A stretch of 64,000 nt of DNA from Deltaproteobacteria bacterium (GCA_030603275.1 JAUVYB010000005.1:13928-77927); one strand, 5' to 3'; numbered from the stretch's first letter, positions 1 through 64,000 are shown. Numbers and translations: made by a program. Notes: generated by a model not told the origin, from the letters alone.

Positions 1-469
1 CACAGTGCTGGAGCTGGGGGCGGAAGCCGGCCATATCTAAAAGGTGCATCTCAAAGTAGCGCAGTATTAAATCGTTATCGCCGTCCTGGCTTAAGCTTTG
101 CAGGGTCTCTACCAGTAGCTGGAACAGGGGGTAGTCTTCCACATTATCGGCGGCGAACTGGTTGACCAGCTCGGTGGCGTAGAGGGCGTAGGAGGTGAGG
201 TCGAGGTCTGTTTTGAGGGGCATAAAGCTGTTGATGGTCTGGGAGCCGATTATGGTATCCAGGTTGCGCCCGCGCGCCAGAGACAGCTGGCTGTGGGTGA
301 GCAGTTCCAGGTGCCCGGCCATCTTGCTGCGGGGGCGCCTGACCCCCTTGGCTACCGCCTGAATCTTGCCCAGGTGGGGGGTATAGAGGGTGAGTATCCT
401 GCCCGCCTCCCCCAGCTTGGTCTTTTTGATTATTACGGCTTCTGTTTGGTAGTTACGTGGTTTAGACAT
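1..469 (-). CDS. recO: DNA repair protein RecO, N-terminal ~156 aa (gene continues past the window start)
   Basis: Absent from the ORF track because it is cut by the window edge. My minus-strand translation from the ATG at 469 gives MSKPRNYQTEAVIIKKTKLGEAGRILTLYTPHLGKIQAVAKGVRRPRSKMAGHLELLTHSQLSLARGRNLDTI..., a typical RecO OB-fold N-terminus. Confidence 0.85.
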   Translation of the reverse strand, partial: MSKPRNYQTEAVIIKKTKLGEAGRILTLYTPHLGKIQAVAKGVRRPRSKMAGHLELLTHSQLSLARGRNLDTIIGSQTINSFMPLKTDLDLTSYALYATELVNQFAADNVEDYPLFQLLVETLQSLSQDGDNDLILRYFEMHLLDMAGFRPQLQHC

Positions 470-478
470 TTTATTGAT

Positions 479-1054
479 CTATTTATTGAAGTTTACTTTA
501 TCTGGTTCTCTATAATCTCTTTTTAACAGGATATCTCTTTCTTTTAAGAGACAGGCTCTATTGTGCGCTATAGCTTTATCAAATTCTTCGCTGTGCCATG
601 CTTCAATACATAAACGTCCCATATCGTGAAATGGGTCATCATAATTCGGTATATCCAGACTCATTCTCGCTGCCGCTTTACTTTCGAATTTAAATTCTTG
701 TAGTTCCCCATCGAAGTTAATTGTTATTCCTATATGATGAAACCAGACACTGCTCTCAAAACCAGTATTGAAGGCATAAAAGGGTCTTTCAAGGCGGTTT
801 AAAATCTGTTCCGTTTGTGATTTTAATTCTTCGATAGCTTCTCTATCTTGGGCGCAGAATATTTGAAGTTCCTTATCATTGATTAGGCCGAAGATTACTT
901 GCTGTAAATTCTCGCATTGTCTTGAATCATTACAGGCGGTATATGACCTGTTTCTGGTAAATTCTCCAATGGTTTCAATATCAATGATTGTGCCTTTGAA
1001 AGAACCGGAGGGAGTAATTTCTTTATGCTCTATTATCACCTTTGTTGTTCCCAA
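479..1054 (-). CDS. Putative DEDDh-type 3'-5' exonuclease / RNase H-like fold protein (function uncertain)
   Basis: 191-aa ORF. Candidate Exo motifs: IIDIETIG (D-x-E), AFNTGFE, HSEEFD (H-x4-D). Its stop lies 10 nt upstream of the recO start. Clearly AT-rich compared with both flanks. Confidence 0.45.
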   Translation of the reverse strand: MGTTKVIIEHKEITPSGSFKGTIIDIETIGEFTRNRSYTACNDSRQCENLQQVIFGLINDKELQIFCAQDREAIEELKSQTEQILNRLERPFYAFNTGFESSVWFHHIGITINFDGELQEFKFESKAAARMSLDIPNYDDPFHDMGRLCIEAWHSEEFDKAIAHNRACLLKERDILLKRDYREPDKVNFNK

Positions 1055-1105
1055 AGTGTTTGAACCTGACTTTCCGTAACCCCTTCCTTAAAGAGTGGGG
1101 GGAGT

Positions 1106-1157
1106 GACCCTTCCACTTAAGGGTGGAGGGTGGGAATAGATATAAAAAGGGGAGGGG
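1106..1157. repeat. G-rich intergenic repeat, family C, copy 1
   Basis: CTTAAGGGTGGAGGGTGGGAATAGATATAAAAAGGGGAGGGG, very similar to the copies at 15253-15319 and 25644-25708. Abuts the stop codon of the minus-strand ORF 1158..1487. Confidence 0.7.
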
Positions 1158-1487
1158 TCATCCCTCCTCGGCAAACCAGCCTTCCTTGGTCAGAATCTCC
1201 CCAACCATCATTGTGCTGGGGACATCTCCCCTGGAGACTTGTACTGCCGCCCTGCCGCCGACGGCGCTGGCCACCCTGGCCGCCGCCTGGTGGGTAAAAC
1301 CGGCGCACAGGTAGATGGACTGGACTCCCTGGTTTTGCACTAGGTCCTTGGCCACCTCGACGGCGGCGTCGAAGTCCATCATCTCGATGACTACTGTAGT
1401 AAACTCCAGCTTGGAGGTCTTGATTGTTGACCGGTACTTGGCGGGGTCGCCGTCGGGCGCCATAACGATAAAGGCCGATTTAAACAT
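1158..1487 (-). CDS. Small conserved protein of unknown function (possibly DUF6506-like; from memory only)
   Basis: 109-aa ORF with composition matching its neighbours, sitting between recR and the exonuclease-like gene. No catalytic motif recognised. Confidence 0.5.
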   Translation of the reverse strand: MFKSAFIVMAPDGDPAKYRSTIKTSKLEFTTVVIEMMDFDAAVEVAKDLVQNQGVQSIYLCAGFTHQAAARVASAVGGRAAVQVSRGDVPSTMMVGEILTKEGWFAEEG

Positions 1488-1500
1488 GATAGTAACTCCT

Positions 1501-2112
1501 TTAAAATTCCTGCCTGCCCTCTATAGCCCGGGTGAGGGTGACATCATCGGCGTATTCCAGCTCGGTGCCGAAGGGAAGCCCCCGCGCCAGGCGGGTGACC
1601 ACGATGCCTAAGGGGGAAATGAGCTTGTTGAGATACATGGCGGTGGTTTCCCCTTCCAGATTGGGGTTGGTGGCCAGTATGACCTCGGTTACCGAGCCGT
1701 CCCGCAGACGGTCCATCAGCTCTTTGATTCTTATATCGTCAGTGCCCACCCCCTCGGTGGGGGAGATGGCGCCGTGGAGGACGTGGTACAGCCCGTTATA
1801 TATCTTGGTATGCTCCAGTGCCAGTATGTCCTGCGGCTGTTCCACGATGCAAATCTTGCTCCGCTCCCGCTGGGAGTTGCGGCAGATGGGGCAGGGGTCG
1901 GTATCGGTGATATTAAAGCAGACCGAGCATAGTTTGGTCTGCTGCTTTACCGAGAGCAGGGCTTCGGCCAGCATCTTGGTCTGCTCTTCCGGCGCCCGGA
2001 GCAGGTTATAGGCCAGACGCTGGGCGCTCTTGGGCCCGATGCCGGGCAGTTTATTTAGTTCCTGTATTAACCTGGCTACCGCACCTGAGGTAGGTGTGAG
2101 ATTTGAGTCCAA
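1501..2112 (-). CDS. recR: Recombination protein RecR
   Basis: 203 aa. Helix-hairpin-helix [18 protein letters not shown]4 zinc finger [16 protein letters not shown], Toprim-like C-terminal half. Confidence 0.95.
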
Positions 2113-2146
2113 TATACGCTCTCCCCTCTAAATATTATTATTAGGT

Positions 2147-2232
2147 AACCCTATCCCCTTTATCCCCTTCCCCTCAACAAGGGGAAGAGGAGGAGAATTC
2201 TAAAAGGGGGACTTTGTCCCTCTTAAACACCC
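2147..2232. repeat. Two-hairpin composite intergenic repeat, family AB, copy 1 (partly degenerate)
   Basis: AACCCTATCCCCTTTATCCCCTTCCCCT...AAGGGGAAG...CCTCTTAAACACCC. Matches the reverse complement of 12039-12128. Confidence 0.75.
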
Positions 2233-2290
2233 TATATTCTTTAGTTCCGCTCCTCTTGACCCCCGATAAAGCGGGAGATTGGGAGCACCA

Positions 2291-2325
2291 GCCCCTTAGG
2301 GCGGGTGGGTATGGGAAGAAAAACC
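2291..2325. repeat. G-rich repeat, family C, short copy 2
   Basis: CCTTAGGGCGGGTGGGTATGGGAAGAAAAA resembles the family C core CTTAAGGGYGGNGGGTGGGAA. Confidence 0.45.
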
Positions 2326-2366
2326 CTTTTTAATCGCCCCTTATTTTTTAATTTTACCCCTTAAAT

Positions 2367-2672
2367 TCAGGTCAGGCCGGGGATATTGAGGCCTCCGGTT
2401 AGTTTGCCCATGCGCTCGGCGGCAAGCTCCTGGGATTTGGAGAGGGCTTCGTTTACCGCCGTCATTACCAGGTCTTCCAGCATTTCAACGTCATCGGGCT
2501 CTATCGCCTCGGGCGATATTTTTACCGATAGCACCTGCTGTTGACCGTTGACGGTGACCTTGACGGCACCTCCTCCCGAGGAGGTTTCAATGATAGCTTC
2601 GGCAAGCTCTGCCTGAGCCTTGGCCAGCTTGGCCTGGAGCTCCTGGGCCTGACGCATAAAAGACCTGTTCAC
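2367..2672 (-). CDS. ybaB: Nucleoid-associated protein YbaB/EbfC
   Basis: 101 aa. QELQAKLAKAQAEL...GGGAVKVTVNGQQQV..V.I.PE... is the typical YbaB pattern. Classic position between dnaX and recR. Confidence 0.9.
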   Translation of the reverse strand: MNRSFMRQAQELQAKLAKAQAELAEAIIETSSGGGAVKVTVNGQQQVLSVKISPEAIEPDDVEMLEDLVMTAVNEALSKSQELAAERMGKLTGGLNIPGLT

Positions 2673-4303
2673 TTTTCCTCCACGCTGATAACCTGGGCGC
2701 CGAGCCTTTTGGCGGCGTCCACCAGGTGGTTGTCTTCTGCCTCATATACGCAGCGCACCTGGCAGGGGCGCCCCAGAAAGTTGCTGATGATTGCCCTGGC
2801 GACCTGCTGATTTTCTATTGTCTCCATCTTGTCCTTGTGAATGGGGTATTTAAAGGCCAGAATCACGGTATCGTCTTCAATGGCTACCGGTTTGACCCCG
2901 GCGCTCCTGAGAATGGCGATGGCCGGGGTTCTCTTAACCTCCTCCGGCGCCTTCTCCATGACATCTTTCCAGTTGACCCTAAGACGCTCGATTTCATTGT
3001 TTATCTCGAGTGGGGTGGTGGGGGTGTCATTGGCCTTTGTTGACTTTGCCTTAGACTCGGCTGGTTTTGCCTTAGGCTCGGCCACTGGTTCGGGTGCCGG
3101 TTCCGGTTTGGCCGCTGGCTTGGTTACCGGCTCGGCCTTGGCTGTTGGGGGTTTGGGTGGATAGGCCTTTGTGACCGGCGGGGGAGGTTCTTGCTTTGCC
3201 TGGGGAGCCGGGCTTTTTATTTGCTCAGCCGGCGGCTGGACGCAGTCTACCAGTGCCAGCTCCAGGGGCAGGGTGGAGTAGTTATCAAAGCCGAGGTCAA
3301 GCTGGCCGAAGAGCTTGATTGATTTTGATATCTGGGCTAAAGAGGTTTTAGCCGCCAGCTGTTTTAGTTCGGCCTTATCTTCGGCGGTGATGTCTACGGC
3401 GTCTTCCGAGCCGGTCTTTACCAGCAGCAGCTGCCGGAGGTACTCTACTACCTCACGGTTGAACTGGCGCAGGTCGAGCCCGTCACTGTTGACACCGTTT
3501 ATGGTTGTCACTCCGCCGGCGATGTCACCGGCTACTATGTGCCTGACTAATTCCTTGGCCCGCTGGTCCCCGGTAATGCCCAGGATAGCCTGGACCTGGT
3601 TGAGGCTGATTTCGGTGCCGTAGTAGGTGGTCATCTGCTCCAGCAGGTTTTCGGCATCGCGCAGGCTGCCGGTGGCGCTCTTGGCGATGAGGTTTAGCCC
3701 CTCCGGTTCCAGCTTGATGCCTTCCGTTTCACAGATGCGGGTTAGCTTGGAGATTACGTCTGGGCGGGAGATGCGCCTGAAGTCGAAGCGCTGGCACCGG
3801 GACAGGATGGTGGCCGGGATTTTATGGGCTTCGGTGGTGGCCAGAATAAAGACGATATAGGGGGGTGGTTCCTCCAGGGTTTTGAGCAGGGCATTGGAGG
3901 CACTATTACTGAGCATATGGACTTCATCGATGATATAGACCTTATAGCGGGCCTGGTTGGGGGCGTAGTTCACCTTCTCGCGCAGGCTACGGATATCGTC
4001 AACTCCGGTGTTGGAGGCGGCATCGACCTCAATTACGTCCAGCGCCCGGCCCTCGGTTATGGCCCGGCACATATCGCAGTTATTGCACGGTTCGCCCTTG
4101 CCGTTGCTGAGGCAGTTGAGCGCCTTGGCCAGAATACGCCCGGTGCTGGTCTTGCCGGTTCCCCGGGGGCCGTAAAAGAGATAAGCATGGGATACACGCC
4201 CGCTACTGAGGGCATTGCTTAATGTTTGAGTCACCTGTTCCTGACCGACTATTTCGGCCAGGGTTTGGGGGCGCCACTTGCGATAAAAGACCTGGGATGT
4301 CAT
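2669..4303 (-). CDS. dnaX: DNA polymerase III subunit gamma/tau
   Basis: 544 aa. Walker A GPRGTGKTS, zinc module CNNCDMC, DEVHML, ILSRCQRF, then a P/A/K-rich linker. Overlaps ybaB by 4 nt. Confidence 0.95.
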   Translation of the reverse strand: MTSQVFYRKWRPQTLAEIVGQEQVTQTLSNALSSGRVSHAYLFYGPRGTGKTSTGRILAKALNCLSNGKGEPCNNCDMCRAITEGRALDVIEVDAASNTGVDDIRSLREKVNYAPNQARYKVYIIDEVHMLSNSASNALLKTLEEPPPYIVFILATTEAHKIPATILSRCQRFDFRRISRPDVISKLTRICETEGIKLEPEGLNLIAKSATGSLRDAENLLEQMTTYYGTEISLNQVQAILGITGDQRAKELVRHIVAGDIAGGVTTINGVNSDGLDLRQFNREVVEYLRQLLLVKTGSEDAVDITAEDKAELKQLAAKTSLAQISKSIKLFGQLDLGFDNYSTLPLELALVDCVQPPAEQIKSPAPQAKQEPPPPVTKAYPPKPPTAKAEPVTKPAAKPEPAPEPVAEPKAKPAESKAKSTKANDTPTTPLEINNEIERLRVNWKDVMEKAPEEVKRTPAIAILRSAGVKPVAIEDDTVILAFKYPIHKDKMETIENQQVARAIISNFLGRPCQVRCVYEAEDNHLVDAAKRLGAQVISVEEK

Positions 4304-4384
4304 ATTCGCTCGCCCTTATTATACCCTAATATGGCCTGATTTCCCAAGAGGCTTTAGCCTTAAATAGACTTTTAGATTTTATTT

Positions 4385-4434
4385 TATTTAAATAAAAGAA
4401 GCCAGCTTTACCGGTTTGCACCAGTAAAGCTGGC
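4385..4434 (-). terminator. Rho-independent terminator downstream of CetZ-like gene A
   Basis: On the minus strand, an 11-bp stem (GCCAGCTTTAC, arms at 4401-4411 and 4424-4434) is followed by TTCTTTTATTTAAAT. It starts 22 nt after the stop at 4457. Confidence 0.6.
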
Positions 4435-4456
4435 TAGATTAGCTACTATCTTGAGT

Positions 4457-5632
4457 TTATAGCAGCGAGGGCAGGTCTTTTGATGCCTCTTCTATTTCCT
4501 TGAGTTTGCCCTCAAACTCCTCCCGTCTTCCCTTAAGTTCGTGGATAACGCCGCTGGCTTTGGTGTAGTAGCCCTTGACCTTTTCCACGGCATTAAGCTC
4601 CGACAGGAGCAGGGTGATGTCGATCAGGCTTTTCTCCCTGGGATAATCGCCATTCCTTATCACTGCCTCCGGACTGATGGTCCTGAGGTAATCTCCCAGC
4701 TCCTTGACTAGGTCCATATTCATTTCCTTGGCTGGAGCCGAGACCAGGTAGATGGCCCTGCCCGAGTCGGCCGGATTGCACTTGAGCGACAGTTCGCTTA
4801 AGGCTTCATCCATGGCTTGGATTCCGCGGTGAGTTTCGGTGCTCTTCTTGACGAAGTTCTTGGATAGGAAGGAGAACCATTTGAAGGCGGGCACCGGTGC
4901 TTTGCCGTAGCCGATTACTGTCCAGCCGGCCAGGCTCTGGATGATGTCACCGGCATCGACTATCTTGGCCCCGATGTGCTTGGGTTTTTTCTCCTCACCG
5001 GCGCAGAGCAGGTTGTAGAATGGCTCAGCGATTAGGGCGTTGATCTTGGTCAGGTTGTTCTTAAGCGAGAAGTCCTTCCTGACATACCTCTGGTTGTCAA
5101 CCAGGAAAACGGCATCTACTGTTGGATACAGGGATTTGAGACAGGTGGCGGTATTATAAACGGTTCTTTCCTCGGTTTCCTCTTCATGGGCGAAGGGGAG
5201 AACGGCCATGGCGTAGATGGGCTTGTCCAGATAGCGCTCTCTTAGCATCTGGGCGATTATAGGGATTGCCCCTGAGCCGGTACCGCCGGCGACGCCGGCG
5301 ATGAGCAGGAAGGCATCGGTCTCGAAGAAGTGCCGTGCCGTCCTGATGGCGTCTACGACCTTGTCGCTGTCCTCTTTGGCCACTTCGGCGCCCAGCTCGT
5401 TTATCTTGCCGACGCCGTGGCCACCGGTCCTCCGACCTCCGATGAGGATTCGGTGCTGGTAGTCACCGCTTATAACTCTTAGTCCGCTTAAGTCGGCGGC
5501 ATCGGTGTTTACGGCGAAAGCGCCGGTAACTATCTCAATGCCGCGCTGACTGCGTGCCCGCTTATTTAACTGGGCGAACTCGTCAGCGATCCTGCCGCCG
5601 CACTGTCCCAGCCCCACAACCACTAGTTTCAT
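4457..5632 (-). CDS. Tubulin/FtsZ-superfamily GTPase, CetZ-like, paralog A
   Basis: 391 aa. MKLVVVGLGQCGG (tubulin-type GQCG), GHGVG, AGGTGSG signature, VLPF, DAVFLVDN, T7-like VDAGDI. Charged C-terminal helix ending in DLPSLL. Confidence 0.75.
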   Translation of the reverse strand: MKLVVVGLGQCGGRIADEFAQLNKRARSQRGIEIVTGAFAVNTDAADLSGLRVISGDYQHRILIGGRRTGGHGVGKINELGAEVAKEDSDKVVDAIRTARHFFETDAFLLIAGVAGGTGSGAIPIIAQMLRERYLDKPIYAMAVLPFAHEEETEERTVYNTATCLKSLYPTVDAVFLVDNQRYVRKDFSLKNNLTKINALIAEPFYNLLCAGEEKKPKHIGAKIVDAGDIIQSLAGWTVIGYGKAPVPAFKWFSFLSKNFVKKSTETHRGIQAMDEALSELSLKCNPADSGRAIYLVSAPAKEMNMDLVKELGDYLRTISPEAVIRNGDYPREKSLIDITLLLSELNAVEKVKGYYTKASGVIHELKGRREEFEGKLKEIEEASKDLPSLL

Positions 5633-5660
5633 ATTTCACCTCTAAGTTCAGAATACTGTC

Positions 5661-5688
5661 ATTTTAGCATGTTATTCAGTCTTGTCAA
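5661..5688 (-). promoter_or_regulatory. Sigma-70-like promoter for paralog A
   Basis: Minus strand: TTGACA (5688-5683), 16-nt spacer, TAAAAT (5666-5661). An AGAGGTGA Shine-Dalgarno precedes the ATG at 5632. Confidence 0.5.
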
Positions 5689-5693
5689 CATAT

Positions 5694-6869
5694 CTAATCC
5701 AGAGTAGGGAGCTCGTCGCCTGTATGATGCATTTCTTTCACTTGCTCCCGGGTTTCTTTATCTATTTCCACCTGCTTGTCAAATAGCTCGGTAGCGTGGC
5801 TGAATAGAGTTTCCACCCGACCTACCCTGGCTAATCCGGAAGCCAATAATGTTAGCGAGACTTCCTTGCCTCTTCGGGGGTAATCACCCATTCTGACTAC
5901 TGCTTTAGGAGCTCGCTCTTGCAACAGAGTCGCCACCTCTTCTATGGCGCTCAGGGTAATAGTTCCTCTGGGGGCGGTGAGCAGGACCAGGATTCTCCTG
6001 GCCTCTGCCAGGTCGATTGATACCGACAGGTTGCTTATTGCCTTGTCCAGGGCTCCGGCTACGGAGCCGTGTTCCCTGGCTTCTTCCCGGAAGTGCGACT
6101 TGTTAAGGCGGTGGAAGGTGCCCATTTCAATCTGCCCCCGGCCGATGGCGGTGATGCCGCCCAGGGTCTGTTTGATATCCCCGGCATCCAGCACCTTGCT
6201 TCCCAGGTATTTCATCCTTTTCTCTTCACCGGCGCAGAAAAGGTCATAGAAATTATTAACGAACTCGTGGTTTATCTGGTGCAGATTTCGGGAGAAGCTG
6301 TTGTCCCGGCGGGCGAAGCGTTCGTTATCCACCAGAAAGACGGCGTCAGCGTACTGGCTGACCGTTTTTAAACAGGTGGCGGTATTGGTTACAGCATAGG
6401 AGGTAAGTCCGTTTTCTTCGTAGCCGAAGGGAAGCACTATGACGGCGTAGACCGGCTTATCCATCCTTTCCTTGAGTGACTTGACCACCCAGCCGATGGA
6501 GCCGGAGCCGGTACCCCCACCGCCGCTGGCTATGGTCAGAACTGCGTCGGTTTCGTGGAATTTTCTGGAGTCCAGGATGTTATCGGTGATGGTCGAGTGG
6601 CTTTCCCGGATAATCTTGGCGGCATCGAAATTCATTTTGCCCACGCCATGGCCGAAGGTTCTCACCCCGCCGATGACAATCCGGTGGTGCCTGTCGGTGG
6701 GGATGTGCTTGAATCCGCCTAAATCGGCTTCATCGGTGTTAACGGCGAAGGCATCGGTTAGGATTTCAATCCGGCGGGTAAAGAGTGACCGGGCGTGAGT
6801 GTTGAGGGCATAAAACTGGTCGGCAATGTTGCAGCCGCACTGTCCAAAACCTACAACGACTATTTTCAT
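5694..6869 (-). CDS. Tubulin/FtsZ-superfamily GTPase, CetZ-like, paralog B
   Basis: 391 aa. MKIVVVGFGQCG, GHGVG, exact tubulin signature GGGTGSG, VLPF, DAVFLVDN, LDAGDI. C-terminal tail DELPTLD. Roughly 45% identical to paralog A by eye. Confidence 0.75.
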   Translation of the reverse strand: MKIVVVGFGQCGCNIADQFYALNTHARSLFTRRIEILTDAFAVNTDEADLGGFKHIPTDRHHRIVIGGVRTFGHGVGKMNFDAAKIIRESHSTITDNILDSRKFHETDAVLTIASGGGGTGSGSIGWVVKSLKERMDKPVYAVIVLPFGYEENGLTSYAVTNTATCLKTVSQYADAVFLVDNERFARRDNSFSRNLHQINHEFVNNFYDLFCAGEEKRMKYLGSKVLDAGDIKQTLGGITAIGRGQIEMGTFHRLNKSHFREEAREHGSVAGALDKAISNLSVSIDLAEARRILVLLTAPRGTITLSAIEEVATLLQERAPKAVVRMGDYPRRGKEVSLTLLASGLARVGRVETLFSHATELFDKQVEIDKETREQVKEMHHTGDELPTLD

Positions 6870-6899
6870 CGTCCACCTCGCAAAGGGGAATAATGTTTT

Positions 6900-6929
6900 A
6901 TTTTAGGCATGGTTAGCCTAAATTGTCAA
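6900..6929 (-). promoter_or_regulatory. Sigma-70-like promoter for paralog B
   Basis: Minus strand: TTGACA (6929-6924), 18-nt spacer, TAAAAT (6905-6900). Same hexamers as the paralog A promoter. Confidence 0.45.
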
Positions 6930-6943
6930 TTACTACCTTGGTA

Positions 6944-7972
<1,029 letters not shown>

Positions 7973-8980
7973 TTAAGCGATTTTTGTCCTTCGCCGACTG
8001 CGATGGAGCATATCGAGGAAGGCTTCGACCCTGGTTTTAAGGTGGTGGGTCAGGGAGAACTCGTCATTGCCTTCCAGTGTCAGGATGGGCAATTTTAACT
8101 TATTTCTAAAGATTATATCACCGATGCCGCGGTAGCAGAAGGCCTGGACATAGTGGATGACGCCGTCCACCCGGCGCTTGTTTAATTCGGCGGTGATGTC
8201 CTTAAGTCTATCATATATGGAGTATGGATATGTATAGTTTGAGTACTGTTCGGCCAGCGAGTTGCCGGGGTGGGGCATGGCGAACTGGCGCTGGATTTCG
8301 TTGAAGACCACCCTGGCCCCCTTTGTCTCCAGATATTTATAGAGGTCCTGGCCGTAGACCGAGGGCACCCCGATATAGGCTATTCTCAGCCAGTCCGGTG
8401 GATATGATGGGCGCTTGAGGCACTTTTCCACTAATTCTTTCAGCTCTTTCTGGTAGTTATGATAGTCCTGATTAAAGTCTGAGGAAGATACCAGCCAGAG
8501 GTGGTTCTCCAGCCCGCTGGCCACCCCCTGTTTCCAGGTAAGCTCGTCCAGCTTTAGCGCCAGCCGGCGGCAGGGCTTTAGTTCTTCTTTGACCTGCCCG
8601 GCGGCGTCCAGGGTGGTGTTTAAGGTTTTTGCCAGCGACTCTAACGCATCTTGCATTTTCTGGCGGTCGGGCCGGTCCGGGTAGGCGAAGGGTATGGTCT
8701 TGATTCCTTTAAGTTTTAGCACCTCCATGAGCATGACGGTATTTGAACAGTCGCCGGTGGTGACGCAGAGGATGGTATCAATTTTATGCTCCAGGCAGGC
8801 CCCGTAGATTCCCTTAATCCAGCTGCAGCAGTTGAGGGGGAAGCCGGCACGTTCGGCGATGTTGATTAATCTTTCCGGGTTGGGGTCGGCGATAAAGACA
8901 TTATTGAGGTCTACCGGCTGGTAGCCGGCGGCTAATAATATTTCTATAGGAACGGTGGTGGTGATGCCTATTTTATTCAC
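7973..8980 (-). CDS. 2-hydroxyacyl-CoA dehydratase family protein (HgdB/BcrC-like, solitary)
   Basis: 335 aa. N-terminal IGITTTVPIEILLAAGY and conserved Cys positions typical of the family, recalled from memory. No partner subunit or activator gene nearby. Confidence 0.6.
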   Translation of the reverse strand: MNKIGITTTVPIEILLAAGYQPVDLNNVFIADPNPERLINIAERAGFPLNCCSWIKGIYGACLEHKIDTILCVTTGDCSNTVMLMEVLKLKGIKTIPFAYPDRPDRQKMQDALESLAKTLNTTLDAAGQVKEELKPCRRLALKLDELTWKQGVASGLENHLWLVSSSDFNQDYHNYQKELKELVEKCLKRPSYPPDWLRIAYIGVPSVYGQDLYKYLETKGARVVFNEIQRQFAMPHPGNSLAEQYSNYTYPYSIYDRLKDITAELNKRRVDGVIHYVQAFCYRGIGDIIFRNKLKLPILTLEGNDEFSLTHHLKTRVEAFLDMLHRSRRRTKIA

Positions 8981-9989
8981 TGGTTTTCGCTTTTTGGGGA
9001 AGGCGGTAGTACAGGATATCCTCCCGGGTGAATTTTTCCAGCTCTCCCTTAACCCTCATCGCTTCCAGGTGGGCCAGTGTTTCCAGTAGGGCCATTCTCT
9101 TGTCCCAGGTGCCCAGCTTATACCAGCCGACGCCGTTGACATCGTGCATCCAGGTTATCCCGGTGGTCAGCTCGAAGGCCGTCTTGGAGTCGTAGCCGAG
9201 GGCGGCCATAATTTCGGCGTTTCTTAAGCTGTGGTGCAGGGTAATGCCCTCAATCCTGTCTTTGAGTCCGGTGAAGGGCTGCTCGTGGCCGGGCAGGACG
9301 AGGTCGACATCCAGCCGTTTAAGGCTATTGATTGAATCCAGGTAATCACCCAGCGGGTTGGAGCCCGACTGCGGGTTCATGCCGACATAGGGGGTAATAG
9401 TTGGCAGTATGTGGTCTCCCGAAAACAATATTTTCTTATCCGGCTCGTAGAGGCAGATATGCCCCGGGGCGTGCCCCGGCGTGGGCAGGACGTTGAAGCT
9501 GAAATCGCCGCAGGTGATGGCCTCGCCGCCGTAGAGGGTGACATCGGGCATGGCGGGGGTAACGAACTTCAGCATCGGCAGGGAGGCTTTTTGGAGTTCG
9601 GCGAGCCGGTCCGGCGGCACCCCGTTGCCCTTTAACCACAGGCTCATCTCCTTGAGAAGCTCGTCCATGTTGACGTATCTTGACTCAATAACGTCCTTTT
9701 CCAGGTGGTGAAAATACAGGGTGGCGCCGAAAAGGTTTTTAAGCTTGCCGGCCATGCCGTAGTGGTCGGGGTGGGCGTGGGTGACAACTATGCGGGAGAT
9801 TTCCCGGCCGTTGATGCCAAGCTCTGCCAGCTGTTTTTTCAGTGAGGCGAAGGCCTCTTCCGTGTTCCAGCCGGTGTCAACCAGCAGATAGCCGTTATCC
9901 CCTTTGACCAGGTAGGTATTGATATGGCTCACGGTGGGGATGGGCAACGGCAGCGGCATACGATATATACCAGGTATGACCTCAATCAT
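8973..9989 (-). CDS. MBL-fold metallo-hydrolase
   Basis: 338 aa. THAHPDHYG metal-binding motif plus downstream H/D ligands. Overlaps the next gene by 8 nt. Confidence 0.85.
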   Translation of the reverse strand: MIEVIPGIYRMPLPLPIPTVSHINTYLVKGDNGYLLVDTGWNTEEAFASLKKQLAELGINGREISRIVVTHAHPDHYGMAGKLKNLFGATLYFHHLEKDVIESRYVNMDELLKEMSLWLKGNGVPPDRLAELQKASLPMLKFVTPAMPDVTLYGGEAITCGDFSFNVLPTPGHAPGHICLYEPDKKILFSGDHILPTITPYVGMNPQSGSNPLGDYLDSINSLKRLDVDLVLPGHEQPFTGLKDRIEGITLHHSLRNAEIMAALGYDSKTAFELTTGITWMHDVNGVGWYKLGTWDKRMALLETLAHLEAMRVKGELEKFTREDILYYRLPQKAKTSE

Positions 9990-10004
9990 GTCTCACCTGC
10001 GGCT

Positions 10005-11775
<1,771 letters not shown>

Positions 11776-11860
11776 GTATAGCGATTATAGCACCTGAAGC
11801 TGGGGTCGGCAAAGGGGGGTTTTTATAGATGGTTGCTGCCCCGCCCAGTTTTAGAAGTCG

Positions 11861-11891
11861 TTTTTCGTCCCACCCTCCCACCCTTCAGAGG
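11861..11891. repeat. G-rich repeat, family C, copy 3 (inverted)
   Basis: The reverse complement reads CCTCTGAAGGGTGGGAGGGTGGGACGAAAAA. It lies in a 369-bp repeat-filled intergenic region. Confidence 0.5.
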
Positions 11892-12038
11892 TTGGAACCT
11901 TTCTCCAACTCGCTTTTATGGGGGTGGGGGGAGAAGGGGAGGAAAGCCGAAGTATTTTTTGGGCGTTTGGTAGAAGCGAAAACTTGTTGAAGGTAGTCAT
12001 TCCTTTTGGGTGGAGGGAGAAGGGGAAGCGACTAATCA

Positions 12039-12128
12039 GGGGTGTTTAAGAGGGGGCGAAGCCCCCTCTTCTTAAAAAATTATTCCCCTTCCCCTTGCCA
12101 AGGGGAAGGGGATAAAGGGGATAGGGTT
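12039..12128. repeat. Two-hairpin composite repeat, family AB, copy 2 (best preserved, inverted relative to copy 1)
   Basis: GGGGTGTTTAAGAGGGGGC-GAA-GCCCCCTCTT...CCCCTTCCCCTT-GCCA-AAGGGGAAGGGGATAAAGGGGATAGGGTT. Has a 10-bp and a 12-bp perfect stem. Confidence 0.8.
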
Positions 12129-12144
12129 CCCTTATAAAAAATAT

Positions 12145-12717
12145 CTAATTAAACTTATTCATGGCCGGGGTCAGCCCCTCAGCGAGCAGGTAGAGGACGG
12201 CTTCGCTCACCCTGGGTATAATCTGGTTGATGGCCTTTTTTTCTTCAGATGTAAAATTGTTGAGCACATAGTCTATAATATCGTCTTCGCCGGGGTTGGC
12301 CTTATCCGGCCGGCCGATGCCCACCCGGATGCGGGTGAACTCCCGGGTGCCCAGCTCCTGGATAATAGAGCTAATGCCCTTGTGCCCCCCGGAGCCGCTG
12401 CCGGAACTTACGCGGATTTTAGCCAGGGGCAGGTCAAGGTCGTCGTGGATGACCAGCATGTCCTGGGGATTGACGCTGAATTTCCGCACCAGGCGGCTTA
12501 CCGACCGGCCGCTATTATTCATGTAGGTCTGGGGCCGGGCCAGCACCAACTTGTTTCCGGCCACCGCCCCCGTGCCGACGCGGGCCAGCCCCTGTTTGCG
12601 GTCGAACTTTATCCCCTGGGTGCGGGCGAAATATCTCAGGCAGATAAAGCCGATATTGTGGCGGTTACCGGCGTAGGACCGCCCCGGGTTACCTAAACCT
12701 ACGATTAGTTTCGTCAT
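12145..12717 (-). CDS. pth: Peptidyl-tRNA hydrolase
   Basis: 190 aa. LIVGLGNPG..Y...RHNIGF, bacterial Pth type. Confidence 0.95.
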   Translation of the reverse strand: MTKLIVGLGNPGRSYAGNRHNIGFICLRYFARTQGIKFDRKQGLARVGTGAVAGNKLVLARPQTYMNNSGRSVSRLVRKFSVNPQDMLVIHDDLDLPLAKIRVSSGSGSGGHKGISSIIQELGTREFTRIRVGIGRPDKANPGEDDIIDYVLNNFTSEEKKAINQIIPRVSEAVLYLLAEGLTPAMNKFN

Positions 12718-12744
12718 AAAGCATAATCTCCGGGAGGGGTATAG

Positions 12745-13116
12745 CTATTTTACCTTGCCCAGGCTGTAATCGGCATACGGCTGGTCGGTTTCCGGGTCCC
12801 AGTACCAGATGTCGCCGTCAATGATGGTTGTACAATCTACTATATATGTCTCTGTATATGAATCGTAGTAGTAGGCGGCCGAGACGATATAGCCGTCCCT
12901 GAGGGCATCCTCCTGTACCTCCAGGGCCTTGTTATACCACTCGCTGGCATAGTCGCAGATTGGCTTTTCGGAGACATCGTTGGCCTGCAGCCACTGCGTA
13001 AGCTCCTCATATGAGGAGAAGTCCCGGAGCTGACAGTTTGCGCCGCATCCCGCCAGCGTAATGGCTATCAGGCAGAAAGCCACCAGACCTGTTAATAACC
13101 AGCTGAAACGTTTCAT
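12745..13116 (-). CDS. Lipoprotein of unknown function
   Basis: 123 aa. Signal peptide with lipobox LAGC. The domain starting LRDFSSYEEL resembles the C-terminal domain of 17102..17764. Confidence 0.6.
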   Translation of the reverse strand: MKRFSWLLTGLVAFCLIAITLAGCGANCQLRDFSSYEELTQWLQANDVSEKPICDYASEWYNKALEVQEDALRDGYIVSAAYYYDSYTETYIVDCTTIIDGDIWYWDPETDQPYADYSLGKVK

Positions 13117-13131
13117 CTTTACCTCTTTCTG

Positions 13132-15186
<2,055 letters not shown>

Positions 15187-15227
15187 CTATTATATTACAT
15201 TTGGGCGGGTCTAACTACTATGGCTTA

Positions 15228-15255
15228 AGTATAGCAAAGCCGGTGGCTGGGTAAA
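15228..15255 (-). promoter_or_regulatory. Putative promoter of ligA (inside a 32-nt duplicated module)
   Basis: Minus strand: TTTACC, 16 nt, TATACT. The module 15225-15256 recurs at 17023-17054 with 2 mismatches. Confidence 0.4.
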
Positions 15256-15319
15256 AAGGGCTTTAGCCCGCTTACCTTAAAGGGTGGTGGGTGGGAAAAG
15301 ATTTAAAACGGGGGTGGGG
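15253..15319. repeat. G-rich repeat, family C, copy 4
   Basis: AAAAGGGCTTTAGCCCGCTTACCTTAAAGGGTGGTGGGTGGGAAAAGATTTAAAACGGGGGTGGGG. Overlaps the last codons of 15303..17003. Confidence 0.7.
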
Positions 15320-17003
15320 CCTTTCTTTCCGTTGATAGCTCATAGGGCCAGGAGGCGATGCTGCCGTCCATGAACTTGACATCCTTAAAGCCGGCGCCGT
15401 CCAGTATCCGCTGGGCCTGATAGGCGCGCACGCTGGTATGGCAGAAGATGACTATCTCGGCGTCTCCGGGCAGCTTATCAAGCTTCTGCCGTAGCTCACT
15501 GAGGGGTAAAAGTCTGGCCTGCGGAGCTTCTATGCGGTAGGCTTCCCACTCACCCGGCGAGCGTACGTCCAGGAAGATAAAGTCGTCCCCGCTTTTAAGT
15601 TTACTCTCTACCTCCATAGGGGTCAGCGCTCTGGCCAGGCCCGACTGCTTGTTGCGGATGACGTTGGCGGCGTTGTGCAGCGGGTCCAGGGCGCTGTTAT
15701 AGGGCGGGGCGTAGGCCAGGTCGGTATTGGCCAGGTCGTCAACGGTGGCGGAAAAGCTGAGGGCGGTGGCCAGCACGTCAATGCGTTTGGCCGTTTCGCC
15801 CGGTCCCACCACCTGACCGCCCAGCAGCTTGCCGCTGGATTTTTCCGCCACCAGCTTCACCAGAATCTCTTTGCCTTTGGGATAATATGTTGCGTGTTCG
15901 TAGCCGGGGACAAGGGAGGTTACTACGTCGTAGCCGGCGGCTTGCGCCTGCGACTGGCTGAGGCCGACCCGGCCTACATTATATTCAAAGACCTTGGCGA
16001 TGGACGTGCCGAGCACGCCGGGGAAGGTCTCATCACCGCCGGCGATATTGGTGCCGATGACACGGCCGTGTTTGTTGGCGGTGGAGCCCAGCGGCGCCAG
16101 TATCTTCTGCCCGGTGACCAGATGGATGTTCTCCACACAGTCCCCGCCGGCGTAGATATCGGGGTCGCTGGTCTGGAGGTGAGAGTTGACGGCGATGCCT
16201 CCGGTGGCGCCGATTTCAAGGCCGACATCTTTAGCCAGGCTGGTGTTGGGCCTGACGCCGATGGCCAGCAGCGCCAGGTCGGCTGCCAGTTCCGCCTTTT
16301 CGGTTATGACCCTGTTTACCCTGCCTTCTTTATCGCCCTCAAAGCCGGTTAAACTCTGCCCGAGCAGGAGCTTTACCCCCTTTTCCCGCAGGTGTTTTTC
16401 CACATAGGCGGCTGATTCGAAGTCGAGGAGGGCGGGCAGGACCCGGTCCAGGGCCTCGATCACACTGACCTCCAGCCCCTGGGAGACAAGCGCCTCCGCC
16501 ATCTCCAGGCCGATGAGGCCGGCGCCGATAATGACCGCCTTCTTGATTTTGCGCGGTGAGACTAAATTGCGGATGGCATGCGCCTCCTCTATCTTGGAGA
16601 GGGTGAAGATTCCGCTCAGGTTCTTTCCCTTTAAGTCCGGCACCATCGGCGTGCTGCCCGTGGCCAGCACCAGCTTATCGTATTCAATATTTGAAGCCCG
16701 GTCTGTTTCCAGGTTGAGAACCTCGACCCGGTGATTTTTACGGTCTATGGCCACAGCCCTGGTCCGGGTGAGCACGTCTATATTCATTACCTCTTTGAAG
16801 AAAGCGGGGCCGCGTGCTACCAGCTCCCGCCGGCTGTCAATTACTCCCGAAACATAGTAGGGGAGGCCGCAGGTTGCCACCGACAGGTTTTCTCCCTGCT
16901 CGACCATGGTTACTTGAGCCTGCTGGTCACAGCGGCGGGCCCTGGCGGCGGCTTTGGGGCCGCAGGCGGTACCACCGATGATAACTATATTATTCTTAGC
17001 CAT
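15303..17003 (-). CDS. CoA-disulfide reductase/NADH oxidase-family flavoprotein with C-terminal rhodanese domain
   Basis: GGTACGPKAA FAD motif, redox Cys in SVATCGLPYY, second Rossmann GAGLIGLE, rhodanese active site FCHTSVRA. I prefer the start at MAKNNIVIIGG (17003, preceded by AAGGGG) over the ORF-track start at 17021. Confidence 0.8.
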   Translation of the reverse strand: MAKNNIVIIGGTACGPKAAARARRCDQQAQVTMVEQGENLSVATCGLPYYVSGVIDSRRELVARGPAFFKEVMNIDVLTRTRAVAIDRKNHRVEVLNLETDRASNIEYDKLVLATGSTPMVPDLKGKNLSGIFTLSKIEEAHAIRNLVSPRKIKKAVIIGAGLIGLEMAEALVSQGLEVSVIEALDRVLPALLDFESAAYVEKHLREKGVKLLLGQSLTGFEGDKEGRVNRVITEKAELAADLALLAIGVRPNTSLAKDVGLEIGATGGIAVNSHLQTSDPDIYAGGDCVENIHLVTGQKILAPLGSTANKHGRVIGTNIAGGDETFPGVLGTSIAKVFEYNVGRVGLSQSQAQAAGYDVVTSLVPGYEHATYYPKGKEILVKLVAEKSSGKLLGGQVVGPGETAKRIDVLATALSFSATVDDLANTDLAYAPPYNSALDPLHNAANVIRNKQSGLARALTPMEVESKLKSGDDFIFLDVRSPGEWEAYRIEAPQARLLPLSELRQKLDKLPGDAEIVIFCHTSVRAYQAQRILDGAGFKDVKFMDGSIASWPYELSTERKAPPPF

Positions 17004-17025
17004 TTTTACACCCCTTTGCATTTTA

Positions 17026-17053
17026 AGTATAGCAAAGCTGGTGGCTGGGTGAA
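17026..17053 (-). promoter_or_regulatory. Putative promoter of the CoADR-rhodanese gene (second copy of the 32-nt module)
   Basis: Minus strand: TTCACC, 16 nt, TATACT, then AAGGGG and the ATG at 17003. Confidence 0.4.
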
Positions 17054-17101
17054 AGATAAAGCGTTATAATGTACCTTGATAACAATAGGGGGGTTGGTAA
17101 A

Positions 17102-17764
17102 ATGAGCTGGATAAAGTGGGCTCTCGTATCACTGGCTATATTAGTTTTTGTAAGTGCCGGCGGTTACGGCGTTTACTACGTGGCCTACGCTATGGGCGAC
17201 ACAGAGGGATATGGCCGGGGGTATTCAACGGGTCAGGATATTGGCTATAGCGCGGGGGAGCAGGTGGGCTACGATGATGGCTATATTTCCGGCAAAGCCG
17301 AGGGTTACGACGAAGGCTATGACCTGGGCCAGGCCGACGGCTACGACGAAGGCTATGACCAGGGTCTGGAAGCTGGCTTTGGCCACGGTTATGTTTTAAG
17401 AGATCCAACCTATGAAGAGGCGGTTGCCTTCCTCAAGAGGGACAAGACCAGTGATAATGAATATAATGATGATGACTACGGGGTTTATGTCTGCACCCAC
17501 TTTTCCCGGGATGTATGCAATAACGCCGAGGCCGAGGGGCTGCGCTGTGCTCTGGTTCATCTGCTATATCAAGGGGCGGGGCATGCCATAATAGCCTTTG
17601 ATACCGTCGATGAAGGGTTGGTCTACTTCGACGCCATAACCGATGAGGTAGTCATACCGGAAGTGGGCAAACGTTATTACAAGTGTATAGAGCCCAGGGA
17701 GGGTTACTATTACCTGCCACCTGATTTTGATGACACCATACTGGATATTCTGGTTATCTGGTAG
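17102..17764 (+). CDS. Membrane-anchored protein with a long GxxxG (GY) repeat and a C-terminal Cys/His-containing domain
   Basis: Start chosen at MSWIKWALVSLAILVFV (TM helix; AGGGGGG upstream). Contains 63 aa of (E/D)GYxxGY repeats, then a domain with VCTHFS and GHAIIAFDT. Confidence 0.6.
   Translation: MSWIKWALVSLAILVFVSAGGYGVYYVAYAMGDTEGYGRGYSTGQDIGYSAGEQVGYDDGYISGKAEGYDEGYDLGQADGYDEGYDQGLEAGFGHGYVLRDPTYEEAVAFLKRDKTSDNEYNDDDYGVYVCTHFSRDVCNNAEAEGLRCALVHLLYQGAGHAIIAFDTVDEGLVYFDAITDEVVIPEVGKRYYKCIEPREGYYYLPPDFDDTILDILVIW
17204..17392 (+). repeat. Coding repeat: 16 glycines at exact 4-residue spacing
   Basis: EGYGRGYSTGQDIGYSAGEQVGYDDGYISGKAEGYDEGYDLGQADGYDEGYDQGLEAGFGHGY. Confidence 0.85.
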
Positions 17765-17837
17765 CGGGCTTGTGTCCTGGGCGCGGTATACGGTAAACTT
17801 AGGTTAGCCGAATTTCCCTATATAGAAAGAGGAGACC

Positions 17838-19151
17838 TTGGCTGAAATCCGTCCCTTCCGGGGAGTGCGTTATAACTGGGAACTGGCCGGAGGGCTGGCC
17901 GACATTATCTGCCCCCCGTATGATGTTATTACCCCACAGCTGCAGCAGGAGTTGTATCACCGCAGCCCCTATAATTTTGTCCGCATAGAGGCCGGGCGGG
18001 AGCTGGCGCAGGACACCAATACGGATAATAAATATACGCGTTCCGCGGCTACACTGGAGCAGTGGCTGGCGGAGGGCGTCCTGGCGGCTGACCCGGCGCC
18101 GGCTGTATATATCCACGACCACTATTTCAGCTACGAGGGCAAGGAATTGCGGCGCCGCAATATAATCGCCGGGGTCAGGCTGGAGGAGTGGGATAAGAAA
18201 GTAGTCCGACCCCATGAGGGAATACTGGCCGAATACAAGGGCGACCGCTTTAGCCTGCTCTGGGCGCTCCAGGCCAATACCAGCCCCATTCTGGCCCTGT
18301 TCGAGGACCGGGGGCAGCAGGTGGCTTCATTACTGGCGAAAGCCGGGGAGAGCCGGCCGGTAGTTAATTTCAGCGAATCCAACGGCGAGAGGCACGAGCT
18401 GCGGGCTATCACCCAGCCCGATATAATCAGCCGGCTTGCCGGATATTTGGCCGATTCGCCCCTGTATATTGCCGACGGGCACCACCGCTACGAGAGCGCG
18501 CTGGCTTTCCAGCGGGAGAGGCGCTCCGATGTTTCGTCAACGGGGGATAAGGCCTACGATTGCGTCATGATGGCGCTGGTGGATTTTGCCGACCCCGGTG
18601 TCCTGATTCTGCCGCCGCACCGGCTGGTGGGGGGGATACCCAGAGCCGCTTTGAGCCAGTTATCAACCAAGCTAAAGTCTTTATTTGATATTGAGGAGTT
18701 GCCGCTTGATGCGCCCGATGTCTGGGGTAGAGTCGACCAGCTGCTTGCCGCCGGAGGCAAGGACGAGGTTAGATTTGCCCTTTTCGGCCTGGCCGAAGAC
18801 CGCCTGCTGATACTAAAGCTGCGCGATTTTGCCGCCGCCAGCCAGATGATGCCCTATTTCCATTCCGCGCTCTATAAGAAGCTGGATGTAAGCGTGCTTG
18901 AACACGTGCTACTGGAAGAGCTGCTGGGGCTGGGCAGCGGTGGGGAGGGGGCTGTGCTTGCCTTCAGCTACGAGGGACGGGATGCCGTTAACCGGGTGCT
19001 GGAGCAGGAATACCAGCTTGCCTTTTTGTTAAGGCCGATTAAGCCGGAGGTAATCAGGGCGGTTGCCGACGCCGACGACCGGATGCCGAGAAAGTCCACC
19101 TATTTTTACCCCAAAGCCCCGGCGGGACTGGTCTTGCACCGGCTGGTGTAA
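17838..19151 (+). CDS. DUF1015 domain-containing protein
   Basis: 437 aa. N-terminus IRPFRGVRYN, internal IADGHHRYESA, C-terminal MPRKSTYFYPK, all typical of DUF1015 as I recall it. Confidence 0.8.
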   Translation: MAEIRPFRGVRYNWELAGGLADIICPPYDVITPQLQQELYHRSPYNFVRIEAGRELAQDTNTDNKYTRSAATLEQWLAEGVLAADPAPAVYIHDHYFSYEGKELRRRNIIAGVRLEEWDKKVVRPHEGILAEYKGDRFSLLWALQANTSPILALFEDRGQQVASLLAKAGESRPVVNFSESNGERHELRAITQPDIISRLAGYLADSPLYIADGHHRYESALAFQRERRSDVSSTGDKAYDCVMMALVDFADPGVLILPPHRLVGGIPRAALSQLSTKLKSLFDIEELPLDAPDVWGRVDQLLAAGGKDEVRFALFGLAEDRLLILKLRDFAAASQMMPYFHSALYKKLDVSVLEHVLLEELLGLGSGGEGAVLAFSYEGRDAVNRVLEQEYQLAFLLRPIKPEVIRAVADADDRMPRKSTYFYPKAPAGLVLHRLV

Positions 19152-19165
19152 GGGGGGGGGTAGCG

Positions 19166-19591
19166 ATGAACAAAAAGTGGATGCCGATAACAGCCGGGGT
19201 TCTGGATATTTTATACGGGGCGTGGTATGCCTTTATATTGTTGTTCACTATTATAAAGATCCTAACTTCACCTTGGCCAGATTTAAATGTTGTTTGGACG
19301 TCAGATATAATATTTTGGGCAATAATGACTGCTTTTGCAGTGCCGGCGATAGTCGGCGGCGTTTACGCTTTCAAAAGAAAAAGATTTTGGTTGGCATTAG
19401 CTGGGGCAATTGTTGCCGCTATTATCCCGGTAGCATTTATGGTTGACTATTGGATTCGGTTTGATCCTAGTGATTTAGCCTCTTTATATAGACTTCAGGG
19501 CGGTGCGGGATTTCCCGCTTTTTTGTGGATTCCGGCCATAGTTGCTATCATTCTAATAGTCCTATCACGGAAGCAGTTTGCGGGGAGGTAG
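19166..19591 (+). CDS. Small integral membrane protein (about 4 TM helices), unknown function
   Basis: 141 aa with hydrophobic segments. More AT-rich than its neighbours. Confidence 0.55.
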   Translation: MNKKWMPITAGVLDILYGAWYAFILLFTIIKILTSPWPDLNVVWTSDIIFWAIMTAFAVPAIVGGVYAFKRKRFWLALAGAIVAAIIPVAFMVDYWIRFDPSDLASLYRLQGGAGFPAFLWIPAIVAIILIVLSRKQFAGR

Positions 19592-19617
19592 GGTGGGATA
19601 GCATTATCTAGCCGGCG

Positions 19618-20793
19618 CTAAGTAGACTTTATATAACGTCTCTTGCCCGCTCTTATAATATCATCTTTTTGAACGATATAATTCACGTCTTTCTCTCTTT
19701 TATCATTAATATATACACCACCCTGATCAATAAGACGCCTGGCTTCGCTCTTACTTTTAGCCAGCTGGTTTTCCACGAGATAATCCTGAAGACTCTTGCC
19801 TGACTTGGTACCCAGGGCTATCTTCTCCGGCACCTCTTTCCTCTGCACCGTCCTTTCAAAGTGCCCTTCGGCTTCGGCGGCTGCTTTCCGGTCATAGAGC
19901 TGGGCAATGATTTCCCGTGCCAGCCGTTTTTTGAGCGTCATGGGGTTGGCGGTGGTGTTATCCAGTCCCTTTTTGAACTGCTCCAGCTCCTCGTCGGGGA
20001 CATCGGTCAACAGCTCAAAGTAGTTTATAATCAGGCTATCGGGGACGGACATCACCTTGCCGTATATCTGCTCCGGCGTTTCAGCGACGCCGATATAGTT
20101 ACCCAGGCTCTTGCTCATCTTCTGGCTGCCGTCCGTGCCCACCAGCAGGGGGACCATAAAGCACTGCTGGGGGGGTTGGCCGACCATGGACTGGAGCTCC
20201 CGGCCTACCAGGAAGTTGAATTTCTGGTCGGTGCCGCCGAACTCTACATCGGCCTTAATCGCCACCGAGTCGTAGGCCACGAGGAGGGGGTAGAGCAGCT
20301 CGGTGATGGCGATGGGTTTCTCGGCTTTATAGCGGGCGCTGAAGTCGTCCCGCGCCAGGAACTGGGCCACGGTGAACTTGCTGGTGAGCTGGATAATATC
20401 AGTCAGCGTGAACTTGCCGAACCATTCGCTCTGCCACCTGATTTCGGTCTTTTTCTTATCGACTATCTTGAAGAACTGCTGCATGTAGGTTTGGGCGTTG
20501 GCCTTGACCTGCTCCAGGGTCAGCATGGGGCGGGTGACCGACATGCCGCTGGGGTCGCCGATCTGGGCCGTCCAGTCGGCGACGATGAGGACAATCTGGT
20601 GCCCCAGCTCCTGGAACTGCCGCAGCTTGCGCAGGGCTACCATATGACCTAAATGGATATCGGGGAAGCTGGGGTCAAAGCCCTCCTTCAAGCGCAGTTT
20701 TTTGCCCGAGCGCAAAAGCGCCCTCATCTCTTCTTCGACGATGATTTCCGCCACCCCGCGTTTCAGCACATAATCGATGTCTAGATTTGTCAT
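19618..20793 (-). CDS. tyrS: Tyrosine--tRNA ligase
   Basis: 391 aa. HLGH (as DIHLGHMV), KMSKS, C-terminal S4 domain (ARRLIDQGGVYINDKR). Confidence 0.95.
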   Translation of the reverse strand: MTNLDIDYVLKRGVAEIIVEEEMRALLRSGKKLRLKEGFDPSFPDIHLGHMVALRKLRQFQELGHQIVLIVADWTAQIGDPSGMSVTRPMLTLEQVKANAQTYMQQFFKIVDKKKTEIRWQSEWFGKFTLTDIIQLTSKFTVAQFLARDDFSARYKAEKPIAITELLYPLLVAYDSVAIKADVEFGGTDQKFNFLVGRELQSMVGQPPQQCFMVPLLVGTDGSQKMSKSLGNYIGVAETPEQIYGKVMSVPDSLIINYFELLTDVPDEELEQFKKGLDNTTANPMTLKKRLAREIIAQLYDRKAAAEAEGHFERTVQRKEVPEKIALGTKSGKSLQDYLVENQLAKSKSEARRLIDQGGVYINDKREKDVNYIVQKDDIIRAGKRRYIKST

Positions 20794-20796
20794 AGC

Positions 20797-21729
20797 TTAA
20801 CTTCCACCTCTGGTTTTTAACATGTCTTTGCCCTGTATTATATCCTCGGCTATCTGCTCTTTTAGCTGCTCCGGGGTATCAAACTTTTTTTCGTCACGGA
20901 GGCGCCCGATGATATCTATTGCCAGCTCCCGCCCGTAGAGGTCGCCGTTATAGTCAAGGAGGTAGACTTCGACCAACCGCTGGCCGCCGCCGAAAGTAGG
21001 ACGGTGGCCGATGTTGGTCATGGCGGAGTAGGTCTGGCCGTCAATATGAGCCCGGCAGGCATAGACGCCCCCGGCGGGGAGGGCCTGCCCCGGCTCTACG
21101 TCCAGATTGGCGGTGGGGAAACCCAATTCTTTGCCGCGCTTATCCCCAGTAACTACCCGTCCCTGAAGTCTAAAAGGACGTCCCAGCAGCTTTTGCGCCC
21201 GTTTCATATCGCCTTCGGCCAGTGCTTTTCTGATAGCGGTGCTGCTTACCACCTGGCCGTCTATGGTCAGCGGGGGCACCACCGTTACGCTGAAACCCAT
21301 CTCCTGTCCCAGCCGGCGCAGGGCATCAATATCGCCCTGACGATCTTTACCCAGGGCGAAGTCGGGCCCGATGACCAGCCCCTTCATTTTGAGGTATTCT
21401 TTGAGTAACTCTAGAAATTGTTTCGGGCTTAAGGAGGCTAACTGGGGGGTGAAGGGGAGGGGGAGAACGATATCGACGCCTTCGTTTTTGAGCAGGGCTA
21501 TTCTCTGTTCAAGGCCGGTAAGGGAGGGCAGTTTGGTTTGGGGTGAAAGCACCTCCCGGGGGTGCTGGCTGAAGGTTATCACACCGCTTAAACTTCCCTG
21601 CTTGCGGGCAAGCTCCTTCAGTTGAGCGATAAGGTGTTTGTGGCCCAGGTGTACCCCGTCAAAGACGCCGATGGTCAGCAACATCTCCTTCTGGGGGGAA
21701 AATTTGCCCAGCCCTTGTTCTACCGACAT
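20797..21729 (-). CDS. ribF: Bifunctional riboflavin kinase / FMN adenylyltransferase
   Basis: 310 aa. IGVFDGVHLGH, ...GFPTANL..., E.YLLD..GDLYG. Confidence 0.95.
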   Translation of the reverse strand: MSVEQGLGKFSPQKEMLLTIGVFDGVHLGHKHLIAQLKELARKQGSLSGVITFSQHPREVLSPQTKLPSLTGLEQRIALLKNEGVDIVLPLPFTPQLASLSPKQFLELLKEYLKMKGLVIGPDFALGKDRQGDIDALRRLGQEMGFSVTVVPPLTIDGQVVSSTAIRKALAEGDMKRAQKLLGRPFRLQGRVVTGDKRGKELGFPTANLDVEPGQALPAGGVYACRAHIDGQTYSAMTNIGHRPTFGGGQRLVEVYLLDYNGDLYGRELAIDIIGRLRDEKKFDTPEQLKEQIAEDIIQGKDMLKTRGGS

Positions 21730-21781
21730 AGCTTTTTATACTAGCATACCCCTATATTAGCGTCAATAAAATATAATTTTT

Positions 21782-21866
21782 GGGGTGTTTAAGAGGGGCG
21801 CCAGCCCTTCTTTTTAAAAACTATTTCCCCCTCCCTTACAAGGGAGGGGGATTAAGGGGGTGGGTT
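21782..21866. repeat. Two-hairpin composite repeat, family AB, copy 3 (inverted)
   Basis: GGGGTGTTTAAGAGGGGC-GCCA-GCCCTTCTT...CCCCCTCCC-TTACAA-GGGAGGGGGATTAAGGGGGTGGGTT. Confidence 0.8.
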
Positions 21867-21929
21867 GCTGAGCAAATAACTAAGCGGGTTAGGTTAATAA
21901 ATAACTTTCTTGTGCTATACTTGGCTTGA

Positions 21930-22001
21930 GCCAGCGTAGCTCAGGGGTAGAGCAGCGGTTTCGTAAACCGCCGGTCGTCAGTTCGAATCTGACCGCTGGC
22001 T
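21930..22001 (+). tRNA. tRNA-Thr (anticodon CGT)
   Basis: Hand-folded cloverleaf: acceptor GCCAGCG/CGCTGGC, D arm GCTC/GAGC, anticodon stem GCGGT/ACCGC with loop TTCGTAA, T arm GTCAG-TTCGAAT-CTGAC. No encoded CCA. Confidence 0.93.
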
Positions 22002-22097
22002 GTCTTTGTTTGGGGTTCTGTTGCCGACATTTTGCCGACAAACTGTCTAGCACCCGGGGGAACCCGCGAGTACAGCCAGATACAAAATTGGGCTTAT

Positions 22098-22169
22098 GCC
22101 AGCGTAGCTCAGGGGTAGAGCAGCGGTTTTGTAAACCGCCGGTCGTCAGTTCGAATCTGACCGCTGGCT
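22098..22169 (+). tRNA. tRNA-Thr (anticodon TGT)
   Basis: Identical to the previous tRNA except for one base, C34 to T34 (anticodon loop TTTGTAA). Confidence 0.93.
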
Positions 22170-23222
22170 GTCTTTGTTTTCGTAGACCTTTATTCTTCTC
22201 AGCTTGAGTATCAGGAAGACCTCTTTACCCACCGCCAGGCTCATATCCTCAAAGATGTGGTGGGGCATGCCCGCCAGCAGGTTAAGCGCCCCCGCCTTGA
22301 GCCCGATTCTGACCGTCTCGTTGGTGGGGTTGATGCTGGTTACAAGCGCCTTAAAGCGGTTTACCTCCGGCCCCGGTGGGTGGGTTTCCGAGATGTGTAT
22401 ATCGCTGGGGAGGAGGGCAATGCGGTGAACCGCCTCTCCGTCATGGGGGACGATTATGGGCAGGCCGCCGCAGCCGACCTCCATAACCCCTTTGCCTAAG
22501 CTGCGGCAGTAGTCGCAGTCCAGAATATTGGGCGCCCCGATGAAATCGGAGACCTTTTCGTTCTGGGGGTAGAAAAACACCCTTTCCGGCTTATCCACCT
22601 GCTCCAGGCAGCCGTTCTGGATAACGGCTATGCGGTCGGCCATCTCCTCGGCCTCCTGAAGGTCGTGGGTTACGTAGGCGGTGGTGATTCCCAGCCTCTG
22701 CTGGAGCTGCTTGAGCTCAGTCCTGAGGTACTTGGCGGTGGGCACATCCAGGCTGGATAAAGGTTCATCAAGGAGCAGTACTTTAGGGGATGGCGCCAGC
22801 GCCCTTGCCAGAGCCACCCGCTGTTTTTCCCCGCCGCTCAAGTTTTTGGGGTAGCGCGAGGCCAGGTGCTCTATCTTCATCATCTGGAGGAGTTGTTTTA
22901 CCCGGCTTTCAGCCTGTTGCGGCGTTTGTTTTTTGGCGGTCAGGCCGTAGGCGATATTGGCGGCGACATCAAGGTGGGGGAACAAGACTAAATCCTGAAA
23001 GAGGTAGCCCACCTCTCGCTTATTGGCGGGGAGCTTGTCCACCGCCACCCCGTCAAAGAGCACCGAGCCCCGGTAGTCGGTCAGGCCGGCGATAATGTTG
23101 ACCACGGTGGTCTTGCCGGCACCGTTGGGCCCCAGCAGCACCATTAATTCTTTGTCCCGTATCTTGAGGTTGACATCGCGGCAGATGTACTGGCATATAT
23201 TCTTTAGCTCTATAGCGGGCAT
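22146..23222 (-). CDS. ABC transporter ATP-binding protein with C-terminal TOBE-like domain
   Basis: 358 aa. Walker A GPNGAGKT, signature LSGGEKQR, Walker B LLLDEP. The roughly 120-aa C-terminal extension looks like those of ModC/CysA/WtpC. The last 24 nt are antisense to tRNA-Thr(TGT). Confidence 0.88.
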   Translation of the reverse strand: MPAIELKNICQYICRDVNLKIRDKELMVLLGPNGAGKTTVVNIIAGLTDYRGSVLFDGVAVDKLPANKREVGYLFQDLVLFPHLDVAANIAYGLTAKKQTPQQAESRVKQLLQMMKIEHLASRYPKNLSGGEKQRVALARALAPSPKVLLLDEPLSSLDVPTAKYLRTELKQLQQRLGITTAYVTHDLQEAEEMADRIAVIQNGCLEQVDKPERVFFYPQNEKVSDFIGAPNILDCDYCRSLGKGVMEVGCGGLPIIVPHDGEAVHRIALLPSDIHISETHPPGPEVNRFKALVTSINPTNETVRIGLKAGALNLLAGMPHHIFEDMSLAVGKEVFLILKLRRIKVYENKDSQRSDSN

Positions 23223-23223
23223 A

Positions 23224-23979
23224 TCATCTCCACCTGGTGGTCATTCTGGCTTCCAGGTACTGGAAAAACCTCTCGAAGGCGAGGCACATCACGGCTAATA
23301 CTATCAGGCAGACAATAATGATGTCTATGCGGATGAGGCTTTCCGCCCTCATCATCAGGGCGCCGATGCCGGTGGGTATTGCCACCATCTCGGCGGCGAT
23401 TATTACCCGCCAGGCCATACCGGCATTTAGCCTTAAGCCGGTGAAGATATTGGGCAGGGCCAGTGGCATGACCACGGTGGCTAAAATCCTGGTGTCGGAG
23501 GCCCCCAGCGTCCTGGCTACCTGTATGTATTGCTTATCCACGTTTCTGATGCCGGTGACGGTATTGTAGAGGACGGGGAAGAAGGAGCTGATAAAGATTA
23601 TGGCGATGGGAAGCATCTCGTTGATACCAACCCAGAGCATGAGCAGCGGCAGCCAGCCCAGTGCGGGGATGGGGTAAAACAGGCTGATTATGGGGTGCAA
23701 CGTCTTGTTGGCATTCTCCACCCAGCCCATCACCGTGCCCACGGCGATACCGGCTATGGAGCCGGCGCAGAAGCCGATTAGCACCCTGCCCAGGCTGGTC
23801 AGAAAATTATCACCCAGCACCCCGCTGGCGGTTAGATGGTAGAATTCCAGTACCACCACCGAGAAGGGGGGAAAAGATAGCTCGCCGGGGACTAAATTCA
23901 ATCTGGCCACCAGTTCCCAGACAGCCAGAAAGATGACTACTGGTAGCAGCCCCCACCCCGGCCTGATTTTCTTAAGCAC
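23224..23979 (-). CDS. ABC transporter permease (NitT/TauT-like)
   Basis: 251 aa, multi-pass, with an EAA-like loop (ARTLGAS..RILATVVMPLALP). Confidence 0.85.
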   Translation of the reverse strand: MLKKIRPGWGLLPVVIFLAVWELVARLNLVPGELSFPPFSVVVLEFYHLTASGVLGDNFLTSLGRVLIGFCAGSIAGIAVGTVMGWVENANKTLHPIISLFYPIPALGWLPLLMLWVGINEMLPIAIIFISSFFPVLYNTVTGIRNVDKQYIQVARTLGASDTRILATVVMPLALPNIFTGLRLNAGMAWRVIIAAEMVAIPTGIGALMMRAESLIRIDIIIVCLIVLAVMCLAFERFFQYLEARMTTRWR

Positions 23980-24986
23980 TATTGAGCCTCCAGGAAGGTC
24001 AAGTCCAGAATATCTGCGGTGTTAAAGCTGTTCTTGATGTAGCCGAGACTGGCGATGTAGTCTATGGTATCCTGGACTATCTCCGGGTCGATATCGGTGG
24101 TATATTCCAGCCTTTCCATAGACCGCAGCATCACTTCGGGGGTGATTTCCAGCCCGCTGGCGACCTCTCCTGCCTCGTTCGGGAAAACCTCACCGCCGGC
24201 GGCTTGCATCTGCCCGGCCACGACCCCGGCGGCTTCATCTGGGTGCTCATTTATCCAGTCCGTCGCCCTTTGCGATACATTGACCAACTTCTGGACGACC
24301 TCGGGGTTATTATCTATCAGCTCCTGCTTGACCACCAGCACACTGCCCTGCATATCAGGCCAGACATCCTGGCTGGTGAGCAGCATGGTAAAGCCGAGCT
24401 CTTCGGTCATGGTCGCCCACTGCTCGGGGAGAAAAGCGGCGTCCAGCTGTCCCGTCTTGATGGCCAGCACCAGTTTGGGCGGGTTCATGCGCCGGGTATT
24501 GTTTAATATTTTGTCTTCATCAAGGTTATAGTTATCTATCGTCCTGTGCATGAGCACGTCGACGGCGCCGCCTTCCCGGACGCAGCCGAGGCGGGTGCCG
24601 GGATTTTCCAGGTCCCTGACCGTTTTTATTTTGGCGGGGTCTACCACAAGTCCGTAGCCGTACTTGTGCGTACCGGCGACTATTTTTATGGGCACGCCGC
24701 CGTTGGCGTAGACATTTATCGCCGGCACCAGGCATATATAGGCAACCTCAATTTCATCCCGGGCCAGGGCTGAAGCCAGCGCCATGCCGGTTACATAGCT
24801 CTCGTAGGCGGTGAGATTTAATCCTGCCTCCTCGAACCAGCCCTTGTCCTGGCTGATGTAGGCGCCGGCGGCGTGGTCCATAAACTCCACCGCCATGCCG
24901 ATGGGTGCTTCATCCGGAGCGGGACAGCCGGCAACCGGGATTAGAGCCAGTATTCCCGCCAGAAGTGCAATAAGTAGCTTTTTCAT
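23979..24986 (-). CDS. ABC transporter substrate-binding lipoprotein (NMT1/SsuA-like)
   Basis: 335 aa. Lipobox VAGC. The overall pattern matches NMT1/THI5-like periplasmic binding proteins, recalled from memory. Confidence 0.75.
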   Translation of the reverse strand: MKKLLIALLAGILALIPVAGCPAPDEAPIGMAVEFMDHAAGAYISQDKGWFEEAGLNLTAYESYVTGMALASALARDEIEVAYICLVPAINVYANGGVPIKIVAGTHKYGYGLVVDPAKIKTVRDLENPGTRLGCVREGGAVDVLMHRTIDNYNLDEDKILNNTRRMNPPKLVLAIKTGQLDAAFLPEQWATMTEELGFTMLLTSQDVWPDMQGSVLVVKQELIDNNPEVVQKLVNVSQRATDWINEHPDEAAGVVAGQMQAAGGEVFPNEAGEVASGLEITPEVMLRSMERLEYTTDIDPEIVQDTIDYIASLGYIKNSFNTADILDLTFLEAQ

Positions 24987-25051
24987 TTTTCTCTTTCTAG
25001 ATTAAACGGTTATATTGCGTTAGATATAGCGCTGGCTAAAAAATTATTACA

Positions 25052-25435
25052 CTACTCTTCCACCTCCTTCACAAACTGTTGGAACCTGGCCTGCAACTGC
25101 CTGTACCGTTCCACTACCTTACGTCCCTCATCGGTTAACCTGGTGCGGCCTCCCCCCGGCCCGCCGGCGACCTTCTCCACCAAGGGTGACGGCGCCAGGC
25201 GGTTGGCCGCCTCCACCCAGAGCCAGGCGTTGCGGTAGCCCAGCTTCATCGAGCGGGCGGCGGCGGCGATTGAGCCGAACCTGTCAATGCGCTCCAGCAG
25301 CATCTCCCTGCCCCCTCCCATGTAAAGCTCGCCGTCTTTTTCCAGCCATATCCGCCCCCTTACCGAGTAGCCCGGCCGGGGGTGGCGGGAGAGGTGAGGC
25401 GGTTTTTTGACGGTGAATTTGGGTATCTCGGTCAT
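25052..25435 (-). CDS. ModE N-terminal-domain-like winged-helix regulator (no Mop/TOBE domain)
   Basis: 127 aa. GSIAAAARSMKLGYRNAWLWVEAANRLAPSPLVEKVAGGPGGGRTRLT parallels the ModE HTH segment. Confidence 0.7.
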   Translation of the reverse strand: MTEIPKFTVKKPPHLSRHPRPGYSVRGRIWLEKDGELYMGGGREMLLERIDRFGSIAAAARSMKLGYRNAWLWVEAANRLAPSPLVEKVAGGPGGGRTRLTDEGRKVVERYRQLQARFQQFVKEVEE

Positions 25436-25522
25436 TTTTTGGCTCTTATGAAGCGGTCAGTGTTATATTACAGGCGATATAGCCCTTTTGTCAAATGGGA
25501 TTGTGACACCACAAATTTTATC

Positions 25523-25606
25523 AACCCACCCCCTTAATCCCCCTCCCTTACAAGGGAGGGGGAAAGTATTTATAAAAGAGGGGCGTCAGCCCCTCTTAAA
25601 CACCCC
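25523..25606. repeat. Two-hairpin composite repeat, family AB, copy 4
   Basis: AACCCACCCCCTTAATCCCCCTCCC-TTACAA-GGGAGGGGG...AAGAGGGGC-GTCA-GCCCCTCTTAAACACCCC. Confidence 0.8.
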
Positions 25607-25643
25607 ACTGGGTTAACATTTTTTTTAAAAAAAGGGGGGGATG

Positions 25644-25708
25644 AAAAGGGCGTCAGCCCTTTTACCTTAAAGGGCGGCGGGTGGGAATAGATAAAAATGG
25701 GGGTGGGG
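25644..25708. repeat. G-rich repeat, family C, copy 5
   Basis: AAAAGGGC-GTCA-GCCCTTTT hairpin followed by ACCTTAAAGGGCGGCGGGTGGGAATAGATAAAAATGGGGGTGGGG. Abuts the stop of 25709..26287. Confidence 0.75.
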
Positions 25709-26287
25709 TTAGCTTATTTGAGACTGGTAATCGTCTCTGGTATTAATATCAGAGATAACGCTTGCCGAATCAACTGCCACCTTAAGGACATCATCGGGGT
25801 GCTGCCGGATTATCTCCCTCCCGCCGATATCGCCCTCCAGCTCCAGCAGCTCCGCTTTGTATTTAATGTCAAAGATAATGGGGTGGCCTCTTTTGCCCCG
25901 GTGGGTGGGGACGGCAATGCCTTTATCGTGGCTATTAAATGCGTCTATCAGCTGGTTGATAGTCCGGCTTTCCACCAGAGGCTGGTCGCCCAAAGCCAGC
26001 ATGACCGCCTGTGACTTGGGGTCAACCAGAATGAGCCCGGCAACTATGGAGGTGCTCATCCCCTGGCTGTAGTTGTGATTGAGCATTATTTTGACCGGTT
26101 TGGTGGCTATGGCCCTGGTTATTTCCTCCGCTTTATGCCCCACCACCACGATAGTCTCGTCAACCGATGAATTTAGCAGGTTGTCAATGGTCTGCTCCAG
26201 CAGGGTATGTTTGCCCAGGGGCATTAGTTGCTTGGGCTCACCCATCCGCTTTGATTCGCCGGCGGCCAGAAGTATTGCTGATAGCAT
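25709..26287 (-). CDS. MobA/MocA-like nucleotidyltransferase (molybdenum cofactor cytidylyl/guanylyl-transferase family)
   Basis: Start chosen at MLSAILLAAGESKRMG (26287), which removes the overlap with the upstream XRE gene. Typical NTP_transf_3 N-terminus. Confidence 0.75.
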   Translation of the reverse strand: MLSAILLAAGESKRMGEPKQLMPLGKHTLLEQTIDNLLNSSVDETIVVVGHKAEEITRAIATKPVKIMLNHNYSQGMSTSIVAGLILVDPKSQAVMLALGDQPLVESRTINQLIDAFNSHDKGIAVPTHRGKRGHPIIFDIKYKAELLELEGDIGGREIIRQHPDDVLKVAVDSASVISDINTRDDYQSQIS

Positions 26288-26300
26288 TGGCTGCTTTCTA

Positions 26301-26684
26301 TCAGGACGGCTCTTTTTGGCTACTGTTCTGGGCAATGCTCTTAAGAATGCTCAAGATGCCGATGATAGCGCGCTGGGTTTCTATCGGTTCTCTTGACAGC
26401 ATCTTGGCCACGTAAGGGTCCAGCCCCTCCTGGCTCTCGCTCCCGAGAGGGGTGCCGGGTGAGAGATAGCCAGCCAGCATGAACAGCTCGTCCTCGTCAA
26501 AACCGAGGGGTCTGGCTATCTTGCGCAGGATACTGGCCGAGGGGAAACGCTCTCCCCGTTCGATTCTGCCCAGGTGTGATGCCGATACGCCGGCCCTGGC
26601 GGCGAGCTCCCGCAGGGTCAACGGCACCATAACCCTCTGCCTCTTGATTATGGTACTAAGGTTAGTTCCAGTAGTAGTATCCAT
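26301..26684 (-). CDS. XRE-family helix-turn-helix transcriptional regulator
   Basis: 127 aa. LTLRELAARAGVSASHLGRIERGERFPS. Confidence 0.8.
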   Translation of the reverse strand: MDTTTGTNLSTIIKRQRVMVPLTLRELAARAGVSASHLGRIERGERFPSASILRKIARPLGFDEDELFMLAGYLSPGTPLGSESQEGLDPYVAKMLSREPIETQRAIIGILSILKSIAQNSSQKEPS

Positions 26685-26744
26685 GGCTTAGATTGTGCTT
26701 CGCCTGGTGACAAAAGTCAAGCCCTTTTCCTATTTTGTTCATAA

Positions 26745-27770
26745 CTAATCTATTTTTAAGACGGCCGCACCCTGGATTTTGCCTTTTTTGAGCAAAATTA
26801 GTGCCTCGTTGGCCTCTTCCAGCTTGAATTCCTGTACCTCGGGGATAATGGGAATCCGGGCGGCCAGGGGCAGAAACTCCAGAACGTCACGCCGGGTGAT
26901 ATTGGCCACGCTTTTTATCTCTTTTTCGCACCAGAGATGGCCTGAGTAATCTAATCCCAAAAGGGATTCTTTATCCTTTTCTTCCTTGCTGATGGCGTTT
27001 ATGACCAGCCTGCCCCCGTTTTCCAGAGCCTTTAAGGCGGCCACTACCGGGCTCCAGGCCGGGGTAAAGTCAATGGCGCAGTTGAGGCTGGCGGGTGGGG
27101 TCTCCCCGGTGGCCCCGGTCCAATCGGCGCCCAGTTTTTTGGCCAGAGCCTGGTGCTCTTTCTGCCCCGGCCGGGTAAAGACAAAGACCTTGCCGTTGGG
27201 ATATTTATATTTGGCCAACTGGATAACGATGTGGGCTGAAGCCCCGAAGCCGAACAGCCCCAGAACCTGGCCGTCTTCCAGGGTGGTCAGCCTTAACGCC
27301 CGGTAGCCGATGGCCCCGGCGCAGAGGAGGGGGGCCGCCTGGGAATCGGTGAAACGAGCGGGAACTGGATAGGCGAAGTCCTCCGGCACCACCGTGTACT
27401 GGGCGTAGCCGCCATTGGCCTGACAGCCGGTGCCCTGAAAGTCGGGGCATAGGTTTTCCTCGCCTCCCCGGCAGAAGTGGCATTTGCCGCAGGCGGAGTG
27501 AATCCAGGCGATGCCCGCCCGGTCTCCAATGTTGAATTTGGTCGCCCCCGGCCCCGGCTTTTCCATCCGGCCGACGATTTCGTGGCCTAAGATTATGGGT
27601 AGTTTGGGCTGGAGCCTGCCTTCGATTTCGTCCAGCTCGGTGTGGCAGACGCCGCAGGCGGCGATTTTGACCAGTATTTCCCCTGCTTTGGGCTGTGGGG
27701 TGGGCAGCTCCACCAGCTCCAGGGGTCTGCTATCAATGGGGGCTGTGCGCTTTAGAATCTGCGCTTTCAT
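26745..27770 (-). CDS. Zinc-dependent alcohol dehydrogenase family protein
   Basis: 341 aa. GVCHTELDE, GHEIVG, structural Zn cysteines C..C..C.......C, Rossmann GFGASAH. Confidence 0.88.
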   Translation of the reverse strand: MKAQILKRTAPIDSRPLELVELPTPQPKAGEILVKIAACGVCHTELDEIEGRLQPKLPIILGHEIVGRMEKPGPGATKFNIGDRAGIAWIHSACGKCHFCRGGEENLCPDFQGTGCQANGGYAQYTVVPEDFAYPVPARFTDSQAAPLLCAGAIGYRALRLTTLEDGQVLGLFGFGASAHIVIQLAKYKYPNGKVFVFTRPGQKEHQALAKKLGADWTGATGETPPASLNCAIDFTPAWSPVVAALKALENGGRLVINAISKEEKDKESLLGLDYSGHLWCEKEIKSVANITRRDVLEFLPLAARIPIIPEVQEFKLEEANEALILLKKGKIQGAAVLKID

Positions 27771-27951
27771 CTTGGCCTGTTCTCCACCGCATTATACCGC
27801 TTGCGACCTGTCAATGCGAGGGGGCATTGATGTTTTTTTGATGTAAATTTGACGTTTTGCTGATGCCGTTTCTAGGCTTTTTTGATTGCTATGGTGCTAT
27901 GTTATTGGTAAGCCCGATTACGCTTCGAGGCGGGCAGAACAGGAGGTAAGC

Positions 27952-29328
27952 ATGAAAAGGAAAATTTTGGGCATGATAACCATTGTGGCAGTGATTCTGG
28001 GGGTGGTAATAGCCGTCCCGGCGGTCGCGGCGGATGTTACGGTGAGTATAGACGCCCCGGCGCAGGTATCCCCCGCCAGCGATTTCACCGTTAATATTAA
28101 TATCACGGAGGTGACCGACTTTGACGCCTGTAACTATGATGTTTCTTTTGACGCCTCGGTGCTGAGGCTGGATAACGTCACCTCCGGGCTGATAGGCTCA
28201 ACCGCGATACCGGTTGATGTCTATAACGAGATTAGCGCCGGCACCTACCGGGTTATTCAGAATGTCCCCGGTATCTCAGGGGTATCCGGTACCGGCTACC
28301 TGGGGGTGCTGAGCTTTCATGTCCTTGGCGCTGAGGGCGACAGCAGCACCATAACTTTCTCCAACGGCGTGATTGCCAGCAGCCTGGCCGAGGAGATAAC
28401 GGCCACCTGGGTGGGCGGCTCGGTGGAGGTGACGGTGACGCCGGTGGCGGTTAGTATAGACGCCCCGGCTGAAGTCAGCCCCGCCAGCGATTTCACCGTT
28501 AACGTCAATATCGGCGATATTACCGACTTCGATGCCGTTAGCTTTGACGTCTCCTTTGATACCCTGGTGCTGCGGCTGGATGATGTAACCGCCGGGCTGA
28601 TAGGCGCAACCGCGATACCGGTGGATATCTATAGCGAGGTTGAGGTGGGGACATGGCGGGTTGTCCAGAACGTGCCCGGTGTAACCGGCGTGACCGGCTC
28701 CGGGTATCTGGCGGTTTTGCACTTCCATGTTATCGGCGCTGACGGCGACGGCAGCGCTATAAGCCTGTCCAACGGCGTGCTTTCCAATAACCTGGCCGAG
28801 GAGATAACGGCCACCTGGACCGGTGATTCGGTGACTATTGCCGATAACACCGCGCCGGTGGTGACCATAACGCCGTTTACCCCCGACCCGACCGATAACA
28901 CCACCCCGACCTTAACCGGCACCGCCACCGATGAATCTAATATAAGCACGGTGGAGTACAAGGTTGATGACGGCATCTGGACGGCGGCGACGGCCAGTGA
29001 CGGCGCCTTTGACAGCCCCAGCGAGAGTTATACCTTTACCACGGCCGCCCTTTCCGAGGCAGAGCATACGGTATACGTCCGGGCTACCGATTCGGCGGGT
29101 AACACTACCGCCGAGGTCGATTACGCCAGTGACAGCTTTACCGTGCAGACGGTGGCACCTGGAGACGCCAACGGTGACGGCACCGTTAATGTCCTTGATA
29201 TCACCAGGGTGGAGAGGGCGATAGCCGCCCTTGATCCTGAAACCCCCGGCTCTGATGCCAATCAGGACGGCGTGATTAACGTGCTGGATATTACCCGGAT
29301 AGAGAGGATGATTGCTGGCCTGGGTTAG
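27952..29328 (+). CDS. Secreted/anchored protein: 2 cohesin-like domains + Ig-like domain + C-terminal dockerin
   Basis: Start at MKRKILGMITIVAVILG (AGGAGG lies 6 nt upstream). Two ~136-aa repeats follow the cohesin pattern (F.VN.NI...TDFDA..(Y/F)DVSFD..VLRLD.VT.G). C-terminal duplicated DANGDGTVNVLDITRVERAIA / DANQDGVINVLDITRIERMIA. Confidence 0.75.
   Translation: MKRKILGMITIVAVILGVVIAVPAVAADVTVSIDAPAQVSPASDFTVNINITEVTDFDACNYDVSFDASVLRLDNVTSGLIGSTAIPVDVYNEISAGTYRVIQNVPGISGVSGTGYLGVLSFHVLGAEGDSSTITFSNGVIASSLAEEITATWVGGSVEVTVTPVAVSIDAPAEVSPASDFTVNVNIGDITDFDAVSFDVSFDTLVLRLDDVTAGLIGATAIPVDIYSEVEVGTWRVVQNVPGVTGVTGSGYLAVLHFHVIGADGDGSAISLSNGVLSNNLAEEITATWTGDSVTIADNTAPVVTITPFTPDPTDNTTPTLTGTATDESNISTVEYKVDDGIWTAATASDGAFDSPSESYTFTTAALSEAEHTVYVRATDSAGNTTAEVDYASDSFTVQTVAPGDANGDGTVNVLDITRVERAIAALDPETPGSDANQDGVINVLDITRIERMIAGLG
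28036..28839 (+). repeat. Tandem ~408-nt duplication encoding the two cohesin-like domains
   Basis: The units start at 28036 and 28444. About 80% nucleotide identity by eye over the aligned stretches. Confidence 0.8.
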
Positions 29329-29699
29329 TCGTCATCCTTTTCTAGCTGGTGCAGCCGGGCATCGCTGATGCCGAAGTGGTGGGCTATTTCGTGCTTGACC
29401 ACCCGCTGGACCTCGGCGCTGATATTGCCCCCGTAGCGGCATTTGGTCTCGATTGACCGCTGGAATATGGTTATCTTGTCCGGCGGCACCAGCCCGTAGT
29501 GCCAGCCCCGCTCGGTCTGAGGTACCCCCTCGTAGAGGCCGAGCAGTGTTTCACTCCGCTCCAGCCCCAGATGGAGCAGCTGGTCGGGCGTGGGCTGGTC
29601 TTCCACCACGATATCTATGTTCTCCAGCCTATCGAGAAACTCCTCAGGCAAATCATCCACCGCCCTGGCCACCAGCCGTTCGAAACTGCCTCTATCCAT
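29325..29699 (-). CDS. Minimal zincin metallopeptidase-family protein (DUF1025-like)
   Basis: 124 aa. HEIAHHFG zinc-binding motif near the C-terminus. Confidence 0.7.
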   Translation of the reverse strand: MDRGSFERLVARAVDDLPEEFLDRLENIDIVVEDQPTPDQLLHLGLERSETLLGLYEGVPQTERGWHYGLVPPDKITIFQRSIETKCRYGGNISAEVQRVVKHEIAHHFGISDARLHQLEKDDD

Positions 29700-29784
29700 A
29701 ATCTAAGCCATTTTAGCTTAATTATATCATTGTGGTATAATTTGGGGCAGTGTTAACTAGGTCACATCGTGCTAGAGGTAGAGA

Positions 29785-30591
29785 ATGAGCGCTGAACTAA
29801 GCCGCTTAATCGTCCTTATAAAGGGGGGTGGGGAGGTGGCCAGTGGGGTGGCCCATAAGCTGGCCCGTGCCCGCTTCCGCGTCTGCCTGACCGAAACTGC
29901 TGAGCCCCTGGCCGTCAGCCGGGGGGTCGCCTTCTGCGAGGCAATCTATGACGGGGAGAAGGAGGTTGAGGGGATAGTTGCCCGGCGGGCTGAATCGGCC
30001 GTTGAGATTCATAAGCTGTGGCGGGAGGGACGTGTAGCTATCATCGTTGACCCCAAAACATCGGTCAGGAAAACGTTTAAACCCCAGGTGCTGGTTGACG
30101 CTATAATGGCCAAGAAGAACCTGGGGACAAAAATTAACCATGCCCCGCTGGTTATCGGGCTGGGGCCTGGCTTTGGGGCGGGCAAGGATGTCCATATGGT
30201 GGTGGAGACCAACAACAGCGAGAGGCTGGGGAGGGTAATTCTTGAGGGGGAGGCCGAGAAGGATACCGGAATCCCGGTCGCTATCGGCGGCCTGACCCAT
30301 GAGCGGGCGCTGCACGCTGCCGGAGACGGCCTTTTCCTGACCGACCGATATATAGGTGACCCGGCCAGCGCCGGCGAGGTGGTGGCTACGGTGGCTGGAA
30401 AGCCGGTCAGGGCGGAGATAGACGGTATAGTCCGGGCCATGCTGCGGGACGGGACAACGGTTAAAAAGGGGACGAAGCTGGGGGAGATAGACCCTTCCGG
30501 GGATAAAGAGGACTGTTATACCATTCGCCCCAGGGTGAGGGCGATTGCCGGCGGGGTTTTAGAGGCGATAATGATGCGCTACAATGCTTAG
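29785..30591 (+). CDS. yqeB: YqeB/EF2563-family selenium-dependent molybdenum hydroxylase system protein
   Basis: 268 aa. IKGGGEVASGVAHKLARARF.V...E...PLAVSRGVAF.EAIYDG matches my recollection of the YqeB family. Adjacent to xdhC. Confidence 0.7.
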   Translation: MSAELSRLIVLIKGGGEVASGVAHKLARARFRVCLTETAEPLAVSRGVAFCEAIYDGEKEVEGIVARRAESAVEIHKLWREGRVAIIVDPKTSVRKTFKPQVLVDAIMAKKNLGTKINHAPLVIGLGPGFGAGKDVHMVVETNNSERLGRVILEGEAEKDTGIPVAIGGLTHERALHAAGDGLFLTDRYIGDPASAGEVVATVAGKPVRAEIDGIVRAMLRDGTTVKKGTKLGEIDPSGDKEDCYTIRPRVRAIAGGVLEAIMMRYNA

Positions 30592-30608
30592 GTTTAGAGG
30601 TTCTAGAG

Positions 30609-31382
30609 ATGAATGATATTTACCAGGAGATAGTAAGGGTTAAGGCGGAGGGGGAGGAGGCGGCGCTGGTCACGGTTGTTTCGGCCAGCGGCTCCACGCC
30701 CAGAGAGGAAGGGGCCAAGATGCTGGTCAGCCCCGACGGCAGCATTTTGGGAACAATCGGCGGCGGTAGCCTGGAAGTCCAGGTAATCAAGGAGGCGGTT
30801 AAGGTGATAAAGCAGGCCAAGCCAAAGCGTCTCTACATGAGCTTGACCGCTGAGGAAGCCGGGGAGATGGGGATGATATGCGGTGGGGAGCTGGAGGTGT
30901 TTATCGAGCCTATCCTGACCACGCCTGCCTTATATATATTCGGCGGTGGGCATATCGCGCTGTCGCTGGCCAGGATGGGCAAGCTGGTCGGCTTTAATAT
31001 TACTGTCATCGACGACCGGGCTGATTTCGCCAGTGCCGAGAGGTTCCCCGAAGCCGATGTTATCCTGGCCGAGGACTTTACCAAATCATTCCCTAAGCTA
31101 AAGATAGATAAATCGAGCTACATCGTGATTGTTACCCATGGTCACCAGCATGACGAGGTGGTGCTGGAGTGGGCGGTGGGCACCCCGGCTAAGTATATCG
31201 GCATGATAGGCAGCAAAACCAAAAACGAGACTATATTCTCCCACCTGCTGGCCAGGGGAATATCCCGGGAGCAGATGGACAGGGCCCATGCCCCGATTGG
31301 CCTGGAAATAGAGGCGCAGACGCCGGAGGAGATAGCCGTCAGCATCCTGGCGGAGGTAATAAAAGTCCGGCGGTCTTCTTAA
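30609..31382 (+). CDS. xdhC: XdhC/CoxI-family molybdenum hydroxylase accessory protein
   Basis: 257 aa. N-terminal XdhC_CoxI-like segment (ALVTVVSASGSTPRE.GAKMLV) and a Rossmann-like half (IFGGGHIA). Confidence 0.82.
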   Translation: MNDIYQEIVRVKAEGEEAALVTVVSASGSTPREEGAKMLVSPDGSILGTIGGGSLEVQVIKEAVKVIKQAKPKRLYMSLTAEEAGEMGMICGGELEVFIEPILTTPALYIFGGGHIALSLARMGKLVGFNITVIDDRADFASAERFPEADVILAEDFTKSFPKLKIDKSSYIVIVTHGHQHDEVVLEWAVGTPAKYIGMIGSKTKNETIFSHLLARGISREQMDRAHAPIGLEIEAQTPEEIAVSILAEVIKVRRSS

Positions 31383-31414
31383 GCAGGCGCGGTGGTTTAA
31401 TAAGGGGGAAAGGC

Positions 31415-31888
31415 ATGGTAAGACCGATGGGCAATCGGCCGAAGTGGCTGGCCGGTTTGATGATACTGGTTTTAGCCGTCCTTGTTATCAGTGGTTGTCC
31501 CCCGGTTGAGCCGCCGCCGATTAACCAACCCCCCGCTGAGCAACCGCCGACTGACCAGCCGCTGACCGGGCAACCGCCGGTTGATGAACCGCCGGCTAAT
31601 CAGCCCCCGGTTATAAACAGGCTGTTTTCGGAGTACCGTCAAGTTAAAAGGTCTACGGCCACTCCTGTTGAATGTTCTGCCTCAGACCCGGATGGGGACG
31701 AACTGAGCTATGTCTGGTCAGCCACCGGCGGGACTATCACCGGTGAGGGAGCGGCGGTTAGCTGGGCAGCTCCTGAGAAGTCGGGCACCTATACCATTAC
31801 CGTCACGGTAGCTGATGGCCGGGATGGTCAGGCCGCAGAAACTATAGATATTAAAGCTGCCTGCTGCCCGATAAAGGCAGACGAGTAA
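31415..31888 (+). CDS. Lipoprotein with proline-rich repeats and a PKD/Ig-like domain
   Basis: 157 aa. Lipobox ISGC. Repeats PPINQPPAEQPPTDQPLTGQPPVDEPPANQPP, then SASDPDGDELSYVWSATGG. Confidence 0.6.
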   Translation: MVRPMGNRPKWLAGLMILVLAVLVISGCPPVEPPPINQPPAEQPPTDQPLTGQPPVDEPPANQPPVINRLFSEYRQVKRSTATPVECSASDPDGDELSYVWSATGGTITGEGAAVSWAAPEKSGTYTITVTVADGRDGQAAETIDIKAACCPIKADE

Positions 31889-31897
31889 CCTTTAGCA

Positions 31898-32461
31898 CTA
31901 GAACAGGGGTTTGCAGAGGACTTCCTTGACCTTGAGGTCGAAAAAGTCCTCGGAGTTGACTGGCCGCAGTACCACCGCCGTATCCACCCCACGGCCGGTG
32001 CCGCCGATAACGATGATATCCTCGTCGGTGCGCACCAGGCCGGCGTCAGCCGCCATAAGGGCGATTTCACAGACTACCTTCATGCCCTGTCCGAATATAC
32101 GCAGGGTGTTAGCCACCGTTTCCTCGAAGAGGTACATATTGAACTTCTTGCGCATCGCCCGGCCCAGTCCCGAGAAAAGGTGGGTGGCGGTGAGCAGGGG
32201 GACGCCGGCGCTAACTAGCTTCTGCCGGTTCTCTTCGGTGAACTCCTGGAAATTTGGCTCTCTCATACCAGTAAAGTGGCTGACCGCCACTATTCTGGCT
32301 CCCTTAAAGACCTCCACCGCCTTTAACGCGGTATCCCCGCTGGTAGAGGCTACCAGAATGCTCTTTATGCCCAACTCTTCCGCCCTGATCCCGACCAGGC
32401 GCAGCACTTCATCGGTGTTCTGCTTCCCGGGCTCGGGAAAATAGGTTATCTTTGCTTCCAT
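31898..32461 (-). CDS. Stand-alone pyruvate kinase C-terminal (alpha/beta) domain-like protein
   Basis: 187 aa. ILVASTSGDTALK...RIVAV pattern as in the PK C domain. Last gene of the fdhD-Ubl-E1 operon. Confidence 0.6.
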   Translation of the reverse strand: MEAKITYFPEPGKQNTDEVLRLVGIRAEELGIKSILVASTSGDTALKAVEVFKGARIVAVSHFTGMREPNFQEFTEENRQKLVSAGVPLLTATHLFSGLGRAMRKKFNMYLFEETVANTLRIFGQGMKVVCEIALMAADAGLVRTDEDIIVIGGTGRGVDTAVVLRPVNSEDFFDLKVKEVLCKPLF

Positions 32462-32509
32462 TATTTCTGACTCCTCCCTGTGATTTACCCCCCGGCAATA
32501 CGTTTACAC

Positions 32510-33268
32510 TTATTTCCTGTCTTTTGCCGGCTTTCCGCAGTGCGGGCAATCGGGGTCTTTTTTAACCTTGAACTCGGTAAATTTCATGTTAAGCCCGTCG
32601 TAGACTAAAAGTCTATTGGCCAGCATCTGCCCTATCCCCACCAAGTATTTTATCACCTCTGTCGCCTGGATGCAGCCGATAACCGCCGGCGTTACCCCTA
32701 TGACCGGGAATTCCTCCTCGGCGATGGTTCCCCGGTAGACGCATCTAAGGCAGGCGGTCTGGCCCGGTATTACGGTCATGGCCCTGCCCTCAAAGCCGTA
32801 GACCGCACCGTGAAAGAAGGGGATATTTTTTTCTATGGCGGTTTTATTGAGCAGATAGCGGGTGGGCAGGTTGTCCATGGCATCGACGATGAGGTCACAG
32901 CCTTCCACCAGCCGGGAGACATTGGCTTTGGTTATTCTTTTCTCGACGGCTTCTATTTTTACCTGCGGGTTCAGTTGTTTTAGCTTGCCCTTAGCTGAAC
33001 TGACTTTTTTTTGGCCGATGTCCTCCGGCCAGTGCAGGATCTGCCGGTTAAGGTTGCTCAGTTCTACCTTATCGTGGTCAACGATGCGCAGTGTGCCCAC
33101 TCCGGCAGCGGCCAGATAGGTGGCTGAGGAAGAGCCAAGGCCGCCGGCGCCGGCAATAAAGACCGTGGCCCTTTTTAGCTTTTCCTGCCCTTTTTGCCCG
33201 AAGCCTTTAAGCATTATCTGGCGGGCATATTTTTCCTGCTCGTCTTGGTTGAGCATTTTGCCGGTCAC
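32510..33268 (-). CDS. ThiF/MoeB/HesA-family E1-like adenylyltransferase
   Basis: 252 aa. YARQI...GQ.KL....V.I.GAGGLGS, D.D.VE.SNLNRQ, zinc cysteines CLRC and CPHC. No rhodanese domain. Confidence 0.85.
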   Translation of the reverse strand: MTGKMLNQDEQEKYARQIMLKGFGQKGQEKLKRATVFIAGAGGLGSSSATYLAAAGVGTLRIVDHDKVELSNLNRQILHWPEDIGQKKVSSAKGKLKQLNPQVKIEAVEKRITKANVSRLVEGCDLIVDAMDNLPTRYLLNKTAIEKNIPFFHGAVYGFEGRAMTVIPGQTACLRCVYRGTIAEEEFPVIGVTPAVIGCIQATEVIKYLVGIGQMLANRLLVYDGLNMKFTEFKVKKDPDCPHCGKPAKDRK

Positions 33269-33282
33269 CCCCTCTTAATAGG

Positions 33283-33498
33283 CTAGCCGCCGCCGATTAT
33301 CGTGTCCAGAACAGTGATTTCGGCCACATCCGGGTCTATCCGGTAGATGACCTCGCCGGTTTTGCTGTTGGCTACCAGACCGCCCAGAGGGTCAGCGTAG
33401 GTTTCGTCCAGGATTTTTCTGGCTTCCTCAACCGTCAACTCTTTTTCTCCTCCCGACGCGAAACGGACCTTGATTTTTGGTTCCATAATAGTAAACAA
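33283..33498 (-). CDS. Ubiquitin-like (MoaD/ThiS-type) small protein ending in GGG
   Basis: 71 aa (67 if it starts at MEPKIKV). C-terminus DPDVAEITVLDTIIGGG fits the beta-grasp sulfur-carrier pattern. Lies 14 nt upstream of the E1 gene. Confidence 0.55.
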   Translation of the reverse strand: MFTIMEPKIKVRFASGGEKELTVEEARKILDETYADPLGGLVANSKTGEVIYRIDPDVAEITVLDTIIGGG

Positions 33499-33530
33499 CT
33501 CCCCCGGTTAAGGCAAGCCTTGAGGGCGGT

Positions 33531-34259
33531 TTATTCTACCTCCTGTCCCTTCACTCTCCACTCGCTGGCGTAGAGGTTCATCTTTTTATCCCGGGCAAAG
33601 CCGACCAGGGTCACCCCCAGATTTTGGGCCAGCCTCACCCCCAGGTTAGTGGGAGCGGCTCTGGAGATAAGCAGGGGAACGTTTCTCTTAGCCACCTTGA
33701 GCAGTATCTCCGATGAGACCCGCCCGCTGGTGATTAGCAAGCGCCCGGTGGTGGCTATATCTTTGAGCAGACATTCCCCGAAGACCTTGTCTATGGCATT
33801 GTACCGGCCGATGTCATCGCTGAAGACCAGAATGTTTTCAGTATCGGCCAGGGCGGCGCTGTGTACCCCGCCGGTGTCTTTGAATAGTTGAGAGCTCTGT
33901 ACAAAATCGTCCATCAGGGCGAAGACCTGGGGGGCTGATATTGCAATATCGGAATCTACTTTTTTGGCCTGGGTGTGGGGGGTGGGCTTGATATCTTTTT
34001 TGGTTTTCACCCGCACCGTGCCCTTCTTCCGGTCGACGGTTATCTTTGTGATATCATCGTGGCTGTTGATTAAGCCTTCGGAGGCGAGGAAGCCGACCGC
34101 CAGGTAGTTAAGCTTCTGGGGGGAGCAGGGCAGAGTGGCCACCTCTTTGTTATTGAGGGTGATGGTAAGGGGAAACTCCATGACTACTATGTCGGTATCG
34201 ATACTCCGACCGGTCCCGGTAACGCGCCATATGGGGAACTGCTCCATAGTATCTGCCAT
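33531..34259 (-). CDS. fdhD: FdhD/NarQ-family formate dehydrogenase accessory sulfurtransferase (without the Cys loop)
   Basis: 242 aa. FKDTGGVHSAAL, DDIGRYNAIDK, SGRVSSEILLKVA...PLLISRAAPT, GVTLVGFAR. The loop that carries CxxC in E. coli FdhD has no cysteine here. Confidence 0.82.
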   Translation of the reverse strand: MADTMEQFPIWRVTGTGRSIDTDIVVMEFPLTITLNNKEVATLPCSPQKLNYLAVGFLASEGLINSHDDITKITVDRKKGTVRVKTKKDIKPTPHTQAKKVDSDIAISAPQVFALMDDFVQSSQLFKDTGGVHSAALADTENILVFSDDIGRYNAIDKVFGECLLKDIATTGRLLITSGRVSSEILLKVAKRNVPLLISRAAPTNLGVRLAQNLGVTLVGFARDKKMNLYASEWRVKGQEVE

Positions 34260-34393
34260 TGCTACCTCTATATTATATACATTTTCACCCTTTGCGCCTA
34301 TACCCGCATATTTTGTCTTGGCGCACTGCCTATTTAATGTTACAATAGTGGCTGTTTAATCCCCTTCTAAAAAAGCGGGTCCAGCAGGCGGGT

Positions 34394-34420
34394 GTAATCT
34401 GGCAAAAACAGGGAATTGAC
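34394..34420 (+). promoter_or_regulatory. 11-bp-periodic pentamer repeats (GlnR-box-like) overlapping the -35 element
   Basis: GTAAT-ctggca-AAAAC-agggaa-TTGAC. The 16-mer GTAATCTGGCAAAAAC shares 12/16 positions with GTAATCTGTTGGAAAC upstream of amt. Confidence 0.4.
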
Positions 34421-34444
34421 AAAGAATATTGTATCTGATATGAT
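34416..34444 (+). promoter_or_regulatory. Sigma-70-like promoter of the long plus-strand operon
   Basis: TTGACA (34416-34421), 17-nt spacer, TATGAT (34439-34444). Confidence 0.6.
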
Positions 34445-34446
34445 GT

Positions 34447-34474
34447 GGTATACGGCAACCGTTGGCCGTATACC
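34447..34474 (+). promoter_or_regulatory. Perfect 10-bp inverted repeat at the predicted transcript start (operator or 5' hairpin)
   Basis: GGTATACGGC-aaccgttg-GCCGTATACC, immediately followed by the AGGAG Shine-Dalgarno of the GTG-initiated ferredoxin gene. Confidence 0.45.
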
Positions 34475-34484
34475 AGGAGTCTAA

Positions 34485-34952
34485 GTGAAAAAGGTCTACG
34501 TTAAGGAAGAGTTCTGTATCGGCTGCCGCCTCTGCGAGGTGTACTGCCAGCTTAAGCACGCCCGGTCAAAAGACCTGGTCAAGGCGTTCAACAGGGAATA
34601 CCCGCCGCCACTACCCAGAATCCGGGTGGACGAGAAGGGGGTGGTATCGCTATCGGTGCGATGCCAGCAGTGTGACGATGCCCCCTGTGTACAGGCCTGC
34701 CTTACCGGCGCACTCAGCCGCGACCCGGAGAGCCGGCTGGTCAATGTGGATGAGGATAGGTGCATCGGCTGCTGGACCTGCCTGCTGGTCTGCCCGCTGG
34801 CGGCGATAAAGCCGGATACGGAGCAGAAGAGGGCGCTCAAATGCGACCTCTGCCAGGGGGAGGAAGTCCCGGTCTGCGTGGCTAATTGCCCCAATGAGGC
34901 GCTGGTCTATGTTGAGGTGCCGGATGGGACTCCCGTGGCGGAAAACGGTTGA
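34485..34952 (+). CDS. 4Fe-4S dicluster ferredoxin-like protein
   Basis: 155 aa with four Cys clusters: CIGCRLCEVYC, CQQCDDAPC, CIGCWTCLLVC, CDLC......C..C. Confidence 0.85.
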   Translation: MKKVYVKEEFCIGCRLCEVYCQLKHARSKDLVKAFNREYPPPLPRIRVDEKGVVSLSVRCQQCDDAPCVQACLTGALSRDPESRLVNVDEDRCIGCWTCLLVCPLAAIKPDTEQKRALKCDLCQGEEVPVCVANCPNEALVYVEVPDGTPVAENG

Positions 34953-34973
34953 CCGAATAAAAGAGGGGGTGTT

Positions 34974-35345
34974 TTGATGTCACATAACTGGGGACCGCAT
35001 TATATTGTTCCTTCAGAGGTGATGAAGAAATATTCGGGGAATGTTTTATTGCGGGAGGAGCTTGACGAGGAGCTGCTGGGCAAGGAGCTGGCGGAGATGG
35101 GTCTCACCGGGCCTATCGTGCGGATAACCAACCCCTGGTACTACCGCCCGAAGAGCGCCAGTACCTGGATTAAGATAGGGGAGTCCCGGGACAAGCAGGA
35201 TAACTTTTCGGTGCGCTGGGATACCAACGGCCTGGCGAACGGGCAGTACGAGATACTGGGGTTGATGCATGTTTTTGTCAAGAAGAACGGTGAGGAGACA
35301 GCTATCGCCCGGGAAAACGTGGTGGAAATTACCGTCGAGAATTGA
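34974..35345 (+). CDS. Hypothetical protein (C-terminal Ig-like beta-sandwich suspected)
   Basis: 123-aa ORF in operon context. No motif recognised. Confidence 0.45.
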   Translation: MMSHNWGPHYIVPSEVMKKYSGNVLLREELDEELLGKELAEMGLTGPIVRITNPWYYRPKSASTWIKIGESRDKQDNFSVRWDTNGLANGQYEILGLMHVFVKKNGEETAIARENVVEITVEN

Positions 35346-35374
35346 ACTCGGGTGGACAGAGGGAAGGATTTTAG

Positions 35375-36001
35375 ATGATTGCCATAATAGATTATGGCGC
35401 CGGCAACCTGCGCAGCGTGGTTAACGCCGTCAGCCGCCTGGGCTATGAGGCCAAGGTTGTTAACCGCCCTGAAGAGGTTATTAGCGCCCGGGTGGTTATA
35501 CTGCCCGGGGTGGGGGCGGCGGCTGATACCATGGCTAACCTGCAGAAAACGGGGTTGGACAGCGCGGTTAAGCGCTATGTCGCTGAGGGGTGGCCATTCC
35601 TGGGGGTCTGCATCGGGATGCAGGTGCTGTTCGGCGGCACCGAAGAGGGCGGCTGGCATGAGTGCCTGGGCGTTATCCCCGGCGCGGTGCGCAGGTTTGC
35701 ACCGGGCTTAAAGGTTCCCCACATGGGCTGGAACCAGGTAAAGCAAAAGATTGCTCACCCCATCTTCGAGGGCATACCCGATGAAGCTAACTTTTATTTT
35801 GTCCACAGCTACTATGTTAAGCCGGAGGACGGGTCGCTGGTGGCCGGCGAGACCGAGTACGGCATCCCGTTCTGCAGTGTTGTAACTAAAGATAACCTGG
35901 TGGCCACCCAGTTTCACCCGGAGAAGAGTGGGGAGGTGGGGCTAAAAATTTACGATAATTTTATCAGGGTTGCCCTGGGAGCCAAAGCGGGCAGGCGGTA
36001 A
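35375..36001 (+). CDS. hisH: Imidazole glycerol phosphate synthase, glutaminase subunit
   Basis: 208 aa. IAIIDYGAGNLRSV, LGVCIGMQVLF (catalytic Cys), HMGWN, FYFVHSY, QFHPEKS. Confidence 0.93.
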   Translation: MIAIIDYGAGNLRSVVNAVSRLGYEAKVVNRPEEVISARVVILPGVGAAADTMANLQKTGLDSAVKRYVAEGWPFLGVCIGMQVLFGGTEEGGWHECLGVIPGAVRRFAPGLKVPHMGWNQVKQKIAHPIFEGIPDEANFYFVHSYYVKPEDGSLVAGETEYGIPFCSVVTKDNLVATQFHPEKSGEVGLKIYDNFIRVALGAKAGRR

Positions 36002-36004
36002 GAA

Positions 36005-37351
36005 ATGGCGATAGCAGAGAAAATAAAGTATTTGATTATCGGCAACTCGGCGGGTGGCATCGGCGCCGCCGAGGCCATCCGCGGGGTGGATAAGGCGGGG
36101 ACACTGGCTATCGTCTCCGACGAGCCCTACCCGGCCTACTCGCGGCCGCTTATCTCCGAGCACCTTTCCGAGGGGCGTTCTCTGGAGAGGATGCTCTACC
36201 GCCCGGCCGATTTCTACGAGCAGAATAAAATAAAAACCGTCTTCGGTGATACAGTGGCGCGAATTGATTTCGGTGGGCGTACCCTTGAGCTGGAAAGCGG
36301 CCGAACTATTGCCTGGCAGAAGCTGCTGCTGGCTACCGGCGGCTCACCTATCGTGCCCGGGATGGAGGGTAAAGATTTAAAGGGGGTTTTCACCTTTACC
36401 ACCCTTGATGATGCTAAAGCAATAGATAAGTTCCTGAAGCAGCGCCAGGGCAGGATAAAAGCGGTGGTCATCGGCGGGGGGCTTATCGGGGTGAGCGCCA
36501 CCGAAGCCCTGTTAAAGAGGGGGGTGGAGATCAGCATCGTCGAGATGAAGGACTGGGTTTTGAACACCATCCTTGATGAGGAGGCGGCGGCCCTGGAAGC
36601 GGCGGCTCTGAGCGGGGCTGGTGTTGACATAATAACCGGACATACCGTGGCTAAAATAAACAGCAGTCTGCTGGATGAGGTCAACGGCGTCAGCCTGGAT
36701 GATGGGCGGTCTATACGATGCGATATGGTTGTCGTCGCCATCGGAGTTACGCCGCGCCTTGACCTGGTGGCTGATAACGGGGTTAAGACCAACCGGGGCA
36801 TAATCGTTGACCGCCGTATGGCTACATCCGTACCCGGTGTCTATGCCTGCGGTGATGTTGCCGAGGCCTATGATTTCGTCTACGGGGAGAACCGGGTAAC
36901 GCCGGTCTGGCCCAACGCCTATACCGGCGGCCGGGTCGCCGGCCTGAATATGGCCGGTAAGAAGGCGGAATACGGGGGCGGGACGGCCATGAACGCCCTA
37001 AAGTACTTCGGGGTGAATATCCTTTCGGCGGGGATGGTGAACCCGCCCGATGACAGCTACGAAGTTATCAGCCAGAGGGGCGATGGTATCTATAAAAAAG
37101 TGATAATTAAAGACGGGAAGATACTGGGCATGGTCTTTGTCGGCGATATCGAGAAAGCGGGCATTATCTATAATCTAATGAAGGACGGGGTAAAGGTGGG
37201 GTCTTTTAAAGAAACGCTGGTTGCCGACGACTTCGGCCTTGCCTCTCTGCCGGAGAAAATCTGGCGTGCCCGGCTGGATATACCGGCTTCCGAGGAGGCT
37301 TCCATAGTGCCCCCGGTTGAGCCAGCCGAAGAAGAGGTCGTTGATGAATAG
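36005..37351 (+). CDS. FAD/NAD(P)-dependent pyridine nucleotide-disulfide-family oxidoreductase
   Basis: 448 aa. IIGNSAGGIGAAEA, second dinucleotide fold VIGGGLIGVSA, ACGDVAE. Confidence 0.8.
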   Translation: MAIAEKIKYLIIGNSAGGIGAAEAIRGVDKAGTLAIVSDEPYPAYSRPLISEHLSEGRSLERMLYRPADFYEQNKIKTVFGDTVARIDFGGRTLELESGRTIAWQKLLLATGGSPIVPGMEGKDLKGVFTFTTLDDAKAIDKFLKQRQGRIKAVVIGGGLIGVSATEALLKRGVEISIVEMKDWVLNTILDEEAAALEAAALSGAGVDIITGHTVAKINSSLLDEVNGVSLDDGRSIRCDMVVVAIGVTPRLDLVADNGVKTNRGIIVDRRMATSVPGVYACGDVAEAYDFVYGENRVTPVWPNAYTGGRVAGLNMAGKKAEYGGGTAMNALKYFGVNILSAGMVNPPDDSYEVISQRGDGIYKKVIIKDGKILGMVFVGDIEKAGIIYNLMKDGVKVGSFKETLVADDFGLASLPEKIWRARLDIPASEEASIVPPVEPAEEEVVDE

Positions 37352-37376
37352 CCTTGCTTTTAAGGAGAAGCTTTAA

Positions 37377-38512
37377 GTGAGAGATATCGGGCGGATAAAT
37401 AACCCTAACCAGGATAACAAGATAATCGACGCCTGCTCTATATTCGGGGCGATGGATACCACCGGTAAACGGTTTTCCGGCGAGGGCGTCATCAGGGCTA
37501 TCGCCAACATGCACGACCGTGGCAACGGGCTGGGCGGCGGCTTTGCCGTCTACGGCCTCTACCCCGATTACGCCAACCAGTACGCCTTTCACGTGATGTT
37601 CCTGAGCCAGCAGGGCAGGCAGGAGACGGAGGCGTTTTTAAAGGATAACTTTGACCTTATCGAGCAGCAGGAGGTGCCCACCCGGCTGGCGCCGCCGATT
37701 AAGCACCCGCCGCTGGTACGGCGCTATTTTCTTGACATAAATAAAAATAAGCCAGGCAAGCAGTCCGGGGATGACTATGTATTAGAAAAGGTTATGACCA
37801 TAAATACCAAATTATCCGACAGCTTTGTCTTTTCCAGCGGTAAGAACATGGGGGTATTTAAGGGGGTGGGCTACCCCGAGGAGATAGCCGATTACTTCTG
37901 TTTGGAGCAGTACCAGGGCTACCTCTGGACGGCTCACGGGCGGTTCCCCACCAATTCCCCCGGCTGGTGGGGTGGTGCGCACCCGTTCTGTATCCTGGAC
38001 TGGACGGTTATTCACAACGGTGAGATTTCGTCCTACGGTATTAATCGCAGGTATTTGGAGCAGTTCGGCTACCAGTGTACCATGCAGACCGATACCGAGG
38101 TGGTGGCCTACGCCGTCGACCTGCTGATGCGCCAGCACCACCTGCCGCTGGAGGTAGTGGCCAAAATCCTGGCACCGCCTTTCTGGAATACTATCGGGCG
38201 CCTGCCGAAAGAGGAGCAGAAGCTGATGCTGGCTCTGCGCCAGGTGTACGGCAGCCTGCTCCTGAACGGGCCCTTCGCCGTAATTATCGCCCACCACGGT
38301 GAGATGATTGGGCTGACCGATCGTATACGCTTAAGGCCGCTGACGGTGGGGGAGAAGGGTGATATGCTCTATCTATCTTCTGAGGAATCGGCAATCCGCC
38401 TGATAGCCCCGGAGCTGGATAAGGCCTGGATACCGATGGGTGGCCAGCCGGTAGTCGGCAGGCTGAAGGTGGGGGCTAAAAATAGAGTAACCGCCGGGGG
38501 GGGCGAAATAAG

Positions 38513-38519
<7 letters not shown>
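37377..38519 (+). CDS. Glutamate synthase, class II (Ntn) glutamine amidotransferase domain protein (archaeal-type split GltS)
   Basis: 380 aa. Catalytic Cys in [10 protein letters not shown] follows a short propeptide. HGRFPTNS and HNGEISSYG-type motifs. GTG start. Confidence 0.82.
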
Positions 38520-39289
<770 letters not shown>

Positions 39290-39293
39290 GACG

Positions 39294-40799
39294 ATGAAGA
39301 CCTATATAGCACCCAAGTTTTTAGTAAAGCGAGACCCGGAGCGCTGTATCCAGTGCCAGGTTTGTGTTAACCAGTGCAGCTTTGACGCTAATTACTATGA
39401 TGCCGAGGACAACGAGGTCAGGAGCCGCGAGGAGAACTGCGTCGGCTGCCACCGCTGCGAGGTATTTTGCCCCACCCAGGCGCTGACCATCAGCCGCAAC
39501 CCGCAGGAATATCGCGAGAACTATAACTGGCGCCCAGAGGTTATCGAAGATATCTTAAGGCAGGCCGAGACCGGCGGGGTGCTGCTGACCGGCATGGGTG
39601 ACGACAAGGGACAGAAGATTTACTGGGACCACCTGCTGCTCAATGCCAGCCAGGTGACCAACCCTTCTATAGACCCCCTCCGTGAGCCGATGGAGCTTGT
39701 TACCTGGCTGGGGCGGAAACCCGACCGGCTGGAGCTTGATGATAAATCACGGAATCTGAAAACGGAGCTGGCTCCCCAGGTGAGGCTGGAGGTGCCGGTG
39801 ATGTTTGCCGCCATGTCCTACGGGGCGGTGAGTCTTAATGTGCACCGGTCTCTGGCCCGGGCGGCTACCGAGATGGGTACCCTCTGGAACACCGGTGAGG
39901 GGGGACTGCACCCCAGCCTGTATAAATACGGCGATAACACCATTGTCCAGGTGGCTTCCGGGCGCTTCGGCGTGCAGGCCGACTACCTGAACGCGGGAAG
40001 GGTGGTCGAGATAAAAATCGGGCAGGGAGCCAAGCCGGGAATCGGCGGGCATTTGCCCGGGGAGAAGGTAAGCGCCGAGGTATCGTTAACCAGGATGATT
40101 CCCCAGGGCACCGACGCTATATCGCCGGCGCCGCAGCATGATATTTACTCTATTGAGGACCTGGCGCAGCTTATATACGCTTTGAAAGAGGCGACCAACT
40201 ACACCAAGCTGATATCGGTCAAGATTGCCGCCGTCCATAACGCGGCGGCTATCGCCAGCGGCATGGTGCGGGGCGGCGCCGATATTATCGTCCTTGACGG
40301 GCTCCGGGGCTCTACCGGTGCGGCGCCAAAGGTTATCCGTGACAATGTGGGCATTCCCATCGAGCTGGCGTTGGCCGCGGTTGACAGCCGTTTACGTCAG
40401 GAGGGCATACGCAACCAGGCCTCTATAGTGGTCTCCGGCGGCATCAGAAACAGCGGCGACGTGGCCAAGGCCATCGCCCTGGGGGCTGACGCCGTCTATA
40501 TCGGCACGGCGGCCCTCATTGCCCTGGGCTGCCATGTCTGCCAGCAGTGCCATACCGGCAAGTGCGCCTGGGGGCTCTGCACCACCGACCTCCGCCTGAC
40601 CAAGCGGGTCAATCCCGACATCGGCGCCCGAAGGCTGGCTAATTTGCTGCGGGGCTGGAGCATCGAGCTAAAAGATATACTGGGTGGGCTGGGGGTCAAC
40701 GCCATCGAGAGCCTGCGGGGCAACCGCCTGCACCTGAGAGGTGTTGGCTTAAGCGATACCGAGCTGGAAATTCTGGGAGTAGGGATGGCAGGGAGCTAG
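39294..40799 (+). CDS. Glutamate synthase FMN-binding/catalytic domain protein with N-terminal 2x[4Fe-4S] motif
   Basis: 501 aa. CIQCQVCVNQC and CVGCHRCEVFC. QGAKPG.GG.LPG.KV, GG.GA.P, CHTGKC-type 3Fe-4S region. Confidence 0.9.
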   Translation: MKTYIAPKFLVKRDPERCIQCQVCVNQCSFDANYYDAEDNEVRSREENCVGCHRCEVFCPTQALTISRNPQEYRENYNWRPEVIEDILRQAETGGVLLTGMGDDKGQKIYWDHLLLNASQVTNPSIDPLREPMELVTWLGRKPDRLELDDKSRNLKTELAPQVRLEVPVMFAAMSYGAVSLNVHRSLARAATEMGTLWNTGEGGLHPSLYKYGDNTIVQVASGRFGVQADYLNAGRVVEIKIGQGAKPGIGGHLPGEKVSAEVSLTRMIPQGTDAISPAPQHDIYSIEDLAQLIYALKEATNYTKLISVKIAAVHNAAAIASGMVRGGADIIVLDGLRGSTGAAPKVIRDNVGIPIELALAAVDSRLRQEGIRNQASIVVSGGIRNSGDVAKAIALGADAVYIGTAALIALGCHVCQQCHTGKCAWGLCTTDLRLTKRVNPDIGARRLANLLRGWSIELKDILGGLGVNAIESLRGNRLHLRGVGLSDTELEILGVGMAGS

Positions 40800-40801
40800 C
40801 A

Positions 40802-41560
40802 ATGGCGAGCAGAAAGAACTCAGTGGTTAAGATGGATGCCGGCGGCGTTTACTACCGGGAGCTTAACGCTAACTTAAGAAAAGCCGTTACCAACAGCACC
40901 CGCCGCATCGAGCTCCGCAACGTCTACGGGCAGAGGTACATCGGCACCGATTTGAATAAGCCGGTGGAGATTGAGATATTCGGCACTCCCGGTAACGACC
41001 TGGGGGCCTTTATGAACGGGCCCAGGATTATCGTCTGGGGCAACGCCCAGGACGGCTGCGGCAATACCATGAACGAGGGCGAAATAGTAATCCACGGCCA
41101 CGCCGGAGATATTATCGGGCTATCGGCGCGGGGTGGCAAAATCTTTGTCCGCGATGACGTGGGCTACCGGGCGGGCATCCATATGAAGGAGTACCGGGAT
41201 CGTAAGCCGGCGCTGGTTATCGGGGGCACCGCCCAGGACTTTGTCGGCGAGTATATGGCCGGCGGTGTGCTGATCCTGCTGGGCCTGAATTTAAAAGAGG
41301 GCGAGAGTCATAAAGCCAATTTTATCGGCACAGGCATGCACGGCGGCGTTATCTACCTGAGGGGAAGCGTCGAGGAGTACCAGCTGGGTAAGGAGGTAGG
41401 CGTCGCCCAGCTGGAGGACGCCGACCGTCAGGTTCTTAAGCAGCTGGTCGGCGAGTTCGCCGCCCACTTCGGCTACGATGCTGGCGAGATACTGAAGCAT
41501 AAGTTTATAAAGCTGTTTCCCCGCTGGCTGCGGCCTTACGGCCGGCTCTACGCCTATTGA
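40802..41560 (+). CDS. Glutamate synthase GXGXG-motif domain protein (GltB domain 3-like)
   Basis: 252 aa. Repetitive beta-helix pattern: G.AG...G..M.GG.I.V.G.AGD..G. Confidence 0.85.
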   Translation: MASRKNSVVKMDAGGVYYRELNANLRKAVTNSTRRIELRNVYGQRYIGTDLNKPVEIEIFGTPGNDLGAFMNGPRIIVWGNAQDGCGNTMNEGEIVIHGHAGDIIGLSARGGKIFVRDDVGYRAGIHMKEYRDRKPALVIGGTAQDFVGEYMAGGVLILLGLNLKEGESHKANFIGTGMHGGVIYLRGSVEEYQLGKEVGVAQLEDADRQVLKQLVGEFAAHFGYDAGEILKHKFIKLFPRWLRPYGRLYAY

Positions 41561-41575
41561 TGGGGGTGGACAATA

Positions 41576-42241
41576 TTGCGGCTGCTGATGATAGCTCAAG
41601 AAACCGGGGCGTTGGCCGAGTTGCGTTCCGAAATCGCTCGTAACGGCTTTGCCTGTGACATAGTTCCCCATGGTGAGGGGGTGCTTGAGGAGATAACCGT
41701 CCAACGCCCTGATTTAGTCCTGGTTGAGATGGGCGGTAACCTGCCCGCTGACGAGGTAGGGGAGCTCGTCCGGAGGCTGAAAGGGGAAAGGCGCCTGCCG
41801 GTTATAGCCCTGCTCCCCGGAGATACGCTGGACAGCCTTAACGGCAGTCTTGATGTTGATGATTTTATCACCAGCCCCTGCGATGCGCATGAGCTGGTCT
41901 TGAGAGCCAGGCGAGTTTTAAGCCGGGCCCGGAACATTGACGGCGGCGAGCTAATCAAGTGTGACGGCTTGTTGATAGACCTGGCCAAGTGTGAGGTGAT
42001 CCTGGAGGGCGAAATAATTGAGCTTACCTTTAAAGAGTATGAGATGCTAAAGTTCCTGGCCAGCCACCGGGGCCGTGTCTATAGTCGTGAAGCCCTGCTT
42101 AACAAGGTCTGGGGCTATGACTACTACGGTGGCGACAGGACGGTGGATGTGCATGTGCGGAGACTGAGAAGCAAGATTGAGGACGCAAAGCACACCTTCA
42201 TCGAGACGGTGAGAAATATCGGCTACCGCTTTAAGGTGTAA
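41576..42241 (+). CDS. OmpR/PhoB-family DNA-binding regulator with a degenerate (pseudo-)receiver domain; GlnR-like
   Basis: 221 aa, TTG start. The winged-helix half is conventional (LTFKEYEMLKFL...VWGYDYYGGDRTVDVHVRRLRSKI...VRNIGYRF). In the receiver half, QE replaces the acidic DD pair, Glu51 sits where the phospho-Asp should be (DLVLVEMGG), no Thr/Ser is seen, and DDFITSP replaces DDY.TKP. Confidence 0.8.
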   Translation: MRLLMIAQETGALAELRSEIARNGFACDIVPHGEGVLEEITVQRPDLVLVEMGGNLPADEVGELVRRLKGERRLPVIALLPGDTLDSLNGSLDVDDFITSPCDAHELVLRARRVLSRARNIDGGELIKCDGLLIDLAKCEVILEGEIIELTFKEYEMLKFLASHRGRVYSREALLNKVWGYDYYGGDRTVDVHVRRLRSKIEDAKHTFIETVRNIGYRFKV

Positions 42242-42282
42242 ATAAAGGTTATTGAATTAGCTTTTAGAGAGGTGAGATTTAA

Positions 42283-43872
42283 ATGTGCGGAATTGCTGGT
42301 TGTTACGGAGCTAAGGATGTTGAGACGGTAAACCGTATGCTCGATGCCATGGAGCACCGGGGGCCCGATGACCGTGGCGTCTATAACTTCAGTGGTGCTG
42401 TTTTAGGCCATACCAGGCTGTCCATCGTTGATGTGGCTGGCGGTCACCAGCCGATACTGACCGCCGACGGCCAAACAGGCATAATCTGCAACGGCGAAAT
42501 CTATAACTTTCGCCAGATTAGAGAGGGCCTTCCCCCCAGCTATGAGTTCACCACCGACTCCGACACCGAGGTCATACTGCACCTTTATCGGGAGAAGGGG
42601 CCGGAGTGCGTAAAAGAGCTGGACGGCATGTTTGCCTTCGCCATCATGGACGGCGGCAAATTATTGCTGGCCCGCGACTCAATCGGCATCAAGCCCCTAT
42701 ATTACGGCTATGCCGACGGCCGGTTTTATTTCTCCTCCGAGTTGGGTGCCATGACCCTGGCCGGAGTAGATGAGGTTCATGAGTTTCCGGCCGGCTCTTA
42801 CTACACGCCAGAGAGCGGCTTCGTTGAGTATTATAAGCTACCGGAGATTCGGGAGCACCTTCTGGCCGATTTTGATGAAGCCAGCCGCCTAATTAGGGAG
42901 ACCTTTATAGCAGCGGTTAAGAAGCGGCTGCTTTCCGATAAGCTGATTCACGTTGGCTCCTTCTGCAGCGGTGGCTTGGACAGCAGCCTGGTGGCGGCTA
43001 TCGCCGCCGAGGAAATCCCCAACCTGCACACCTTTGTCGTGGGCATGATAGACGCCGACGGTAACGAGAGTGACGACCTCAAGGCGTCCCGGATTGCCGC
43101 CGAACATATAGGCTCGACGCACCACGAGCTGATTTTCACCGAGGACGAGTACTACGAGGCACTGCCAATAGTTATCAAGAAGCTGGAGAGCTACGACCCG
43201 TCGCTGGTACGCTGTGCCGTACCCTGCTACTTCACCTGCAAGCTGGCCGCCGACTATGTCACCGTAGTGCTCACCGGTGAAGGCGCCGACGAAATCTTCA
43301 CCGGCTATCACTATATGAAGCACTATCCCACCGATGAGCTTAATGAGGAGGCGATGCGCTGTATCGGCAACCTGCATAACATCAACCTCCAGCGCGCCGA
43401 CCGCATGGGCATGCTCTTTAGCCTGGAGCTGAGAGTGCCTTTCCTGGATACGGCCATGATTGACCTGGCCACGAAGATTCCGCCCGAGCTTAAGATAAGG
43501 CAGTCCGAGGACGGCGAGAGCATGATTGAGAAGTGGATCCTGCGCAAGGCCTTCGAGGGGACGGGCTATCTGCCCGAAGAAATACTCTGGCGTTACAAGG
43601 TCCAGTACACCCAGGGGGCCGGATGCGAGAGCCTGGGGGAGAAGCTGGCCGAGTCGGAAGTGAGCGAGGATGAGTACCAGCGCATCAAAGCGGAGAACCC
43701 CGATGCCGTAATTAACAGCCGCGAGGCGGCCTACTACTTTAAGATATTCCGCGAGTTTCATCCGCAGGATTCGGTGCTCGGTTCTATCGGTATCTGGACC
43801 GGCTTTGACTTCGCTGAGGAAAGGGAGCAGGTGCAGGGAACAGTCGACGGTGACCTCAAACACGTGCGATAG
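42283..43872 (+). CDS. asnB: Asparagine synthase (glutamine-hydrolysing)
   Basis: 529 aa. N-terminal MCGIAG nucleophile, SGGLDSS PP-loop. Confidence 0.93.
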   Translation: MCGIAGCYGAKDVETVNRMLDAMEHRGPDDRGVYNFSGAVLGHTRLSIVDVAGGHQPILTADGQTGIICNGEIYNFRQIREGLPPSYEFTTDSDTEVILHLYREKGPECVKELDGMFAFAIMDGGKLLLARDSIGIKPLYYGYADGRFYFSSELGAMTLAGVDEVHEFPAGSYYTPESGFVEYYKLPEIREHLLADFDEASRLIRETFIAAVKKRLLSDKLIHVGSFCSGGLDSSLVAAIAAEEIPNLHTFVVGMIDADGNESDDLKASRIAAEHIGSTHHELIFTEDEYYEALPIVIKKLESYDPSLVRCAVPCYFTCKLAADYVTVVLTGEGADEIFTGYHYMKHYPTDELNEEAMRCIGNLHNINLQRADRMGMLFSLELRVPFLDTAMIDLATKIPPELKIRQSEDGESMIEKWILRKAFEGTGYLPEEILWRYKVQYTQGAGCESLGEKLAESEVSEDEYQRIKAENPDAVINSREAAYYFKIFREFHPQDSVLGSIGIWTGFDFAEEREQVQGTVDGDLKHVR

Positions 43873-43902
43873 TCCAACCGCCGCCCCCACCTCTATCCAT
43901 CT

Positions 43903-43940
43903 GTAACATAAATTTAACCCCCCTGTAATCTGTTGGAAAC
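43903..43940 (+). promoter_or_regulatory. Four pentamer direct repeats at 11-bp periodicity upstream of amt (GlnR-box-like a-n6-b-n6-a-n6-b)
   Basis: GTAAC-ataaat-TTAAC-ccccct-GTAAT-ctgttg-GAAAC. Ends 47 nt upstream of the amt ATG. Confidence 0.45.
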
Positions 43941-43986
43941 AATCGCCTGTTAAGCTGGAGATAGTTGAAGCATTGGGGAGTTAAAG

Positions 43987-45393
43987 ATGACTATGGACTT
44001 GAGAAGCAAAGTGATGAGGATAACAATAAGAGGGGTGTTAACTTTTAGCCTTGTCTGTCTGTTGTGGCTGGCATGGGCGGCAATGAAAGGTAGTATAGCT
44101 TTGGCTGCTGATCCCACCGGACTAGGAGGCACGGCAGATGCGGCGATAGACTATGTGTGGATATTAGTCTGTGCCTTCCTGGTGATGTTTATGCAGCCAG
44201 GGTTTGCTATGGTCGGGGCCGGATTCACCCGGGCTAAGAATGCCGGGAACTTTATGACTAAAAACTTGATGGATTTTGTGATTGGCTCACTAACTTTCTT
44301 CTTCGTGGGTTATGCCCTGATGATGGGCGGCGACTGGCACGGTCTCTGGGGCACAGAAGGCTGGTTCATGCTTGGTGAGTATTATGATGTTGATGCTTAT
44401 CTCAATATGTTCTGGATGCTGGTCTTCTGTGCTACTGCTGCTACCATTGTCGCCGGTGCTGTCGCCGAGCGGCTGAAGTTTAAGGCTTATCTTATCTATA
44501 GTGTAGTAGTCAGTGCCATTATTTATCCCATCTATGGTCACTGGGTGTGGGGAGGAGGCTGGCTTTCCAGTCTGCCGCTCGGGCTAGGCGCTCTGGACTT
44601 TGCCGGTTCGGGGGTAGTTCATGCCGTTGGTGGTCTCGTTGGCTTAGCTGGAGCAATCGTTCTCGGTCCGAGGTTTGGCAGATATGATAAGAGCGGAAAG
44701 CCACGGGCAATCCCCGGGCATAGCATAACGCTGGCTACCCTGGGAGTCTTTATCCTGTGGTTTGGCTGGTTTGGCTTTAACCCGGGCAGTACTTGTGATG
44801 CGCACCATCTGAGAATATCGGTTATCGCCGTCAACACCAATCTGGCAGCGGCTGCCGGTGGACTGGCCGCACTCCTTGTAGCCTACTGGAAGACAAGGAA
44901 ATGGGATATAGGTATGCTTATCAATGGCATATTAGCCGGACTTGTCGCCATTACTGCCCCCTGCGCCTGGGTAGAGGGTTGGGCAGCAATTGTGATTGGT
45001 CTTATCGGTGGTGTGCTAATGTATGCCAGTGTCAAGTTCCTTGAAGCTAAGAGGATAGATGACCCGGTGGGGGCAGTGAGTGTGCACGGTGCTTGTGGTC
45101 TGTGGGGTCTGCTTAGCGTCGGTTTCTTTGCCGATGGAACCTATGGTAATTACTCAGTTGACGCACCATATGTCACCGGTCTATTTTACGGGGGGGGAGG
45201 TGAGCAGTTACTCGCCCAGCTTATCAGTGTAGTAGTGGTTGCCGTTTGGGCATTCGGTATGGGCTACCTAACTTTTAAGCTAATGAATAAGGCTTTTGGC
45301 ATTCGTGTATCCCCTGAAGAGGAGCTGCAGGGATTGGATATCCCCGAGCATGGCGCACCAGCTTATCCCGACTTTATTACTAAGCAAAGTTAG
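43987..45393 (+). CDS. amt: Ammonium transporter
   Basis: 468 aa. FMQPGFAMV, D.AG..VVH..GG, W.GW.GFN, multiple TM helices. Confidence 0.95.
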   Translation: MTMDLRSKVMRITIRGVLTFSLVCLLWLAWAAMKGSIALAADPTGLGGTADAAIDYVWILVCAFLVMFMQPGFAMVGAGFTRAKNAGNFMTKNLMDFVIGSLTFFFVGYALMMGGDWHGLWGTEGWFMLGEYYDVDAYLNMFWMLVFCATAATIVAGAVAERLKFKAYLIYSVVVSAIIYPIYGHWVWGGGWLSSLPLGLGALDFAGSGVVHAVGGLVGLAGAIVLGPRFGRYDKSGKPRAIPGHSITLATLGVFILWFGWFGFNPGSTCDAHHLRISVIAVNTNLAAAAGGLAALLVAYWKTRKWDIGMLINGILAGLVAITAPCAWVEGWAAIVIGLIGGVLMYASVKFLEAKRIDDPVGAVSVHGACGLWGLLSVGFFADGTYGNYSVDAPYVTGLFYGGGGEQLLAQLISVVVVAVWAFGMGYLTFKLMNKAFGIRVSPEEELQGLDIPEHGAPAYPDFITKQS

Positions 45394-45429
45394 GTCAGCG
45401 GCAATATGGAATAAGGGGGCGTGAAGAAA

Positions 45430-45768
45430 ATGAAGAAGATAGAGGCGATAATTAGGGTAGAGAAATTTGAGGAGGTGAAGGAAGCTTTGAAGGAATTGGG
45501 CTACCCTGGAATGACCAAGACCCTCGTTGAGGGTCATGGCAAGCAGAAAGGGCTTAAGCAACAGTTTCGCGGTACAACATTTGAAGTAGAAATGGTGCCC
45601 AAGTTAAAACTGGAAATTGTAGTGCTTGACGAAGATGTATCTAGGACACTCGCGGCTATCGTCAGAGGTGCTAGGACTGATGATGTCGGTGACGGCAAGA
45701 TTTTTGTCCTGCCGGTGGAGCATGCGGTGCGCGTCCGCACCGGTGATATAGACGAAAATGCCGTCTAG
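45430..45768 (+). CDS. glnB: P-II family nitrogen regulatory protein
   Basis: Start at MKKIEAIIR gives the canonical 112 aa. GDGKIFV. The T-loop reads GHGKQKGLKQQFRGTTF, so Phe sits where enterobacterial P-II has the uridylylated Tyr51. Confidence 0.93.
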   Translation: MKKIEAIIRVEKFEEVKEALKELGYPGMTKTLVEGHGKQKGLKQQFRGTTFEVEMVPKLKLEIVVLDEDVSRTLAAIVRGARTDDVGDGKIFVLPVEHAVRVRTGDIDENAV

Positions 45769-45880
45769 GCAGGTTGCGAGGTGTAGCAGTATGTAGTACA
45801 TTGATGATAATAAGTACATTGATTGTAAAATAGCTAAATTCTATAAATAAAAATAAGTATTACCAAAGGAGGTGGTAACA

Positions 45881-47224
45881 ATGGCCAACAGGAGCAGGGA
45901 AGAGGCTAATGATTATATTTTAAAGATGGCCAAGGAGCATGATGTTAAGTTTATCCGGCTGTGGTTTACCGATATACAGGGTATACTAAAGAGCTTTGCC
46001 ATCACCGTGGAAGAGCTGGAAGGAGCCATGACCGAAGGGATGGGCTTTGACGGGTCGTCAATTCAGGGATTTGCCCGGATTGATGAGAGTGATATGGTGG
46101 CCCTGCCTGACCCGGATACCTTTCAGCTGCTGCCCTGGAGGCCGCGTGAGCACAATGCCGTGGCCCGCATGTTCTGTGATGTCTTAAGGCCGGGGGGCGA
46201 GCCTTTTGAGGGTGACCCCAGATTTGTCCTTAAGAGGAACCTGAAGCGGGCGGCCGACCTGGGCTATACTTTTTATGTGGGACCGGAACTGGAGTTCTTC
46301 TATTTTCAGGATTCCGAGAGCACCGTGCTGCTGGACCAGGGAGGCTACTTTGATTTGACTCCGCGGGATGCCGCTATCGAGATGAGGAAGGATACCGTTC
46401 TGGACCTGGAGGATATGGGTATCGGCGTTGAGTATTCCCACCACGAAGTCGCCCCCAGCCAGCATGAAATAGACATGAGGTATACCGATGCCCTGACCAT
46501 GGCCGATAACGTGATGACCTATCGCCTTGTTGTCAAAGAGGTAGCCTTCAGGCATGGCGTCTATGCCACCTTTATGCCCAAGCCCGTCTTCGGCATCAAC
46601 GGCAGCGGCATGCACGTTCACCAGTCGCTTTTCAATGGCGACCGGAACGCCTTCTTTGATAAAGCTGATGAATACCATCTGTCCAAGATAGCCAGGAGCT
46701 ATATAGCCGGACTGCTGGCACACGCTCCCGAGATTACGGCGGTGACCAACCAGTGGGTCAACTCTTACAAGCGGCTGGTTCCCGGTTACGAGGCGCCGGT
46801 ATACCTGTCTTGGGCGCGGCGCAACCGCTCTGACCTTATCCGAGTCCCGGAGTACCGGCCGGGCAGGGAAAAGGCGACCAGACTTGAATACCGCTCTCCC
46901 GACCCGGCCTGCAACCCCTATCTGGCCTTCAGTGTCATGCTGGCCGCCGGGCTGGAGGGAATTGAGAAGGGCCTGGAGCCGCCTCCGCCGGTAGAAGAGA
47001 ATGTCTATGAGATGTCCGTAGAGGAAAGGCAGAAGCGGGGCATAGGCACCCTGCCGGCCAGCCTGCTGGAAGCCATACTGTTAGCCGAGAAGAGTGAGCT
47101 AGTGCGCAAGGCTCTTGGCGACCATGTTTTTGAGGCTTTCATCCAGAACAAGAAGATAGAGTGGGGAAATTACCGCGCTCAGGTAACCGAATACGAGCTG
47201 AAGAAGTACCTGCCCATATTATAA
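45881..47224 (+). CDS. glnA: Glutamine synthetase, type I
   Basis: Start at MANRSREE (AAGGAGG lies 8 nt upstream). FTD..G, GFDGSS, GPE.EFF, HHEVA..Q.E, NGSGMH.H.S. Confidence 0.95.
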   Translation: MANRSREEANDYILKMAKEHDVKFIRLWFTDIQGILKSFAITVEELEGAMTEGMGFDGSSIQGFARIDESDMVALPDPDTFQLLPWRPREHNAVARMFCDVLRPGGEPFEGDPRFVLKRNLKRAADLGYTFYVGPELEFFYFQDSESTVLLDQGGYFDLTPRDAAIEMRKDTVLDLEDMGIGVEYSHHEVAPSQHEIDMRYTDALTMADNVMTYRLVVKEVAFRHGVYATFMPKPVFGINGSGMHVHQSLFNGDRNAFFDKADEYHLSKIARSYIAGLLAHAPEITAVTNQWVNSYKRLVPGYEAPVYLSWARRNRSDLIRVPEYRPGREKATRLEYRSPDPACNPYLAFSVMLAAGLEGIEKGLEPPPPVEENVYEMSVEERQKRGIGTLPASLLEAILLAEKSELVRKALGDHVFEAFIQNKKIEWGNYRAQVTEYELKKYLPIL

Positions 47225-47244
47225 AGTCTGAGAGGGGGGCCGCT

Positions 47245-48999
47245 ATGCCGCAGTTGGGTGATGCCCGCAGGCTGCGCATCGGGATGGCTCAGCTCAACGC
47301 TACCGTGGGTGATTTTGCCGGCAACCGGCGGAAAATCCTGAGTGCCATTAAAGAAGCCAGGTCTCTGGGAGTGGATTTGCTCGCTCTTCCCGAACTGGCT
47401 ACATGCGGCTATCCCCCCGAAGACCTGCTTTTTAAGCCCAAGTTTATCGCCGAAAACCTGCGTTCGCTGGAAAAGGTGGTCGAGGCTTCATCGGGGTTAG
47501 CTGTCGTCGTCGGCTTTGTTGATGCCAGAGAGGACATCTATAACGCGGCGGCCGTAATTCACGACGGCAGGCTAGCCGGCGTCTATCACAAGATATTTCT
47601 GCCCAACTACGGCGTCTTTGATGAGAACCGCTACTTCCGCGCCGGCAACCAATGCCCGGTCTATACTATCGGCGGCATCGGGCTGGGCATCAACATCTGT
47701 GAGGACATCTGGTACGAGGATGGGCCGGCTACCGCCCAGGCCAATGCTGGAGCCGAGGTTATCGTTACCATAAGCGCTTCGCCCTATCACTTCGGCAAGG
47801 TGGATTTGCGGGAAAGGATGATAGTATCCCGCGCCGTGGACAACGTGGCTATCTTCACTCACACCAACCTGGTGGGAGGGCAGGATGAGCTGGTCTTCGA
47901 CGGCAACAGTATAGCCGTGGATGAGAAGGGGCAGCTGCTGGCCCGGGGCAGGCAGTTTGAGGAGGACCTGATAGTGGCCGACCTGGATGTTGAATCCGTC
48001 TTCCGGGCGCGTCTTCACGACCCCAGGTGGCGCAAAGAGCCACCGCCTGCCGGGGAGCCAGGGTGTCCCACCCCCAAAATAGTGGTATCCGAGGCGCCGT
48101 TCGAGCTGAAGAAACCGGCCTTACCCCCCAGACAGGTTGAGCTGCGGGGGTCGCCCGGCGAGGTCTATGATGCGCTGGTGCTGGGCACCGGTGACTATGT
48201 GCACAAGAACGGCTTTGAGAAGGTATTAATTGGTCTTTCCGGGGGGTTGGACTCGAGCCTGGTGGCGGCTATTGCCGTTGACGCCTTGGGCAAGTCCAAC
48301 GTGGTGGGGGTGGCTATGCCTTCCCGGTACTCTTCCCCCGGCAGCCTTTCCGACGCCGGGTTGCTGGCCAAAAACCTGGGCATAAAGCTGCTGACCATTC
48401 CAATCGAGAAGATTTTTAAAGCCTATCTGGATACGCTGGCCGGGGCTTTTAAGGAGACGGAACCCAATGTAGCCGAGGAGAATATCCAGGCCCGCATCAG
48501 GGGCAATATACTGATGGCGCTGTCCAATAAGTTCGGCTGGCTGGTGCTGCCCACCGGTAACAAAAGCGAGATGGCCACCGGCTACACCACGCTGTACGGG
48601 GACATGGCCGGCGGCTTTGCCGTGATAAAGGATGTGCCCAAGACAATGGTCTATGAGCTGGCCGGATACCGTAACCGGCTTTCCGGTTATGAGCTGATAC
48701 CGGCTACTATTATGGATAAGCCTCCTTCGGCGGAGCTGAAGCCGGAGCAAAAGGATATTGACACCCTACCTCCATATGAGCTGCTTGACCCGGTGCTGAC
48801 GGCATATGTCGAGGAGGATAAGAGCGTGGAGCAGATAATCGCCCTGGGCAACGATGAAAAAGTGGTAAAGCGAGCGGCCCGGCTGGTGGACGCCAGCGAG
48901 TACAAGCGCCGCCAGGCGCCGCCGGGGGTTAAGATAACCCCCAGAGCATTTGGCAGGGACAGGCGGCTGCCCATTACCAACCGCTTCAAGGGTTCATAA
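47245..48999 (+). CDS. nadE: Glutamine-dependent NAD+ synthetase (nitrilase-type glutaminase + NAD synthetase domains)
   Basis: Start at MPQLGDARRLRIGMAQLN, just after the glnA stop. CN-hydrolase half (ELATCGYPPEDL, ICED). Synthetase half with SGGLDSS. Confidence 0.92.
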   Translation: MPQLGDARRLRIGMAQLNATVGDFAGNRRKILSAIKEARSLGVDLLALPELATCGYPPEDLLFKPKFIAENLRSLEKVVEASSGLAVVVGFVDAREDIYNAAAVIHDGRLAGVYHKIFLPNYGVFDENRYFRAGNQCPVYTIGGIGLGINICEDIWYEDGPATAQANAGAEVIVTISASPYHFGKVDLRERMIVSRAVDNVAIFTHTNLVGGQDELVFDGNSIAVDEKGQLLARGRQFEEDLIVADLDVESVFRARLHDPRWRKEPPPAGEPGCPTPKIVVSEAPFELKKPALPPRQVELRGSPGEVYDALVLGTGDYVHKNGFEKVLIGLSGGLDSSLVAAIAVDALGKSNVVGVAMPSRYSSPGSLSDAGLLAKNLGIKLLTIPIEKIFKAYLDTLAGAFKETEPNVAEENIQARIRGNILMALSNKFGWLVLPTGNKSEMATGYTTLYGDMAGGFAVIKDVPKTMVYELAGYRNRLSGYELIPATIMDKPPSAELKPEQKDIDTLPPYELLDPVLTAYVEEDKSVEQIIALGNDEKVVKRAARLVDASEYKRRQAPPGVKITPRAFGRDRRLPITNRFKGS

Positions 49000-49024
49000 G
49001 GCGGAAGGCAATGCCGGAGGGCTA

Positions 49025-49053
49025 TTCGTTTTCTTGGTTGTGCGTGTTATAAT
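49025..49053 (+). promoter_or_regulatory. Sigma-70-like promoter upstream of nrpR
   Basis: TTCGTT, 17 nt (ending in TG-T), TATAAT (49048-49053). Confidence 0.45.
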
Positions 49054-49075
49054 ACTGGGAAATCTTTAGCAGGGA

Positions 49076-50086
49076 ATGGAGAAACTGATGGCGGAACAGG
49101 TTGTCGGCTCCGATGCCGAAGGTAAGCTAATATCCATCCTTAAAATCTTAAGCGAGTCATCAGAAACACTGGGGTCAATCACTATCGCCCGGCGGCTTGC
49201 GGGCGAGGGGGTTTTCTTGAGTGAGAGGGCGGTGAGGTATCACCTGAGGATAGCCGACGAGCGCGGCTATACCCAGCCGGCAGGCCGGGACGGGCGGATG
49301 ATTACTCCCAAAGGGCGGCAGGAGGTTAAGGAGGCCTTAGCCCCGCAGCACCTGGGTTTCGTGCGCGAGAAGCTGGAGATGCTGGCCTACCAGACCACCT
49401 TCGACCCGGTAAAACGCAGCGGCCAGTTGCCCATAAATACGTCACTTGTTGATAAGGATAAGTTCAAAAAGGCGCTTTCGGCGATGAAGGACGCCTTTAA
49501 GGCCGGGATTTGCGTAAGCGAGCTGGTGGCCACGGCGTCAGAGGGAGAGAAGCTGGGGGCGGCGGTTGTGCCCGCTGGTAAAATTGGTTTTGCCACCGTT
49601 TGCAGCGTGGTGACCAACGGTGTGCTGCTAAAGTCTGGTGTCCCTATGGAATTCAGGTTTGGCGGCGTGCTCGAAATCAGAAATTCCAAGCTGAGGCGAT
49701 TTGTGGCCATAATTGACTATGCCGGTACCTCCGTCGACCCCTCCGAGCAGTTTGTCCGGGCTAAGATGACCAGCGTTGGCGAAGCCTCCCGGACGGGGAG
49801 TGGCAAGATACTGGGCGTTTTCAGGACGATACTGGCGCCGGCCAGGGAAATCTTCGAGGAGAAGGTAGCCCTGCTTAAAGAGGTGGGCATCGGCGGTGTC
49901 TATGCCGTGGGCGATACCAGTGAGCCGCTCTGCCAGATTCCGGTAGTCCTGAACCGGATTGGCATTGTTCAGTTGGGTGGTCTTAATCCGGTGGCGGCCG
50001 CCGTTGAGGCTGGAATCGAGATTGAAAACGTGGCCGAGAACGGTTTGATTGATTTCCAGGAGCTGCATAGTTTCTGGGAGCTTTAG
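49076..50086 (+). CDS. nrpR: NrpR-type nitrogen regulator (winged HTH + one NRD/DUF128 domain)
   Basis: 336 aa. LISILKILSES...LGSITIARRL...LSERAVRYHLRIADERGY....GR.GR.ITPKG..E, then LGFV..K.E.L.Y.TTFD, matching my recollection of methanogen NrpR. Confidence 0.72.
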   Translation: MEKLMAEQVVGSDAEGKLISILKILSESSETLGSITIARRLAGEGVFLSERAVRYHLRIADERGYTQPAGRDGRMITPKGRQEVKEALAPQHLGFVREKLEMLAYQTTFDPVKRSGQLPINTSLVDKDKFKKALSAMKDAFKAGICVSELVATASEGEKLGAAVVPAGKIGFATVCSVVTNGVLLKSGVPMEFRFGGVLEIRNSKLRRFVAIIDYAGTSVDPSEQFVRAKMTSVGEASRTGSGKILGVFRTILAPAREIFEEKVALLKEVGIGGVYAVGDTSEPLCQIPVVLNRIGIVQLGGLNPVAAAVEAGIEIENVAENGLIDFQELHSFWEL

Positions 50087-50098
50087 TTACGGCGTTAT

Positions 50099-51190
50099 TT
50101 AGCCGGGTATATTTACTACCAGAGTTGTCCCTTTGCCTGGTGTTGACTTTACTTCAAGAGTGCCACCCAACAGCCGAGCCCGCTCCCGCATTCCAGCCAG
50201 TCCCAGCTTCCCGCTGCGGGGGAGGTCGTCAACGCCTCCCCGCAGTTCAAAGCCCTGGCCGTTGTCGGTTATGGTCACCTTGACTTCGTCTCCGCCGAAC
50301 TCCATTGCCACCTGCGCCTCAGAGGCGTGGGCATGCCGCCTGATATTGTTGAGCGCCTCCTGAACTATGCGGAAGAGCAGTAGCTCAACTTCAGGCGTGA
50401 AACGCCTTTCTCCGCCGAGTATCTTTAGTTCGGCATCTATTCCGTCGGACTCTTGCAAGCCCTTGACCAATGACCTAACTGCCGGGATTAAGCCTAAATC
50501 GTCCAGCAGGGACGGGCGCAGGTCTTGAACGAAGCGCTGCATACTCTGCAGCCCGCGATTGAGCTGGGTCTGCAGGTCTTTGAGGAACAGGACCTCATTG
50601 GAAGCGAAGCCATGCTTCTTCCTGATGAAGTTATCCAGTTGACGCGAAAGAGAACTCAGCACCTGAGCCGTATCATCATGAAGCTCCCGGGCAATACGTT
50701 TCCGCTCCTCCTCCTGAGCCTTGGTTATCTGCTGTAGATGGTGGCGCAGGTTTTCTTCGGCACGCTTTCGCTCGGTGGCGTCTTCCAGGGTCTCGATGGC
50801 GCCGATTATCTTTCCGGCTTTATCTCTGATGGGGCTGGCGGTAAAGTGAAGCCACCTTCCGTTTTTGCCGAGGTCTAGGAAGAAGTCTTCGGCTTCATAG
50901 GCGCCGTCAAGCAACCGGGATTTTTTACACATGCCTTGATAATATGTCTCAATTTCGTTTTCCCGGGCTCCGTCCACCATTAAATCGGCCATAGTCGGCC
51001 TTTTTTCGCTGTAGAATGCCCGCCACTGCTCATCGGTGTCGATTATCTTGTCCCTTTTTAAACCGGTAAGGGCTTCAATGGCTATGTTCCAGTAGATAAC
51101 CCGGTGCTGATTATTGATGACAAACGAGGGAATAGAAGAGCCATCAATAATCTTAGCCAGCATTTCCGAGCCCAGTAGACTTTGAGCCAT
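50099..51190 (-). CDS. Sensor histidine kinase (PAS + HisKA_3 + HATPase_c), cytoplasmic
   Basis: 363 aa. H-box ARELHDDTAQ, N-box EALNNIRRHA, G-boxes DNGQGF and GLAGMRERA. Confidence 0.85.
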   Translation of the reverse strand: MAQSLLGSEMLAKIIDGSSIPSFVINNQHRVIYWNIAIEALTGLKRDKIIDTDEQWRAFYSEKRPTMADLMVDGARENEIETYYQGMCKKSRLLDGAYEAEDFFLDLGKNGRWLHFTASPIRDKAGKIIGAIETLEDATERKRAEENLRHHLQQITKAQEEERKRIARELHDDTAQVLSSLSRQLDNFIRKKHGFASNEVLFLKDLQTQLNRGLQSMQRFVQDLRPSLLDDLGLIPAVRSLVKGLQESDGIDAELKILGGERRFTPEVELLLFRIVQEALNNIRRHAHASEAQVAMEFGGDEVKVTITDNGQGFELRGGVDDLPRSGKLGLAGMRERARLLGGTLEVKSTPGKGTTLVVNIPG

Positions 51191-51227
51191 AGATATTACC
51201 CCGCTATCTCAACTCAATAAAGGGGAT

Positions 51228-51893
51228 TCAAGGCAGCTCTTCCAGAGTGAACCAGCCTTTTCTCAGGCCGTACAGCACTGCCTCGGTGCGGGAGCCGACT
51301 CCCAGTTTATTGAAGATAGTCCTCAGGTGACCCTCAACGGTGCGGTTGCTCAGGTGAAGTTTATCGGCGATGTTCTTATTGGTCATACCCTTGGCGGCCA
51401 GCTTGAGGATGTCTGCCTCACGGTTGCTGAGGTGATCGGAGGGTCTTTCCAGACCCCGCGTCTTGCCCGGCAGTTTAAAGTAATTCATGACCTTGCGGGC
51501 GACTATGGGGTCGAGGACGGGCTCACCCTTATAGACCGCCCGGATGGCGCGGATGAGTTCATCTCCGCTGACATTCTTTAACAGGTAACCGGCGGCGCCA
51601 ACCTTGAGCAGGGCGAAGACGTATTCGTCATCGTCGTAGGCGCTTAAGATGAGCACTGCTGTGCGGGGACTTATTAGCTTGATTTGCCGGGTGGCTTCGA
51701 TACCATTGAGCTTGGGCATGGCGATGTCCATGATGATAATATCGGGTTTCAGGTCGGTGGTCATCTGTACCGCTTCCTCGCCATCGCTGGCTTCGCCTAT
51801 AACCTTAACACCCTTCTCGTCTTCTATAAGACGGCGGATACCCTGCCGTGTTATCACATGGTCTTCAGCCAGAAGTACGTTTATACTGCTCAT
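51228..51893 (-). CDS. NarL/LuxR-family response regulator (canonical receiver)
   Basis: 221 aa. LAEDH, IIIMDIAMP (phospho-Asp), ILSAY, YLLKN. C-terminal HTH LSNREADILKLAAKGMTNKNIADKL. Confidence 0.9.
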   Translation of the reverse strand: MSSINVLLAEDHVITRQGIRRLIEDEKGVKVIGEASDGEEAVQMTTDLKPDIIIMDIAMPKLNGIEATRQIKLISPRTAVLILSAYDDDEYVFALLKVGAAGYLLKNVSGDELIRAIRAVYKGEPVLDPIVARKVMNYFKLPGKTRGLERPSDHLSNREADILKLAAKGMTNKNIADKLHLSNRTVEGHLRTIFNKLGVGSRTEAVLYGLRKGWFTLEELP

Positions 51894-52154
51894 AAACCTA
51901 TCTCCCCTTATGTAATCATATCAGAGCCGGGTATATCTATTCAAGCGTGGAAACAGCTGAACCCTTCACCTTTGGTTGGGTATTACTACCTGAGTTATAT
52001 CACCTAGTACTTCGCTGTTAATAAGTGATGCTGGCGCTGGGAAATACCTGCTTAAACAGAGCAATACCACTGGAGAAAACGGGCGTGATAACGGATGGAG
52101 ACGGGCTTTAAAAGTATTAACATAAAATTAGCGGATGGTGAAGGAGGTTAGCTG

Positions 52155-52652
52155 ATGGACCTTACCCTTGATTTCCCCAAAGTTAAGGCTATTGTAGAGA
52201 GCTATACGGAGAAGGTTGATTCCCTTATTGAAAGCTACGCCGGTAACAAGGAGCAGCTGATATCTCTACTGCAGGATATCCAGGCCGAATTTAACTACCT
52301 GCCGCAGGATGTGCTGGTTAAAATCAGCCAGAAGCTGGATATTCCCTTGAGCCAGGTTTTTAGCGTGGTTACCTTTTTCCGCGCTTTTACCTTGAAGCCG
52401 AGAGGACGTCATCTGGTGACCGTTTGTCTGGGCACTGCCTGTCATGTCAAGGGGGGGCAGAGGATGGTGGACAAGATGGAAAGGGATTACGGAATAAAGC
52501 CCGGCGAGACCACCGAGGATATGAGATTCAGTCTGGAGACAGTTAACTGCCTGGGTTGCTGTGCTCTGGGGCCGGTAGTGGTTGTCGACGGGAAATACGA
52601 AAGCAAGATGAACCCCGATAAGCTCGACCGCGTCTTGAGGGGATACAAATAA
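52155..52652 (+). CDS. NuoE/HndA-like [2Fe-2S] thioredoxin-fold subunit
   Basis: 165 aa. VCLGTACHVKG...C.GCC. Confidence 0.85.
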   Translation: MDLTLDFPKVKAIVESYTEKVDSLIESYAGNKEQLISLLQDIQAEFNYLPQDVLVKISQKLDIPLSQVFSVVTFFRAFTLKPRGRHLVTVCLGTACHVKGGQRMVDKMERDYGIKPGETTEDMRFSLETVNCLGCCALGPVVVVDGKYESKMNPDKLDRVLRGYK

Positions 52653-52671
52653 ACTCTTGAGGGGGCGTGAC

Positions 52672-54552
52672 ATGGTAGAGCAAGTGCGAAAGCTGTTAGA
52701 AAAAAGAGTAGAGAGTGCCGCCGAGTTGGAGAAGCTGCGGCAGTCAATACTTGACAAAAAAGACTCCAGCCGGACCTGCGTATCCGTGTGCGGGGGCACC
52801 GCCTGCCGTGCCGCCGGAGCTGAGGCGGTGGTAGATGCTTTTGTTGATGAAATCGAGAGACGGGAGCTCCAGATACAGGTGGAGCTAAAGGAAACGGGGT
52901 GTCACGGTTTCTGTGAACGGGGGCCTTTGGTGGTCATTCAACCCAAGAAGATTTTCTACCAGCAGGTAAAACCCGAGGATGTTCCCGAGATTATCGCTGA
53001 AACCGTATTGGGCGGCAAGGTTGTTGAGCGGCTGCTCTATGTAGACCCATCCACCCAAGAAAAAGTTATTTATGAACCTGATGTGCCGTTCTATAAGAAG
53101 CAAACACGAACTATTTTCGGTGCTAACGGAGAAATTGACCCGACAAATATTGAAGATTACATTGCCAGCGGCGGTTACTCCGCCCTGAGCAAGGTTCTTA
53201 CCGGCATGAAGCCCCAGGAGATTATTGACGAGGTTAAGAAGTCGGGCTTAAGGGGGCGGGGTGGTGGTGGCTTCCCCACCGGCCGGAAGTGGCAGTCCTG
53301 CCGTGATGCCGAGGCTGATATTAAATATGTAATCTGCAATGCTGATGAGGGTGACCCTGGTGCCTATCAGGATAGGGCCATCCTCGAAGGTAACCCCCAC
53401 AGCATCCTGGAGGGGATGATTATCGGCGCTTATGCCATCGGCTCCCACCAGGGCTATATCTATGTCCGCAACGAATATCCTTTAGCCGTAAGACATGCCC
53501 GGATAGCTATTGAGCAGGCCATGGATTACGGGCTGCTGGGGGAGAACATACTGGGCTCCGGCTTCGATTTCAAGGTGATGATAAATAAGGGGGGTGGCGC
53601 CTTCGTCTGCGGCGAGTCCAGCGCCCTGATGGCTTCTCTTGAAGGCAAGATAGGCGAGCCGAAGGCTAAATATGTCCACATGTCGGAGAAGGGGCTGTGG
53701 GATAGCCCCAGCCTGCTGAATAATGTCAAGACCTGGGCTAACGTGCCCCTGATAATTAACAAGGGGGCGGATTGGTTTTCTAAGATTGGCACCGCCGGCA
53801 GTAAGGGAACGATGATATTCTCCCTGGTGGGGAATATAAATAACACCGGCCTGGTGGAAGTGCCCATGGGGATAACGCTTAGGGAGATGATTTTCGACAT
53901 CGGGGGAGGCATCCCCAACGGCAAGAAGTTCAAGGCGGTGCAGACGGGTGGTCCTTCCGGCGGGTGTATTCCCGAGCAGTTCCTGGATACGCAGGTGGAT
54001 TTTGACGAGCTTACCAAGCTCGGCTCGATGATGGGCTCCGGCGGCATGATAGTCATAGATGAGGACACCTGCATGGTTGATGTCGCCAAGTACTTCGTTG
54101 AGTTCCTAAAAGGGGAGTCATGCGGCAAGTGCACCCCCTGCCGTGAGGGGATAAACCGGATGAGCGAAATCCTGAACGGCATTACCCATGGGAAGGGTAA
54201 GCAGGAAGACCTTGATACGCTGGAGGACCTGGCGGGGATTTTAAGCGCCGGCGCACTCTGTGCTCTGGGTCAAACGGCGGCCAATCCCGTGCTGAGCACC
54301 CTCCGTTACTTCCGTGATGAGTATCTTGCCCATATTGAGCAGAAGAAGTGCCCGGCCGGTGTCTGCCGGGAGTTAATCCAGTATTCTATTGACCCTGAGA
54401 CGTGCGAAGGTTGTCTCAGGTGTTTGAGGGCCTGTCCTACGGGCGCCATCACTGGCGGGAAGAGAGAGGTCCACACCCTGAATCAGGGGCTGTGTATCAA
54501 GTGCGGCGCCTGCTATGACGTTTGTAAATTCAATGCCGTAATAAGGCAGTGA
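52672..54552 (+). CDS. NuoF/HndC/HydB-like NAD(P)H-binding flavoprotein with N-terminal [2Fe-2S] and C-terminal 2x[4Fe-4S] domains
   Basis: Start at MVEQVRK. GRGGGGFPTG.KW, CNADEGDPGA, ESCGKCTPCREG, C-terminal CEGCLRCLRAC / CIKCGACYDVC. Confidence 0.9.
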   Translation: MVEQVRKLLEKRVESAAELEKLRQSILDKKDSSRTCVSVCGGTACRAAGAEAVVDAFVDEIERRELQIQVELKETGCHGFCERGPLVVIQPKKIFYQQVKPEDVPEIIAETVLGGKVVERLLYVDPSTQEKVIYEPDVPFYKKQTRTIFGANGEIDPTNIEDYIASGGYSALSKVLTGMKPQEIIDEVKKSGLRGRGGGGFPTGRKWQSCRDAEADIKYVICNADEGDPGAYQDRAILEGNPHSILEGMIIGAYAIGSHQGYIYVRNEYPLAVRHARIAIEQAMDYGLLGENILGSGFDFKVMINKGGGAFVCGESSALMASLEGKIGEPKAKYVHMSEKGLWDSPSLLNNVKTWANVPLIINKGADWFSKIGTAGSKGTMIFSLVGNINNTGLVEVPMGITLREMIFDIGGGIPNGKKFKAVQTGGPSGGCIPEQFLDTQVDFDELTKLGSMMGSGGMIVIDEDTCMVDVAKYFVEFLKGESCGKCTPCREGINRMSEILNGITHGKGKQEDLDTLEDLAGILSAGALCALGQTAANPVLSTLRYFRDEYLAHIEQKKCPAGVCRELIQYSIDPETCEGCLRCLRACPTGAITGGKREVHTLNQGLCIKCGACYDVCKFNAVIRQ

Positions 54553-54564
54553 AGGAGGTGTGTT

Positions 54565-55281
54565 ATGGCTAAGGTATGGATTGATGGTGAGACATCTATA
54601 GAGGTGGAGGACGCCGACGGGGTTAACGCGGTTAGCCTTACCGTCGACGACAAGGAGATTATTGTTTCGGCCGGCCAGACGATTCTGGAGGCGGTGCAGC
54701 GTGTGAATGGAATCGGCAATATCCCGGCTCTCTGTAATCACCCGGCCGTAAAACCCTATGGGGCTTGCCGGATATGCACCGTTGAGGTGAGCGAGGACGG
54801 GGGCTCTAAATTTAAATTCGTCGCCGCCTGCCTTTACCCGGTGAAAGAGGGCCTGGTGGTAAAGACCAACACGGAGAAAATCAGGACGCTGCGCAAGGGG
54901 ATAATAGAACTGATGCTGGCCCGGTGCCCTAACGTGAAGAGGATACAGGAGCTGGCTGATGAGTACGGGGTTGAGGAGCCGAGGTTTGTCCTGGGGGACC
55001 AGGACTGTATTCTCTGCGGCCTGTGCGTCAGGGCCTGCCAGGAGATAATAGGCAAGTCGGCGATAAGCCTGGTCAACCGGGGTATCTACCGGGAGGTGGC
55101 CGCCCCCTTCTACGCTTATGAGCTGACTGAGGAGTGCATAGGCTGTGGCGATTGTGCCTTTGTCTGCCCTACCGGCGCTATCGAGATGGGAGACGACGGA
55201 AAACCGATACTGCCCAAGGTAAAGATACCCTATGCCGAAATTGAGGCGCTGATGAAGAAGGAGGCGGTAACCCCTTCTTAA
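54565..55281 (+). CDS. Short NuoG/HydA N-terminal-like Fe-S protein ([2Fe-2S] + [4Fe-4S] clusters, no catalytic domain)
   Basis: 238 aa. C.....C..C plant-type 2Fe-2S, then CILCGLCVRAC and CIGCGDCAFVC. Ends where a hydrogenase or formate dehydrogenase catalytic domain would begin. Confidence 0.8.
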   Translation: MAKVWIDGETSIEVEDADGVNAVSLTVDDKEIIVSAGQTILEAVQRVNGIGNIPALCNHPAVKPYGACRICTVEVSEDGGSKFKFVAACLYPVKEGLVVKTNTEKIRTLRKGIIELMLARCPNVKRIQELADEYGVEEPRFVLGDQDCILCGLCVRACQEIIGKSAISLVNRGIYREVAAPFYAYELTEECIGCGDCAFVCPTGAIEMGDDGKPILPKVKIPYAEIEALMKKEAVTPS

Positions 55282-55303
55282 AGGCTGAATATTAATATAA
55301 GCA

Positions 55304-55335
55304 GAGGCACAGCCTTTTGGCTGTGCCTTTTTTGT
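55304..55335 (+). terminator. Rho-independent terminator (possibly bidirectional)
   Basis: AGGCACAGCC-tttt-GGCTGTGCCT followed by TTTTTGTT. Lies between convergent genes. Confidence 0.75.
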
Positions 55336-55383
55336 TGCCTTCTAACCTGAATCTTTTGGGCTTTAAGCGAATTGCTGGATTGC

Positions 55384-56718
55384 CTATATTATACCGGCCC
55401 CTTTGAGCTTCTTTAGCTTGGATGGTCCAAAGCCCAAGTATTTTAGGTAGGTGGGTGTATTATCGTAGCCCGCCGGGCGGCACACCCATTTTGTTCTTAC
55501 GGGCGTTTCTGACATTTTGTGCTGCGCCTGAGCAACAACGAGCTTTCCATAGATAGGGTCTTTGACCGGCGTAAAAATCCCCCTGTCCAACCAGTTGACG
55601 TCTTTCATGGTTTCTTCGGGAGAACAGACTGGCGCCACCACCGGAGTGATAGGGGCCAGGCGGCCATTCTGGGCATATTCTATAGACATGTTTACCAGTT
55701 CTTCGTTGGTGTATTTGCGTGTCTCAGCAAAGACCAGCGGCGCCCATTTCAATTGCTGCTCCTTTTCTGTAAAGACTGTCAGGTTCGTCCAATCGGCGGC
55801 TCCCCACTCGTCCCATTTTCCCACCATGTCGGCAAATGCCTGCCACATCTCCAGCCTTAAGCCGCCCAGGAAAACGGCGCCGTCCCTGGTCGGGGCGAAG
55901 CAGTAGAGCCAGGCGGCGGTATCCATGCTGCCGAAGCGCTCAGCAACGACACCGGCTCCCTCATACCACAATGCAGCGTAGTCGTCAAAGCGGGCGTAAG
56001 CTTCGGCAGTGGCCACATCCAGCGCTTGTCCTTCTCCAGTTATCCACCGCCAGTGCAGGGCGGCCATAATGCCAACTGCCGTAAAGGTTGCCGGCTGGGC
56101 CCAGCCTATCCAGGGGCCGGCCTTGGTGGGGACTGCCCAGGGACATTCATCATAGCCCTTGCCCTCGGGCAGAACCTCTCCTGTACCCGACTGTATCCCT
56201 GACCTGGCCTGAGCTATATTATCGTAGTCTGGCATTCGGCTCTGACTCATGGGGCCGAACTGACCGTAAGCCGTTATAGAGGCAAATATCAGCTTTGGGT
56301 TAATCTCTTTCAATTGCTCGTAGCCGATACCCCACCCGTCCATGACGCCGGGCTTGTAGGTCTCTATGAGTACATCAGCCTGCTTTACCAGGCTTTTAAG
56401 TATTTCTCTCCCCTCCGGCTTTTTGAGGTCCAGGGTAATATGAAACTTGTTTCTGCCCTCGGTAAGGTAGTTGAGGCCTTCACCTTTATAGAGCATGCCG
56501 TACGGTGTGCAGGTTCTAATGAAATCACCCTCCGGGGGTTCTATTCTTAAGACCTCAGCACCAAACTCGGCCAAGAGCGAGGAGCAATAGCATCCGGCGA
56601 AGCTTTTATAGCTCAAGTCCAGCACGGTTATATCGTCCAGAGCTTCAGGCCTGGTGTGGGCAATTCTGGGGTCATCCCTCTCTTTTATCCAGTCTGACCA
56701 GGATTGTTCCTTGTCCAT
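55384..56718 (-). CDS. Family III CoA-transferase (CaiB/BaiF family), subunit 2
   Basis: 444 aa. GAEVLRIEPPEGDFIR. Its start overlaps the stop of the upstream paralog (TAATG). Confidence 0.85.
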   Translation of the reverse strand: MDKEQSWSDWIKERDDPRIAHTRPEALDDITVLDLSYKSFAGCYCSSLLAEFGAEVLRIEPPEGDFIRTCTPYGMLYKGEGLNYLTEGRNKFHITLDLKKPEGREILKSLVKQADVLIETYKPGVMDGWGIGYEQLKEINPKLIFASITAYGQFGPMSQSRMPDYDNIAQARSGIQSGTGEVLPEGKGYDECPWAVPTKAGPWIGWAQPATFTAVGIMAALHWRWITGEGQALDVATAEAYARFDDYAALWYEGAGVVAERFGSMDTAAWLYCFAPTRDGAVFLGGLRLEMWQAFADMVGKWDEWGAADWTNLTVFTEKEQQLKWAPLVFAETRKYTNEELVNMSIEYAQNGRLAPITPVVAPVCSPEETMKDVNWLDRGIFTPVKDPIYGKLVVAQAQHKMSETPVRTKWVCRPAGYDNTPTYLKYLGFGPSKLKKLKGAGII

Positions 56719-58073
56719 TACCTTTGTTCCTTTTCTTTGCCGTCTTCCGCCACGATAAGCCCGGTCTTACCATCCCAGCCAGCCGGCGGCTGGCGTCCCG
56801 GCACATCAGCCCACTTGCCCAGGGCGCCGCATTCGTATAGCTGCTTGATTTCGTCCTCGCTTTTGCCCAGGTGGTGCGCCATTATATATTCGTTGTCAAA
56901 GCCTACCGCCCTGACTGACCGCTTGACCTTTGGCGGCGTCCTGGACATCATTACCGGAAATTCATAGTCGTGGTATTGACCGAGGAGAGGGTCATCGACA
57001 TCGGTGATGAAGCCTCGCTCCTGGAAATGCCTATCCTCCGCCACATCCTTGACGGTGTACACGCGGGACGCGGCGAAGCCGTGCTTTTCCGCCATCTCTT
57101 CAATCTCTCCGGCGGTCCTGGCTCTGGCCCAATCGGCGACGATTTTTAGAATTTGAGTGGCATTATCTTCCTTAAGCCGAGTGAGGTGGTCTTTAAATCT
57201 GGGGTCGCTGGCCAGCTCCGGCCTGCCCATAGCTGTGCACAGGCCTCCGAATTCCTCCGGGGCGGGGGCGGCTATAGCCACAAAAGCACCGTCGGCGCAG
57301 TAGAACGTGTCGGCGGGGCATATAGATACGTCCCTGTTACCGGCTGGCATGGCTGTCTTGCCCGTAATCTGCTGGTAAGGCCAGACCCAGGACATTGCCC
57401 GCATGATGTTTTCGCTCTGTGACAGCTCTATATACTGTCCCTTGCCCGTCCTCTCCCGATAGTGGAGGGCAGCCAGTACCGCCATCTCACCCATCAGTCC
57501 GCCGTAGTCGTCGCAGGGGTATATACTGCTCTTAAGCGGCGGCTGACCGGGGAAGCTGGACACCCAGGCATATCCGGAAAATCCCTGGGAGGCGCCGTCG
57601 TTGGAAGGCCTGTTTTCGGCGGCGTATTTTCCCCACTGGCCAAAGCCGTTCTTGGCGATGTAAATAATGCTGGGGTTAACCTCTTTGATTTGTCGGTAGC
57701 CAACGTCCCAGCCTTCCATCACCCCCGGCCGGAGGTTTTCTTCAATAATGTCAGACTTGGCGGCGAGTTCCAGAAACACCTTCTTCGCTTCAGCATTATG
57801 CAGGTCCAGGCCCAGCCAGTATTTGTTGGGGTTGTTGTGGGTAAATACCGGCCCGTAACCCTTGAATAAATAGCCAAAGGGAGTCATGTCACGACAGGTA
57901 TCCCCCATGGGTGGTAGCTCACACTTTATGACTTCGGCGCCCATCATTGCCAGAAAGCCTGGCCCCGAAGGACCCAGAATGAGAGTGCATACCTCAAGTA
58001 CCCTGATACCTTTTAACGGTGCTGGTTTAGAATTTTTATTTTCTTTATAGTTCTGCCAAGTCTTTTCTGCCAT
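56718..58073 (-). CDS. Family III CoA-transferase (CaiB/BaiF family), subunit 1
   Basis: 451 aa. GIRVLEV......P....LA.MGAEVIKCELPPMGDTCR. Confidence 0.85.
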   Translation of the reverse strand: MAEKTWQNYKENKNSKPAPLKGIRVLEVCTLILGPSGPGFLAMMGAEVIKCELPPMGDTCRDMTPFGYLFKGYGPVFTHNNPNKYWLGLDLHNAEAKKVFLELAAKSDIIEENLRPGVMEGWDVGYRQIKEVNPSIIYIAKNGFGQWGKYAAENRPSNDGASQGFSGYAWVSSFPGQPPLKSSIYPCDDYGGLMGEMAVLAALHYRERTGKGQYIELSQSENIMRAMSWVWPYQQITGKTAMPAGNRDVSICPADTFYCADGAFVAIAAPAPEEFGGLCTAMGRPELASDPRFKDHLTRLKEDNATQILKIVADWARARTAGEIEEMAEKHGFAASRVYTVKDVAEDRHFQERGFITDVDDPLLGQYHDYEFPVMMSRTPPKVKRSVRAVGFDNEYIMAHHLGKSEDEIKQLYECGALGKWADVPGRQPPAGWDGKTGLIVAEDGKEKEQR

Positions 58074-58376
58074 AAAAAGAAGCTGCTCTCCTCGCTCTAC
58101 GGGGCAAGAGCGATCTTTATCAGACTCTTCGTTGCCGCGAGCCTTTCAAACCCTTTCTCCACAATACTTTATCTTGATACCTCGCCGGTGGCGGCCTCTG
58201 GTTTTGGCCGTTCCTGTAACCTGATGGATCTTACTCCTTCACACACTGCGACTTTCATGGTACCCTACTATAATATGTTGTTGCTTTATCAAATATTTCA
58301 TAAGTTCCGGGTGGTGCAGATATATATTCGGCGGCAATAGTTTTGCTCAACAACCAAGAGGTCGGACACAGACCTC

Positions 58377-58722
58377 CTAGCTTCGTGGTGGGTGGTACAG
58401 TACAATAGGCAGAACTTTTAAGCTCGCCTTCACCCTGACCGTATAGTAGTATAACCTACAAACCTGTCGGAGGTAAAGTTGCCGAAGAAGTCGGTCAGGC
58501 TGCTCCTTTTCCGTCTCCTGCTGTCTGGCGCGGTCTTTAGCCGCTTCCTCAAGCTGGTCATAGAGGGAAAGACCCAGGATATCGCCCAGCACCTCCTTGT
58601 GCCTGGTGGGGGGGGGGGTGGTTGGTGCACTCGTCGGCGTGTCCCTGCCTGAGGAAGGCGCTGTTAATGAAGGTGGCGTAGTCCATGTGGAGGGTATTGA
58701 TAATCTTCTGCTGGGTCCGGGT
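58377..58722 (-). pseudogene. Relic of an SbcC/Rad50-like ATPase gene (internal ~75-aa fragment, frameshifted at a homopolymer)
   Basis: Minus-strand translation gives TRTQQKIINTLHMDYATFINSAFLRQGHADE. After a 1-nt frame change inside the 11-nt G run (58608-58618) it continues RHKEVLGDILGLSLYDQLEEAAKDRARQQ. A stop lies 2 codons upstream of the first block. No P-loop N-terminus or C-terminal domain is present. Confidence 0.5.
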
Positions 58723-58733
58723 TATTTATCTAT

Positions 58734-58762
58734 TTGTAAAGCTGGTCGCTTTGGTGTATAAT
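58734..58762 (+). promoter_or_regulatory. Sigma-70-like promoter of the zinc-ribbon / RNA-binding gene set
   Basis: TTGTAA, 17 nt (ending in TG-G-TG), TATAAT (58757-58762). Confidence 0.5.
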
Positions 58763-58828
58763 ATATTTAATAGTTTAGGTTTAGGTTATTACTAGCTTTT
58801 TAGAGTCCGCTCATATTTGTATTAAGTA

Positions 58829-58880
58829 TTGGATGACCCGAACTCCAACTAAAATTCCGGAGAGGGGAGGTCATCCAATG
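58829..58880 (+). promoter_or_regulatory. 5'-leader hairpin sequestering the Shine-Dalgarno sequence and start codon of zinc-ribbon gene 1
   Basis: TTGGATGACC (58829-58838) pairs perfectly with GGTCATCCAA (58869-58878). The 3' arm contains the last 2 nt of GGAGG and the A of the ATG at 58878. Confidence 0.55.
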
Positions 58881-59123
58881 TGCTTTCAGGACAAGTCGCT
58901 CCAATGTTCCGATTGTGGGGCCACATTTACTTTCAGCGCTGAGGAACAAGAGTTTTTCCAGTCTAAAGGCTTTACTAATGAGCCAAAGCGCTGTCCCTCG
59001 TGCCATACAGCAAGGAAGACAAAGCGTTACGGAGATGGTGACTACAGCTACAGATCCAGATCCTGGCAGCAGATGTTCCGTTTAAATTTCTATCAAGTGT
59101 TGGATGACCCCAACTCTAACTAA
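58878..59123 (+). CDS. Small zinc-ribbon protein (CxxC...CxxC, zf-trcl-like), paralog 1 with C-terminal extension
   Basis: Start at MCFQDKSLQCSDCG (GGAGG lies 7 nt upstream). CSDC...CPSC. 81 aa. Its stop lies inside the leader of paralog 2. Confidence 0.7.
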   Translation: MCFQDKSLQCSDCGATFTFSAEEQEFFQSKGFTNEPKRCPSCHTARKTKRYGDGDYSYRSRSWQQMFRLNFYQVLDDPNSN

Positions 59124-59147
59124 TAGAAGAGAGGAGGTCATCCAATG
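59100..59147 (+). promoter_or_regulatory. Second copy of the SD/AUG-sequestering hairpin (leader of zinc-ribbon gene 2)
   Basis: TTGGATGACC (59100-59109) pairs with GGTCATCCAA (59136-59145). ATG at 59145. Confidence 0.55.
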
Positions 59148-59333
59148 AGCTTTCAGGACAAAGAGATCCAATGTTCCGATTGTGGGACTACATTCACTTT
59201 CAGCGCTGGGGAACAAGAGTTCTTCCAGTCTAAAGGCTTTACCAATGAGCCTAAGCGCTGTCCCTCATGCCGTCGAGCCAACAAAGCGCAGCGTTCCGAT
59301 AGCGGAAACTATAGCCAAAGTTCCAAGTGGTGA
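59145..59333 (+). CDS. Small zinc-ribbon protein (zf-trcl-like), paralog 2
   Basis: 62 aa: MSFQDKEIQCSDCGTTFTFSAGEQEFFQSKGFTNEPKRCPSCRRANK. Confidence 0.72.
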   Translation: MSFQDKEIQCSDCGTTFTFSAGEQEFFQSKGFTNEPKRCPSCRRANKAQRSDSGNYSQSSKW

Positions 59334-59459
59334 ATGCTTTGTGCCTTCTACGTGAGCAGCTAATGCTGGTTTGCTTTTGAAGACATGCACAGGTCAGGAG
59401 TACCTGGCCTGTGTGCCACTAGAACAAGGATTACACAATGTAACAAGGAGGGTTCTAAT

Positions 59460-59813
59460 ATGAGAATCTATGTAGGTAACTTATCCTATGACGTGACTGA
59501 AGAGGAGTTAAGGGAAGATTTCGCCTCTTTTGGAAAGGTAGAGTCTATAGCTATTCCAACCGACAAATATAGCGGTAGAGCCAGAGGATTTGCCTTTGTC
59601 GAGATGCCTTCGGTGTCCGAGGGTCAGGCGGCAATCGCAGCTCTCAATGGCAAGACGGTAAAAGACCGGACTCTCACCGTGAATGCCGCACGCCCCCGTT
59701 CTGACAGCGGAGGCGGTGGATCCTATGGCGACAGAAGAGGTGGTGGGGGTGGTGGATTTGGTGGCGGTGGTAGAGGTGGTAGATCCGGGGGAGGAAGACA
59801 GCAAAGATATTAA
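59460..59813 (+). CDS. RRM-domain RNA-binding protein with glycine/arginine-rich tail
   Basis: Start at MRIYVGNLSY (RNP2; AAGGAGGG upstream). RNP1 RGFAFVEM. C-terminal GGGGSYGDRRGGGGGGFGGGGRGGRSGGGR. Confidence 0.87.
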   Translation: MRIYVGNLSYDVTEEELREDFASFGKVESIAIPTDKYSGRARGFAFVEMPSVSEGQAAIAALNGKTVKDRTLTVNAARPRSDSGGGGSYGDRRGGGGGGFGGGGRGGRSGGGRQQRY

Positions 59814-59933
59814 GTTATCTGGTGGCTGTCTAAGATTAAAGGTCGTGCTGGTATTTACATGAATCCAGAAACTGTTGCTGACACACTCGTGACAGATCGG
59901 CGTAGGGAAACCCGTTTCATAAAAGGGGGTAAC

Positions 59934-60269
59934 ATGAATATATATGTGGGTAACTTACCGCTTGAGGTGACTGAGGATGAACTGCGACAAGAATTCACGG
60001 CTTTCGGAGAAGTGATATCTGCAATCATTATGAATGATAAGTATATTGGTAGCGGCCAACAGCGCGGATATGGCTTTGTTCAAATGCCATCATCGTCTGA
60101 AGGTAACGCCGCAATTACTGCTCTCAATGACAAAACACTGGGGCATATGACTATTAGTGTTGTTGAGGCCCTCCCTCTTTCTGACAAAAAAGGCAATGGC
60201 TATTTTGTTGCCAGGAAACGTGGCTGGTCCAGTAGCAGAGTAAGACAAAGAAGATACAAAATCAGTTGA
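59934..60269 (+). CDS. RRM-domain RNA-binding protein with basic tail
   Basis: Start at MNIYVGNLPL (RNP2). RNP1 RGYGFVQM. C-terminal KRGWSSSRVRQRRYK. Confidence 0.85.
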   Translation: MNIYVGNLPLEVTEDELRQEFTAFGEVISAIIMNDKYIGSGQQRGYGFVQMPSSSEGNAAITALNDKTLGHMTISVVEALPLSDKKGNGYFVARKRGWSSSRVRQRRYKIS

Positions 60270-60323
60270 GTTGCCTGCCGTTTTTTAGGCGCAGGTGACT
60301 CTAAATTTTAACAAGGAGTTTTA

Positions 60324-61505
60324 ATGAGTTTCGAAACCTTCAATTTTGATCCGAGCATCATGGCCGGTGTACGTGCGCTCGGTTACATCACACCCACACC
60401 AATCCAGGATAAATCCATCCCGCCAATTATGCAGGGGCGTGATATCATTGGCATAGCCCAGACCGGAACCGGCAAGACTGCCGCTTTTGTGCTGCCGATT
60501 CTGCAGCGTCTACTGCCGGGCCCACGGGGCCGTGTCCGGGCTTTAATAGTATCGCCCACGCGTGAACTGGCCGAGCAAATAGGCGAGGCCATAAATGATT
60601 TGGGGGAACAAACCGGATTGCAGGGTCTAGCCATCTATGGTGGAGTGAGTATGGAGCAGCAAGTCCGGAAACTACGCAGCGGGGTTGACATAGTTGTTGG
60701 TTGTCCCGGCCGGCTGCTCGATCACCTTTGGAAGGGTACAGTTGATTTATCCCATCTGGAGGTTCTCGTAATCGATGAGGCGGACCGGATGTTTGATATG
60801 GGCTTTCTACCCAGCGTCAGGGGTATTCTGGAGTGTATATTAAACCGGCGGCAGACACTCCTTTTTTCGGCTACCATGCCCGGTGATATCCGGCGTCTGG
60901 TGCAAGAAATCCTGCACGACCCGGTCACAGTACAAATTGGCCGCTCGGCACCGGCAACCACCGTGTCACACTCACTGTATCCGGTAAAGCAGCACCTCAA
61001 GACGGCTCTGCTGAAGGAGCTATTAAACAAAACCAGAACAGAGTCGGTCCTTATCTTTACGCGTACCAAGCACCGCGCCGACCGCGTAGCGCAACAATTG
61101 ATAAGGGCAGGATATCGGGCGACCGCACTGCAGGGTAATATGCCTCAGTACCAGCGTAACGCCGCGCTTGCTGGCTTCCGCGATGGCTCATATAAGATCC
61201 TGGTGGCGACTGATATTGCCGCCCGAGGCATCGATGTTTTGGAAATTTCACACGTCGTCAACTACGATATGCCCGACAGTACGGACGCCTACACTCATCG
61301 CATCGGCCGTACCGGACGAGTTGGCAAAGCCGGTGATGCATTCACTTTAGTGACGGGTGAAGACACGGCCATGGTGCGCTCTCTTGAGCGCCTTCTTGAC
61401 CGACCGTTGGAGCACCGTACGCTAAAAAGCTTTGATTACACAAAGTCTGCACCAGCCAGAGAATACATCCGCACTACGCGTCAATTAGGACGACGTGCAG
61501 TATGA
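60324..61505 (+). CDS. DEAD-box ATP-dependent RNA helicase (RhlE/CshA-like)
   Basis: 393 aa. Q motif TPIQ, AQTGTGKT, PTRELA, DEAD, SAT, HRIGRTGR. Confidence 0.93.
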   Translation: MSFETFNFDPSIMAGVRALGYITPTPIQDKSIPPIMQGRDIIGIAQTGTGKTAAFVLPILQRLLPGPRGRVRALIVSPTRELAEQIGEAINDLGEQTGLQGLAIYGGVSMEQQVRKLRSGVDIVVGCPGRLLDHLWKGTVDLSHLEVLVIDEADRMFDMGFLPSVRGILECILNRRQTLLFSATMPGDIRRLVQEILHDPVTVQIGRSAPATTVSHSLYPVKQHLKTALLKELLNKTRTESVLIFTRTKHRADRVAQQLIRAGYRATALQGNMPQYQRNAALAGFRDGSYKILVATDIAARGIDVLEISHVVNYDMPDSTDAYTHRIGRTGRVGKAGDAFTLVTGEDTAMVRSLERLLDRPLEHRTLKSFDYTKSAPAREYIRTTRQLGRRAV

Positions 61506-61972
61506 CGGGTCTTGGCCTTTCTGAGAGTAAGGTGCAGGTAGACCCCCTCATAGCATGCTTCCGTTGCGGCGTGTGTTGCACTGAGTACCAGGTCAATCTT
61601 AGTCTGACAGAAGGGCAGCGTATTGCCGATAGGCTGGGGCTTGCCTGGGGGGAATTCCTGAACAGATACGTAGATAAGAATTGGCCTGGCATTAAGAACT
61701 TTCTCCTACGCAAGCGTAACGGGGCATGCGTCTTCCTTGAACGGATGGAGGGTAGCAAAGTGACCCGTTGCCGAATTCATGCTTTTAGACCATCATCTTG
61801 CATGGACTGGGTACCCAGCTTGTATCGGAGGGAGTGTCAGGGGGGACTTGCCAAATATTGGGGGCTGGCGGTCAGCCCCCCAGGTCAACTCAAGGGCTCT
61901 ACTGAAAATGTCCGGGAATTCTGTGATTTACTGGAATCATTAGTGACCTGTAATCCTCAAGACCTCAATTGA
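61502..61972 (+). CDS. YkgJ-family cysteine-cluster protein
   Basis: 156 aa. CFRCGVCC...C.FL....C.IH..RP..C. Overlaps the helicase stop by 4 nt. Confidence 0.72.
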   Translation: MTGLGLSESKVQVDPLIACFRCGVCCTEYQVNLSLTEGQRIADRLGLAWGEFLNRYVDKNWPGIKNFLLRKRNGACVFLERMEGSKVTRCRIHAFRPSSCMDWVPSLYRRECQGGLAKYWGLAVSPPGQLKGSTENVREFCDLLESLVTCNPQDLN

Positions 61973-62124
61973 TTTCCCCTTACGGCAAATTCCAACAAGA
62001 TGCCCCCGATTTAAGCCCGTTCGCTAGTTCGTATATTTGCCAACTTTGTCACGCAATAAATCATATTGTGCAGTACACGTTTCTACATAATTGCGTATTT
62101 TTTGATATGTTATAATAGTTGACG

Positions 62125-63282
62125 ATGAACAAAACCGCAACGAAACGCCACGTAAAGATAGTATGCACACTGGGTCCCGCCAGCAGCTCTCCCCGAGTTA
62201 TTGAAAATATGCTAAAAGGCGGCATGGACGTCGTACGCCTTAACCTAGCCCACGGGACACTTCAGGAGCACAGCCAGCTCATTTCTGAAGTTCGGTCGCT
62301 CAGTCAAAAGCTTAAACTTCCTGTAGGCATCCTCCTTGATCTTCCTGGTCTTAAACTTGGCCACGGGGATATCAAGGCCGTTTTCGGTCAGCATCTAGAT
62401 TTTGCTCTTACCGAGGACGCTGACTTCATTGCCCTATCTTTCATCTCCTCAGTGCGACAGGTACGAGAGGTCAAGCAGCTGCTTAGAAAAATGAAGGCTG
62501 ACATACCTGTCATTGTCAAGATAGAGGAAGCGCGGGCTTTGGAAGAGAGCGAAATCATACTTGAGGCTGGGGAAGGTATCATGGTGGCCAGAGGAGACCT
62601 GGCCCTGGACATAAGCATCGAGAAAGTGCCAATGGCCCAGAAAAGGCTGATAAAGGAGGCCAATCGTCAGGGAAAGCCGGTAATTACCGCCACCCAAATG
62701 CTTGAGTCTATGGTACGGTCAGCTACACCGACGAGGGCAGAGGCCACCGACGTAGCCAATGCTGTCCTTGATGGCAGTGACGCTCTGATGCTCTCTGAGG
62801 AAACGGCCATTGGTAGTTATCCCGTCGAAGCTATGGAGACAATGGTAAAAATAGCCCTGGAAGCTGAGGTAATGTTCCCCTATGAGGAGATACTCCACAG
62901 CCGTTGGCAGGATATCTTGCCTGAGGTTAATGATGCGGCTGCCAGAGCCGCCTGCCAGATGGCTCACCAGGTGCAAGCCAAGGCCATCGTCGCCTTTACC
63001 ACCGCTGGGACTACGGCCTTAAGGGTATCGAAATATAGACCGTATCATCCTATTCTGGCGATAACCCCATCGGCATCAGTGGTGAGACGTCTTTCGTTAG
63101 TCTGGGGAGTACTACCACTTGAAGAACCTGAGCCTGCAAATCTGGAGGAGGTCTTCGAGCTGGCAAGCCAAGCGGCATTGGAGACGAACCTCGCTAAGAG
63201 GGGCGACCTGATAGTGATTATTGCCGGAATTCCCCTGGCTGTTCCGGGAAGCACCAACTTAGTCAAAATACACTGTATCTAA
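62125..63282 (+). CDS. Pyruvate kinase-like protein lacking the B (lid) domain
   Basis: A-domain motifs are present (KIVCTLGP, VVRLNLAHG, VKIEE, MVARGDLA, ATQMLESM, MLSEETA) and the C domain is present. The sequence runs from LLDLPGLKLGHG directly into DIKAVFG...ADFIALSFI, where about 100 aa of B domain are expected. Confidence 0.72.
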   Translation: MNKTATKRHVKIVCTLGPASSSPRVIENMLKGGMDVVRLNLAHGTLQEHSQLISEVRSLSQKLKLPVGILLDLPGLKLGHGDIKAVFGQHLDFALTEDADFIALSFISSVRQVREVKQLLRKMKADIPVIVKIEEARALEESEIILEAGEGIMVARGDLALDISIEKVPMAQKRLIKEANRQGKPVITATQMLESMVRSATPTRAEATDVANAVLDGSDALMLSEETAIGSYPVEAMETMVKIALEAEVMFPYEEILHSRWQDILPEVNDAAARAACQMAHQVQAKAIVAFTTAGTTALRVSKYRPYHPILAITPSASVVRRLSLVWGVLPLEEPEPANLEEVFELASQAALETNLAKRGDLIVIIAGIPLAVPGSTNLVKIHCI

Positions 63283-63521
63283 TTTACACCTGGTCTAATC
63301 AGTTAACAGTTCTTGGCGGGAGCCGATTACCCCAATTCTTAACCGGATTTTAGCATTTGGCTATTGAATGCAGATCCTTCATCCGGGTTACCGATAAGCT
63401 TAGACATCGAATTGGCCCCGTTAGGGAAGGGGGATGTTATTATACTAGAACAATCGTTCCATTGTCAAGGGGTTTTAGTGGCCGTTTATAGGGAGTATAA
63501 TTGTATTTCAGAGTGAAAGAG

Positions 63522-64000
63522 ATGCCTGATGATGCCAGGATTTACGTCGGTACCTCTGGCTGGTCCTACCCGAAAGGGGAAGGCACCTGGAAAGGCTATT
63601 TCTACCCGTCAGGCAAGATAAATGAACTGGAGTACTACAGCCAGTTCTTCAACACGGTGGAAATCAACAGCTCGTTCTACAGACCGCCCAATCCCGGATA
63701 TGTGTATAACTGGGTTGAGCGAGTTCCAGAAGATTTTCTATTTACTGTCAAGCTCTGGCAGAAGTTCACCCACCCGAAGATGTATGAAGAGGCTACCGGT
63801 GAAGTGGCTGCAATATCCCAGGAAGACGTTGACCTGTTCAAGCATAGCATCGAGCCGCTGGCTAACTCAGGGAAGCTCGGTGCTCTGTTGGCGCAATTCC
63901 CGCCGAGTTTCAAAAATGACGGTTTTGGGAAGCAAATAATGGAAGCAGTTATCAGGACCTTTAGCGAGTACAGGCTGGCAGTTGAACTAAGACACCGGAG
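63522..64000 (+). CDS. DUF72 (YecE-like) family protein, N-terminal part (runs off the window end)
   Basis: Absent from the ORF track because it has no stop in the window. My translation: MPDDARIYVGTSGWSYPKGEGTWKGYFYPSGKINELEYYSQFFNTVEINSSFYRPP..., the typical DUF72 N-terminus. Confidence 0.85.
   Translation, partial: MPDDARIYVGTSGWSYPKGEGTWKGYFYPSGKINELEYYSQFFNTVEINSSFYRPPNPGYVYNWVERVPEDFLFTVKLWQKFTHPKMYEEATGEVAAISQEDVDLFKHSIEPLANSGKLGALLAQFPPSFKNDGFGKQIMEAVIRTFSEYRLAVELRHR

Follow-up and report, generated by a model that had tools for sequence, protein, structure and literature searches.

The B (lid) domain counts among the regular components of pyruvate kinase (PK), in which it closes over the substrates and gives contacts to the nucleotide. 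A review of PK architecture describes enzymes in which the C domain is missing or duplicated, and loss of the B domain is not among the variants that it covers (PMC10176505). In the window, the whole 64-kb stretch of DNA analysed here, one gene encodes a PK homolog that keeps the barrel-forming A domain and the C domain and has a short loop where the lid should be. What does such a protein do, and is it still a pyruvate kinase? A search of the full-text literature turned up no description of a natural PK that lacks the B domain and returned only engineered examples.

Gene and family assignment

The gene lies at 62125-63282 on the plus strand, with its ATG at 62125 and its stop codon at 63280-63282, and encodes 385 aa; the CDS is supported by the ORF, by Pfam, by TIGR01064 and by dN/dS against orthologs (given below). 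The same ORF and length had been reported in a preliminary description made from the DNA, whose motifs are all found there: VVRLNLAHG, VKIEE, MVARGDLA, ATQMLESM, MLSEETA, LLDLPGLKLGHG and DIKAVFG...ADFIALSFI. The earliest possible start is an in-frame TTG at 62119; the homologs, of 385 aa, start instead at the ATG.

Positions shared with other PKs are given below in the numbering of rabbit muscle M1 PK, marked as such; the numbering of the rabbit sequence agreed at 16 landmark residues. The N-terminal part of the A domain (residues 1-73, beta1-beta3; 62125-62343, plus strand), as delimited by the rabbit M1 alignment, the AlphaFold model and site frequencies, contains R38 (rabbit R72), N40 (N74), A42 (S76), H43 (H77) and D72 (D112). 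It is followed by a 9-residue linker, LPGLKLGHG, which stands in place of the B domain (residues 74-82; 62344-62370, plus strand) and was defined by alignment, site frequencies and the AlphaFold model. The C-terminal part of the A domain (residues 83-250, alpha3 to alpha8; 62371-62874, plus strand), delimited by site frequencies and dN/dS, contains K132 (K269), E134 (E271), D158 (D295), T190 (T327), S224 (S361) and E226 (E363). The C (regulatory alpha/beta) domain comprises residues 270-385 (62932-63279, plus strand); Pfam PK_C matches residues 270-383 over its full profile (positions 1-114 of 114) with 128 bits.

The protein scores 242.7 bits against Pfam PK (cut-off 30) and 392.8 bits, in two stretches, against TIGR01064, the NCBIfam equivalog model for pyruvate kinase (cut-off 306.4). 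It falls under the cut-off of each of the subfamily models PRK06354, PRK05826 and PRK06247. Among the features of the PK family (PF00224 and PF02887; TIGR01064), the A barrel, the C domain and scores above the curated cut-offs are all found, and the B domain is absent. Lid-free barrels that bind pyruvate or PEP with Mg2+ also occur in the HpcH/HpaI aldolases and in the PEP-utilising domain of PPDK and PEP synthase, and Pfam HpcH_HpaI gave a sub-threshold match (E = 3.7e-4, 20.3 bits against a cut-off of 25); unlike these enzymes, the window protein has the PK catalytic residues and a PK C domain. Homology places it in the PK family, and catalysis of PEP + ADP to pyruvate + ATP is at most predicted. 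Because the B domain is missing and the activity is a prediction, we assign the protein to the Lys117-type PKs, described below, as a form that lacks the lid, and do not treat it as an established enzyme of EC 2.7.1.40.

Absence of the lid

Where full-length relatives have a B domain of approximately 93-97 residues, the lidless protein has a loop of nine. The Pfam PK profile matched in two stretches with the lid part skipped, the second stretch covering profile positions 181-327, and phmmer against the PDB paired query residues 8-79 with residues 23-94 of Staphylococcus aureus PK and query residues 67-385 with residues 177-493; these Pfam and PDB alignments leave out approximately 85-97 residues at the lid. 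In a MAFFT alignment that included full-length relatives as well as rabbit M1 PK, the gap runs approximately from rabbit residue 125 to 221. An AlphaFold2 monomer model, computed from a deep alignment to which 121 full-length relatives had been added, reached a pLDDT of 95.1 and a pTM of 0.94 and shows the C domain and a complete set of eight barrel strands, with beta3 at 68-73, the loop at 74-82 and alpha3 at 83-96. A model from 38 lidless sequences only (at least 75% identical) was poor (pLDDT 65.5) and was discarded. Foldseek aligned the good model to PK structures with TMq values of 0.92-0.93, and to the crystallised human liver PK from which the B domain had been deleted (7QDN) with a TMq of 0.92 and an rmsd of 2.0 A. 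The excision of the B domain proposed in the preliminary description is therefore borne out by Pfam, the PDB alignment, MAFFT and AlphaFold2. Alignment and model leave no intact but divergent lid, the finding that would have spoken against that proposal, and alignment, Pfam and model agree with it also in that the catalytic residues of the A domain and a complete C domain have been retained.

Among full-length relatives P0123 is the nearest; it has 478 aa, is 51% identical over the A and C domains and belongs to a clade from metagenome-assembled genomes (MAGs) titled "Dehalococcoidia bacterium". It reads ...ILIDLPGPKYRTGKLRDG...[B domain]...FITDTLRECIVFAV..., and the lidless proteins read ...ILLDLPGLK(L/R/Y)(G/R/S)xG(D)IKAVFGQHLDFAL.... 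Comparison of the two places the cut immediately past the first hinge, with the chain resuming just ahead of alpha3. The LPGLK of the linker was aligned to the DLPGPK that precedes the lid on account of the residue-for-residue match in the sister sequences; an alternative offered by HMMER, in which LPGLK is paired with the LPG motif that follows the lid, was rejected.

A lid might still be supplied in trans, if a separate B-domain protein or some other docking protein closed the active site. PK domains are known that are split or encoded on their own, and the window itself encodes a stand-alone PK_C protein at 31898-32461 on the minus strand (PF02887, 45.6 bits, cut-off 28), which the preliminary description had already recognised. 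However, when three B domains were compared by tblastn with the window and nine lidless loci (179 kb together), no match was better than E = 0.1; the neighbourhoods of the lidless genes are not conserved, and the hinge stumps are down to a 9-residue loop of variable sequence. We consider a lid in trans very improbable. The stand-alone PK_C gene lies 30 kb from the lidless gene and shows no link to it, and the syntenic region of a related locus (L004) appears to be without it.

Distribution and selection

A survey of lid-less homologs, of the kind proposed in the preliminary description, recovered at least 115 lidless clusters. The best 120 database clusters, from JGI, ENA, NCBI and Logan, are 75-93% identical to the window protein and nearly all 385 aa long, and the deletion is common to at least 115 sequences of 380-394 aa and 70-93% identity (114 of these best 120 clusters together with P0121). 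In a library clustered at 50% identity the clade is reduced to one full-length representative, P0121 (70% identity), and a fragment, and is therefore a narrow one. Among the GTDB species representatives, the lidless form was found in nine MAGs, of which six carry the title Dehalococcoidales or Dehalococcoidia and the remaining three Deltaproteobacteria or Desulfobacterales; the other matches there are full-length PKs with 38-48% identity. All members of the clade come from uncultured organisms.

Pairwise dN/dS between the window gene and its orthologs is 0.08-0.19, about 0.12, with dS up to approximately 1.5. By region, it is 0.10-0.15 for the barrel, with its lowest value (0.10) over residues 85-250, and 0.13 for the C domain, which indicates strong purifying selection on barrel and C domain alike; over residues 74-84 it rises to 0.33, so that the linker is the least constrained segment. 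The mean identity of the lidless protein to full-length representatives is 43.0%, and six full-length relatives set against these representatives reach 43-48%, which gives weak support to faster evolution after the loss of the lid.

Faulty assembly, or a decaying pseudogene recently disabled by a deletion, would also produce an unusual architecture, and this architecture is the only point in favour of such an explanation. More than 100 clusters, obtained by independent projects with independent assemblers, have the same 385-aa arrangement; reading frames stay intact at dS values up to approximately 1.5 with dN/dS near 0.1, and the promoter described below is conserved. Together, the clusters, the dN/dS and the promoter refute an artefact or a pseudogene, to which we assign next to no probability.

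Active site, linker and the signature of K+-independent PKs

Nine catalytic residues (rabbit R72, N74, D112, K269, E271, D295, T327, S361 and E363), which serve PEP/pyruvate, Mg2+ and proton transfer, are invariant in all 116 lidless sequences. The full-length relatives have the same residues in 121/121 cases, except for S361 (119/121).

The preliminary description had counted the Thr-Lys of the motif DTKGPEIR among the losses of the lidless protein. This part of it does not stand: the closest full-length Dehalococcoidia PKs already read DLPGPKYRTG, and the lidless protein retains a lysine, K77. With DLPGPK present in the full-length sisters, the missing Thr-Lys is an ancestral trait of the lineage and separate from the loss of the lid. 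K77 occupies rabbit position 117 in 116/116 lidless sequences, and L73 occupies position 113 in 113/116. Leu113 and Lys117 (DLPGxK) mark K+-independent PKs, in which the lysine stands in for the monovalent cation, and Gln114 and Leu/Ile/Val120 go with Lys117 in 77% of such enzymes (PMC8835810, PMC4284704). These last two features are not found in the lidless protein: position 114 is Pro, as it also is in 25/121 full-length relatives, and position 120 is H, R, V or Q in the variable linker. Across the lidless alignment, LPGLK is near-invariant and residues 78-80 vary.

Four further positions differ between the two groups. Rabbit R119, an arginine in 121/121 full-length relatives, is Gly in 43, Arg in 34 and Ser in 32 of the 116 lidless sequences, and Gly (G79) in the window protein. 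At the H77 position (rabbit numbering) the lidless sequences have His (61) or Tyr (55), against His in 119/121 full-length relatives; at S76, Ala in 112/116 against Ser in 113/121; and at P116, Leu in 114/116 against Pro in 115/121.

Part of the nucleotide site has gone with the lid. In the PK of Streptococcus pneumoniae, the B domain provides Lys184 as a ribose contact, Gly185 through a water bridge to the beta-phosphate, and Asp153 as a ligand of a water on the second Mg2+, and positions on helix A-alpha2 touch the nucleotide base (bioRxiv 10.1101/2024.06.25.600556). The equivalents of Lys184, Gly185 and Asp153 are all gone from the lidless protein. The A-alpha2 positions are well kept, with E48 in 111/116 and H49 in 115/116 lidless sequences.

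The changes at rabbit R119, H77 and S76 would speak for an altered ADP-dependent activity, as they suggest that the nucleotide and K+ side of the site has been freed of constraint, a pattern that fits a changed second substrate equally with a weakened one. It is possible, though doubtful, that the protein has been neofunctionalised and no longer uses ADP, and that it hydrolyses PEP, decarboxylates oxaloacetate, enolises pyruvate or passes the phosphoryl group to a bulky acceptor for which the open site would now have room. PEP hydrolysis, oxaloacetate decarboxylation and pyruvate enolisation are known side reactions of PK. In this direction points the relaxation or replacement of R119, H77, S76 and P116 beside PEP and Mg2+ residues that are invariant. 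However, the E48/H49 helix, N40 and R38 are still conserved, and the conservation of E48 and H49 would argue against a loss of nucleotide use; relaxation at R119 is to be expected anyway, since this residue sits on the lid hinge. Nor do new conserved residues mark out a pocket, the linker being the least constrained segment.

In the C domain, four residues of the loop T292-x-x-G295-x-T297-A298 never vary within the lidless set, and in full-length relatives their conservation is 88% or more. The strong purifying selection on this domain and its loop could also be read as that on a non-catalytic, regulatory protein, either a sensor of PEP or of an effector or a subunit that mixes into tetramers of a full-length PK from another gene of the genome and adjusts the activity of that PK. 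One engineered B-deleted PK has been crystallised (7QDN). Such PKs are reported to retain the tetramer. Against a purely regulatory role, the catalytic residues are present in 116/116 sequences, including the proton donor T327, the phosphoryl-transfer residue K269 and both Mg2+ ligands, an invariance that mere binding would not need; the lowest dN/dS (0.10) falls in the catalytic half of the barrel, and the window holds no full-length PK as partner. We regard this role as improbable.

A second lidless lineage

Lid loss combined with loss of catalysis may have occurred elsewhere, which is a further point for the regulatory alternative. P0242, P0271 and P0424 represent a 385-aa lidless PK nested among the PKs of Clostridium, found on up to 23 contigs and forming two 90% clusters with six member sequences. 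It is 69-70% identical to full-length Clostridium PKs and 40% identical to the window protein, which it resembles in that the B domain has been cut out cleanly and the A and C domains are kept. Since it stems from a separate PK lineage, the lid must have been lost at least twice. Unlike the window gene, this Clostridium-like gene is directly 3' of pfkA, the position of a classical glycolytic operon; its group is very small, and its active site is degenerate, with the changes N74S, H77N and D295H (rabbit numbering) and one Mg2+ ligand gone. Next to these three changes, the full conservation of the catalytic residues in the Dehalococcoidales clade becomes more meaningful.

Genomic setting

The full-length sister PK gene is the last in an operon of a ROK (glucokinase-type) gene, a DeoC-family aldolase gene and the PK gene, amid genes for glycogen and trehalose (loci L041 and L042). 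The lidless gene is always solitary and its neighbours vary between genomes; no conserved gene neighbours were found among the related loci compared, so that there is also no candidate for the protein acceptor that a neofunctionalised enzyme might use. The flanks of lidless and full-length loci have no orthologs in common. Within the 64-kb window, there is no second PK gene and no ORF of sufficient length for PPDK or PEP synthase.

Upstream of the lidless gene, an extended -10 box, TGTTATAAT (62108-62116, plus strand), ends 8 nt before the ATG; its TG is at 62108-62109 and its TATAAT at 62111-62116, and no Shine-Dalgarno sequence lies between the box and the start codon. A two-hexamer promoter scan did not pick up this box. 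The preliminary description had pointed to the TATAAT and to the missing Shine-Dalgarno sequence, and the arrangement proves to be kept in seven related loci: in these and in the window, TG(C/T)TATAAT lies 8-11 nt before the start codon in flanks that have otherwise diverged. This conservation supports an mRNA with no leader or almost none. Within the window the lidless gene is not alone in this arrangement, as two other genes, with starts at 11775 and 21729 on the minus strand, have the -10-like boxes TGCTATAAT and TGCTAGTAT 8 nt before their ATG.

Farther upstream is an 18-nt element, TGTGCAGTACACGTTTCT (62067-62084, plus strand), that covers positions -58 to -41 relative to the start codon and is conserved in relatives. 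The sequence TGTGCAGTAYACGKTTCT occurs once in the window, against 0.03 occurrences expected by chance, and is found exactly in eight lidless loci (approximately five distinct places), always upstream of the lidless gene; seven of these loci have it at -57 to -59 and one, L005, at -157. It is thus conserved in part of the clade and is possibly the binding site of a regulator. No tRNA or Rfam matches were found near the gene.

The departure from the glycolytic and glycogen operon, together with monocistronic transcription from an own promoter and a gene-specific upstream element, would also suit a protein with a new function. We think it unlikely that lid loss has turned a glycolytic kinase into such an enzyme, which would use no ADP, would either catalyse a reaction without any nucleotide or transfer the PEP phosphoryl group to an acceptor too large for a lidded site, and would answer to a regulator of its own through the 18-nt element.

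Proposed function

We put at about an even chance that the lidless protein is a functional enzyme derived from a K+-independent Dehalococcoidia PK, works with an open active site and is still a pyruvate kinase. If so, it is probably a slow enzyme under allosteric regulation. Its ancestor would have been a Lys117-type Dehalococcoidia PK, from which the B domain was lost precisely and in frame at two hinge points. PEP and Mg2+ would still be bound at the barrel top, where K77 would provide the charge of the monovalent cation, and the phosphoryl group would pass to a nucleoside diphosphate gripped by elements of the A domain only. The result may be a slow kinase of low affinity, possibly less selective for the nucleotide, with an uncovered active site, and it would probably retain the tetramer and allosteric regulation through the conserved C-domain loop. 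The gene forms a transcription unit by itself, with a conserved extended -10 promoter positioned for a leaderless mRNA. Uncoupled from the sugar-catabolic operon of its sister, it would suit a low-flux or conditionally induced step from PEP to pyruvate in slow-growing anaerobes.

This proposal can be set beside two kinds of known enzyme. With the Lys117-type PKs such as P0123, the lidless proteins share DLPG(P/L)K, the catalytic residues and the C-domain loop. P0123 differs in its B domain of approximately 93 residues, its invariant R119, its SHG at 76-78 (rabbit numbering) and its place in an operon, whereas the lidless gene is solitary and its mRNA appears leaderless. With the engineered lid-deleted PKs (E. 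coli PykF 'PKTIM+Reg' and the human liver PKL of 7QDN), the lidless proteins share the A and C domains and the replacement of the lid by a short loop. The engineered enzymes are laboratory-made, K+-dependent and FBP-regulated; the lidless clade is natural, selected and of the Lys117 type, and only in the clade are there secondary changes at R119, H77, S76 and P116. By analogy, the engineered examples support the reading in which the window protein has retained kinase activity. Going by the title of the work of Sugrue et al. (2020, Eur Biophys J 49:761), the engineered lidless E. coli PK is said to be still catalytic, and its abstract reportedly grants this enzyme just low-level activity.

Implications

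A natural, selected clade of lidless PKs amounts to an experiment that enzymologists had done only by protein engineering. It makes testable the share of the lid in PK catalysis, in the choice of nucleotide and in allostery, as well as the compensating changes at R119, H77, S76 and P116 and at the LPGLK stump. Also open to test is the re-purposing of a central glycolytic enzyme through the loss of a domain. Automated pipelines label the lidless proteins "pyruvate kinase", and for this reason metabolic reconstructions of Dehalococcoidales MAGs may assume a normal step from PEP to pyruvate where, in these organisms, such a step is only predicted.

Sequence Upstream of the Lidless Pyruvate Kinase Gene

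An 18-nt element, TGTGCAGTAYACGKTTCT, lies upstream of the lidless pk on the plus strand at window positions 62067-62084, where it occurs as a single copy against 0.03 expected by chance. The same element was found 5' of the lidless pk in 8 related loci, namely L001 (8526-8543), L008 (9942-9959), L043 (145-162), L044 (141-158), L046, L047 and L048 (5943-5960 in each) and L005 (9844-9861). Its offset from the start codon is -57 to -59 in seven of these loci, and -157 in L005. The element is a candidate site that may be bound by a dedicated regulator.

A different motif, TTTTATACTACAATTT(G/A)C..., is common to L005, L006 and L007, approximately 70-100 nt 5' of the lidless pk start and before the pk promoter. 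It is absent from the window, and may be part of a divergent promoter or of an inserted element.

Sequence Downstream of the Gene

On the minus strand, approximately 160 nt past the pk stop codon, a perfect 12/12 match to the sigma-70 consensus promoter (TTGACA, 18 nt, TATAAT; window 63468..63439) is directed antisense into the pk 3' end. This region gave no tRNA or Rfam matches and is not conserved in relatives. The next gene 3' of the lidless pk (63522-64000, plus strand) continues past the window end, and its product, which starts MPDDARIYVGTSGWSYPKGEGTWKGYFYP, is presumably DUF72-like. A TATAAT sequence at 63496-63501 lies about 20 nt 5' of this gene.

Related Pyruvate Kinases

A second lid-less PK of 385 aa (P0271, P0242 and P0424), found on up to 23 contigs and encoded at L049 2628-3785 and L050 1343-2500, is nested among Clostridium PKs and is independent of the window's lidless clade. 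Its gene is located immediately 3' of pfkA, and its active site carries N74S, H77N and D295H (rabbit M1 PK numbering). In Dehalococcoidia MAGs, the gene for the full-length sister PK comes last in a ROK - DeoC-family aldolase - PK operon (L041 7950-11437; L042 7970-11470) set amid glycogen and trehalose genes, with GH77, branching enzyme, glycogen synthase, ADP-glucose pyrophosphorylase, phosphorylase and GH57 in the surroundings.

Other Genes of the Window

The window also encodes, on the minus strand at 31898-32461, a 187-aa protein with a stand-alone PK_C domain. The protein scores 45.6 bits against Pfam PF02887 and has no match in NCBIfam, and its gene neighbours are a MoeB/ThiF-like adenylyltransferase (32510-33268), an XdhC-family maturation factor (30609-31382) and YqeB (29785-30591). 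In the related locus L004 the flanking genes are syntenic with those of the window and the space between them is approximately 266 nt, which seems too small for the PK_C gene. No connection between this gene and the lidless PK was found. A 480-aa protein (27886-29328, plus strand) matches the cohesin domain twice and also has a bacterial Ig-like domain and, at its C-terminus, a type I dockerin; these are modules of the cellulosome type in an apparent Dehalococcoidales genome.

Four further minus-strand genes have no obvious Shine-Dalgarno sequence before their starts. The genes that start at 11775 and 21729 have a -10-like box (TGCTATAAT and TGCTAGTAT, respectively) 8 nt ahead of the ATG, and those that start at 29699 and 34259 have a weaker box at a distance of 10 nt. 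Leaderless transcripts may be widespread in this genome.
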